Part shown: positions 1-64,000 of the stretch, one piece after another
Layout of the letters: each line of letters starts with the position of its first letter
Position numbering within the stretch: the first letter of the stretch is position 1
Source: Octopus sinensis
Lineage: Eukaryota
Direction: 5' to 3'
DNA: 64,000 nt
Assembly: GCF_006345805.1 (NCBI RefSeq)
Contig: NC_043020.1
Location: 16,988,001-17,052,000 of the forward strand
Position numbers and translations under genes: made by a program
The notes under the pieces: model-generated
What the model was told of the DNA's origin: nothing
Database searches by the model: none
What the model saw: the letters and a program-made list of their open reading frames with translations, nothing else

Positions 1-394
1 GTCGCTATGTTCTGAGTTCAAATTCCACTGAGGTTGACTTTGCCTTTAATCCTTTCAGGGTTGATAAAATAAGCACCAATCAAGTACTGGGGTCGAGGTA
101 ATTGACTAACCCCTCCCACAAATTTCGGGCTTTGTGCCAATAGTAAGAAGGATTATAATAATAATAATAATAATTATTATTATTATTATTAAGGCTGCGA
201 GCTGGCAGAATCATTAGCATGCCGGGTAAAATACTTAGTGGAAATTTGTGTCTTTACGGTCTGAGTTCGAATTCTGCCAAGGTCATTTTCGCCTTACTTC
301 CTTTCAGGATCAACAAGATATTGAGCGCTGGGGTTGATGTTATCAACTTATGCCCCCCCCTAACTTACTGGCCTTGTGCTAAAATTTGAAACCA

Positions 395-426
<32 letters not shown>

Positions 427-454
427 TATGTGTGTAATGGTTTGTCTTTTCCAG

Positions 455-666
455 GAACTACGTGGGTTCAAGAAATTGTTTACCTCATCCATTCAGATCT
501 TGACATTTCACAAGAAGAAGAGAAAAACATTGAACAACGATTCCATTTTCTTGAAAATATTTATCCTGGACTACCTGCCATAGCTGCTAAGGAATCACCT
601 CGACTGATCAAAAGCCATTTGCCCTTTCAACTCCTTCCAGAACAGCTTTCAACAGTCAAACCAAAA
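455..666 (+). CDS. Cytosolic sulfotransferase (SULT1/SULT4A1-like), first exon visible in the window (5' exons lie upstream)
   Basis: Acceptor tttgtcttttccag|G at 454/455; donor AAA|gtaaat at 666/667. Encodes (G)TTWVQEIVYLIHSDLD...ESPRLIKSHLPFQLLPEQLSTVKPK: end of the 5'-PSB loop (GTTW) and the catalytic His motif (KSHLP). Confidence 0.95.
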
Positions 667-703
667 GTAAATGTCCTTTTTCTGTTTTGTTATTATTATA
701 TCT

Positions 704-902
704 AAGGCGGCGAGCTGGCATGCCGGGCGAAATGTTACATTCTGAGTTCAAATTCCGCCGAGGTCAACTTTGCCTTTCATCCTCTCGGAGTCGATAAATT
801 AAGTACCAGTTACGCACTGGGGTCAATGTAATCAACTTAATCCTTTTGTCTGTCCTTGTTTGCCCCCTCTATGTTTAGCCCCTTGTGGCCAATAAAGAAA
901 TA
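704..902 (+). mobile_element. tRNA-derived SINE family A (representative copy)
   Basis: Head ggcggcgagctggca...gagttcaaattcc and core gcctttcatcctttcggggtcgat. Further copies at about 1-145, 192-395, 9150-9257, 9980-10118, 12945-13137(-), 24823-25008(-), 40746-40977, 43191-43415 and 48720-48925. Confidence 0.85.
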
Positions 903-1022
903 GGAATTGTTAGCACGCCAGGCAAAATGCTAAGCAGCATTTTGTCTATCTCTATGTTCTGAGTTCAAACTCTGCCGAAGTCGACTTGAGTTTATATTGA
1001 GTACTATTATCATTTTTATTAG

Positions 1023-1340
1023 AGGTGCAGGTATGGCTCTGTGGTATGAAGTTTGCTTCCCAATCACATGGTTCCAGGTTCAGTCCTACTGCATGGCACC
1101 TTGGGCAAATCTCTTCTAATATAGCTTCTGGCCAACCAAAACCTTGTGAGTGGATTTGGTAGACAGAAACCAAAAGAAGCCCATTGTATATATATGTGTC
1201 TGTGTTTGTCCCCCACCAACCAGTGTTGGTTTGTTTATGTCCCCATAACTTAGTGGTTAAGCAAAAGATACCAATTGAATAAGTACCAAGCTTGAAAAAA
1301 AAAAGAAAAATAAGTACTTTGGTTGATTAGTTGCCTTTCA
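1023..1340 (+). mobile_element. SINE family B (tRNA-like head, ggcaccttgggcaag core), degenerate copy
   Basis: Matches the family consensus seen many times in the window (ggttcagtcccactgcgtggcaccttgggcaagtgtc...gtggatttggtagacggaaac). Confidence 0.75.
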
Positions 1341-1409
1341 CCCTTTTAGGGTCAATGAAATAAGTACCAGTCATGCTCAAGGGCCAATAAGTACCAGTCA
1401 TGCTCAACT

Positions 1410-2240
1410 AGCCTTCTAACCCAAATTTCCTTGTCATTGCTTCTGTGAGGCCCAACATTCAAAGGTCGTGCTTCAACACCACATCCCATGTCTTTCTGGG
1501 TCTCCCTCTTCCACAGGTTCCTTTCACTGTTAGGGAGTGACACTTCTTCACACAGCTCTCCTCATCCATATGCAGCACATAACCATACTAGCGCAGTCGT
1601 CTCTCTTGCACACCTCATCCAATGCTTCTTATATCTAACATTTCTCTGAGGGCGCTTACACTCTGTTGTGTGTGCACACTGACATTACACATCCAGTGGA
1701 TCATACTAGTTTCATTTCTTTCAAGCCTTCATATTTCCTCAACAGTCATGGCCCATGTTTCACTACCGTGTAGCATGGCAGTTTGCACACATGCATCATA
1801 CAGTCTACCTTTCACTCTGAGCAAGAGGCCCTTTGTCACCAGCAGAGGTAGGAGCTTTCTGAACTTTGCCCAGGCTATTCTTATTCTAGTGGCAACACTC
1901 TCAGAGCATCCACCCCCACTACAGACCTGGTCACCTAGGTAGCGGAAGCTATCAACCACTTCTAGTTTCTTCCCCTGGCATGTGATGGAATCTGTTTTCT
2001 GTGCATCTTCGGTGTTTATTGCCCCTGTGCATCTGCCGCACACAAAAACTATCTTCCCGGTTAACCTTCCTTTGATGTTGCTGCACCTCTTATGTGTCCA
2101 TAGCTTGCATTGAGTACATCTTATGGTGTTTCTACCTACACCTTTTCTATAGATTGAGCAGGTCCATCTACCTGAAGGGGTTTGTGATTTGTTCACCTTC
2201 CTACTTACTTAATTGCTTTATCTACCAGGGTGCTATCAAT
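1410..2240 (-). mobile_element. RTE-clade LINE, 3' fragment (RT C-terminal region with Cys/His-rich insert)
   Basis: ORF 1729-2196(-): LEVVDSFRYLGD...RIRIAWAKFRKLLPLL...KGRLYDACVQTAMLHGSETW, typical RTE post-RT motifs. A related + strand fragment lies at about 2960-3310. Confidence 0.85.
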
Positions 2241-3429
2241 TTGGGTAGCTGGTCCTCTCCTCCTCCCATTCATTCTCCACATTCAGCAGCCTTTCATAAT
2301 GGCATATCTGTGCCTCTTTCTTTGTAGAATCATTAAAAGCAAGTGCACCATCATCCATGTGGACACATTTCTCCCCTGTAACATCACAATTTTCTCTCAC
2401 ACACTGTCTAGCAATCCGAAATACTTCAGTTCTTTGGTCCTCATGTCGCTGAACATTGGTAAACTTCTTTTCTGCTTCTCCCTTGGCTATATATACCTGT
2501 CTCCCAGCCTCCCTTCTGGCTATTTGGTACAGTTCCCTGCTGCCCTTACTCTTCCAAGTTTTCCAGGACTGTTTCTCTGCTCTAATGGCCTTGTCTGCTG
2601 TATTGTTCTACCACCATGTTACCCTAGGTTTGTTTAATCTAAAGGAGACAATAGAATCATCACAGTAAAAAGAAAAAAAAGATTCTGTAAGAAATAATGT
2701 GATGTGCCAGGGTTATATTATTCTGCAGAGCAAGCATGGGTAAGCTTTCTCAAGACATGACTCATCATCAGACAGGCAGTACTACCCCAAAAAATTCAAA
2801 GTAATTTTTTTTCTTAGATATGCTATGTGAGTTTTGTGATAAGAAATTTGCTTCCCAACCACATGATTCCGGGTTCAGTGCCATTGTGTAGCACCTTTGG
2901 CAAGTCTCTTTTATTGCAGTCTCAGGCTGGCCAAAGGCTCGTGAGTAGAAGACATGTGTAGGCTTAAAAGAAATGAAGCTAGTATGCTCCACTTGATGTG
3001 TAATGTCAGTGTGCATACACGAGAGAGTGTAAGCACCCTGAGAGAAAAGTTGGACATAAGAAGCATCAGACATGGTGTGCAAGAGAGATGACTGTGCTAG
3101 TATGGTCATGTGATGCATATGGATGAGGAGAGCTGTGTGAAGAAGTGCCACACCCTAATTGGGGGGAACCTATGGAAGAGGTAGACCTATAGCTACTGGA
3201 AGGTGGTAAAGCATGACTTTTGAATGTTGGGCCTCACAGAGACAATGGCAAGTGACTGAGACCTTTGGAGATGTGCCGTGCTAGAGAAGACCCAGCAAGC
3301 CTAGTGAGATGGTAGTTGTGGCCAGTGCCAGTGTTACCTGACTGGACTGTTTAAAAAAAACACCTTTTAATCGTTGGGCGATATGCTGTGCTTGTGAAGA
3401 TGTCGAACCAAATGAAATCATAGTCGTGG

Positions 3430-3895
3430 CCGATGACAGTGCTGCCTGACTGGCACCCATGCTGGTGGCACATAAAAAGCACCATTCCACCATTCGAGTG
3501 TGGCCGATGCCAGTGCTGCCTGATTACCACCTGTGCCAGTGGCATGTAAAATGCACCATTCGAGTGTGACTGATGCAGTGCTGCCTGACTGGCACCTGTG
3601 TCAGTGGCATTTAAAAGCACCATTTGTTTGTGTCCAATGCCAGTGGCACCTGTGCTGGCAGCATGTAAAATACACCATTCGAGTGTGGCTGTTGCTAGTG
3701 TGCCTGACTGGCTCCTGTGCTGGTGGCACATAAAAGTACCCACTACACTCTCGGAGTGGTTGGCGTTAGGAAGGGCATCTAGCTGTAGAAACCTTGTCAA
3801 ATCAGATTGAGCCCTGGTGCAGCCTCCCATCTTGCCAGTTCTCAATCAAACTACCCAGCATGGAAAACAGATGTTAAACGACAATGATGATGATG
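3430..3895 (-). mobile_element. Family D repeat (RTE-tail/SINE-like) with internal tandem subrepeats, ending in (GAT)n
   Basis: Shared blocks ggcacataaaagcacc..., ggttggcgttaggaagggcatccagc and ccatgctagcatggaaagcggacgttaaacgatgatg. Other copies, in both orientations, at about 4686-4975, 7250-7400, 12176-12415, 29095-29385, 46593-46775 and 63019-63240. Confidence 0.75.
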
Positions 3896-4044
3896 GTGGG
3901 CTTCTTTCAGTTTCCCTATGCCAAATCCACTTGCAAAGCTTTGGTCAGCCCTAAGTTATAGTAGAAGAAACTTGCCCAATATATCATGCCGTGGAACTGA
4001 ATCCTGAATCATATAGCTAGGTCACAAAACGCAACCTTGTGATT

Positions 4045-4322
4045 CATAAAAGCACTTGTATTTATATCATCGACAGCTGAGAACCATCTGCTATAGCTAC
4101 CAGAACTGCAAGATCGCATGATTTCACGCATGATTTTACATTAGTTCCTCAACAGACACTGAAATTCTATACATCATTGTTGTGAGATTCTGCTGTTATG
4201 TTGCGACAGGCTACAGCGCATCTGCCTCTGAGGAGCTCTGGCAGGGCAAAATCATGTGATCTTCAGCAGCTGTAGCAGACATTTCTCACCTGTCATTGAT
4301 GTGAATACGAGTGCTTTTTATG
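4045..4322. repeat. Diverged inverted repeat (about 75-80 bp arms) with a decayed hammerhead-like core in the spacer
   Basis: cataaaagcacttgtattt...aagatcgcatgattt (4045-4124) is reverse-complementary to aaatcatgtgatctt...aatacgagtgctttttatg (4249-4322). Confidence 0.7.
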
Positions 4323-5677
4323 CACCATGTGTCCATTTGAGAAATCCTCTTAAGGTAAATAACACAGTATTCTATGTTCTTATACAACATCTATGTTAAG
4401 TTGGAGATAAAGATATATATATATCATCATCATTGTTTAGCGTCCCCTTTCTATGATGGCATGGGTTGGACGGTTTGGAGCTGGCTAGCAGGGAGCTGTC
4501 CAGATTGCAGCTGTCTGTTGAGGCATGGTTTCTATGGTTGGATGCCTTTTCTAATGCCAACCGCTTAAGAGAGTGTGTGTGTTTATGTAGCACTGACATG
4601 GGTACATTAATACAGTACCTCAAAGACATACATACATACCTGTATGTATGCAAGACAGCAGTGTTACTTAACTTGATGCATCTTATCATCGTTTAATGTC
4701 TGCTTTCCATGCTAGCATGGGTTGGACGGTTCAACTGGGGTCTGGGAAGCCAGAAGGCTGCACCAGGCTCCAATCTGATCTGGCAGAGTTGCTACAGCTG
4801 GATGCCCTTCCTGACGCCAACCACTCCGAGAGTGTAGTGGGTGCTTTTACGTGCCACCAGCACGAGGGCCAGTCAGGCGGTACTGTCAACAGCCACACTC
4901 AAATGGTGCTTTTTATGTGCCACCTGCACAGGAGCCAGTCCAGCAGCACTGGCAACGACCTCGCTCAGCAAACCGCCACATCTCCTGGCCCCTTGTCATT
5001 TCCTCAGTGAGGCCCAGCATTTGAAAATCCTTCCTCACTACTTCATCCCACGTCTTCCACGGTCTACCCCTTCATCAGGTTTCCTCCACAATTAGAGCTA
5101 GGCACTTCTTTATACAGCTGTACTGATCCATATATTTACATCATCATAATTGTCATTATTTAATGTCTGATTTTCATGCTGGCATGAGCTGCATGGTTTG
5201 TCTTGCCAGCTCTTGTTGAAGCATCCAACCCATGCCAGCATGGAAAACAGACATTAAATGATGATGATGATGATATATATCATATATATTCACACACATG
5301 AAGTAAACAACTTGGTACATCAAAACTTGCTGCATTTAGTTCCAAATGGGTTGTCTTTCTTTATATCAAGGACAACTTGCATTTTGTTCCTTAATATATA
5401 TATATTATTTCACTTGTTACACTCATTTCACTGTGGTCATGTTGGAGCACCACCTCTGCGTGTGTGTGTGTGTATACATACGTACATACATATATATATA
5501 ATTAGGGCTGATGCTAGTTATAACATAGAGAATTCTGCTATTTTCTGTAACTAAAATTCTTGTTGCATTTGTTTCTTGCAAACAGTTATAGTTCTTAAAA
5601 ATGCTGATAATTTACATATGGAGTAGTTAAAACTGCTGGTAATTATGATGGTGGTGATTATGGTATTTCTTCTTCAG

Positions 5678-5804
5678 ATAATTTATGTTGTTAGAAATCC
5701 AAAGGATATACTAATTTCATACTACAACTTCCTAAAAATGTTGACACCTTTGAAATTTGTTGGAACATTTGAAGAATTCTGCGATAGGTTTACCAAAGAT
5801 AAAG
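5678..5804 (+). CDS. Sulfotransferase internal exon (3'-phosphate-binding motif)
   Basis: Acceptor tttcttcttcag|ATA; donor AAAG|gtgagt; 127 bp; phase matches the previous exon. Encodes IIYVVRNPKDILISYYNFLKMLTPLKFVGTFEEFCDRFTKDK (RNPKD..S motif). Confidence 0.95.
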
Positions 5805-6152
5805 GTGAGTATAACTCAGTATCTAAACATGTTTTATTTTTATTGCCCATCACTGCATCAGATACATCAGAAAAACCCCCTAAGGTTTTTCAACATTAGT
5901 TAAAACAAAAATACAGTTGTATCCATCTATCTTCTACACCTGCTATTCTGGGAGGGGTTTGAGGTAGAGCCATCAGGTACCTCCCCTTTAAGGTCTTATC
6001 AGATGCCATTAGACTTGCTGGCTGGATTCCTAAACACAACTTACTGAGACATTGGATATCATCTTACCCTCTCACTCTTGGTCTACTTCTAAATTTCTTG
6101 CCAGTTGGCTCAGCTTAAAGAATTGGTCTTGCAGTTTTTTCTAGCAATATTT

Positions 6153-6705
6153 GGTGGAATTGTGGTTTGAGTACCCCATATAACCCCACATAACTTTTTT
6201 ACTTTGGGGAATTTTCAGAAAATTTCTGTGAATTTGTGTTCTATACACAGGAATTCATATGATTGTACAAAAAGGGAAAAAAAATTTTTGTGTGTGATTT
6301 ACGAGCAATTAGCTGTTGTTTTTAGCTTGTCTTACAACCACCTAATATCTTCCTCGTTTCTTTGATACTCTGAAATGTATTGATGTTTTTCAATATTCTT
6401 CTCCCCATAAACACATTTAATGGAATGATGGTGCACCCAAGGGTGATCCATTGCTGAATTTAAGCAAGAAATTTAGACCATCCATATTTTAAACACTGAT
6501 TTTTTTTCTTTTAATTTGAAAATGAGTGAAAATTTTTGGATTTATGGAGGAATGGGGTCTTAAAAATTTTTTTAAATAAAAAATTTTTTTCATAATTGTA
6601 TAAATTCCAGTGTGTAAAAGACATATTCACAAAAGTTTTCTAAAAATTTCAAAAAATTAATATGTTATGAGAGGCTCTATGGGGTTCTTAACCCAGAATT
6701 CCACC
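6153..6705. mobile_element. MITE/foldback element with long (about 130 bp) imperfect TIRs
   Basis: Left end ggtggaattgtggtttgagtaccccata; right end tatggggttcttaacccagaattccacc. Flanks caatattt / caacattg may be a decayed 8-bp TSD. Confidence 0.65.
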
Positions 6706-8023
6706 CAACATTGTTATCAGTGAACTAGAGCTGTTACTTCTCAATGTGGAAAAATAGCAGCTCGACTTAGAGAGATTCCATGATCTCTAAGGTATGCTCA
6801 TAACTGTAATAATTCAAAATCTGCTGAAACTTAAAATTTATTTAGTATTGAATGTATCTATAAATGTTTTATCATTCTTACCATCATCATCATCATCACC
6901 AGCAGTTTCTGCCTCTCCATATCCAAATTATTAAAGTCTTCGGAGCCATATTTATAAGGAAAAAATAGATGTAAAAAGTTTTTAGTTACAGAAAATAATA
7001 CAATTTTCTAGTTCCTGACTACAACATCCTGTCACAAACCACCTTTATTTCACAACATTTTTATTATACCTTCACAGATCACCCTTAGAATTCCCTACCT
7101 TATAGCAGTAATACCACCCTTATTAGAAACTTCTATAAAACTTGAACTAACAAGGGAGTTTCTATGCAATCACTCAACTTGCTAAAAATAACAGCTTCAT
7201 CTCTCTTAGATCACACCCATAAAATCTTTAAAATATAGGAAAACCACATTAGAGTGGTTGGCATTAGGAAGGGCATCCAGCTGTAGAAACTCTGCCAAAT
7301 CAAGATTGGAGCCTGGTGCAGCCATCTGGATCGCCAGCCCTCAGTCAGAATCGTCCAACCCATGCTAGCATGGAAAGCAGATGTTAAACGATGATGATGA
7401 TGGTGATGATTCCAGGGTAGAAAAAGAGAGCTGTGAAGTTGAAATGGTCTTTGATAATAGGGCTGCTCAGTCAGGACCAGCATGGAGCTAAGCAAATATT
7501 CTTATAACTTTGAAGAAACAGCCCCTATAAAAATCCTTATAATTAATGAACCTTTCTATGAATCAAACATTTCTACAGTGGTTGCTGTTGTGTATTCCTC
7601 AACAGCAGAGTTTGCTCCGGTCAAACAGGCTGTGGTGTGGAGATAACTTGTCAAATACTTTTATGTATTCTACAGATTCAGTACATCTGATTGTCCATGT
7701 CTTTGTCTTAATGACAAACACCTTCCAAATTTTGATGTGTTGTCATTTATTGTGTGGTACTCAGGGAAGTAGTTTGAGCTGTATGTTATATTTCCCAGCA
7801 GTGTCCTATTTGACATGCACATAGCTTAGTGGTTAGGGCCATTGGCTCACAATCGTAAGCTCCTGAGTTCAATACCTGCTGGTGCATTGTATCCTTGAGC
7901 AAGACATTTTATTTCATATTGCTCCAATCTAATCAGCTGATAAAAATTAATAGTACCTGTAATTCAAAGGGCCAACCTTGTTACATTCTGTTTCTTGCTG
8001 AATTTTCCTGAGAACTGCATTAA

Positions 8024-8243
8024 CCCTTTCATTACCAACCTGGCCGAAACCGGCTCTGGCTCTGAGTACAAATGTCTTGTTTCCATAAGTTTTGAATTAA
8101 AATCTTCCACCAAACCTTAGTCACAATTTGTGTTGCTAATACTAGCTGAATGACAACTAAGTTATTTTACTAAATTCTTTGTTATATTTAAAGTTATTGA
8201 AAGAAACACAGAGCATCTCAAAATAAATACAGTAACAAAAGGG
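8024..8243. mobile_element. piggyBac-type MITE, copy 1
   Basis: TTAA|ccctttcattac...gtaacaaaaggg|TTAA; inserted inside a tRNA-SINE (about 7822-8360). Confidence 0.88.
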
Positions 8244-8434
8244 TTAAGGTTATATGTGTTTACGGAGTGCTTAGCCACTTACACGTTAATTTCCAGAGCA
8301 GGCTATTCCATTGATCAGCTCAACTGAAACACTTGTCATTGTAACTGGCAGAGTGCCACTTTAAAGTAGCAGCTAAAATTGCCTTCAAACCATACCTTTA
8401 CCATCTCAAGAGTCCTGTTTATTTCTGATTGCAG

Positions 8435-8532
8435 TGTATTATTCCCCATGGGGTAAACATGTGAGAACTGCTGTGGATTTGAACCAACAACATCATAACA
8501 TCCTCATTGTTCAGTATGAAGATTTACATAAG
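8435..8532 (+). CDS. Sulfotransferase internal exon (absent from the ORF track)
   Basis: Acceptor tttctgattgcag|TG; donor AAG|gtaagt; 98 bp; phase 1 in, phase 0 out. Encodes (V)YYSPWGKHVRTAVDLNQQHHNILIVQYEDLHK (W..HV and YEDL motifs of SULTs). Confidence 0.93.
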
Positions 8533-9396
8533 GTAAGTTTTTTTTTTTTTTGCTTTTTTTTTATTTTTATGTAGTTCTTAATATTAGAAGAGGAAATCGA
8601 AATCAAACTCAATGACTGGCATCCGTGCTAGTGGAGCGCTAAGAGTACCATACGAGTGAGATCGTTGCCAGAGCAACAAGCTGGCCTCTGTGCCGATAGC
8701 ACGTTAAAAACACCATTTGAGCGTGATTGTTACCTGCGTCGCCTTACTAGCACTTGTGCTGGAGGCACATGAAAAAAATATTACAGTTTACATGGGAGAA
8801 TAGAAGAGTTATGAGGATGATAGGGGATTACACTGATGAATGAGGAAATTATATGGGTTAATGGATCTTATATGAGTGAATGAGGCTTATATGGGGGAAA
8901 AGGATACTTGAAAAAAAGAACGTTATATAGACTGATCCATTTGTGTCCATAAATTACCATAACAATTTGAAAAATTCAGAAAAAAGTGAAAAATAAGAAT
9001 AATTTAGTAGAGTTTATTGAAAAATATAAGCAAACAAAGTTTTATTAGAAACATCAGAACACTTCTATATCGGTGCCATTGGTTGCATGCAACACATCTA
9101 GATAATGTTCAATTTCTGACCAGTTCTTTCAGGAGTGTAGATGCAGAATTGTTAGAGGGTCAGTCAAAATGCTTAGCGGCATTTCATTCGTCTTTATGTT
9201 CTGAGTTCCCGTTCTGCCAAGGTCGACTTTGCTTTTCATCCTTTCAAGGTCAATAAAATGTCTTTTTATCTTTCTCTTTCTTCCTTCTCTGGCTTTCGTA
9301 TTTTTATTTCAAAATCATGAAGAGAATGGCTTGGACATGCATTCAAATCCTACATGCCAATTTGGGTATATTTTGAATGGATCAATAACCAATATA

Positions 9397-9953
9397 CAGT
9401 AATGCATTGATATACAAGTTAATTTGTTCCCGGAGTCCGCTTGTAAGCGAAAATTCATAAAGCAGAGCAATAATTTCTCATAGTAGCAATGTTATAAATT
9501 GTAATTTGTTCCCAGAAAAATATTTTACATATAAAATTTGTAATACTCATAAATAAATGGCAATAAAGCAACAGTAGAATGTAAAGAATATTTTATGTAA
9601 AGTAAAAAGAATGTCAAAATCATTTATAATAAAAAAAAAATTATTATAATCATTTTATGAATCAATTTCACTCGCACTAGACTTGCACACACCATCACTT
9701 GCAGACTCAGTTGCTGATTCACAAGCACTCATAGACGGACTTGTAGATTTCTTTTTAAAAACAAGTCTAGAGTTGTTTGCTTTGAAGAAACGTTTTCTTG
9801 CTCTCTATAAATTTCTCAGTAACACGCAGAAGCATTTGTTATGGTAGTAGAAACTTTTGCACTTCGTTCAAAATCTAGATTTTGTGCTTGAAAAATAAAA
9901 CTCGTAAACCTGGGGCCTTGTAAAGTAGGTCCTCATAAAGTAAGGTATTACTG
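9397..9953. mobile_element. Tigger/pogo-like non-autonomous DNA transposon
   Basis: TA|cagtaatgc...ggtattactg|TA termini with subterminal repeats (cttgtaa/ctcgtaa/ctcataa). Confidence 0.7.
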
Positions 9954-10146
9954 TATCTTTTTAGTATGTTTGCATATCAAGTGGTGAGCTGGCAGAATAG
10001 TTAGCATGCCGGACAAAACACTTAGCAACATTTCATCCGTCTTTACATTCTCAGTTCAAATTCTGCTGAGATCAACTCTGCCTCTCATCCTTTCAGGGTC
10101 GATAAATTAAGTACCAATAATAAAAGTTTTGTTTGTTATTTGGCAG

Positions 10147-10330
10147 GACCTTGCTGGAAATGTGCAGCGTATTGCCAAATTTCTTGGTAAGGAGTTAACA
10201 CCGGAACAACTGTTGACTATTTGCCATCGATGTCTGTTTAAGAATATGCGCCAGAATAAAAGTGTCAACTACTCGTGGTGGGACGGCTATGGGATCCGAG
10301 ATCAAACCCAGACAGAATTTCTTCGGCGAG
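10147..10330 (+). CDS. Sulfotransferase internal exon
   Basis: Acceptor tatttggcag|GAC; donor CGAG|gtgagt; 184 bp. Encodes DLAGNVQRIAKFLGKELTPEQLLTICHRCLFKNMRQNKSVNYSWWDGYGIRDQTQTEFLRR. Confidence 0.95.
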
Positions 10331-11988
10331 GTGAGTAGAAACATTGTCGTCTTCTCCATCATCATCACCACCATCACCACCACTACCACCATTACCACCA
10401 CCATCATCAATAACATCATCATCATCAACAACAACATAGTTTACATGTCCACACTCTTGCAACTTTTACCTATCCCATGCATCATCTTGTCTCTCATCCT
10501 TCACCTGTTTTCTGTTGTATCCTTGTTTTGTTACTCTCCACCTTTACTGTACTGCCAGTCATCACCTCCTCTTACCCAACTTGTATTTACCACTGACTCC
10601 TCCACTCTTGTTCACCATTCACTACAATCTGCACTCCATTGTTCCCATATACCCTGTCAAAGGCCTTTCTTTGGGTTGACAAATAAGACAGTAGCTTACT
10701 TTTATCTAAATACTTCTATAGCTGTCTCACTGGGCAAAGAACATCAAAAGTACTTCTCTCTGGCACAAAACTGAACTGCATTTCATTTGGTCTATTTCTC
10801 TTCCTAAATAAATAACCTAAAGTTCTCTCTGTAACTATCATGATCTGGTCGCTCTTGTGTCCCCTTGTAACAGTTGGCTATGATGCTACTGTGCCAGTCA
10901 TTGGGTATGGCACCTTCCTGTACAATCTAATTGACTCCTCTTTGACTCTATAGAAGATTCAGCTGTATCCTACCACATTTGATATTTGCTTTCTCTTTGT
11001 AGAATGGCTAATCACTCTGTTGGGTCCACACTGGGAAGACTCTCTTTCTCCTAAGCATTCTCCATGTGAATGTCTGTGTGCTTACATGTGGTTATTTCTA
11101 CATGTCTGCACCAATCAGTGTACCAGCTGAAAACCCCTTTTATAGGCCCTGACCTCTAGAACTATCCAAGAACAGCCCTTTGTGCAGCATAGCTAATTGT
11201 AATATAGGGGCATGTGCTGTAACAACACATCGCTGCATCCACCATGTGTTGGTGATTCTCTACTACTCCTGACAGATGATGGCTTTGCACCACTCAGCTG
11301 ACAACTCACCAACCTATAGGTCTGTTTGGGTAGTCGTTGCTGGTGAGGGTTTTATTGGGTTGGAGTACAAATCCTATATCGACCTCTTTTAGTCACCTTT
11401 CATGACATGCAGAGGAAATATTGGGTCTATTCTTTGGCGTGCTGGTTCCTCCACAGCACTAGAGCAACATAAAATGAAACGTGTTTTGCTCAAGAGCACA
11501 ATATGCCACCCAGTCCAGGAATCGAACCCACAATCTGGCGATCATGAGTGCAACATACTAACAACCAGACCATGTGCCTTCACTAGGAACAGAAATCTAT
11601 AATAATAAACACGAAAAAAATTCTGTCTGTCCGTCCATCCAGGTCCCCTGTATTTCAGTCTACATTTGCTCTCCAAAGACATATGATACTTTTTGAAACC
11701 AAGATGATCCTCGAATTGAAAATGCGCTTCATTAGGTTCTTGTACATCCAGCATTGGGATCAGATCTGGGCGAGGATTTGTTATATGCTAACAATTGAAA
11801 ATTCAAATTTTAAAAGAACCCCAAAAATTTGTGAACTTACAAGTTTTTCATTTAAACTAAATTTAAAGTAATATCATTTATTGGTAGGGTACCAATAAAT
11901 GATATTGCTCTCTTTAGTTCTGGGCCACAAGCCCAATTAGTCCTCTACAGAAGCTAGCTTAAAAGTCCACCCAGGGTGCAGCTTTTAA

Positions 11989-12472
11989 CCCTTTCGTTAC
12001 CAACCCAGCCAAAACTGGCTCTGGCTCTGAGTACAAATGTCTTATTTTCATAAGTTCTGAATTAAAATCTTCCACCAAACCTTAGTCACAATTTATGTTC
12101 CTAACACTAGCTGAATGATAACTAAGTTATTTTGCTAAATTCTTTGTTATAAAAAACTAAAAAAAAGAAAAAAAAACACCATCCGAGCGTGGCTGTTCAC
12201 CAGCCTCGTCTGGCACCTGTGTCGGTGGCACATAAAATCACCCACTACACTCTCGGAGTGGTTGGCGTTAGGAAGGGCCTCCAGCTGTAGAAACACTGCC
12301 AGATCTGACTGGCCTGGTGCAGCCTTCTGGCTCCCCAGACCCCAGTTGAACCGTCCAACCCATGCTAGCATGGAAAGCGGACGTTAAATGATGATGATGA
12401 TTATGATGATGATGATTTAAAGTAACTGAAAGAAACACAGAGCATCTCAAAATAAATACAGTAACGAAAGGG
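11989..12472. mobile_element. piggyBac-type MITE, copy 2, interrupted by a family D repeat
   Basis: TTAA|ccctttcgttac...gtaacgaaaggg|TTAA (perfect 12-bp TIR). Internal sequence matches copy 1 except for an insert at about 12150-12416. Confidence 0.88.
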
Positions 12473-13206
12473 TTAAGCTACTAAGGAATAAAGAAGGACT
12501 ATGATCTCTCCAGCCATCAATCTTCTCCATCAACTATTCCTGGGAGCTGTTGAGGTAGAGTCCTCAGGTATCTCCTCTCTAGGGTCCTATCTGATGCATC
12601 TGTTATAACACTTTCTTGCTGGATTCCCAAGTGTGACCAACTGAAGCTTTGGTTGTAATCCAACCATTCCATTCTTGGTCTCTTTGCAGTTCGTTCCTGT
12701 GACATTCTAATTACATGTCCATAGGACTGGAGCTGTGACAGCTCAGTGCAGAGACGTAGTGGCTTGATCTGTAGAAATTCCCTGATTGCTTAGCTATGCA
12801 CCCTGTCAAGTAACATTACTCCAGAGACCCTTAAGAGGAACCCCATTTTGGCTGCCTGTTTCAGTCTTTACCCAACATTTCTGTGGATATGATGATGTCT
12901 GCTATATTATCGTAACTTGAAGAACGAAAGGGAAATGAAATAATAATGATTTCAAATTTTGGCATAAGGCAAGCGACTTCAGGTGAGGGGTAAATTGATT
13001 GCATTGACCCCAGTGGTCAACTGGTATTTACTTTAGCAACCCTGAAAGGATGAAAGGCAAAGTCGACCTCAGTGGAATTTGAACTCAGAACATAGTGAGT
13101 TGAAATGCTGCTAAAGATTCTACCAGCTTGCCACCTTAATAATAATAATAATTTTTTTTGCCTGCACATACGTGATGATAGGCATGAAAACCAAAATGAA
13201 AATAGT

Positions 13207-13609
13207 AACTCTTTTACTCTTTTACTTGTTTCAGTCATTTGACTGCGGCCATGCTGGAGCACCGCCTTTAGTCGAGCAAATCGACCCCGGGACTTATTCT
13301 TTGTAAGCCCAGTACTTATTCTATCGGTCTCTTTTGCCGAACCGCTAAGTGACGGGGACGTAAACACACCAGCATCGGTTGTCAAGTGATGTTGAGGGGG
13401 ACAAACACAAACACGCACACACACATATACATATATACATATACGACAGGCTTCTTTCAGTTTCCGTCTACCAAATCCACTCACAAGGCATTGGTCGGCC
13501 CGGGGCTATAGCAGAAGACACTTGCCCAAGATGCCACGCAGTGGGACTGAACCCAGAACCATGTGGTTGGTTAGCAAGCTACTTACCACACAGCCACTCC
13601 TGCGCCTAT
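13207..13609 (-). mobile_element. SINE family B, near full-length young copy
   Basis: Read on +, runs from the ctcttttactcttttacttgtttcagtc tail to cacagccactcctgcgcctat. Near-identical copies at 18061-18484(-), 34959-35358(-), 36721-37135(-), 41380-41802(+), 48297-48713(-), 55571-56086(+) and 63268-63659(-); older ones at 18614-19085 and 24000-24406. Confidence 0.88.
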
Positions 13610-14217
13610 GTAAGGTTTGCTTTTTATGCTAACTTCACCTCTTCTGAGATGAAATTCAAATGCTTGAGATGGTACATTACTGTGCCAGAACCTGCAATTC
13701 TAGCGTTCAATTCAGCCTCTTGCGTTCTATCAAGAACATAAGTATCCAAAATGAGGGTTCTTCCAAAGAAGTAACATTGTTCAACAGGGTGCATAAACCA
13801 GAGATCAGGGAATCTCTCCAAGTTTAGCTTTTACTTCTCTGCACTGGGAAAACATTGGGCATGTGATTAGAATGTTGCAAGAAGGAATCACAAGACAAAT
13901 TCTTCAAGGCAAGCCAATCAGCAGGAGACCTCGGGGGTAGACCATGAATGAGACAGTTCGGTAATATCCATAGTCTCAGTTGGTTGGGCTTGGGATTCCA
14001 GTCAGAAAGCGTAATGATGGTTGCTTCTGAAAGGACCTTCTAGAGGAAGTGCCTGAAGACTCTACCCACACAGTCATCCCAGGAATTGTGGGCAGAGAAG
14101 ATGGATGGATGAATATGATGTAACTTGAGTAAGATTTGGCTGTTATTTCTCACAGGTTGAGTGACTATGTAGTGTTTTTCCTGCCTTGCCTCATGATTGT
14201 TTCTTTTATATTTGCAG

Positions 14218-14351
14218 GTAAAGTCGGAGATTGGAAGCATTATTTGACACCATTTTTCAGTCGAAGAGTTGAGAAAATGGTGAAAGATAACTTAACAGAT
14301 GTTAACCTAAATATTGAATATGAATTGACTGTTCCACCAACCGTGGAGTGA
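14218..14351 (+). CDS. Sulfotransferase terminal coding exon
   Basis: Acceptor ttcttttatatttgcag|GT completes RRGKVGDWKHY (RxGxxGDWK PAPS-binding motif); TGA ends at 14351. The five exons total 755 nt (2 nt + 251 codons), with no internal stop or frameshift. Confidence 0.95.
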
Positions 14352-14715
14352 CAAGATTATAAGTTAACTACACAAACATACACAATGTAAATATTTATTT
14401 AATTCTAACTCACAGATTAAAGAAATATATTGAATATTAACTGAAGATTATCTGTAAATTGTTCCTTTATCGTTTTTGACTTGTTAAGGTGCATGGCTCA
14501 GTAGTTAGGGTGTTGGACTTGTGATCATAAGATTGTGGTTTCAATTCCTGCACCGGGCAATGCATTGTGTCCTTGAGCAAAACACTTCATTTCATGTTGT
14601 TCCAGTTCATTCAGATGGTAAAACTGAATAATCCTGTGACAGACCGATATCCCTTCAAGGGAAGAATATATACACCAGAAAAACCAGGAAACCAGCCTTT
14701 TGATCCTTACCAAGT

Positions 14716-15050
14716 AAGTTAAGTTAATTTTTTTGGCTCAAAAAGCAAAAAGCAAGGCCATGTAGGGGGGACATGGAGTTATGTACAGGGAGGGTGTTCA
14801 TGCAAAGAGTTCAGGCCATTTCTGGTCAAGAGAGACTTTGAACCGAGCGATTGTCGGCATCTTCACTATCTCGTCCGGCAGCTTATTCCACGGATCCGCA
14901 ACCCGGACAGAGAAAGCCCCTCTCCTTCGATTGAGATGAAATCGTCGCAGATAGAGCTTTTCGGAGTGACCCCGCAGCCTACGCTCTGGAGCAGGAGTGA
15001 AGAACAGCTCTTTCGAGAGGTTACACTTTCCGCTTATGATGTTGTGAGCA
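14716..15050 (-). mobile_element. CR1-clade LINE 3' end
   Basis: Reverse complement of the 28195-28642 element: same RT C-terminal coding remnant and aattaacttaactt tail. Confidence 0.85.
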
Positions 15051-15744
15051 TCGTTTTATTCTAGAGAATAAAGTAATGTGGACTAACCATTGTTTACCAC
15101 TGGTCTGATTTGCTGGCCATCTGCATAACCAGAATAAAGCAGGATATAATGAAAGATCTTGTTGAGAGTCAGTGGTAAGCATTGATGTTTCTTTGAAGTT
15201 TCTTGTCTCAGTTATTAAGCATATATAACTATTACTGCTGTATACTAATAGCAATGCACTTTGCAAAGACAACCTGAAGATTTGGTGCATCCTGAAATTC
15301 TGTAGTTGCCATATAGCTACCAATTCTAGTGTTGATTCTCAAATTTGTAATTCTTTTATGGTAAAACTGTTCTCAAGTTTGAAATAAGCATTCTTTGAGA
15401 CTCTCGATCTTTTGATAGCAGCAGTCGACATCCTTACACCAATCGAAATCTTTGAGCCAAATGGCTCTCCTTAAACTTTCAATTTATAATTAAATCTCAA
15501 GAATTCAATTTCATTACAACACAAACCATTCCGAAGCCAAAATTTGGAACATACCAGTGAATCATGTCAATAGGTAATGCTTGTTGATCATTCCAGTGGA
15601 TTGTTCTTGTGTTCTTTCCCCCACAGTGAGAATGATGAACTATTAAGTGTCAGGAGACAAAGTGAAAAGCGGAAGAGGCTGTGTGGTAAGAAGCTGCTTT
15701 CCAACCACAGGGTTTCAGGTTCAGTTCTACTGCATGACACCTCA

Positions 15745-15779
<35 letters not shown>

Positions 15780-16003
15780 TTTTAGTCTTTTACTTGTTTC
15801 AGTCATTTGACTGTGGCCATGCTGGAGCACTGCTTTAAAGGGTTTTAGTTGAAGAAATTGACCCCAGGACTTAATCTTTGTAAGCCTAGTACTTATTCTA
15901 TCAGTCTCTTTTGCTGAACCACTAAGTTATGGGGTATGTAAACAATATCAGTTGTCAAGCAATGATGTGGGGACAAACACAGACACACACGCACACATAT
16001 GTA

Positions 16004-16857
16004 CAGGTTGTAGTGAATAAAGTGTCATCTAAATTAGGAAAAAATGAAAATAACACTGACTGTTCATTTTAACAGATATATTTAACAAAATTACACAAAA
16101 ATATCTTGAAATACTAAAGAGTAAATTTATTCAATTAAATCGCCATTGGCCTCAACCTCAGCCTCCAGATGACTTTGGAATCTCCCGTAACTCTTCTGGA
16201 CAATCTTGTTGTTTAAGTTGGTGGATGATGCCATAATTCTTGCCTTCTGTTCATCTTTGGTGTTACAAGGAGTTTTGTTGGTCTTTTGCTCAACTGCACC
16301 CCACACATAATAACCAAGGGGGTTGCAGTCTAGGGAGTTAGGTGGCCAGATGTTAGGGGTGATTTGGTCACAGAAATTGTCCGACAGCTATGACTGAGTT
16401 CTCCTGTTTGTGTGGCATTGTGCAGAGTCCTGTTGCCAATCATAGGGTCTTCCAGCAATCACCCTCTTGACTCAGGGCAGCACTACCTCCTCCAGGCACT
16501 TGATGTAGGCCTCCATGTTGAGTCTAAGGCCATGTGGGAAGATGAATGGAGACATAACGTCATCACTAGTAATCGCTCCAAACACCATGATGTTGACTGG
16601 ATGTTTGATTTTTATCACTCTCAGTACGTGTTCTGTCATCAGATTGACACCCAAACACTCTGAAATATTTGTATTGGAGCTTTCAGCACAAATGCCGAGC
16701 AGTACCACATGTTGTTTCCAAATTTCTGGTAGAGTGAAATATCATCATTGTTTTTCTCACAACTGACCCTACTTTACTGTGTAGTCAACGAAATTTTTAA
16801 AAATCAATGCACAAAATTAAAAATATAAAATGGCAGCAATTTACCCATTGCGCTCTG
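16004..16857 (-). mobile_element. Tc1/mariner-superfamily DD37D (maT) relic, internally deleted
   Basis: Minus-strand translation gives IMVFGAITSD...QQDSAQCHT...IWPPNSLDCNPL(G)YYVWG, with 37 residues between the second Asp and the mutated third Asp position. Imperfect TIRs; in-frame stops. Confidence 0.8.
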
Positions 16858-18000
16858 TGTGTATATATATATATATATATATATCGTGATGCATATTTGC
16901 CATTTGAATATGGCCAACCCCTAAGGGTGGGTGCTACTGTAGTTTGTAGCCCCAGGAAGATATCTCCTCCAGCTGGCTATAGACACACTATCTGTGCCCT
17001 ATATATTTTCAATCACTTTTGGAATTACAACAATTGATGGCTTGTAGTTTTTAACTGCTCTTTCTAGCGAGTCAGACATCCTACTCTTCAGGTATCTCTT
17101 TTATGTTTGAATGTACACTGTATTATTCTCTGAATAATATATAGTCTCTTGACTAATTTTTTCTTTCTCGCTAGACCACTGGTAACTAAGAATTTTTCGA
17201 TAAATATTATTGTTACCCTAAATTTTTAATTAATGATATATATATATAAACGAGAGGCTTCTTTCAGTTTCCGTTGTCTACCAAATCCACTCGCAAAGCT
17301 TTAATCAGCCTGAGGCTATAGTAGAAGAACCATGTGGTTGGGAAGCAAGCCTGTAATATATAATGTATACATGTGTGGGTAGGTGTGTGTCCTTGCCTTG
17401 ATATCACATGATGGTTGTAAACAAATATCACCATCTTCCAAGTAGTGTCCAGTATTCTATAAAAACATTTCCAGTATTCTGTAAAAACATGTCTGGTCAC
17501 AAGGAAATATTGGGCTACTCAGAAACAGGTGAGGGTTAGTGACAGGAAGGGCATCCAGCCATAGAAAATCCACCTTCACAAAGTCTGTTCAACTCATGCA
17601 AGTATGGAAAAGTGGACATTAAAACAATGATGATGATGATGAATACAATCACATTAAGTAATGTTAATTAAAATGTTATATTGCATTAATTGGCTGTCCA
17701 AATCATAAAGATTTAAATACTCTTGTGGACCATCAAACGCAACTTATGTTAAATTTCTGTATCAGGTCATGAGTCTTAATCCTTTCGAGATTGATAGGAC
17801 ACTCACATTTCATGTGTCTTTTGTGAAAACCTAACGGGAAATACACACAACAAAAAGACAATACATCAATTCACATTTGACATTTATAGCTTTGAAAGGC
17901 ATCCAGGAAAAATGCTGTTCTCAGATCATCAATGTCAACATTAGAACCACAGAATGGAACATCAGAAATCTGTAAATGAAAGAAGCTGTTCTCTTTAGAC

Positions 18001-18810
18001 TAGTGGTTCTTAACTGAGATCCACATGATCCGGGGGGGGGGGGTCCATATAAGATTTTGATACTCCTTACTCCTTTACTCCTTTACTTGTTTCAGTCATT
18101 TGACTGTGGCCATGCTGGAGCACCACCTTTAGTCGAGCAAATCGACCCCGGGACTTATTCTTTGTAAGCCCAGTACTTATTCTATCGGTCTCTTTTTGCC
18201 GAACCGCTAAGTGACGGGGACGTAAACACACCAGCATCGGCTGTCAAGCGATGGTGGGGAGAGGGACAAACACAGACACACAAACATATACACACACATA
18301 CATATATATATATACATATATACGACAGGCTTCTTTCAGTTTCCATTGTCTACCAAATCCACTCGCAAAGCTTTAATCAGCCTGAGGCTACAGTAGAAGA
18401 CACTTGCCCAAGGTGCCACGCAGTGGGACTGAACCCGGAACCATGTGGCTGGTAAGCAAGCTACTTACCACACAGCCACTCCTGATGTTGAAGTTTATGT
18501 GCAATAAAACTGGTTAAACTTCTAGAATACACAAAATATTTCAATAATTATTTTTATATACAATTCCTAATAATATTTAATTATAAAAATATAATAGGAT
18601 TTTTTAAACGTATAAGTGCGGGCGTGACAGTGTGGTTAGAAGCTGGCTTCCCAACCACATGGTTCTGGGTTCAGTCCCACTGTGTGGCAACTTGGGCAAG
18701 TGTCTTCTACAACCTCAAGCTGACCAAAGTCTTGTGAGTGTGAGTGGATTTGGTTGACAGAAACTGAAAGAAGCCTGTCATGTATATATGTATGTGTGTG
18801 TATATGTATG

Positions 18811-18857
<47 letters not shown>

Positions 18858-19180
18858 GTATACATATCTGTGTGTATGTTTGTGTTTGTCTCCCATTACA
18901 GCTTGACAACCAGCGCTGGTGTATTTACATCCCCTTAACTTAGCGGTTCAGCCAAAAGCGACCAATAGAATAAATACCAGGCTTGAAAAAAAAGTACTGG
19001 GGTCAGTTCATTTGACTATAAAATTCTCCAAGGTGGTGCCCCAGCATGACCACAGTCTGATGACCGAAACAAGTAAAAGATAAAAGATAAAGATCAAATG
19101 GTTATGGGGGTCCATTTGAGTGAAACAGGAATCAAGAGCTGGGTGGGGGTCATAGGTCAAGAAATGGTTGAGAAACACTG
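18001..19180. mobile_element. hAT/Charlie-type MITE carrying two nested family B SINEs
   Basis: Termini (t)agtggttcttaac...ggttgagaaacactg; 8-bp TSD ctttagac / ctttagat. Confidence 0.75.
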
Positions 19181-19373
19181 CTTTAGATAAAGAAAACCCA
19201 CCCAAAACTACTGAAAAGAATTTCATAAACTGCATGTATTGATAATACTACTATACTATACTTCTGCTCATGCCACAAGACAAATAGGATATGTATTGAG
19301 TACTTTCCCTACTGTTTGTAAATTTACATGTATGTATGTGTGTGTGTGTATTGAGATATATATATGTAATATT

Positions 19374-19592
19374 CACACAAAAGCCGTTCGATTCACTTCA
19401 ACATTTAAGTTTAATTTGTCAAAATATTTTCGTCGCTATAAGACCGCGACCTGTTCACTGACAAAAATCCGTGCTGCATCTCTGTAATGCAGCTCGGATT
19501 TTTGTCAGTGAACAGGTCGCGGTCTCAAAGCGACGAAAATATTTTGACAAATTAAACTTAAATGTTGAAGTGAATCGAACGGCTTTTGTGTG
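19374..19592. repeat. Near-perfect palindrome (106-bp arms, 7-nt loop)
   Basis: Left arm 19374-19479, loop ctctgta, right arm 19487-19592; 3 mismatches counted by eye. Confidence 0.95.
19501..19551 (+). ncRNA. Candidate variant type I hammerhead ribozyme (G3-C8 core); mirror copy at 19415-19465(-)
   Basis: Stem I tttgtca/tgacaaa; core GUGAACA plus one extra G; stem II gtcgc/gcgac; GAAA; palindromic mini stem III (aatatt); triplet UUU. Confidence 0.45.
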
Positions 19593-19782
19593 TTTCTTAA
19601 ATGGCTTACAAACACCTTCCACGCTGCAATTGTTTTCCTTCCAAACACACGATCTCAGATCAAATCACTTGCTATGCAAGTACATTTCCGTAATATATAA
19701 TATTCATATAGGTTAAAGTAAAAAAGAAAAGGCAAGCGAGACTTGACAAGGATATTTAATTTAGCTATATAATAAAAGGTTT

Positions 19783-20039
19783 GTGGAGGCACGTGGCTTA
19801 GTGGTTAGGGTGTCAGCATCATGATTGTAAGATTGTGGTTTCGATTCCTGGACCAGGCGATGCGTTGTGTTCTTGAGCAAAACACTTCATTTCACATTGC
19901 TCCAGTCCACTCTGCTGGCAAAAATGAGTAACGCTGCGATGGACTGGCGTCCCGTCCAGCTGGGGAACACATACGCCATTGAAACCGGGAAACCAGGCCT
20001 ATGAGCCTGGCTAGGCTTTAAAAGGGCGCATTTATTATT
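19783..20039 (+). mobile_element. tRNA-derived SINE (family C-type head) with 17-bp TSD
   Basis: A box tggcttagtgg; B box ggtttcgattcc; TSD tatataataaaaggttt at 19766-19782 and 20040-20056. Confidence 0.88.
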
Positions 20040-20367
20040 TATATAATAAAAGGTTTAGATTATTATGTAGTTAAATTAAATGTCCTGATTGCCTTTTCTT
20101 TTCTACTTTAACCTAAACCTACCGACTCAAAGAGCTTCTGGCCCTTCTAGCTGCTTTGGATAAGGCAGTCACAAAATCACACCTTCTACTGCTGTTCAAA
20201 CCAGAATTTTGGTGGCATACCTATTCTGAGCATTCACAGCAGCACATACCTATTAGTTTGAGTCATCCTGACAAAAAATCCTCGTATCTTTTAAATAATA
20301 TTCGTGTATGTATATATACATATGCGTATGTGTATCCATTCTCTGAATACATTCTCTATACTATTCT

Positions 20368-20435
<68 letters not shown>

Positions 20436-20559
20436 AAGAGAAATGTATGTATAAGAGAAAATGAATTGAATGACAGTTCTTTATTTCATATCACTACAAT
20501 TGTTTCCTCACATCATCATATCCATAGTTCCTTAGTGAGATGATATAATTAACACATTC

Positions 20560-21580
20560 CATAATCACTACCGTCCATCAAAGGTCTAAAATTTTTCTTC
20601 ATTTGATTATTTTGAATAAGTCCTTCACTAGTTCAGACTGTCATTCCACTGTCTACAGGAACGACAACCCAAACCTGTGGTAAATCTGAGAATAGCCGCA
20701 GACACATAGAATAGGTATTGACCAATCTGGACCAATACATCAATATATTCCCCTTGGGTGACTTCGACTTCCCAAATGTTAAATGGCTTGCAAGCCACTT
20801 TCTCTCCAGAGTGTCACTGTATGAACAAAGGCAAGCAGAATCATTACTTGAACTTTCTAATATGCTGTTTATGAAACAAGTGATGCTCCAGTCAGCCAAA
20901 AGTAATAATATCCTGGATTCTGTTTCACAGTTAATATGGACGTTTTCTCAGACCATAACATTGAAGAACTAACAATGTATAGTCCTAGATGAACTGCTGA
21001 CATTTATTCTATAAGAAGGAACCAAGCCATATCCAACTTGAGTTTCCATAAAGCAAACTGGAAATCAATCTACAAAGAAATCCACAAACAAAATTGGTTT
21101 CACTGTCTGTCTATGCAAGACAATTTAAAACTCAATCATTTTATGTTAACAGTGCAAGCTATATACATTAAGTATGTCCCAGAAGAAAAGGCTTACATAT
21201 CCAAAAATGAAATCCCAAAAGACAGGAAAATCATGAGACACAGAGCAAAGATCTCAAACTAGGTGAGACGGCAACTGAAAGATGATGTAAAATCTAACTT
21301 ACGATGGTAACTTCTGGAAATTGAAAGCTGAAACAAATGCTTCTATGAAAAAGAAAGAGTAGAGAGAGAGAGACAAGAGAATTGTGGAAAGCATAAAATC
21401 ATATCCTAAAGTTTTCCATAAAGGAAACAGCCATAGTACAATACAAAATAGGACAATTGTTCCAAGGGAATGGCTCACTAATTGCAGACCCCAAAAGGTG
21501 AGTGAAGTGCTCAGTGAACAATTCAAGTATTTTCACCTCCCCACTGGGACACACACAAACAAATGACCTGGCTGAGTTCT
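20560..21580 (+). mobile_element. Old CR1/L2-type LINE relic (AP endonuclease and linker region)
   Basis: LGDFDFPNVKW...LFMKQV...NNILD and FHKANWKSI resemble the APE GDFNxPxIxW...NxLD and FxKAxW motifs; many stops and frameshifts. Confidence 0.65.
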
Positions 21581-21832
21581 TTCACATTATATATATCTCT
21601 CTTATCCGCTCAGTCGAAGTCGACTCTCGGTTACTCGGATCAGTGTCCTCCAGTCAGTTCTATCCTGGGCCGCTTCTTTTAGATTGGCTATGTCCATTCC
21701 GGTATCACTCTTGATGGTGTCAAGCCAGCGGGTTCTTGGTCGGCCTCTTCCTCTCTTGCCACTGACCATTCCGAGCATGATGTCCTTCTCCAGGGATTTT
21801 AATTGTTACGCGTGTATATATATATATACACA

Positions 21833-22661
21833 CAGCATGTTACGGCTAAATTTGATGAATTTTTATGTCTCATTTTTTTTCATGAACAGCATGATGTATT
21901 GGTGAACAGTTAACAGAGAGCATTAAGATTAAAGATGTTGAGAAAAGGCTGAGGCATCCTGTTGAGCTAGAGATGATCTGGTTCTTCTCAGATGAACAGA
22001 ACTTCTTCCTGGACCAGTTGCACAACATGCAGAACAACAGGTGATTTACCTACAATCCATGTGATGTATCAGTCATGAAAACCAAGTTCCTCCACAAACT
22101 GTGATGTGTGTCTCCTATGAGAGTGATATCATGCAACCCCACATCTTGAGCAGGGCCTTAGGATCAATTCAGATGACCATGTGAGACTGGTCAAACCATG
22201 GCTGGTGAGGGTTGCTTCTGGAGGTCATATGTGTAGTAGCGAGATTTGGCCACTTGCCATACCTCTGGAAAGAGTCAGAAGTAGTTGGCAGAAAATTTCT
22301 ACAACTTCACCAGCCCCAATTTCTGACCTTGCAATTGTAATCCTATGGATTACAGTGTGTAGGGTTTGGTTGAGAAAGAAACCAACAGCTCTGTCTGCAA
22401 CACAGGCTGAGCTGGTGACCAAGACCAAGGAGATGTTCAAAGATCTTTGCAAGGACATAATGAGGAAGACATGTGCCCACTTCCAGAGCCATTTTAAGGC
22501 CATGGTGAAAGCTGAAGACAGCTACTTTGAATAAACTGTTATCCCCCAGCCATATTCTAGTTGCTCTTTTTTCATTTTTTAAAATACTTCAATTTTTGAA
22601 TGAGATATCGTGTTTTCTTTTCCTTTTTTTGCAATGTATCAAATTTAGCCTGAACACCATG
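21833..22661 (+). mobile_element. Second maT/Tc1-like relic, internally deleted
   Basis: Remnants IWFFSDEQNF, CHTSGKSQ and CNPMDYSV; imperfect TIRs cagcatgttacggctaaatttgat / atcaaatttagcctgaacaccatg. Confidence 0.75.
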
Positions 22662-22707
22662 TATGTATGTGTGCACATGTGTGTGTGCTTACACACACAC
22701 ATATATA

Positions 22708-23978
22708 TTAGGATGTTTGGAAAGTAACTGCGTTTTTTTCACCAATATAAAATATGAATCAACCAATCATGTCAGAGCCAAGTTTGAATGAGTGGAAACT
22801 GTCTAGAAATAGTATATCGTCTCTTCTATCCAGCAGCGTGTCATTCATAGTTATTTTGGTAATTAACTCCATGGAGGATGAGAACTTTATGAAACCACAT
22901 ATTTGCCATTGCTTACTGTATGAGCTTCAAAAGAAAAGTACTGCTAAAGAAGCTATGAAAAATATTTTTGAAGTGTATCTGGATGCAGTGACAACTCGTA
23001 CATGTTGACTGTGATTTAAAAGGTTTAAATATGGTGATTGTAACATATTTGACAAGCCTCGCTCTAGAAGACAACCCACTCTGAAGGATGACCTTTTGAA
23101 TGAGACTACTGTATCAGATCCACATCAAAGAACCAGAGATTTGGCACAAAAATTTGATGTGTAATGTTAAACTATCCATGAGCATTTCAAGCAAATTGGG
23201 AAAACATGCAGAGGGAATTTAGGTTCTACATGAGCTTACACTTGAGAGCTGAACACGACATTCCACCATCTGCAGTAGTCCTCTAACCAGGAATAACAAC
23301 CTGTCATTTTTGCAGTGCATTGTTACAGGTGATGAAAAATGAGTTCTACATCACAACAGAAAACAAAAAAAAGAACAATGATTATTATGTAATGAGAAGG
23401 CAGTACCAACACCAAAACCAAAACCAGAACTCCATCCACAAACATCTTTGATCTGTGTTTGGTGGAACATAAAAGGTATCATCCATTACAAGCTACTGGA
23501 ACATGGAAGGACCATCAATGCAGATGTCTGTTGCCAACAACTTGATCATGTAAATGAAAAATTAAGTTGAAAATGGCCAGCTTTGGAAAACAGTAAAGGT
23601 GTTATTCTCCAACATGGACACACTCTTCAAAGCAAACCCAAGAAAAAATAAGATCATTAAGATGGGAAGTTCTACATCCTCCATACTCACCTGACTTAGC
23701 ACCTATGGATTTCCATCTGTTCCAATCACAAGAACATTTTATAAGTGGCAAAACATTCAGAAACAGAGAGGAAGTTGAAAACAGTCTTTGAGACTTTTTT
23801 TTCAGGAAAAGAAATAGGTTTCTTTGAACGTGACATGAAAATGTTACTTTTCCATTGGGCTGCAGTTGTTAAAAACATTGGTGATTACATTCTTAATTAA
23901 GACTATTTAAATAAACATAGTCTACATTTATTTTTATATCCTTTCTGGTAAAATGCAATTACTTGCCCAGCACCCTAA
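22708..23978 (+). mobile_element. Full-length but decayed mariner transposon (transposase pseudogene about 22871-23900)
   Basis: TA|ttaggatgtttggaaagtaactgcg...tgcaattacttgcccagcaccctaa|TA. Motifs VLHELT, IVTGDEK, CVWWNIKGII and HPPYSPDLAPMDFHLF; several stops and frameshifts. Confidence 0.92.
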
Positions 23979-25029
23979 TATATATATATTTTTTTTCTTT
24001 TATTCTTTTACTTGTTTCAATCACTTTACTGTGGCCATGCTGGAGCCCTACCTCAAAGTGTTTTAGTTGAAGAAATCGACTCCAGGGTTCATCTTTTGTA
24101 AACCTAGTACTTATTCTATTAATCTCTTTTGCCAAACTGCTAAGTTACAGGGCCACAAACTCACCAGCATTGGTTGTCAAGTAATGGCTGGGAAACAAAC
24201 ACAGACACACACATAAATACATATGCATATATATATATACACAATGGGTCTCTTTCAGTTTCTGTCTACCAAATCCACTCACAAGGCTTTGTTTGGCCCG
24301 AGGCTATTGTAGAAGACACTTGCCCAATATGCCACTCAGTGGGACTGAACCCCAAACCATGTGGTTAGGAAGCAAACTTATTACTGCATAACCATGCTTG
24401 CACCTACATACATATATGTATGTATATGTACATACATACATTTATATTATATATTTATATATTTCTTTCTCCCTCCTTTAATATCACTGTCTTTCAACCC
24501 ATTCAACACAATTATTATTAATATTATTATTATTCTCTCTCTCGCTCTCTACTCTTTCCCTTCTCTGTCTCCTTTCATTCTCATTTCAATGACTTTAAAA
24601 TCCCAAACAGCACCAAGTTGGCAGAAATATTAATCCACTGTAATCAATTACCTCATAATATTTAATTTCATGCCAATGTGTTTTGAGTTCACCACCTGCT
24701 GTGAGTGATTTTATTTTTTTTTATTCCTTCAGTAACATGTGTTTCAATGAACAAGTCAGTCTTGTACTAGACAGCACATGAACTTTGTAGCGTTAATTAC
24801 CAGTACGAGGCCAATAATATATTGATTTCAAATTTTGGCACAAGGCCAGCAATTTCAGGGAACGGGTAAGTCAGTTACATCAACTGGTATTTTATCGACC
24901 CTAAAAGGATGAAAGGCAAAGTTGGCCTCAGCAGAATTTGAACTCAGAATGTACAGACAGACAAAATACTCCTAAACAGTTTGTCCAGCATGCCAGCTCG
25001 CTACCTTAACTAGTTTAGTTAATCAGTAG

Positions 25030-25680
25030 AATCAGTGCATGTGTTATAATTGGCAATATGACCCAACCAAGATACAATGTGTTTCAACACGTGTTTTCGT
25101 GTCAAGAATATTGCAAAACAAAATGCAAAAATGTAATTGTGTGGGTGCGTATGGAAAAATTCTTTCCAGACACACACACATACATATATATGTACATGCA
25201 CATATACATACATTGGGGTATTGGAATATGCCATGCATGCTTTGGGGCACTGCCTAAATACCAATTTTGAGAAATTAGGTTTCTCAAAAATCGGAAGGAG
25301 AAAACTAATTCAAAGACTACAAATCCAAACCATCACTGGAACTGTAAAGATCTGTAAACCTTTCCAGAAGTATATCATTTAAGTATATACAAATCTGCAT
25401 ATATACATACAAAAATACCCTGTTGATGTTGTTGAAATTCCGGCTCTTTATTAGCAAGAAATTTTGAAATAGATCTGAATAATGACCTACATATGTACAT
25501 TCATACATCCATACATACAGACATACATAAAACTCAGATCTGCACATATACATACAAACACACAAAAATACCCTGTTGATGTTGAAATTCCAATGAAGAA
25601 GCTTTGGTTCTAGGTTAGAAACTAGCTTTTTCTCTATTGGCAAGAAATCTTAAAATAAGACTAAATAATGACATACATAT
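25030..25680 (+). mobile_element. 3' relic of a probable RLE-type non-LTR element associated with (CATA)n
   Basis: Coding remnant ...RKLIQRLQIQTITGTVKICK.FQK* then a UTR (ccctgttgatgttgaaattccaatgaagaagc...ggcaagaaatctt) that recurs at about 46060-46260, flanked by catacata repeats. Confidence 0.5.
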
Positions 25681-27190
25681 CTGATACATAGACATTCACA
25701 GATGTATATATATACATTCATATATACGTGTGGCAAAAAGCCTGTCAGATGCTCATATATACAATATATACACATAAACCTACAGGCATATACCAAATTC
25801 TCATAAGCCCATATCATACTTTTAACACATACACCTGTATACAAAACAGTGATTGACTTTTCTTGACAATCTTCAAGATAAATATAGATAATTGAAAAAT
25901 CTTGCAATAAGCCCTGAAGAATTATATTGAAATTTATTTCAATGTTCAGCTTTTGAATTTGAAAGAATTTTTAAAGACATCATTTGTTTTTTTTTAAATA
26001 TTTATATGTATATGTGTGTGATATTAAAAATCAATATTTTTAAGAATATTTTGTCATAAGTTATTATTTCTTATTTGTATTTTCAGTTATTTTTCAAAAA
26101 TATTTCACATAAAGAAATTTTTTTTTAAATGTTTTAAAAAATTTCAGGAAAGAAGAGTAAGAAAATGTCAAGAATTTTTATATTTTGGGAATTCTCATTT
26201 TACCTTCCCAGGGATATTCAAATCGTCCTTTCCAGAGATTTAATATTCAAACCATTTCTCACACTCAAGCAACTAATCAGTATATTTATGTTACATTCAG
26301 TAGTAAACTTTATGCAAAAAGTTGAATGGAAGAATTCCAATAACATCAAAAACCATTATTTGCTGTTGTTTCCTTTCTAGGACTACCAGTTTTCCTAACC
26401 AGATGTATGTTTTGAAGTCATTTTAGAAGCATTATATGCTTCCTTGCTGGTGTTATGCAAAAGATGCAGAAAAAAAATTACATGACCCCATTGGCTGGCT
26501 GACTGGCTGGCTGGCTGGCTGGCCGGTTGGCTGTCTGGCAGGCTGTCTGTCTGGCTGGTTGGCTGGCAGTACGACATGCTAAACTGAATGAGCTGTAACT
26601 TTGATGTAAATCAATAAAATCAATAGATTCCATGGTACAATGTATGGCGGCCAGTTGTGTAATAATAAAGATGGCATGTTATATCAGTGAGGGATCTGCT
26701 TGAGAGAACACTGCAGATAGATATACATAGAGTTTTCATTCAGTTATAGTATTTCATTCACATATGTTACCATGGAAAATATTTGGAAGGTTATTTAACA
26801 ACAACAAAATGAAAAATACAATACAATTAACAGCAGTAGCAGCATTTTAAGTTTTTTTTATTATTATTATTGTTATCAGTGGTGCTTAAAGATATGTAAT
26901 TGGAAAGATGTATGATGCAGTATAATAAGTATATATATATGTATGGATATATATATATGTGTGTGTATATATGTATGTATATATATGTGTATATATATTT
27001 GTGTGGAGACACAATGGCCCAGTGGTATATTGCTGTATATTATTATGTATATGTATATATATATATATGTATAGGAGTATGGGTATATGCACTCATATGT
27101 ATGTGTATATTATATATTATGGGTATGTACCCACTCTTGTATGGGTGTACCTCCTCTGATATTCATATTTAATTTAGTTTGTATTTCATA

Positions 27191-27317
27191 ATCTCCGAAG
27201 AGGCCTTGTGATATTTTTGTAAGTGTCTCATTTATAACTACATATTAACCTATCACACATGGCTAATATGAGCATAATGAGACACCCATATCTGCATGGC
27301 TGAAACAGCTGTAAGAT
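27191..27317 (+). ncRNA. Type I hammerhead ribozyme motif with about 100-nt stem II (CCGAAGA core)
   Basis: Stem I atct/agat; core CCGAAGA 27195-27201; stem II ggcc/ggct with inner helices gtgtctcatt/aatgagacac and catatta/taatatg; GAAA 27302-27305; palindromic stem III cagctg; GUA site. Confidence 0.72.
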
Positions 27318-27897
27318 GTAGTTTATATTTATATTTGTATTTATTTATATTCACTTATACATACTGTACTTATTGTATCATATTACTCATTGATGTACAT
27401 TGTTTTGTTCTATATTATTATGTTTGACCTTAATGTTCATATGTAATGCTTTAATAAATTATGTGATTGGGTATTATGATTGATTGATTGATTTTGATTG
27501 ATTTTAGTTTCAGCTCATGAGCTGTGGCCATGCTGGGGCACCGCCATTATCTGGTAGTTGATTATTGATTAAGATGTATTTTTCCATTTTCTTATTTTGT
27601 ATTATTAATTTGTGGTAAAACATTTTACCTTTGGCCATATAATACAGTAAATGAATCAAATGCATCGCAATTCTTAACATTTATGTATTAACTTTGTTGG
27701 GTGCTTTACTAGCAGTATATTGTATATATGTTATCCCATGGAGGGTTGCACTCACAACCCCTATCTCAATTTGTATATATATATATATATATATATGTAT
27801 ATGTATGTATATATGTATATAAAAAAGGAATACAACTCATCAGATAAGAGAAAGCAGAAAACAACAATAAATCAAGTAAATAGGTGAGCATCAAAGC

Positions 27898-28122
27898 TGT
27901 CCAGACTTTGCTCCCTCTGACTTTTGGTTCTTCCACAAGCTGAAGGAGAATGTCAGCATCAATCGGTTTGAAGACATTGAGAAGACAAAGGAGGTTGTGA
28001 CAAAGGTCCTGGACTTTTACTTTGGAGGACATCATGAAGTGGCTGGAGCACTACAAGTGCATCAAATTCAGAGGATTTGAAGGCGATAAGAGTTTTGTAC
28101 TTCTCGGAAATTAATAAATGTC
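27898..28122 (+). mobile_element. Mariner transposase C-terminal fragment
   Basis: PDFAPSDFWFFHKLKENV...RFEDIEKTKEVV resembles the mariner SPDLAPxDFxLF motif region. Confidence 0.7.
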
Positions 28123-28194
28123 AAGTAGATAGTGACATCCCATTCTTTCAGTTATCACCTCAAGTAATCACCATCACCATCATCATCATCATCA

Positions 28195-28642
28195 TCCAGA
28201 AGCTGGCTACCCGCATGGTTCTTGGTCTCAAGCATTTGTCTTATGAAGAAAAGCTGAAGACGCTCGACCTTTATTCTCTAGAAAAACGACAACGCCGTGG
28301 TGATCTCATTCTTGCTCACAACATCATAAGCAGAAAGTGTAACCTCTCGAAAGAGCTGTCCTTTACTCCTGTTCCAGAGCGTAGGCTGCAGGGTCACTCC
28401 GAAAAGCTCTATCTGCGACGATTTCGTCTCAATCGAAGGAGAGGGGCTTTCTCTGTCTTGGTTGCAGATCCGTGGAATAAGCTGCCGGACAAGATAGTGA
28501 AGGTGCCAATGACTGCTCGGTTCAAAGTCTCTCTTGACCAGAAATGGCCTGAACTCTTTGCATGAACACACCTGTACATAACTCCATGTCCGCTACATGG
28601 CCTTGCTTTTTGCTTTTTGAGCCAAAAAATTAATTTAACTTA
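28195..28642 (+). mobile_element. CR1-clade LINE 3' end
   Basis: IQKLATRMVLGLKHLSYEEKLKTLDLYSLEKRQRRGDLI...GHSEKL...PWNKLP...FKVSLD, a typical CR1 ORF2 C-terminus, followed by a 3' UTR and tail. Confidence 0.9.
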
Positions 28643-30594
28643 TCATCATCATTTCACATCCCATGTCCATGCTGGCATGGGTTGGATGGTTTAATCAGGG
28701 CTGGTAAGTGAAGGGCCTGCGCCATACTCCAATCTCATTTAGCATGGTTTCTACAGTTGGATGCCCTTACTAATGCCAACCACTCCGAGTGTGTAATGGG
28801 TGCTTTTATGTGCCACCAGCATGGGTGCCTGTTGCATGACACCAGTATCTGCCATGACTTTAATTTCACTTAGCTTGATGGGTCTTCTTCTAAAGCACAG
28901 CATATTGCCAATGGTCTCAGTCATCTGCCATTGCCTTTGTGAGGCTCAACGCTTGAAAGGTGCTTTTTACATGACACCAGCATGAATGCCGGTTACGTGA
29001 CATTGACAACAGCCACAACTATGATTTCACTTAGCTTGACAGGTTTTCCCGAGCATGACATATCACCAATGTCACTAGTCATACAATGATGTATAGGTCA
29101 TTGCCAGTGTCGCTGTACTGGCTCCTGTGCAGGTGGCACGTAAAAAACACCATTTGAGCGTGGCCGTTGCCTGTACCGCATGACTGGCCCTCATGCCAGT
29201 GGCACATAAAAGCACCCACTACACTCTTGGAGTGGTTGACGTTAGGAAGGGCATCCAGCTTTAGAAACTCTACCAGATCAAAATTGGAGTCTGGTGCGGC
29301 CATCTGGTTTGCCAGTCCTCAGTCAAATTGGCCAACCCATGCTAGCATGGAAAGCGGACGTGAAACGATGATGAGGATGATGATGATGTTTAATTTCCTC
29401 ATTGAAATTATGACTAGTCACTCTATGGAATATAAAAAAAAGAGCCCTCACTTGAAACACAGATAAGGATTGGTGATAGGAAGATCATTTTTTTGTAAAA
29501 TCCTGTCTCAAGTTCCTGTCCAACTTATGCTGGCATAGAAAAACAGACATTAACCCTTTAGAATTCAGATTACATTGTCAAATGTAACGTTTATTCACAA
29601 TATTTTGTATTAATCATGCTATATCTTGTAGCTTTGAGATTTTTGATGATGTAACCATTTTTCTATTTTTTCAGTGTCGGTGGTGGCGGTGGTGGTCATT
29701 GTCGTCATAGCAGTAGTGGTGGTAGTGGTAATTTTTATGGTGGTTGTCATTGTTGTCATTGTAGTAGTAATAGTAGTGGTTGTGGTGGTAGTAGTAGTGG
29801 TGGTAATATGGGTTAAGAAACAGGATATGTGTTAAACATTATGATAAGGTCAGTGTTCTGATGTGAGCATTGCTTTCTTTATTTAAAAAAATTACTCATG
29901 TTTCCATGAAATCCTAATATATCCTGCCCAAGGCATAGGTGTGACGTATGTGCCTAACATGTTTGCTTTATATGGTTACAAACCAGATAATGCTGTACTG
30001 AGCCCTTTATATGGAATTTCCGGAAATCCGAGAACACTGTTCAATATTGTGGAATATACTGCACCCTTTATTGAGTAGACAGATCCTGTTTTTGAAGTTG
30101 GTTAATTTGTATACAATGGGTTAAAAATAGTTTTTTGTTTTGTATGTTTTAAGTGAATTGATAAAGATAAAACATACATAGGTGTAGGCATGGCTGTACT
30201 TATGTTATGTTTAAGTGGTAAGAAGTTTGCGTCCCAGCTACATGGTTCCAGGTTCAATCCCACTGTGTTACACCTAGGGCAAGTGTTTTTTACTATAGCC
30301 TTGGGCTGACCCAACATTGTGAGTGGATTTGGTAGACAGTGACTGAAAGAAGCCCTGTCATATATGTGTGTGTGAGAGTGTGCCTTTCTGTCTGTGTTTG
30401 TCTCCCACCACTGCTTGACAACCAGTGTTGGAATGTTTACTTGAATAAGTAACAGGTTTATACATACATCTTTATGTGTGTGTGTGTATGACAAATTTCT
30501 ACACAGTTTCTCTTATCAAATTAGCTAACAAGGCAAGAAACTTGCACAAGGTGCTATGCAATGGGGCCAAACCTGGAAGTTCATACTTGCAAAG

Positions 30595-30631
<37 letters not shown>

Positions 30632-30662
30632 CATACACACATACATATACGTATGTATATAT

Positions 30663-30693
<31 letters not shown>

Positions 30694-30940
30694 CACATAT
30701 ATATGTATGTATATATATATATGTTTGTATGTGTATATATATGTGTGTCTGTGTTTGTCCCCCCCAACATCGTTTGACGACCGATGCTGGTGTGTTTACG
30801 TCCCCATAACTTAGCAGTTCGGCAAAAGAGGCCGATAGAATAAGTACTAGGCTTACAAAGAATAAGTCCTGGGGTTGATTTGTTCGACTAAAATGACTGA
30901 AACAAGTAAAAGAGTATATATATATATATATATGTATGTG

Positions 30941-31250
30941 TGTGGAGGCGCAATGGCCCAGTGGTTAGGGCAGCGGACTCGCGGTCGCAGAATTGCGGCT
31001 TCGATTCCCAGACCGGGCATTGCGTGTGTTTATTGAGCAAAAACACCTAAAAGCTCCACGAGGCTCCGGCAGGGGGTGATGATCCCTTCTGTACTTTTTC
31101 ACTATTCTTTCTTTCACTCTTTCTTCTGTTGGACTGCTCGCTTAGCCAGCAATGTGGCATAATTCGAAGGCTAAAACAATGTGAATGCATTGTGACCAGC
31201 GATGTGTAGCAACATCTGATGGTCTGGTCGATCACGTGATCACGTGATAT
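30941..31250 (+). mobile_element. tRNA(Arg)-like SINE family C (representative copy)
   Basis: Head gtggaggcgcaatggcccagtggttagggcagcggactcgcgg...ttcgattcccagaccggg. Other copies: 32473-32760 (TSD aactgggyccaat), 33283-33421, 35710-36010(-), 39536-39929(-), 45425-45730(-), 54567-54874(-). Confidence 0.85.
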
Positions 31251-31305
31251 ATATATATATATATTTATATATATATGTGTGTGTGTGTGTATGTATATAT
31301 ATATA

Positions 31306-31336
<31 letters not shown>

Positions 31337-31351
31337 ATGTATGTATATACA

Positions 31352-31581
31352 CAGGTTGTCCAGAAGTCACCCAACAGTAGATCAAAATTCCATAAATACT
31401 ATCTGTAGTTCTGTATTGACTCGAATGGAAAAATGTGTCACTCAAGGACTTCAGCTTGAGCAATTTTCACGATGTTTCATATTTAGATGCTTTTATTAAA
31501 TTCATTCAGTCGGGGGAACATAAATAAATCTTGGAATTAAATGATTTTCAGTTACTGTCAGGTGACTTTTGGCCTACTCTG
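31352..31581. mobile_element. Tc1/mariner-type MITE
   Basis: Imperfect TIRs caggttgtccagaagtcacccaacagta / tactgtcaggtgacttttggcctactctg, within TA-rich microsatellite. Confidence 0.6.
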
Positions 31582-31628
31582 TATATATACACACGCACAC
31601 ATATACATATATTTACATGTATATATAT

Positions 31629-31714
<86 letters not shown>

Positions 31715-32769
31715 GCAAAAGTATGGAGCATTGCTGTTTTCATGAAGACCTGCGCACCACAACAGACTTAATGTCCTAAAATCAAGGTACCATGTACAAA
31801 GCACTCGCATTGGTGCCACATAAAAAGTACTGGTGATGGTGCCATGTAAAAAGCACCAAGTGCACTTTGTAAAGTACTTGGTGTTAGAAACCAAACCAAA
31901 ACAGACTATGGAGCCTGCTGTGGCCCCTGATTTTGCTAGTTCCTGTCAAGCCATCCAACTCATGCCAGCATGGAAAACAGACGTAGTAATGTGATGATGA
32001 TGAGGATGTGTGTGTGTTTGTGTTTATCTGTTTACAGTTCTGCTGGCAGTGGGTGACAACCCTCAGAAATGATGAGGGAGTGAGTTTCAGTCAAAGACAC
32101 TAAAGGAGAAAAGTAAAGAGAATTTTCAACTTCTCTATTGTTTCATGGTACTCTTTCTCCCCCTCTCTCTCTCTCTCTCCAAGTCTTTTCTCTCTCTCTC
32201 TCTCCCTCCCTCTCTTCTCTCACTCTCTCTCTTCTCTCACTCTCTCTCTTCTCTCTCTCTCTCTCTCTCTCCTTCCTACTCTGTAAAGAACAATAAGCAG
32301 CAGTAGTCATGGTCACCAGTCAGGTCATCACACTAAGTATAGTTAAGGGGAAACAAAAGAATTATGATTAACAGTAAAGTATTTACAAAGAAATGAAACA
32401 GGAAGAAAGTTTTTCTTTGAAATTGAATGTGTTGTCATAATTTCCATTCACTAATTACCAACTGGGTCCAATGTGGAGGCACATGGCCTAGTGGTTAGAG
32501 CAGTGGACTCGCAGCCGAGGGATAGCGGGTTCGAATCTCAAACCAGACGTGTGTGTTTATGAGCCCCACCTAAGCCCCACATGGCTCCAGCAGAAGGCAA
32601 TGGCGAACTTCTGCTGACTTTTTCACCACAACTTTCATTCTTTCCTCCTGCATCTTGCAACTCACCTGCAACAGACCGGCGTCCCGTCCAGGTAGGGAAC
32701 ATATATGCCAAGGAAACTGGGAAATCAGCCCTATGTGCCAGGCATGGCTCAAGAAGGAACAACTGGGCC

Positions 32770-34171
32770 CAATGGACCCAATATTTTTCTTTTAATTAAA
32801 TTTTATTCAGACTACCACTATTTCTTAGCTACATTAACAATGCTATCAGGTGAATGAAGAATTACTATTTCTCACAAATTTTCACAAAAAAAAAAAGAAA
32901 TACAGCTTACAGAATATATCATGAATTTTAAAAATTACAAAAATACAGAATTACAGCTCTTCATGGCAGTGAATGCAGACAACATTGGAATGTTCTTGGC
33001 AAACATGGATATTACAATTTTTGCATGTAGTATGAGTTTTCCTGATCTATTTTGGGGCCACGCAAAGAACATCTTCCTTTTTGCTTTGGCTGAGGAATCT
33101 CAAATGAGGTTGAAGATCATCTTCTTTTCTTGTTTGGTTGAGAAATGTTAGCAGAATTAGAAGATTGTTTGTCATGTTCTTGTTTAGCATTAACTCCTTT
33201 CCTAACTGAATAAGTTACTGTTTTCTTTTATCCTTGAAACTTTGCAAGTGAAGCTGTTTAGCAACAATGAAAGCATTCACAGTTAGAGCAGCGGACTTGC
33301 GGTCAAGGGATAGCGGGTTCGAATCTCAGACTGGGCATGTGTGTTTATGAGCAAAACACCTAAGCTCCACGTGGATCCAGCAGAAGGCAATGGCGAAATT
33401 TTGCTGATTCTTTCACCACAACCAATCATGCTGTGGAATATAACCATAGGCCATCTTTGAGTCATTCTTTTGCAAGTGTATGTCCTTGCCATCTTATCTA
33501 TGGTTTCTACTCCTCCTTTTGTTTTGTTGTAACATGCAATAACTTCAGGTTTATTTTCAGCACTTTTTTTAATCAATTGAAGGCTGAGAGTGCATTGTTC
33601 TCATAAGTGTGTCTACATAATTTTTCCTAGAACAATAATACAGGATTATAGAATCCTTTAGAAATCAAAAGATTGTGCTGTTGATTTCTCTTTCTTTTTC
33701 ATTTATGAAAGCACTTGTAAGTTCAACTCTGTTCTTTCTAATTGTTCCAACTGAAGTAGTTTTCTTTCCAAGCAGCTTTTGGGTCAATCCTAGACTTGTA
33801 AAAAAATTATCACAAGTTATAATGCAACCAATATTTTCAAGTTCTTTTACTAGGTCTTCAACAACTCTTGAAACTTGATTCATCTCTCCCGTTTACTGGG
33901 TCTTTTCCAGTGTCGATTTGCATTTTCCAGGCATAAAATGTTTCACGGTTGCATATTTCCCTGGCTTTGAAGGAATATATACCTGGAATGAACAGCACCC
34001 TCTGAATGAAACTAATTGTTCATAAACTGTCATGCATGCCCATGGAACATATCCATCTTGCAAATTCTGATCCCACATTTCAAATACTTCTCTTATGGGC
34101 TCCAATTTATCATCACTTCTGTTTTTTCTTCTTGCGCTAGCATCATCAAAGCACAATACTTGTAAAATTTG
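32770..34171 (-). pseudogene. piggyBac (PGBD4-like) transposase relic
   Basis: Minus-strand ORFs contain TVYEQLVSFRGCCSFQVYIPSKPGKY, ITCDNFFTSLGL...GTIRKNR and YNKTKGGVETIDKM...RWPMVIF, the three catalytic-Asp regions of piggyBac. Frameshifted and interrupted by a SINE. Confidence 0.9.
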
Positions 34172-34860
34172 TTGGACTGAACACTTTATTAGAATGAAGG
34201 ATAGCAGGATCCCAAAGCAGATGCTATATGGGGAACTTGAGAATGGAAAGAGACCCCGGCAGAAACCAAGGCTGTAATTTAACCCTTTAGTGTTTAAACT
34301 GGCCATATCCAGCTCAAATATTCTACATGTTTTATATTCAAACTGGCCATATCTAGCCTCTCACACCTAACCTACATTGATATTCTAAAAATAAACTATC
34401 ACATCATTGAAACCTCAAAGCTATAAGATAATGCATGATTAATTCAAAACAATTTAAATAAAAAATATATTACATTTAACAGAGTAATCTGAACACTAAA
34501 GGGTTAAGGACTGTGTCAAGTCCTCATTAAAGGCCTGTGATATGCAGGAGACTGACTAGGAGAGCAATGCCTGTCATCACCACAGATGGAGGAAGCAGGT
34601 TAAGGAGAGGGTCGACACCTTTGAAAGAGCGCGTATTCTTCAAGGAATAACTTAAGCGTGCTGCTCGAAAGTGCACTGCTGTTGTAGTGAATGGGGAGAG
34701 CTTGATCTGCAATGTTTGCAGTCGTGTATCCTTGTCAAGAGCAGGGCTCATTAGCCACCAATGGAGCCGCAAATGCAAAAGATAAGTTAGTCCTAGAGCA
34801 CACAATGTTCCTGAAGGTCAGCAATGGTCTTCCTCAACTAGAGTAGACGGCCATCATGTA
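34172..34860 (+). mobile_element. RTE(BovB-like) LINE 3' end
   Basis: HFIRMKDSRIPKQMLYGELENGKRPRQKPRL*FKDCVKSSLK and a terminal CNVCSRVSLSRAGLISH zinc-finger-like motif. It truncates the piggyBac relic. Confidence 0.85.
34283..34503. mobile_element. Second piggyBac-type MITE family
   Basis: TTAA|ccctttagtgtt...aacactaaaggg|TTAA; a partial copy end lies at about 29550-29660. Confidence 0.88.
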
Positions 34861-34923
34861 TGTATATAATAGCACATGCAATGTATGTGTTAAAGAATTT
34901 TCTTTGTCTTCTTCTTTTCATTG

Positions 34924-34960
<37 letters not shown>

Positions 34961-35670
34961 ACTCTTTACTCTTTTTACTCTTTTACTTGTTTCAGTCATT
35001 TGACTGTGGCCATGCTGGAGCACCGCCTTTAGTCGAGCAAATTGACCCCAGGATTTATTGTTTGTAAGCCTAGTACTTATTCTATCGGTCTATTTTGCGG
35101 AACTGCTAAGTTACGGGGACGTAAGCACACCAGCATCGGTTGTCAAGCGATGTTGGGGGACAAACACAGACACACATACATAAATATAAATATATATGAC
35201 GGGCTTCTTTTCAGTTTCCGTCAACCAAATCTACTCACAAGGCTTTGGTCGGCCCAAGGCTACAGTAGAAGACACTTGCCCAAGGTGCCACGCAGTGGGA
35301 CTGAACCCAGAACCACGTGGTTGGTAAGCAAGCTACTTACCACACAGCCACTCCTACTATGAAGTGATTAAGATTCAGTGGAATTAGGTACTTAAGTTGA
35401 AGCACAAGATCAGTGCAGTATTATCCGCACAGCTTGAAGTAAGGTGAATAAAATCAAAATAAGTAACAGAATGTCAAGTAGTAATGCAGTATGACTGTTT
35501 CAAGTGGCTCCTTTTAATTGAACAATGCAATCATTACACCAATTTGAATATAGTGCCTGATAAAAGAGACTGATAGAATAAGTACCAGGTTTAAAGAAAA
35601 AGAAGTACAGGGGTCAATTTCTTCCATTAAACTTTTCAAGGTAGTGCCCCGGAGATAGGGCTAAAGAACA

Positions 35671-35701
<31 letters not shown>

Positions 35702-36053
35702 TATTTATGCGTCCTTTTCAAGTCTAGCCAGGCTCATGGGCCTGGTTTCCCGGTTTTTGTGGTGTATGTGTTCCCCCAGTTGCATGGGATGCCAGTCCAT
35801 CGCAGCATTACTCAAGAAACAAGAAGAAAGAGTGAGAGAAAGTTGGGTCGAAAGAGTACAACAGGGGTCACTACCACCCACTGCTGGAGCTTCATGGAGC
35901 TTTTAGGTGTTTTCACTCAATAAACACACACAAAGCCCGGTCTGGGAATTGAAACCATGATCCTCCAACTGCAAGTCTGCTGCTCTAAACACTGGGCCAT
36001 TGCGCCTCCACACACACATACACAAACACATATATATATATATATATATATAT

Positions 36054-36240
36054 GCCGGAGTAAACACATAAATGTGAAACAAGGTGGAAAAAAAGAGTAC
36101 TCAAATACCAGTGGTAGAGTAATATGCTTTACTTAAACGTTCCTGTTCGTCGGACAGTTTTAGCAAAAACTGTCTGACGAATGGGAACGTGAAACTCAGA
36201 GTAACAGGTTTTGTTGAATTTTCTGCTGCTTTAAATAAAG
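36054..36240. mobile_element. Penelope-type pseudo-LTR relic (inverted plus direct segments) inside (TA)n
   Basis: Same family as 54913-55104; contains an internal hairpin at 36137-36190 and a hammerhead motif. Confidence 0.6.
36161..36216 (+). ncRNA. Minimal type I hammerhead ribozyme motif
   Basis: Stem I tagcaaaaactgt/acaggttttgttg; CUGACGA 36174-36180; stem II atg-GGAA-cgt; GAAA 36191-36194; stem III ctc-a-gag; GUA site at 36201-36203. Confidence 0.75.
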
Positions 36241-36271
<31 letters not shown>

Positions 36272-36299
36272 TGTGTGTGTAAATATATATATATATATA

Positions 36300-37559
36300 T
36301 GAGGGGGTACCCAAAAGAAACCAGAATTTTGCAATATTCACTTAATTTTTCATGTTTACACTTTCATCACCCGTCAAAGTATTCTCTATGTGAAGCAATG
36401 CATTGGTCCAGGTTCATTTTCCACTATTTGAAGCAGTGCTGGAAGTGTTGCAAAGTGGTGCCTTTTAACACTTCCATCGTTTTCTTTCTTCACCTCTTTC
36501 ACATCTGCAAATTCCATAGTACCAGCTTTTGTCTCCAGTGATGACCTTTGAAAAAAAGGTCTGGATCAACTTCAAACTGTGAGCAAGTGAGGCGCAAATT
36601 TTGCTGAAACTCTTTGCATTTGCCATTCCTTACTCAAAATTCGTTGGCAGGAGCTCCAGAAAATTACTAGTTGTATCAACAAATTTGTCAATTGTTTGGT
36701 AACAGTCCTCCAACATCAGTTTACTCTTTTACTCTTTTCTCTTTTACTTATTTCAGTCATTTGACTGCGGCCATGCTGGAGCACCGCCTTTAGTCGAGCA
36801 AATCGACCCCGCGACTTATTCTTTGTAAGCCCAGTACTTATTCTATCGGTCTCTTTTGCCGAACCACTAAGTGACGGGGACGTAAACACACCAGCATCGG
36901 TTGTCAAGCAATGCTAGGGGGACAAACACAGACACACAAACACACACACACACATATATATACATATATACGACAGGCTTCTTTCAGTTTCCGTCTACCA
37001 AATCCACTCACAAGGCATTGGTCGGCCCGGGGCTTTAGTAGAAGACACTTGCCCAAGATGCCATGCAGTGGGACTGAACCCAGAACCATGTGGTTGGTTA
37101 GCAAGCTACTTACCACACAGCCACTCCTGCGCCTATATGAATTTTCATGATGTTTTCATTTGTTCCAGAGGTCAACTGTCATCCTGAACAAGACTGGTCT
37201 TCAAGTGACCATTCCTAAAGCCTAGAAGCCACTCGTAAACTTGTATTTTGCTCTTGGCAGTGAACCTGTAAGCTGTTTGAAGCATGACAACTGTTTTTGG
37301 CTGCCATTTTCCCCAGCAGAAAACAGAATTTCATGGAAGCATGCTGTTCCTTTGTTTCAGCCATCACAAAAATCAAAAAACAGGGGAGAAGCACAGCAAA
37401 ACAAAGATGCATCACCTGGCACTACAACCTCATCCAGGGCTGCTGGTCAGCAGACTGATGCCTGGGGATCACATCAAGTGGCTTCTAGTGGTAGAAGCCT
37501 GAACTACAACAGGTTTGTCCCACAGAGAACGTTTTTGGTTATTTTGGGTTACCCATTCA
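36300..37559 (-). mobile_element. Internally deleted mariner element interrupted by a family B SINE
   Basis: TIR-like ends tgagggggtacccaaaagaaaccagaa / tttttggttattttgggttacccattca; N-terminal remnant MAETKEQHASMKFCFLLGK on the minus strand. Confidence 0.75.
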
Positions 37560-37634
37560 TCTATGTGTATTTATGTATGTATGTATGTATATATATATAT
37601 GTGTGTGTGTGCATGTATGTATTTATATTTGTGA

Positions 37635-37682
<48 letters not shown>

Positions 37683-38045
37683 GTGTGTGTGTGTGTGTGT
37701 ATATATATACATCAGTTTATAGAGAACTCACAAGTCTAAAAGAAAAGAATACCATTGAATAGGTATAATGTTACACTTTTTCCCCCCAGAAATCTAGAGC
37801 AGATTGAAAAAAAAAATTACAATAATTTCAAGGTAAATTTTTGTGATGTTTGAAACAAGATATTTAAAAAAAGAATTTATTTATTTATTTTTTTTCCCTT
37901 GCATTCTTGAAAAGTATATGTATATATCTAGTGCAGATGTATGTATGTTCATTTATGCATGTATGTATATATATATATATATATTATATATATATATATA
38001 TACACCTGTGTGTATGTGCTTGTGCATATCATACACATACATGCA

Positions 38046-38084
<39 letters not shown>

Positions 38085-38159
38085 TATATATATATGTATG
38101 TGTATATATATATATAACACTCATATATACATATATGTATGTGTATATATATATATATA

Positions 38160-38226
<67 letters not shown>

Positions 38227-39040
38227 TGTATATGTATTCTACTTCCGCTCTTTGAAATTCTTACAAAGCTAAGAATAGTAGTTTCAATCCTAGCTATCGT
38301 AACCTTAAACTTCTATTTCCGTTCAATTTATCAAAAAGACTTTGTTTAGTGAAAATAAATAAATGAAAGAAACTAAAATAAAGAATGCTGATTAGAAGAG
38401 AGAGAGAAAGGAGAAGGGAAAAAGAGAGGGGGGGAGGTGGCAGAAGGGGCGAGGGGAAGAGGAGTAAGAGAGCGGGAATGGAGGTGGGGGTGAGAGGTGG
38501 TGGGGGGACGGTATGAGCGGGAAAGGTGGTGGTGGTGGTGGTGGCGGTGGTGGCGGTGGTGGCGGGGGCGGTGCCGCCGGGTGGTAGTGGTGGTGGGGGG
38601 GGGGGGGGTGGGGGGGTTAGAAAATGTACTGATGAAAATGATGTAGAGAGAACAGTAATGGTAAGACTTTCTGTATTTGCCACAAGGGTAATGAATGAAA
38701 GGATAGTGTAGAGATTAACAACAGCAACAATACAAAAATTGTGCAGAAACTATTCAAAGAAAATAATTAAATTGAGAGAAAGTGGGAAGGAGACAAAGAG
38801 GTAAAGGTAATAGAAGGTGGTGGGAGTGGGAGTGCAGACAAAAGATGTTAGAATGAAGGAGGAGGAGGAGGAGAAGTCGGGGGGGGAGGTTGGGGGTGTC
38901 AGAAGAAGGAAGGGGAGAGAGAAGAGAAAGTAGACAGAGGCAAGGAAAGCAAAATAACAAGGAAGTCAAAGAAAAGCAAGAGCTGGTAGGAGAGGGAAAG
39001 AGGGGGAGAAGGAGGAGGAGGAGTTGCTCACTGCTCCACT

Positions 39041-39044
39041 TCTC

Positions 39045-39131
<87 letters not shown>

Positions 39132-39298
39132 CTCTCTCTTTCTCTCTCTCTCCTTCTCTCTTTCTCTCTCTCTCTTCCTCTGTCTTTCTCTCTCTCTCTC
39201 TGTCTTTCTCTCTCTCACTCTCTTTCTCTCTCTCTTTCCCTCTCTCTCTATCTCTCTCTCCCTCTCTCTCTTTCTCTCTCTCCCTCTCTCTCTCTTTC
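39041..39298. repeat. (TC)n polypyrimidine microsatellite
   Basis: About 255 bp of almost pure C/T. Confidence 0.95.
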
Positions 39299-39450
39299 GT
39301 AATTGCTGTCACCATCATTATCAACACCAGCACTACCATCTGTAGAATGACATGTCTTACAACTGACCGATGATCACACTTTCTCTATCATTGTCATGAA
39401 GACATCTTTGCATCATGTAGCTCAATGGTTCCAAATGACTTCCGAAGGTC

Positions 39451-40553
39451 CATGGTTGATAGTACACCAGGGGTTCTCAACCATTTTTTTTATCTATGGA
39501 CCCCTTTAATTACTATTTTATTCTGGTGGACCCCTGGGGGGGGGGGAAGCACTCCGTCGGTTACGACGATGAGGGTTCCGGTTGATCCGAATCAACGGAA
39601 CAGCCTGCTCGTGAAATTAACATGTAAGTGGCTGAGCACTCCTCAGACACGTGCACCCTCAACGTAGTTCTCGGGGATATTCAGCGTGACACAGAGAGTG
39701 ACAAGGCCAGCCCCTTGAAATACAGGTACAACAGAAACAGGAAGTAAGAGTGAGAGAAAGTTGTGGTGAAAGAGTACAGCAGGGATCACCACCATCCCCT
39801 GCCGGAGCCTCGTGGAGCTTTTAGGTGTTTTCGCTCAATAAACACTCACAACGCCCGGTCTGGGAATCGAAACCGCGATCTTATGACCGCGAGTCCGCTG
39901 CCCTAACCACTGGGCCATTGCGCCTCCACGGTGGACCTCTATAGCCATTTGATGTTTAAAAACTAATTATATAAAAACTTCTTTCAAAATTCTTATTTAG
40001 TTTTTCACACATTAACTTGTGTAGGTTGAATTATGTAAAATGTTAAAGAAAGAAACCTAACCGTTTCTTGTAACACATACCAACATATACATCTGAAGTA
40101 AAATATTTTCAGGGGCCCTTAAAATACTATTGTGGATTCTCAATTTACTATTTTGTTGTGTGGATCCCCAAAATATCTTATATGGACCTTCAGAAGTCAT
40201 TTGGAACCCAGTTGAGAACCATTGAGCTACAAGATTTTGGGGGATCCACACACAAAATAGTAAATTAAGAATCTACAATAGTATTTTAAGGGCCCCTGAA
40301 AATATTTTACTTCAGATGTATGTGTTGGTATGTGTTACAAGAAACGGTTAGGTTTCTTTCTTTAACATTTTACATAATTCAACCTACACAAGTTAATGTG
40401 TGAAAAACTAAATAAGAATTTTGAAAGAAGTTTTTATATAATTAGTTTTTAAACATCAATTGGCTATAGGGGTCCACCAGAATAAAATAGTAATCAAAGG
40501 GGTCCATAGATGAAAAAAAATGATTGAGAACCCCTAGTGTACTATCAACCATG
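39451..40553. repeat. Inverted duplication of a hAT/Charlie-type MITE plus its flank
   Basis: MITE caggggttctcaacc (39468)...gttgagaaccattg (40224). An inverted copy at about 40232-40553 includes the 17-bp outside flank catggttgatagtacac / gtgtactatcaaccatg. Confidence 0.9.
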
Positions 40554-41538
40554 ACATCCTGAGACTCTTACCTACTGACATGGTGTTTGACAGTAGATGA
40601 GTCTCCTGACCTGTAAAATTTGTCCTTCCCCCAAAAAACAAAAGACCATATACCTCAATTTAGTCACGTGTTTTCAAGGATAAGGTATAACTGTTACACT
40701 GAAATTCCTCACGGAAGTAATTTGAACATTAGTTACCTTTGCTAAAGGTGGCGAGCTGGCAGAAAGGTTAGCACGCCGGGTGAAATGCGTAGCCGTATTT
40801 CGTCTGCCGCTACGTTCTGAGTTCAAATTCCGCCGAGGTCGACTTTGCCTTTCATCCTTTCGGGGTCGATTAAATAAGTACCAGTTACGCACTGGGGTTG
40901 ATATAATCGACTTAATCTGTTTGTCTGTCCTTGTTTGTCCCCTCTGTGTTTAGCCCCTTGTGGGTAGTAAAGAAATAAGTTAACTTTGCTCAAGCTTTCT
41001 GTCTGTCTATTTCTGAATGAGACTGGTCACCCTGTTCACAACTTCTACTTAATCAAGTGAAGACCTGGACCCAAACAGTTTAAACTAGACCCTGGGCCCA
41101 ACAACTAAAGCTGATGATTGCATTGATTTCCTCTTCAGGTGCTGAATTGTACACCTGTTGACTCAATGTGTATCCCTGTTAAGTAGTACTTACTCAATAT
41201 GGCAACAACTACCTAAATTTCTAATGTGTTTTACACTGTGATAGTCACATCATCCAAGTATGCTGACACAGGCGTCCTGGGCCCCAGTTCATGCAGGATG
41301 CAGAATCAACATCTCCAGCTTCCATGTTAATGGTTAAAGCACCAAAACACAGAATTGAAAATAGGTGTTCTCAATACGTGTAGGAGTGGCTGTGTGGTAA
41401 GTAGCTTGCTTACCAACCACATAGTGCCAGGTTCAGTCCCACTGCATGGCACCTTGGACAAGTGTCTTTTACTATAGCCTCAGGCCAACCAAACCCTTGT
41501 GAGTGGATTTGGTAGATGGAAACTGAAAGAAGCCCATC

Positions 41539-41584
<46 letters not shown>

Positions 41585-42559
41585 GTGTATATGTTTATGT
41601 GTCTGTGTTTGTCCCCCCAACATCGCTTGACAACCGATGCTGGTGTGTTTATGTCCCTGTAACTTAGCGGTTCGGAAAAAGGGACCGATAGAATAAGTAC
41701 TAGGCTTACAAAGAATAAGTCCTGGGTTCAATTTGCTCGATTAAAGGCAGTGCTCCAGCATGGCCGCAGTCAAATGACTGAAACAAGTAAAAGAGTAAAA
41801 GAGGAGTCTTTGATGGAGTAAATGCGTGATTTTTCAAATGGTTTTTACAGGTAGCCATTTAGTTTGATCACTAAACATATACCATTGTACATTGTGGAGA
41901 TTCAGTCTCAGAAGGTGAGACCAAATCCAGCTGCACTGAGAACAACTGTGAGGTAATGTTGATGGACCATGTTAGCAATTTAAACTGATCTAAATTGATC
42001 AGATGTCTTTGAAATGACTATAAACTACACCTGTTAGTGGGGCCCTGATTTGGGAGTTGCAGGATTTTGTGGAATGTGAAACCACCTCATATTCTCTATT
42101 GTTCCTTGGTCTACTCTGACCTGGAGTAGTAACACCAGGTCAGATATTTGCTCGCAGAGAGAATGACCCTTGACCATTTCCTCATTTGAAGCATGAAGGG
42201 TGCATTATGCATGCTAGGGCACATATTCTGAAACAACAGAGAGCAAAAGCTGTTCGATGGGTTCACACAGAAAAGGTGGAGCATGGTATACAAAATCAAT
42301 TCTGTATTCTCAAAAGATGATGCAGCTTACACCCTAGACACACAGATGTGCCCCTTGGTCATGTAGATAAAACTTGCATAAAACTGTTGAAGACTTACTT
42401 GATAATTAAAAGATATTGTTATATTTTGGGATGGTCATTTTTGTTTTCTTGCCAAGAGAAGATAATAATCAATAATTGAGACAACATAAAACCGATTTTG
42501 TGTCAATAACATAATGGCGAATCAGTGTTCTTGCATCCATAGCTGTTCTAGTTTAGAAT

Positions 42560-43907
42560 GTATCTGGAATGCTCTCTATAAATGCCTCAATAATATTCAT
42601 TTACCAAAAATATTTATATATTACTTTCAACAATAGTTTTAAAGTGGCCAACTTCTTAGACTTTACTCTAGATTTAAACTCTGGGTTATACTACTCCTAA
42701 CCCAATGAATGTCTCCAGTATATTAACATTAAGTCTAATCACCCTAGATCTGTCTTAAATTATATTTTTAATAGTTTTTCCTCAAGAATTTCCAATCTCT
42801 CAGCAAATGAAAATATCTTTGATAGTCATGATTCAAGCTGTGATCAGGCTCTACATATTAGTGGTTTCTCCTATGAAATATTGCATGTTCACAATACTAG
42901 GTTCAAAATTATGTTGGAACTACTTTTTCCACTTTACAGCTATACTACAGCTAATCTTGATAATGTCATTAATCCTAAAAAGGTTGCAACTAAGGATAAT
43001 GAACATATTTCTGTTAATTATGATACTAGGACTGATTGTCGATATAATTCCCACTTTCATAAATCCTTCTCCTTCAAAGTAAACTACCAATACTGACTAC
43101 AGCTCTCTAGTTATGCAGTAACTACCTAACAGATATTAGTTTTGGAGAACACAAGAATTATATACCTGGTAAAAAGAAAGAAGGCATGAGCTGGCACAAA
43201 CGTTAGCATGCTAGGCGAAATGCTTAGCGGCATTTCATTTATTTTTACATTCAATTCAGAGTCCAAGTTCCACCAAGGTCAACTTTGCCTTTCATCCTTT
43301 CGAGGTCGATAATTTAAGTACCAGTTATGCACTGGGGTCGATGTAATCGACTTAATCCCTTTGTTTATCTTTGTTTGTCCCCTCTATGTTAGCCCTTTGT
43401 GGACAATAAAGAAATAAGAAAGAAGGCATGAGTTTTATGGTTTTTATTACCATTTTGTTTAGAAGTTAAATCTCTGCCTAAAGTAGTCTTCAATATTCTT
43501 TAATCAAATTTCACTCTTCAAAGTATATAAAATCCCATATTTAATATGTCCACAATCAAACTTTCTCATTCTACCAAACCTAATCTTGGATCCATCATTC
43601 TTGCATTAAATACACAGAAACTTGGTAGCATCTGAATTCATAATGTTTACAGACAAAATGCCACTAAGCATTTTATTTGGTATGCTAATGATCCTACCAG
43701 CTGATGATAATGATAATAATAATAATTGTTATTATTATTTCAAATTTTTGCTACAAGGGCAGCTTGTGGGAGGTGTGGATGAATCAATTACATTTTATCG
43801 ACTTTGAGAGGATGAAAGGCAAAGTTAACTTTGGTGGAATTTGAATAGAGATGGATGAGATGCTGAAATTTTGCCCTGTGTGCTAATGATTCTGCCAGCT
43901 CACTGCC

Positions 43908-43956
<49 letters not shown>

Positions 43957-44420
43957 TAATAATGGTAATGGTGACTTCCATAACTACAATGATGAGAAAC
44001 AATGCACTGACCTTAACTCATAATAAGAAATCTAGTTGTGGAAATACCCAACAATTGCCCTTTGATGGGTCATTGTTTGGTATAATGTTGTTCATAAATG
44101 CACTGTCTCTACTACACACCAAAATTCCATCAAAATATACAAAGAGTTGACTGATTTTAAGAGACATTACTTGGCACATTTTTGCTCATTCTCTAACTTT
44201 AAACATAAATATATTTTGCTGGCAAATTATATCCATTATCTCAAGGCCAACTATATATTGCATAACATATCCTATTCTATCATTAAGACTGGAAGATCAT
44301 TCCAAGATGATCACACTACATGCAGTTTGTATAGCAGAGTATCTACTGAGGTAATATGCGAGAATAATGACATTCTCGCTAATAATATTTATTATGGTGT
44401 GATATAATCATATTCTGCTA
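42560..44420 (+). pseudogene. Penelope-like element ORF relic (RT C-terminus, linker, GIY-YIG endonuclease)
   Basis: ANFLDFTLDLNSGLY...YINIKSNHPRSVL...RISNLSANENIF...ALHISGF; VLWFLLPF...IFNMSTIKLSHSTKPNLGSII; CPLMGHCL..NVVHKCTV...FKRHYLAHFCSF...LANYIHYLK...YSII...CSL. Broken by stops, SINEs (one with 17-bp TSD aagaaagaaggcatgag) and (AAT)n. Confidence 0.82.
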
Positions 44421-45360
44421 GCATAGATGTTTCAAAATACTTCCCTTTTACCATAGATCAACCTGCTCAAATCAGCTTAGATAACTATAAGCCCTCTATT
44501 ATGATTAGACTTTCTCATCTCTGCTTTTCCGTTACAACTGTGCGGTTTTAACTACATTGTCTTGCTTGAATTATGACCTATTGTAATTTGAATGGTACTT
44601 AAAATATTTCACACTTTTCTTTTAGGCACATAATAGTTATTTTGGCTTCTTTTTATCATTCATTCATATATATTTATATTTTTATTTAATTTTTTGGAAT
44701 AGCGCCATTCTTATTTACAAGAGACACTTATACTAAATCAGGTCAACAACAAGTTACTTTGTTTCTTTTACATATGTCATACCCTCTTTCTTTTCAATAG
44801 ATTTCCTTTGATCTCCTCTCCCTATCCTACCTTTCTCTGTACTTTGTTTTGAATGGTCCCCAACTTTCTCTTTCTTTCTCTCCTTTCTTGTTTTCTTTTT
44901 TCTTTTCTCTCTTTTCACTCCATACTTTTTACTAATACATTTTGCTCTTAACTTCATTTTCTTTCTCTCCTTTTTCTCTATTCACCTCTCCATTATTAAC
45001 CCTCCCCTGTTCCTCCATGTGTTCTTATCATGAATATGTGTCCAGCTTCTATTGCCGTTGCCATTCATCCTTCTGAAGAAAATATTCAGAGATTCCTGCT
45101 TAAAAATACCTGCATATCAAATTTCATTTCCAGTTCATCATATTTTGCTTGTTTGCTGTGTGTAATATTGCCTCATTATGTAGACCAGTTTGCACTGTAT
45201 GTATTCTAATATCAGCCATTCAGCAAAATTTTGAAAGTGCTGTAAAGGACTGTCTTTGTCCTGTTACGTGTATGGATAACAACTCATATAATGAATTCCT
45301 GCTATCTATAATTGTTTGCCCATATTTTGTCTTTATACATAGATAGGTATGTTATGTAAT

Positions 45361-45406
<46 letters not shown>

Positions 45407-47139
45407 TATATAATGTATATATCGCCAGTCACCGTGACTGCCAGGCTATCAGATGTTGCTACACATCGCTGGTCACAATGCGCTTCGCATTGTTTTAGCC
45501 TTCAAATGACGCCACCCCGCTGGTTAAGTGGGCAGGCCAACAGAAGAAAGAGTGAGAGAAAGTTGTGGCGAAAGAGTACAGCAGGGATTGCCACCACCCT
45601 CTGCCGGAGCCTTGTGGAGCTTTAGGTGTTTTCGCTCAATAAACACTCACAACGCCCGGCCTGGGTATCGAAACCGCAATCCTACGATGGCGAGTCGGCT
45701 GCCCTAACCACTGGGCCATTGTGCCCCCACATATATATATATATATATATACATATATTCGAACATAGGAGCACTCTGTCGGTTACGACGACAAGGGTCC
45801 CAGCTGATACGATCAACGGAACAGCCTGCTCATGAAATTAACGTGCAAGTGACTGAGCAATCCACATACATGCGTACCCCTAACATAGTTCTCTGGGATA
45901 TTCAGCATGACACAGAGTGTGACAAGGCTGGCCCTTTGAAATACAGGTACAACTCATTTTTGCCAGTAGAGTGGACTGGGGCAACGTGAAATAAAGTGTC
46001 TTGCTCAAGGACACAATCGTGAGCCGAATGCCTTAACCACTAAGCCACATGCCTTCACAAACCTAATGTTCAAACATACATACATACATAAAGTATACAA
46101 ATCTGCACATACATGCATACATACATTCATAGAAACAAAAATAGCCTGTTGTTGATGTTGAAATTCCAATGAAGAAGCCTTGGATCTAGGTTAGAAACCG
46201 GTTCTTTCTCTATTGGCAAAAAATCTTGAAATGAACTGAATAATGACATACATACATACATATATATTTGAAAAGGTGAAATGAAATTACACACACACAC
46301 TAGGAAAATAATTTCTTCCACAAAGGTTAGTAACATCCTGATAAAAGATTTTATAACTTTTTTTAAAACAAATTTTTTAAAAATCCCTTTTATACTTAAA
46401 AACTGTATAAAGTAATTTCCGCGAATACTTTCAAGTATATATATATATATGATGGAGTTATATGCATTTAATCTGATGAGATGGACATGTCCTATACATG
46501 AAACCAAGTTGTGTAGAGAGAAGTCAAACTGTCATAAAATATAACCATATATATATGTATGCATGTATATATGTGTGTGTATGTATTAATATATCATCAT
46601 CATCGTTTAACGTCCGTTTTCCGCGCTGGCACAGGTTGGACGGTTCGACCGGGGTCTGGGAAGCCAGGGGCTGCACCAGGCTCCAGTCTGATCTGGCAGT
46701 GTTTCTACAGCTGGATGCCCTTCCTAATGCCAACCACTCCGCGAGTGTAGTGGGTGCTTTTAACGTGCCACCAGCATATATATATATATATATATGTATG
46801 TATATATATATGGGTGTGTGATATGAAGTTAGCTTCCCAACCACATAGATCCAGGTTCAGTCCCACTGTGTAGCACCTTGGGAAAGTCTCTTCTTCTAAT
46901 GCCTCAAACTGACCAAAGCCTTGTGAGTGGACTTAGTTGACAGAAACTGAAAGAAGCCTGTCATAGAAACATATATCTATGTGTGTGTGATTTTGTGTCT
47001 GTGTTTTCCCACCACCACCACCACCACTTGACAACTGGTGTTGGTGTTATGTGTATTTACATCCCTGTAACTTAGCAGTTCAATAAAAAAACCAAAAGAG
47101 TATCTGGCTTAAAAAAATTAAGTCCTGGGGGTCATATAT

Positions 47140-47154
47140 ATATATGTATGTATG

Positions 47155-47188
<34 letters not shown>

Positions 47189-47395
47189 TGTATGTATGTA
47201 TGTATGTATGCATTTATGTATGTATGTATGTATGTATGTATGTATGTATGTATGTATGTCTGTGTGTATGTATTCTTGTGTGTATTTAGTATGTATGTAC
47301 TTGTATGTATGTATGTATGTATCTTTGTATGTATGTCTGTGTGTATGTATTTATGTATGTATGTATGTATGTATGTATGTATTTATGTATGTAGG
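47140..47395. repeat. (TATG)n microsatellite
   Basis: Direct inspection. Confidence 0.95.
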
Positions 47396-47923
47396 CAGGT
47401 AGGTGGGTAGGTAGGTTATTTTGTAATCTCCGCCAAGGTTGACTTTGCCTTTCATCCTTTCGAGGTTGATAAATTAAGTACCAGTTATGCAATGGGGTCG
47501 ATGTAATCGACTTAATCCCTTTGTCTGTCCTTGTTTGTCCCCTCTGTGTTTAACCCCTTGTGGTTAGTAAAGAAATATATTTTGTAATTTTGACACTCTA
47601 TTCGCTTACTTCTGTTCTTACTGGTGGCATTGCTCCTTGCCCTTTTCCCTTCCCTCTTCTACATGTCTCAGCACTGACTACTTTCCATATTTGTTTAGTG
47701 TATAAGACACCACTCCATCTATACTGATGCCAGCCAACAACTTCTGCTCCCTAAAAGCGACATGTGAATGAAACACTCTCTCTGGTGGTGGCACCACAAA
47801 ATGTACTCATGGTTCCGGGTTCAGTCCCACTGCATGGCACCTTGAACAAATGTCTTCTACTATAGCCTCAGGCTGACCAAAGCCTTGTGAGTGGATTTGG
47901 TATACCGAAACTAAAAGAAACCC

Positions 47924-47974
<51 letters not shown>

Positions 47975-49980
47975 TTGTGTGTATGCTTGTGCGTCTGTGT
48001 TCATCCCCACTCCATCACTTGACAACTGATGTTGGTGTGTTTATGTCCCTGTAACTTAGCAGTTCAACAAAAAAAGACTGATAGAATAAATACAAAGCTT
48101 ACAAAGGATAAGTCCTGGAGTCAATTTGCTTGACTAAGAGGCAGTGTTCCAGCATGGCCATAGTGAAATAACTGAAACAAATAAAAGAATAAATTATTAG
48201 GCAAAATACTTAACATCATTTCATCCATCTTTACATACAGTGTTCAAATTTTGATGAGGTTGACTTTGCCTTTCATCCTTTCAGGGTCAATAGAATACTC
48301 TTTTACCCTTTTACTTGTTTCAGTCATTTGACTGTGGCTATGCTGGAGCACCGCCTTTTAGTCAAGCAAATCGACCCCAGGACTTATTCTTTTTAAGCCT
48401 AGTACTTATTCTATCAACCTCTTTTGCCAAACCGCTAGGTTACGGGAATGTAAACACACCACCATTGGTTGTCAAGCAATGTTGGGGGAACAAACACAGG
48501 CATACAAACATATACACACACATCCATATGTATATGTATATATATATATACATACATATATATGACAGGCTTCTTTCAGTTTCCATCTACCAAATCCACT
48601 CACAAGGCATTGGTCAGCTCGAGGCTATAGTAGAAGACACTTGCCCAAGGTGCCATGCAGTGGGACTGAACCTGGAACCATGTGGTTGGTAAGCAAGCTA
48701 CTTACCACACAGCCAGATAGCAAGCTGCAGAATCTTTAGCATACCAGGTGAAATGCTTAGCGGTATTTCATCTATCTTTACGTTCTGAGTTCAAATTCCG
48801 CCAAGGTCGACTTTGCCTTTCATCCTTTCGGGGTTGATAAATTAAGTACCAGTTGCATACTAGGGTCGATCTAATCAACTGGCCCCCTCCCCCAAAATTT
48901 CTGGCCTTGTGCATAGAATAGAAAAGAATAAAATAGGTACCAGTTGAGCTCTGGGTTAGGTGTAATTGATTTATCCCTTCCCCCCAAAATTGCTGGCCTT
49001 GTGCCACAATTTGAAACCAATATTCTCTGGAAAGTGGTTGAGAAACTAAGCAGAGAATACATATGATTCTAAGGTCCATTTCTTCAATTTCTCTTGTGTT
49101 GGTGCCAGGAAAAGCACGCCCAGTACACTCTGTAAAGAGGTTGGTGATAGGAAGAGCATCCTATCTTAGAAACCAGGCCAAATACAAATGACCCCTGCAA
49201 GCATTGGTCTATGGAAGCAGTAACTCCCAACTGCAGATGACTCAGAATGCGACAACCTTTCAGACCATGCCATCATGGAAAGTGGCCATAAAAATATTGA
49301 TGATGCTGATGATGATGATGATGGTGGTGTTGTGGTATGGTAGTGGTGGTGGTAATGATGATGGTGGTGACAGTGGTGGTGGTTATGATGCTGATGCTGA
49401 TGTATGTGTGCAGGTGTTTGTGTGTGTGTGTGCGTGCATGCGTATGTGTGTATTCATGTATCCTCTGAGTTACAGAAGCTATGGTTATAGTTATGGAGGT
49501 CATTGCAATATTTGTTTCCATCCGTGCCCCACCCTCCATCCCGCACAAAAAACAAAAAAAAACAATTATAAGAAAAAAAGTAAAAAATTTTCCATGGGAT
49601 CCCATTTCAATTTTTAGCATGGAAGTCCTTAGAAAAACAGGTTCATGTTACGGAATTCCACATTATGGAAAATCATTTAAGAACACAACCCTTCCACAAT
49701 GTGGAGGATTACTGCATATGTATGTGTGTGTGTGTATATATATATATATACACATAAAAAATATATATGTGTGTGTGTATGTATGTATATATGCAGGTAT
49801 GGTATATAACCTATATATATATGGTACACATATATATACATATGTAAATATATATATATATTATATATATATATTATATATATTATCTATATATACACCA
49901 TATATATACATGTATACATATATATGCACACATATATATATGTATATACACCACACACACATATATATTATATATACATA

Positions 49981-50019
<39 letters not shown>

Positions 50020-50021
<2 letters not shown>

Positions 50022-50430
50022 CATTCATTTTAGACTCTCCCCAGACACAGCAGTATTATATATACAACACACACACACACACACACAGACATATATATAT
50101 ATATGCACACGCACATATAAATATATATATGTATATATATGTATGCATGCATATATACATGAACACACACACATATATATATATATACATACATACATAT
50201 ATATATATATACATTTCGTTTATGACTCTCCCCAGACACAGCAGTATATAATATATATATATATATATACACACATACACACAGACATATATATATATAC
50301 ATGCACACGCACATATAAATATATATATGTATATATACGTATGCATGCATATATACATGAACACACACACATATATATACATACATATATATATATATAT
50401 TTCATTTATGTCTCTCCCCAGACACAACAG

Positions 50431-50464
<34 letters not shown>

Positions 50465-50539
50465 GACATATATATATATATGCACATGCACATATAAATA
50501 TATATATGTATATATATGTATGCATGCATATATACATGA

Positions 50540-50570
<31 letters not shown>
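50020..50570. repeat. Three tandem units of about 190 bp built on TA/CA microsatellite
   Basis: Anchor ctctccccagacac(ag/aa)cagtat recurs at about 50034, 50225 and 50411. Confidence 0.85.
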
Positions 50571-50669
50571 TACAGAGTCTGAAGAAAGACAGATATAAAG
50601 ATTTACAACTGAAAAAAAAAGACTTTTTTTCAAGCTTGTCTCTTTTCCCATAAACAACTCAAAATAAAT

Positions 50670-51580
50670 GTCACTACCACCACCACCACCACCACAACTA
50701 CTATAGCCACAACTACCACAGCCATCACTACTACAACAATACTACTACCACCACCACCACCACCACAACCACCACAAATGCCACCACTACCAACATCACA
50801 ACCAACCATACCAGAACCATGATTGTTGCTGCCACCACCATCGTCACGACCACCAACTACTGCCACTACACTACTACTAGCAGTACCACCATCACCACCA
50901 CTACTGTTGCAGTGTCACCAGCACCTTTATCAACACTAGCATCTACAATTTTTTCCACTATAGCAGTACCACTACCACCACAGCCACCACCACCACCACC
51001 ACCAGAATGCCACTACAGCAGTGTCACTACAGTAATGCAACCCAACACTGCCACTGTGCCGCCATACTAATACAGCAGTATGTTCCCTACCTCCTCCTCT
51101 TCCTCCTCCTCCACCACTACCACCACCACCACCACCACCACTACAACTGTGCCACTACCACCACTGCCACTTCCACCATCACTACTACTACATCTACCAC
51201 TACAGTAGTATCATCATTGTCATCACAAACACAACCCACCACCACCACCACTACCACCATCCCACCACTATCCACGCCGCTGCCACCACCCCATCACTAT
51301 TGTCACCACCATCACCACCACTACCACAACCACCAGCACCACCACCACCACCACTAGAGCAATACCACCAGCACCACCACCACCACCAGAGCAATACCAC
51401 CAGCACCAGCACCACCACCACTAGAGCAATACCACCAGCACCACCACCACCACTAGAGCAATACCACCAGCTCCACCACCATCACTAGAGCAATACCACC
51501 ACCATCACCACCATCATCACCATCATCACCATCACTATCACCACCATTACCACCACCACTATTGCCGCTACCACCACCAC
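50670..51580. repeat. (CAC)n low-complexity tract with an embedded minisatellite of about 32 bp
   Basis: agagcaataccacca occurs five times between 51353 and 51500. Confidence 0.9.
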
Positions 51581-51779
51581 TACAGCAGTACAGTGTAGAC
51601 AGTAGCAGTGTAGAAGGAAGGAGAGAAAGATGAGTCAGCTTATTATTATGTTGTTGCTCCATGTTGCAATATTAGAATATCTGATTCTCTTTTGCAAGGG
51701 ACTCCGTTTCTTGATCTGGATCTAGATCTGGTTCTAGCTCCCTCGCGTCTCTGATTCCAGTTGCAGGAGACACACAGTC

Positions 51780-51889
51780 TCACACACACACACACACCCA
51801 CACAAACACACACACACGTGTGTACGCACAGAGACACATGCACACACACATAGATGTATATGCATGCATACACATACACGTATGGGTAT

Positions 51890-51920
<31 letters not shown>

Positions 51921-52567
51921 TCCTATACCTGACACTGGTGTACAGACAGACAGGCAACTAGTCACATAAGCATACAGACAGATGTATACACACACACACA
52001 TGACACACACACACACACACGACACACACACACACATACATACACACATGTATACATACACTCATACAAACATACAGTTACATAGATATACACACAGACA
52101 TACAGACATACATACACTCATACACACAGACACGCTTAGATATACACTCATATATACACACAAAAAGAGAGTTGCATAGACATACAGACATATACACACA
52201 CTCATACACACAGACACGCATAGATATACACTCATATATACATACACACAAATAGAGAGTTGCATAGACATACACACAGACGTACTCACAGACATACAAT
52301 CAGACACACAAGGCATACATTCACACAGACAGACAGACAGACGTATACGCATAATACAAGCTGATACACATACACAAAGATATACATACATGTACACAGA
52401 CAGACACAATCACACACACAATACACACATCATAGATAACATACACACACACACACACGCGCACACTGGTTTATACTGATATACAACGGAGATATAGGTA
52501 TATACACACAAGCAGATAAACATATATACAGACACATACACACTGAGAAACATATTCACACACACAC

Positions 52568-52615
<48 letters not shown>

Positions 52616-53715
52616 ATATACACACACGCACAAAGCCAATCAGACAGGCAGCTCTCATTCCAGTCGTGGATGGCCGCATACAGACAGACAGACAGAGATT
52701 TTGTATGTCACACTGGTGTGGTGGGCAAACACACACATACATACAAACACACACACACACACTCATTTTTTTACACACACACATGCAAACTCATGCATGC
52801 ACATACATATACAGACACACAAACACACATATATCCATGTCCACAAACTCACACATCTTGTTCCATTTGTGGGCACAGACATTTCTGCATGATGCTGGTA
52901 CTGCTGTAGACAAACAGACAGACAGACACATAAGCAGATACACACACACACACCAACAACATACACACAACATACACACACACACACACACAACATACAC
53001 ACACAACATACACACAACATACACACACACACACACAACATACACACACACAACATACACACATACATACATGACCATTCCTATATATCTCTCATTCCAC
53101 ATACATGCGCACACGCACACACACACACATACACACAAATACAAACACATACATACACACACCTACACAACCAACCATACACATACACATGCAAAAAAAT
53201 ACACACCAAAAAATGTAAACACACATAAACATATGCACATACACACACACAAAATAAATGCAAATAGCCACACACATACACACACACAAGAAAATGTAAA
53301 TATGAATAAACATGCACACACATAAAATAAAAATAGTAACACACATACATCCACATGCATACACATATACACATATACTCACATACACACACACATACTC
53401 ACACACATACTCACACACATACACACACACATACTCACACACATACACACATACTCACACACATACACACACATACTCACACACATACTCACACATACTC
53501 ACACACATACACATACACACACTACACACACTACACACATACTCACACACATACATACACACATACTCACACACATACACACACACATACATATTTATAT
53601 ATAAAAATGTACATAAAAATAAACAAACTTATTCCCTCAATATGCATACATACACACACCACACACACACACACATACGCGCGCATGCACACACACACAC
53701 ACAGATACATACACG
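51780..53715. repeat. Long degenerate (CA)n/(CATA)n tract
   Basis: Direct inspection; source of the many His/Thr and Cys/Val pseudo-ORFs. Confidence 0.95.
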
Positions 53716-54016
53716 TTTGCGTGTATTCCCCACTTAATGATGATGAAGAAATCTCATTAAAGTTGGAGCTGTGACAACTCAAAAGTGAAGAAATGATATG
53801 AAATATAAATTATGAGATCAGAAAAAAAGAAGAGGAGGAGGAGAAAGAAGGAAGGAAGGAAGGAAGGAAGGAAAGAAAGAAAGAAAGAAACTGTATTTGC
53901 TGCTCAGAATATCAGATGGACAGTGTTGATATGGTGGGAGAGAATATATATGCACTTCATCATCATCATCCTTTTTACGTCTATTTTTCCATGCTGGCAT
54001 GGGTTGGACGGTTTAA

Positions 54017-54236
54017 CCCTTTTGTTACCAACCCGGGTGAAACCAGCTCTGGCTCTGAGTACAAATGTCTTGTTTTCATAAGTTTTTAATTAAAATCTTC
54101 CACCAAACCTTAGTCACAATTTATGTTCCTAACACTAGCTGAATGATAACTAAGTTATTTTACTAAAGTATTTGTTATATTTGAAGTAACTGAAAGAAAC
54201 TCAGAGCATCTCAAAATAAATACAGTAACAAAAGGG
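54017..54236. mobile_element. piggyBac-type MITE, copy 3, inserted in a family D repeat
   Basis: TTAA|cccttttgttac...gtaacaaaaggg|TTAA; internal sequence matches 8024-8243. Confidence 0.88.
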
Positions 54237-54876
54237 TTAACCAGAGATGACAAGCTGGAGAGCTGCTGCACCAAATTCTCGTCTGATTTGGTTTGGTTTC
54301 TACAGCTGGATGCCCTTCCTAACACCAACCACATTGCAATGAGAGCTGGGTGCTTTTAACATGGTACTGCATAAGTGCCTTTACATGACACCAGCATGAG
54401 TGTCTTTCATGAGGCACCAGCAAATGACCCTTGCAGGCCAATCTTCTTCATGAGAGGGAGTGCCCTTAACACTTCTGCTCTAGTTGACAGGTCTTCTTGA
54501 GTACAGTAAAGCACCTGGTATTTCATTGTATATATGTGTGTGTGTGTATATATATATAACAATAAACGTCACCCTTTTCAAGCCTAGCCAGGCTCATGGG
54601 CCCGGTTTCCTGGTTTCTGTGGCATATGTGTTCCCCTCAGCTGGATGGGATGCCAGTCCAGCGCAGCATTACTCAAGAAACAGGAAGAAAGAGTGAGAGA
54701 AAGTTGGGGCAAAAGAGTACAACAGGGGTTGCCACCCCCACCCCCTGCTGGAACCTCATGGAGCTTTCAGGTGTTTTCGCTCAATAAACACACACAACGT
54801 CCGGTCTGGGAATCGAAACCGCGATCTTCCGACCGCCAGTCTGCTGCCCTAACCACTGAGTCATTGCGCCTCCATG

Positions 54877-54908
<32 letters not shown>

Positions 54909-54912
54909 CTAC

Positions 54913-55104
54913 TTATTTAAAAGCAGCAGAAATTTAACAAAAGCTGTTTCTTGGAGTTTCACGTTCCCGACAAACAGGACCGTGAAACTCCAAGTAACAG
55001 CTTTTGTTAAATTTCTGCTGCTTTTAAATAAAGCATATTACTCTACCTCTGGTATTTGAGTATTCTTTTTTCCACCTTGTTTCACATTTATGTGTTTACT
55101 CCGG
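54913..55104. mobile_element. Penelope-type pseudo-LTR relic: 55-bp-arm palindrome plus tail, inside (TA)n
   Basis: Arms 54913-54967 and 54977-55031. The tail is the reverse complement of 36055-36136. Decayed hammerhead core ccgacaa...gaaactccaagtaacag. Confidence 0.65.
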
Positions 55105-55451
55105 TATATATATATATATATATATATATAGGTAGTGCCGACGAGGAAAATAGAACTCAAAATATGAGTTTATGTATATTTTTGAGGTCCGAGAGTTTCG
55201 TGTATTGGCACTTATCAAAGATTTGATAAGTGCCACACATGAAACTCTCTCAGATCTTGAGTCAGTCTGTTACTTCTGCTAAATATTAATAAATATATGT
55301 GGCTGTGTGGTATGTAGCTTGCTTACCAACCACATGATTCCGGGTTCAGTCCCACTGCGTGGCACCTTGGACAAGTGTCTTTTATTATAGCCTCGGGCCA
55401 ACCAAACCCTTGTGAGTGGATTTTGTAGACAGAACTGAATGAAGCCCTTTG

Positions 55452-55484
<33 letters not shown>

Positions 55485-55820
55485 AGGACAGAACCTTGTG
55501 GTGGTCTTGGGGCTTTGGTTACTTTGTTTGGTTGATGCATGCATATATGTGTGCACAATGAATGCATATATAGGTGTAGGAGTGGCTGTGTGGTAAGTAG
55601 CTTGTTTACGAACCACATGGTTCTGGGTTCAGTCCCACTGCGTGGCACCTTGGGCAAGTGTTTTCTGCTATAGCCTCGGGCTGACCAAAGCCTTGTGAGT
55701 GGATTTGGTAGACGGAAACTGAAAGAAGCCCATCGTATATATGTATATATATATATATATATATATTGTTATATTTCGGAATGGTCATATTGCCAGTTTA
55801 GCCAATAAATATTTAAACGT

Positions 55821-55873
<53 letters not shown>

Positions 55874-56482
55874 TTGTGTGTCTGTGTTTGTCTCCCACAA
55901 CATCGCTTGACAACCGATGCTGGTGTGTTTACATCCCCATAACTTAGCGCTTCGGCAAAAGACACCGATAGAATAAGTACTAGGCTTACAAAGAATAAGT
56001 CCTGGGGTCGATTTGGTCAACTAAAGGCGGTGCTTCAGCATGGCCGCAGTTAAATGACTGAAACAAGTAAAAGAGAGTAAAAGAGTATATATGTGCATGT
56101 GGATAGGCTTGCACTCATTGCTGTTCATGTCACAACAGAACACAAGTGTGTGTGTTTCATTACAGCTTATATGTATGCATATGTATTCCTTATGTATATG
56201 TGACTGCGTGCCTATGTTCAGTCAAAAACCTAAAATGTTCTTCTGATTGTATCTGGGGAATGCAAATCAATCAACTCGTTTTTGGTTTTTAATTTGGGTT
56301 GTCACAAAGAAGAACGCTGATATCTGTGAAATTTATGATAAAACAAAACTTTAGGGTCACCACTGTTAGGGCTATGCAGACAATGAAATCTGTTGCAATT
56401 TTTAATAAACAAAATTTTTATTCTTCCTGGAAACATTTTAATCTGAGAACATTATCAAAAGTACTTTTAGATGTACATAATA

Positions 56483-56715
56483 TATTTCTTTACTACCCAC
56501 AAGGGGCTAAACACAGAGTGGACAAACAAGGACAGACAGACGGATTAAGTCGATTACATCGACTCCAGTGCGTAACTGGTACTTAATTTATCGACCACGA
56601 AAGGATAAAAGGCAAAGTCGACCTCGGCGGAATTTGAACCCAGAACGTAATGGCAGACGAAATACGGCTACGCATTTCGCCTGGCGTGCTAATGTTTCTG
56701 CCAGTTCGCCGCCTT
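56483..56715 (-). mobile_element. SINE family A, full-length, with TSD
   Basis: TSD ttagatgtacataata on both sides; a second full copy with an imperfect TSD lies at 59043-59275(-). Confidence 0.88.
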
Positions 56716-57260
56716 AGATGTACATAATAGAAAACCCCTTTTACTGCCGTCTCAAGATGACACTATCATCTTATCATCTAATTTTAAAACAAACTTTTAA
56801 TTTTCTTATGCTTTGTAGACACTCCAGAACAATACTCTGTGCAAAACCAAATACTGACTTGAACTTTATAACTTATTATTTCTTGAGGTCTCTGAGTGAG
56901 ACTTGGAGTCAACTTGTGCAAATACAAAGCAAAAGCCATACATATAATGATAACAACAACATCAACAACAACAACAATAATAATAATAGTTTGGTGCAGC
57001 TCCAGAAAACTGTATTATTAGGGACAGCTGAAATATTTAGGAAGTTTCTTAGCATCTAAGTTTACTTGTTGTAGCCTGATGTTAAGAATTCTTTTCCAAC
57101 AGTTTAATCTGTTATGCATATATGAAATAATAATGATAATAATAATAATAGTAATAATAATAATAATAGTAATAATAATAATAATAATAATGATGATAAT
57201 AATAATAATAATAATAATAATGATAATAATAATAATGATAAATTATGATAATAATAATAA

Positions 57261-58125
57261 TGGCCTCTGGCTTAAAATCTGAAACAGAGGGGTTTATCAT
57301 AGCAGCTCAAGATCAATGCCTACCAACAAGAAACTACCAGGCCAACATATTAAAGAACGGCAGTAGCCCAACATGTCGTGTATGCTGACAACAAAATGAA
57401 ACCATTGATCATGTTGTCTCCAAATGCAGTCTTCTAGTGCCTACAGAGTACCTCAACAGGCATGATAGAGCTGCACAATATATTCACTGGGTAATTTGCA
57501 AAACCTGGATTTGCCCCATGAAAAAAAACTGGTGGGAACACAATCCACCTCCAGTGCTTGAAAATGACCACATCTCACTCCTCTGGAACTTCACCATTCA
57601 ACTGACAGGAAGATAGATGCAAATAGGCCAGACATCATATTGAAAGACTTCAGACAAAGAACATGCCTCCTCATTGATATGACTGTCCCAATCGATATAA
57701 ACGTATCTGTCAAGACCTACCAAAAACTGAGCGAATATAAAGATCTTGAAATAGAAATCAGCAAAATGTGGAAGCTGAAGACTAAAACAATACCTGTTGT
57801 CATAGGTGCCCTGGGAATGATAGCGAAAGGGACTGATTGCTACCTAACTCAGATACCAGGAAACCCCAAAATGGCAGAAATTCAAAAGATAGTGCTCATG
57901 GGAACTGCTCATATCCTACGCAAAATACTCTATGTAATCCCAGGGTTTAAAACAAAAGTTTTTTTTTTTTATGTATTAGACATTCACTAGTGCAACACAA
58001 AAAAAAAACAAATATATGGCACACTAGGCATAACAACAACGTGAACTTCCAACCTGTTGTCTCTTGAGGTCTCTATGTGAGACTTGGAGCCAACTTGTAC
58101 AGACATAAAGCAAAAGTCAAACATA

Positions 58126-58126
<1 letters not shown>
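57261..58126 (+). mobile_element. R4/Dong-clade non-LTR retrotransposon 3' part (CCHC knuckle and restriction-like endonuclease) inserted in (TAA)n
   Basis: LKSETEGFIIAAQDQCLPTRNY...CRVC..ETIDHVVSKC...YLNRHD...NRPDIIL...LIDMTVP...QKLSEYKDL..EI..MWK..IPVVIGALG...QKIVLMGTAHILRK. AAT repeats on both sides (57127-57260 and 58127-58380). Confidence 0.9.
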
Positions 58127-58166
<40 letters not shown>

Positions 58167-58219
58167 TAATAATAATAATGATAATAATAATAATAATAAT
58201 AATGATGATAATAATAATA

Positions 58220-58278
<59 letters not shown>

Positions 58279-58654
58279 AATAATAATAATTATAATAATA
58301 ATAATAATAATGATAATAATAATAATGATAATAATAATGATAATAATAATGATAATAATAACAACAACAATAATGATAAGAAGAAGAAGAAGAACAACAA
58401 CAACATTGATCTATAACGCTGGCAAAAAAAAGCCATGAGACTTAATTTATTCCATTGACCCTATCAGAGGAATGAAAGGCACAAAGTAACTAAAGCAGGA
58501 ATTGAGCTCCGAATGTAAGCTGACGTAAGTATACCTCACAAAAAAAACCCACTGCATTACAAGAGCACTAATGAGGCTAAATGTCCTTTGGTGTGTAAAC
58601 ATATATGTATGTACATGTATATATATATATATATGTGTGTGTGTGTATGTGTGT

Positions 58655-58698
<44 letters not shown>

Positions 58699-58709
58699 GT
58701 ATATATATA

Positions 58710-58793
<84 letters not shown>

Positions 58794-59716
58794 GTATATA
58801 TGTATATATGTATATATATATATGTATTGTTCACTGATATTTTTTCCAATCTTGTCTGTAATAGATTTGTGACTATTCGTGGTACAGAAGTATTTTTCGA
58901 CTTCTATCATTAGCAATATAGGTACTCATGTAGTACCCTTCTGTATATATGTACATATCTAATATTGTATGTATATATCTTATTAATTTGCCTGTACGGC
59001 TAATAATTCACTTACCACTTGTGATGGTATTTTAATAATACCTATTTCTTTACTACCCACAAGGGGCTAAACAGAGTGGGGATGAACAAGGACAGACAAA
59101 CGGATTAAGTCGATTATATTGACCCCAGTGCGCAACTGGTACTTATTTAATCGACCCCGAAAGGATGAAAGGCAAAGTTGACCCCGGTGGAATTTGAACT
59201 CAGAACGTAACTGCAGTCGAAATACAGCTACGCATTTCGCCCGGCGTGCTAACGATTCTACCAGCTCGCCGCCTTGGTATTCTAATAATACCATCCCTAT
59301 ATTTATATATGTATGTATGTATGTATGTATATATATTGTGTAATTGTTACACTAGATAATGATAGAGTCAATAATATCTTTGCAAATATGTATGTGTGTG
59401 TGTGTGTGTGTGTGTGAAGTACTGAACTAAATATTTGGAAGCTTATCTGTGAGAGATCTTGGATCATAAATATTTCTTCTATGATTTTCATGTGTGGAAG
59501 AAGATAGGCTCCTGCTAGACCATTTCACAGTTTGTTGAATACCCCTCAAGGATAATGTACCCAGTTTCCTTCCCCAATAAATAGCATAGAATATAAATCA
59601 GTCAATAATTAATTTGTGGCTGCGGTGAGTGGCTTCATTTACATATTTGTGTTTTTAATAGATTGGCATTAACGAAACAATACATATTTCATGCACAATG
59701 CAGCATGAATCAGGAG

Positions 59717-59752
<36 letters not shown>

Positions 59753-59754
59753 AT

Positions 59755-60149
59755 ATGTTTTTGTTTCACTTTTAACACGTAATACTGAAATAGTGGAGAA
59801 GATATGATATTGCTTTGTAGACACTCCAGAACAATCTGTAGACACTCGCCCTAAGTAAGAAGTTGAACATTTTTTCTTGCCCATGACACTACATGGACCC
59901 TAAGTAAGGCATGTGTAAAATTTGAATGAAATTGGTTGAATAGTTCTCAAGTTTTAGGGAATCATAGTGGAGAAGATATGATATTGCTATGGGCTCGCCC
60001 TAGGCAAGAAGTTGAACATTTTTTTGCCGATGACACTCCCCGGACTCTAAGTAAGGCATGTGTAAAATTTGAATGAAATTTGTTGTGTAGTTCTCAAGTT
60101 TTAGGGAAACACACAGACAGACACACATTCTCAGTTTTATATATATAGA
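59755..60149 (-). mobile_element. Helitron-like non-autonomous repeat with an internal tandem duplication of about 150 bp
   Basis: On the minus strand begins tctatatatataaaactgag...(tgtc)n...ttcattcaaattttacacatg; inverted partner at 60683-61105. The Helitron assignment rests on 5'-end style only. Confidence 0.55.
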
Positions 60150-60682
60150 TACATGCATGTACACACACACACACACGCACACACATGTATCGTTATCATC
60201 ATCATTTAACGTCCTCTTTTCCATTCTGGCATGGGTTAGATGGTTTGACAAGAACAGACAAGCCATTGGTCTTGGCTAGGTTCTATGTCTGCTTTGGCTT
60301 GGTTTCTACAGCTCAATCCCCTTCTTAATGCCAACCACTCAACAGATAAATACATGTGTGCATATATATATATATACTACGTGAGCACCTGCATTGCTAA
60401 AACTAGAAGTCAAAAATACTTCTATGCCTCGGATTAGTCACAGCATGGTAGGGGCAAATTTTAGGAATTGTTGGCTGACATCATTTGGTGCTAAATTTGA
60501 AATCATTATATCAAACTAACCAGCATTACTTTTGCTGACCTAGCAGAGGTAAGACGATCTTATTGTTCATTGAAATTTCTTCCTGTCATGCTTGTGTTAA
60601 TTTTGTGACTATCCATGGAACAGAAGTATTTTTGACTTCTATTTTTAATGATGCAGGTGCTCACATTGTACCCTTGTATATC

Positions 60683-61105
60683 TCTATATATATAAAACTG
60701 AGTATGTGTGTCTGTGTGTTTCCCTAAAACTTGAGAACTACACTACCAATTTCATTCAAATTTTACACATGCCTTACTTAGGGTCCGAGGAGTGTCATCG
60801 GCAAAAAACATTTTTAACTTTTTGCCTAGGGCGAGCCCACAGCAATATCATATCTTCTCCACTCCAATTCCCTAAAACTTGAGAACTACACTACCAATTT
60901 CATTCAAATTTTACACATGCCTTACTTGGGGTCCATGTAGTGTCATGGGCAAAAAATATTTTTAACTTTTTGCCTAGGGCGAGCCCACAGCAATATCATA
61001 TCTTCTCCTCTATTTCAGTATTACGTGTCAAAAGTGAAACAAAAACATCTCTCTATTGTAATGTCAGATGCTTTCACTTTAATACTGAAACTATTAAAGT
61101 GAAAC
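60683..61105 (+). mobile_element. Helitron-like non-autonomous repeat, second copy
   Basis: Same family and same internal duplication as 59755-60149, opposite orientation. Confidence 0.55.
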
Positions 61106-61265
61106 TATTATATAACAGGGATGAACTGTAACTGGACATCCATTATGCTAGAAGAAGATTTGCTATGGTCTTATATGCTACACCACTGGTTTTAAATTCA
61201 TATTAATCAAATTAATATTCAATTTTTCACCCTTATTATTTTAAATTTAAATTTACATGTGTGTG

Positions 61266-61311
<46 letters not shown>

Positions 61312-61383
61312 TATACATATAGATGTATATATATATATAGATGTGTATATATATATATATATATATACACATCTATATACGTG

Positions 61384-61414
<31 letters not shown>

Positions 61415-61654
61415 CACATCTATATAGAGAGAGAGATTTAGAGTGGGTAACCACATTAGTGTTCAGATATAGAGGGACTACATTTATTACAGTTACTAAA
61501 ATGAAGATTATGAAGTTCAGTATGGTTAACAACAGGTTTTGCCTGATTTGAACTTTCTCCATTCCATTTATTATACTTGTGTAACGCCTCAGGTTCAACT
61601 TCAGCACTTTTATGTGGTTTGTATCTTTCGTAAAAAAAATATAACTATATATAC

Positions 61655-61717
<63 letters not shown>

Positions 61718-62603
61718 TGTGCACGACAGACTTGTCTTCTTGCAGTTTTTGTCTACTAAATCTACTCACAAGGCTTTGCTCAGCCTGGGAATATAGATGA
61801 AGACACTTGCCAAAGATGCCATGTAGTGGGACTGAACCCAAGACCATGTGATTAGGAAACAAGCTTCTTGACCAAACAGCTATTTCTGTGCAGAATATTT
61901 GCCCAAAACACAACAAAGTTTGATGTATTGATAGAATGGTAGAAGTTTTGCCTTTTCTGTACATCCCAAGATATTGAAATGGATGGAAGAACTTCACATA
62001 TTGTTCGTTGGTTTATTAACGTATTGGAACATCACACCAGACACTTGTTCATTTGGGATTTCTAGGCTTTTAGTTTGACTGTCATTCATGCTGGTCACTA
62101 ATCTTTGATCTCAGCAGTAATTTTTTTGTTTTTTGTTTTGTTTTGTTGCTGTTGTTGTTATTGTTTCTTTGTTTTTGTTTTCGTTTTGCTGTTGTTGTTA
62201 TTGTTTGTTTTTTTCATATGACTTCAATCAGTTTCAGTGTTCTATAAAAGTTGTTATTGATTTATATATTGATCAATTTATCAATCTCTCCCATCCTCTC
62301 TCCCTCATTTTCCTCCCCCTCTTTTTCTCTGCCTCTCTCTCTTTCCCTCTCTCTCTCTCTCTCTCTCTCTGCCTTATCATCTATCTTTCAATTTGATTAT
62401 GTTTATCTAACAATCTGTTTCTTTGTGATTTTAACTCTTTTGCCCATAAAATTAACCCTATCCTTCTCTAGTATATAAATATAAATATGTAATTGCCTTT
62501 TGGACATAAAATTTTTTTATATACAGCAGTAATAACTTTTTTCCTGGTGATGCCTTCTCTGTATGTTGTGAAAACACAATTTTTTCCCCCTCAAATAAAT
62601 TGC

Positions 62604-62705
62604 ACTTCATATTCAAGGCTCTGACGAGGCTATAGGATGTTATTCAGGAACTCAACTATGAGTCCACTGCATCTCATAGCAGAAATAGCTGTAAGCTTAT
62701 GAAGT
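62604..62705 (+). ncRNA. Type I hammerhead ribozyme motif with bulged long stem I and extended stem II
   Basis: Stem I acttcat-(attca)-aggct / agctt-atgaagt; CUGACGA 62621-62627; stem II gctat/atagc plus gatgt/gcatc and gga.ctca/tgagtcc; GAAA 62682-62685; stem III tagctg; GUA site. The pair closing stem II is a G-A mismatch. Confidence 0.75.
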
Positions 62706-63655
62706 TCATAACATAGCCATCAATTTCCCTGTATCATCTCTTTTTCTTCTATACATACATACATACATACATATATACATACATACATAATACATACATA
62801 CATATATAAATGCATACATACATACATACATTAAATCACTAAAGTTAAAGTCTGGTCATAAAGTGTCCAATGGTTTCGCATCCATGAAAGCTGCAGCCTT
62901 GTGGACAGCTAATCAGATTATACAAAGACAAGTTTAACTCTTCACCTCTCAGAGGTGAAAAAATGTTATGGTCAATTGATCAAATGGCCATCAGAGAAAG
63001 AAAGTATATATATATATATCATCATCGTTTAACATCTGCTTTCCATGCTAGCATGGGTTGGACGGTTCAACTGGGGTCTGGGAAGCCCGAAGGCTGCACC
63101 AGGCCAGTCAGATCTGGCAGTGTTTCTACAGCTGGATGCCCTTCCTAACGTCAACCACTCCGCGAGTGTAGTGGGTGCTTTTTACGTGCCACCTGCACAG
63201 GTGCCAGAGGGGTCTGGCTTCGGCCACGATCGGTTGTAGCTTTTTATGTATATATATATATATATATACTCTTTTACTCTTTTACTTGTTTCAGTCATTT
63301 CACTGCGGCCATGCTGGAGTACCGCCTTTTAATTGAGCAACTCGACCCCGGGTCTTATTCTTTTGTAAGCCAAGTACTTATTCTATCGGTCTCTTTTGCC
63401 GAACCGCTAAGTAACGGGGACATAAACACACCAGCATCGGTTGTCAAGCAATGCTAGGGGGACAAACACAGACACACAAACACACACATGCATATATATA
63501 TATATATATACATATATACGACGGGCTTCTTTCACAATGCTTTGGTTGGTCCAAGGCTATAGTAGAAGACACTTGCCCAGGGTGCCACGCAGTGGGACTG
63601 AACCCGGAACCATGTGGTTGGTAAACAAGCTACTTACCACACAGCCACTCCTGCG

Positions 63656-63707
<52 letters not shown>

Positions 63708-63735
63708 TGGAGTTGAACGAAGATGTTATTAAAAT

Positions 63736-63830
63736 TCTTTTACTTTCGACATATGTTTCGAAGACAACATTGGTTTTATTCTAAAGGAATAAATGATGTA
63801 AAATGTAATCTTCTCATCAGGAAAGAAAGA
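63736..63830 (-). ncRNA. Type I hammerhead ribozyme motif, fully canonical core
   Basis: Minus strand reads ucuuu-cuuuc CUGAUGA gaaga..acauu..uuuauuc-cuuua-gaauaaa..aaugu..ucuuc GAAA cauaug UC gaaag-ua-aaaga. Predicted GUC cleavage between 63748 and 63747. Confidence 0.85.
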
Positions 63831-64000
63831 GAGCCTATTTCAACAACAAGACATTATAGCAATTACGATGACTGCCTAAATGATAAACAGAACGTTATTA
63901 AGTATTTAAAAAACCGTTAGTAGATTTGACGTCAAAGGCAGATACTAGGAAGAAATAATAAGTAGAGAACTAATAAAGAGGAATACATTGGTTGAAAAAA

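What the first reader, a model, noticed from the sequence alone, without database searches (positions are those of the whole stretch)
63736..63830. Best ribozyme candidate: intact canonical hammerhead on the minus strand at the window edge
All core nucleotides are present (CUGAUGA, GAAA, GUC). Stem I (5 bp plus extension) and the base of stem II (5 bp) are perfectly paired, stem II extends through two more helices, and stem III is the palindrome CAUAUG typical of dimer-cleaving PLE hammerheads. On its strand it runs into (TA)n about 40 nt downstream. Inference: the 3' pseudo-LTR of a young Penelope-like element whose body may lie beyond 64000.
Basis: partly seen in the sequence, partly recalled or inferred. 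Interest (0 to 1): 0.75.

Follow-up and report, generated by a model that had tools for sequence, protein, structure and literature searches.

The report
Hammerhead in linker-less Hydra-like Penelope fragment
This is an intact hammerhead motif, predicted to self-cut, at the tail of a short non-coding fragment of a Penelope-type jumping gene with hundreds of copies; the kind is known, but this lineage lacks the zinc-binding linker proposed to aim such elements at TA repeats and its copies still end on TA repeats.

Summary
The hammerhead is real: the only descriptor hit in 64 kb, none in 100 shuffles, and stems I and II covary across sister families. It lies in the 3' pseudo-LTR of a Penelope-like retrotransposon close to the Hydra clade; its 3' half has 625 exact genomic matches. 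The body is not beyond 64000: this copy is a ~346-bp 5'-truncated end stopping 37 nt past the edge, between TA runs, ~5% diverged from its closest copies, so not young. Full-length pLTR-ORF-pLTR copies and intact sister ORFs lie elsewhere; the modelled protein matches telomerase RT best. A hammerhead here is expected (PMC8557442). Two extras: (1) the whole lineage lacks the CxCX5C linker seen in 17 of 17 spanning homologues (poly-Asn in this family), yet 71 of 79 copy ends abut TA runs; (2) copies end at two sites, +56 or +209 nt after the cut site, and back-to-back insertions pair them 43 mixed, 0 alike. The one-sided tail is known qualitatively, and this scan noted the same pairing for a retrozyme elsewhere in this genome. 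Cleavage is untested; 70 of 77 arms read through the site.

The parts
63692..64000 (-). 5'-truncated 3' end of the Penelope-like element (pLTR only, no coding sequence); continues 37 nt beyond the window to G000:C24:17052037; about 346 bp in all, with a 13-nt deletion relative to other copies
63743..63825 (-). type I hammerhead: stem I, CUGAUGA, long stem II (54 nt between the core boxes), GAAA, palindromic stem III, GUC
63747..63748 (-). predicted self-cleavage site, 3' of C17 (63748)
   Evidence: and the standard hammerhead numbering; not tested
63749..63756 (-). 8-nt palindrome forming a 2-bp stem III as a monomer or an 8-bp duplex between two copies; sister families keep a self-complementary version, some with G-U pairs
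63706..63718 (-). sequence box conserved across sister families just before 3' end A; candidate signal for the start of reverse transcription (inferred)
63692..63697 (-). 3' end A (+54 to +56 nt after C17), the commoner of the two preferred ends; its last letters merge with the TA run
63658..63705 (.). (TA)n tract at the element's 3' end, likely the insertion target

Best explanation
The motif is a canonical type I hammerhead, predicted to self-cleave as a dimer or with protein help, in the 3' pseudo-LTR of a non-coding, 5'-truncated copy of a Penelope-like retrotransposon that likely descends from the Hydra clade but lacks its CxCX5C linker. Shown: element anatomy (partial pLTR with hammerhead, 5' UTR, one ORF with telomerase-like RT and C-terminal GIY-YIG endonuclease, pLTR with hammerhead, TA run), two preferred 3' ends (+56 and +209), TA-bordered ends, and mixed pairing of the two ends in back-to-back insertions. 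Inferred mechanism: the protein nicks both strands of a (TA)n tract; the two nicks prime reverse transcription inside the RNA, one at site A and one at site B, on RNA from one source element; one-sided completion leaves a single truncated arm such as this copy, two-sided completion a head-to-head pair. The template mostly has an uncut or re-joined hammerhead, so the ribozyme likely acts in processing tandem transcripts and not in making the cDNA end. This copy has no ORF, upstream pLTR or neighbouring hammerhead and is probably inert.
For: Copies extend upstream by variable lengths into an RT/GIY-YIG frame and downstream into the 5' UTR. Full-length copy L034. Motifs RIRW, DKT, MGS.DSAQ, GLYRDD, IY..YIG, CxxC..E, CxH match the Hydra description and alignment. 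AlphaFold model of an intact sister ORF, pLDDT 83.9, best Foldseek hits telomerase RT, E 3e-8. Covariation on 14 rows: 93.2% of 294 cells paired, 6 of 21 pairs with two-sided changes, slid controls 32-53%. 79 of 89 scored ends fall at A (47) or B (32); 71 of these 79 have a TA run of 10 nt or more, background 5%. 61 head-to-head pairs in 117 insertions: 43 A+B, 0 A+A, 0 B+B, 18 with an undefined end (p 2e-13 against 50:50); young sister family 5 of 5 A+B. Arms of one insertion differ less (0.044) than arms of different insertions (0.080), 19 pairs, p 8e-6. 70 of 77 arms chosen on a pattern downstream of the site run through C17. Two internal RT starts, both-strand extension and a dispensable, protein-assisted hammerhead were shown in vitro for another Penelope element (PMC11167929).
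Against: No cleavage, expression or priming was measured. Pfam gives no RT hit and GIY-YIG only below its cut-off (20.3 vs 22.6 bits); a profile search of PDB sequences found nothing. The 14 covariation rows are related, which inflates the shuffle control; two of its five measures were not above shuffles. Only 20 of 59 single arms have a TA run on the 5' side as well, so part of the 3' TA could be added or expanded after insertion. In vitro the other element showed no difference in start site between strands (PMC11167929), which does not by itself predict strict mixed pairing. Similar arms could also come from gene conversion. The tree has no outgroup and no published Hydra sequence.
Confidence: 0.85

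Rival explanations
1. Same element, but the hammerhead cuts tandem transcripts into unit-length RNAs that are re-joined into circles, and reverse transcription round the circle makes the pLTR-ORF-pLTR partial tandems and the B-ended arms.
For: B-ended arms reach far into the ORF 3' end (45 of 71 start upstream of C17; some more than 1 kb). 5' and 3' pLTRs of single insertions are nearly identical (4/186, 1/264, 2/522 differences), and in L034 both share a variant seen in no other listed copy. The fold is kept across families.
Against: A linear, uncut read-through RNA from a tandem or B-ended master gives the same DNA products. The youngest intact sister family carries a U4C core (26 of 30 listed rows), a change that lowers activity in vitro (PMC3088659).
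Confidence: 0.35
2. The (TA)n next to the ends is added by the reverse transcriptase or grows afterwards and is not a chosen target, so the missing linker says nothing about targeting.
For: Both end sites finish in TA-like letters; 51 of 59 single arms have TA at the 3' side but only 20 of 59 at the 5' side.
Against: 20 of 59 is still far above the 5% background; the window copy has TA on both sides; published Hydra families are listed with a (TA)n insertion preference.
Confidence: 0.2
3. The repeat is a non-autonomous retrozyme or SINE-like unit of fixed length that only borrows a Penelope enzyme.
For: The window copy is short and non-coding; retrozymes derived from pLTRs are described (bioRxiv 10.64898/2026.07.22.740005, passages).
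Against: 5' ends vary from +13 to beyond -1400 and run into the ORF; no tandem array of short units; the one near-identical tandem (L002/L003) duplicates its flank too.
Confidence: 0.03
4. One reading: 3' pLTR of a young element whose body lies just beyond 64000.
For: Intact core and TA-bordered end.
Against: Homology stops at 64037; no RT match in the next 18 kb; 5.3% divergence.
Confidence: 0.01
5. The absence of A+A and B+B pairs is an artefact of palindrome loss or assembly.
For: Like-ended pairs would be inverted repeats.
Against: A+B pairs with inverted overlaps of 140-183 nt are present and assembled.
Confidence: 0.05

Closest known systems
Hydra clade of Penelope-like elements, incl. 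Hydra-1_Obim (Craig et al. 2021, PMC8557442; seen: passages, section 11 whole, supplement parts 2 and 58 and search hits)
   Same: One ORF with RT and C-terminal GIY-YIG, DKT, GLYRDD, no CCHH, CxxC and CxH near the end, canonical hammerhead in the pLTR, (TA)n borders, partial tandem and inverted copies.
   Different: No CxCX5C linker; RWL for RWK; stem II region of 54 nt against 10-25 nt in the listed Hydra hammerheads; tail of about 153 nt against 30-40; unit about 3.2 kb; Hydra-1_Obim has the linker and an unrelated hammerhead sequence.
Poseidon element PAc of Anolis (Frangieh et al. 2024, PMC11167929; seen: parts 1-2 of 4, whole main text)
   Same: Two internal RT start sites downstream of the hammerhead define the optional tail; uncut RNA is the template; AT-rich targets without a linker knuckle.
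   Different: Other clade; starts are adjacent and inside the ORF, here 153 nt apart in the 5' UTR; no strand-to-site rule reported.
Penelope elements of Adineta vaga (PMC3846280; seen: passages)
   Same: Head-to-head inverted pLTRs with the tail on one of them; asparagine-rich inserts between RT and endonuclease.
   Different: Described from single copies without counts; explained there by self-priming on an antisense template; Penelope clade.
Metazoan PLE hammerheads (Cervera and de la Pena 2014, PMC4209133; seen: part 1 of 4)
   Same: Type I motif in pLTRs, weak palindromic stem III, proposed dimer activity, low activity in vitro.
   Different: Much longer, multi-helix stem II here.

Membership tests
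Type I hammerhead ribozyme | Core CUGANGA, GAAA, NUH with three stems, stem I open | tested here: met
Type I hammerhead ribozyme | Covarying stems in homologues | tested here: met
   stems I and II have two-sided changes; stem III pairs never vary
Type I hammerhead ribozyme | Rfam model match at gathering score | tested here: not met
   0 matches in the window; the long stem II is the likely cause (inference)
Type I hammerhead ribozyme | Self-cleavage | not testable with these tools
   no assay; only contigs available
Penelope-like element (EN+) | Telomerase-like RT | tested here: met
   on intact sister ORF L081, 75% identical to the family RT
Penelope-like element (EN+) | GIY-YIG endonuclease in the same ORF | tested here: met
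   Pfam PF01541 E 7e-4, below cut-off; motifs aligned; continuous frame in sister copies
Penelope-like element (EN+) | pLTR partial tandems, inverted 5' copies, optional tail | tested here: met
Hydra clade | C-terminal EN without CCHH, with CxxC and CxH near the conserved E and N | tested here: met
Hydra clade | DKT motif and divergent RT4 | tested here: met
Hydra clade | RWK motif | tested here: inconclusive
   RIRWL: RW kept, K replaced
Hydra clade | CxCX5C linker | tested here: not met
   absent in 8 of 8 long frames and in two linker-spanning frames; so filed as Hydra-derived variant, not as a plain member
Hydra clade | Canonical hammerhead and (TA)n borders | tested here: met
Hydra clade | Placement among published Hydra RTs in a rooted tree | tested here: inconclusive
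   one clade (100/100) beside linker-bearing P0001, but no outgroup and no published Hydra sequence among the 25 rows
Metazoan non-LTR retrozyme | Short non-coding unit in tandem arrays, no ORF in the family | tested here: not met

The most novel reading that the evidence does not exclude
An abundant, recently active lineage of Hydra-like elements lost the linker zinc knuckle once, replaced it with a non-cysteine segment and an expandable Asn/Ser spacer, and kept full (TA)n targeting, which would show that the knuckle is not the targeting device; and its protein works as an asymmetric dimer in which the two target strands are obligately primed at two different RNA sites 153 nt apart, which would explain the one-sided tail of all Penelope-like insertions.
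Probability: 0.45. Interest if true: 0.6.

Novelty: new variant of a known kind. Interest (0 to 1): 0.38.

Why it matters
The hammerhead itself is expected in this kind of element. The family around it gives natural tests of two open points in Penelope biology: whether the linker zinc knuckle aims insertions at microsatellites (proposed in PMC8557442), and how the inverted pLTR with a one-sided tail arises. Near-identical intact sister copies (2 differences in 1380 nt) make both testable in vitro, and the young family with a U4C core is a natural test of whether cleavage matters for transposition.

Tried and rejected
Rfam at gathering score: no match. Body beyond the edge: none. One search used a structure that I mis-registered by one column; discarded and redone. 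One search used a reference that included a TA run; discarded and redone. Single-sequence AlphaFold failed (pLDDT 33.8); redone with an alignment. Pfam on full ORFs and the profile search of PDB sequences were blank. Expression: no RNA holder listed; contigs of 4 of the 24 runs were laid and hold the repeat but cannot show ends, strand or level, so they count neither way. Pile-up of 5' ends at the cut site: 2 of 77 arms start at +2 and 5 of 77 within -3..+4, judged by eye not above the local density; no formal test. Strict core count: 18 of 44 rows passed a strict pattern; of the 26 others about 8 differ only by a G-U pair in stem I and 4 are inversion junctions, so no selection claim is made. 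An earlier count said 49 of 71 B arms; the correct count is 45 of 71. Literature searches found no paper on a linker-less Hydra lineage or on counted end pairing; Repbase, Dfam, subscription journals and the figures of the supplement were not seen, so the family may be catalogued there. Earlier scan notes had nothing for this sequence, this place or the linker loss.

Full report
Observation. The minus strand at 63825-63743 holds all parts of a type I hammerhead: a 5-bp stem I, CUGAUGA, a long stem II with a 5-bp perfect base, GAAA, the palindrome ACAUAUGU and GUC, with the predicted cut at 63748/63747. A descriptor scan of both strands found only this motif in 64 kb and none in 100 shuffled windows. 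Rfam does not report it. As a monomer it is not unusually stable (z -0.59) and the core is paired away in the minimum-energy fold; the active monomer fold has a computed probability near 0.001, while two copies of the palindrome form an 8-bp duplex of -7.0 kcal/mol. That fits the dimer-type hammerheads of Penelope-like elements (PMC4209133, part 1 of 4).

It is a repeat. The last 291 bases gave 2783 first-look candidates in the own genome, 40 scored, 88-91% identical over the full query. A 22-nt pattern over the 3' half of the motif has 625 exact matches against 0 for the reversed control; close subfamilies share it. The window is G000:C24:16988001-17052000. The host is likely an octopus: a 60% identical database protein is named from Octopus bimaculoides and earlier notes call the genome so.

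This copy. Homology covers window 63692 to 64037, about 346 bp, with TA runs on both sides; the family RT finds nothing in the window or the next 18 kb. It starts 303 nt upstream of C17, downstream of the ORF's stop codon, so it is non-coding. It differs by 5.3% substitutions from the 28 best copies, which differ by 5.5% among themselves.

The element. Other copies extend upstream by variable lengths into a reading frame and some extend downstream. L034 shows the full anatomy: partial pLTR with hammerhead, 5' UTR, ORF (frameshifted in this copy), pLTR with hammerhead, TA run. A protein search scored 86 of 14370 candidates; the closest matches (80% identity or more) had no intact full frame, but sister families at 66-76% have open frames of 778-923 aa. 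Two sister copies differ at 2 of 1380 nt. An AlphaFold model of sister ORF L081 with a 28-row alignment (pLDDT 83.9) matches telomerase RT best (E 3e-8). The C-terminal part scores as GIY-YIG just under Pfam's cut-off; full ORFs get no Pfam hit. The motifs agree with the Hydra clade of Craig et al. 2021 (PMC8557442, section 11; supplement alignment), where hammerheads and (TA)n insertion are the rule. The one octopus Hydra family listed there has another hammerhead sequence and keeps the linker.

Covariation. On 14 rows chosen from 93 motif rows in 17 clusters (window, one family copy and 12 from subfamilies and sister families), 93.2% of 294 cells pair, 6 of 21 pairs have two-sided changes, and slid controls give 32-53%. 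Three of five measures exceed all 500 shuffles, two do not; the rows are related, so this is support and not a probability. Stem III stays self-complementary in all variants folded.

First extra: no linker knuckle. Of 26 database homologues, 17 reach through the linker and all 17 have CxC..C (15 by pattern, 2 read from the alignment); so do the 9 Hydra-clade rows of the published alignment. None of 8 long frames of this lineage has it, nor two further linker-spanning frames. In the window's family the place holds an (AAT)n tract of 196-254 nt in 4 uninterrupted copies, read as poly-asparagine; sister families have a short or a long Asn/Ser-rich spacer. The four lineage proteins form one branch (100/100) beside a linker-bearing homologue, consistent with one loss, in a 25-row tree without outgroup (4 short proteins left out). 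Yet 71 of 79 ends at the two preferred sites have a TA run of 10 nt or more, against 5% background (57 insertions), and in the young sister family 27 of 27 terminal ends do (5 further matches are internal 5' UTRs). Craig et al. tie the linker to (TA)n targeting. Against over-reading: only 20 of 59 single arms have TA on the 5' side too, and a Poseidon element without linker also prefers AT-rich DNA. Asparagine-rich inserts in Penelope ORFs are already described (PMC3846280).

Second extra: end pairing. Copies end at +54/56 (A) or about +209 (B) after C17 (47, 32 and 10 other of 89). In 117 insertions (13 duplicate loci dropped) there are 61 head-to-head pairs: 43 A+B, 0 A+A, 0 B+B, 18 with an undefined end (p 2e-13 against 50:50); the sister family adds 5 of 5 A+B. 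Overlapping arms of one insertion are closer than arms of different insertions (19 of 25 pairs had enough overlap; 0.044 against 0.080). The count in an autonomous family and the 153-nt spacing are what this adds.

How it likely works. Shown: anatomy, ends, borders, pairing. Inferred: the protein nicks both strands of a TA tract and primes reverse transcription at A from one strand and B from the other on RNA of one source; failure on one side leaves a single arm like this one. 70 of 77 arms chosen on a pattern downstream of the site run through C17, so the template is mostly uncut or re-joined; DNA alone cannot separate a linear tandem RNA from a circle. The fold is conserved, but the youngest family has U4C (26 of 30 rows), which lowers activity in vitro (PMC3088659, passages). 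Expression could not be judged.

Verdict. A real hammerhead in an ordinary, probably inert Penelope-like fragment; known kind, new variant by the loss of the linker, the long stem II and the long tail. Interest 0.38.

Noticed in passing
L080, L081, L083 (G000:C1:42.76 Mb, C1:79.88 Mb, C20:16.43 Mb): Young sister family with intact 778-aa ORF (2-6 differences in 1380 nt) whose hammerhead has U4C, in many copies with a GUA cut triplet.
   Followed up: partly
L019:553-882, L024, L028 (oriented frames): Fragments of another retroelement's C-terminal endonuclease sit inside the (AAT)n linker of three copies; they resemble Dong/R4-type elements that target (TAA)n (recalled; Pfam gave no hit).
   Followed up: partly
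L048:+658, L053:-2572, L069:-6561, L125:+1214, L031:-9640, L046:-844, L069:-7451: Other hammerhead-like motifs of unrelated sequence, several with a long stem II and palindromic stem III, in fetched flanks; likely other Penelope-like families.
   Followed up: no
L089, L103 and related copies: Sister families with open frames of about 900 aa, a 150-aa low-complexity linker and 3' UTRs of 550-700 nt, but the same hammerhead and downstream box.
   Followed up: partly
window 63657-63000 and L001:1860-3290: Dense SINE-like repeats and tandem 63-65 nt units on both sides of the element; one unit has a hammerhead-like look but CAGA in place of CUGA.
   Followed up: no
window 364-702, 5627-5896, 10111-10335 (+): Three exons of a sulfotransferase (PF00685) gene.
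   Followed up: no
window 33286-34360 (-) and 22751-23005 (+): Broken piggyBac-type transposase pieces (PF13843) and a Mos1-type HTH fragment (PF17906).
   Followed up: no
family-wide: 5' truncation points cluster at -76 to -71 (8 of 77), the start of the hammerhead core, and at -12 to +13 (16 of 77), with none at -28 to -13; possible RT pausing at the fold; not tested.
   Followed up: no
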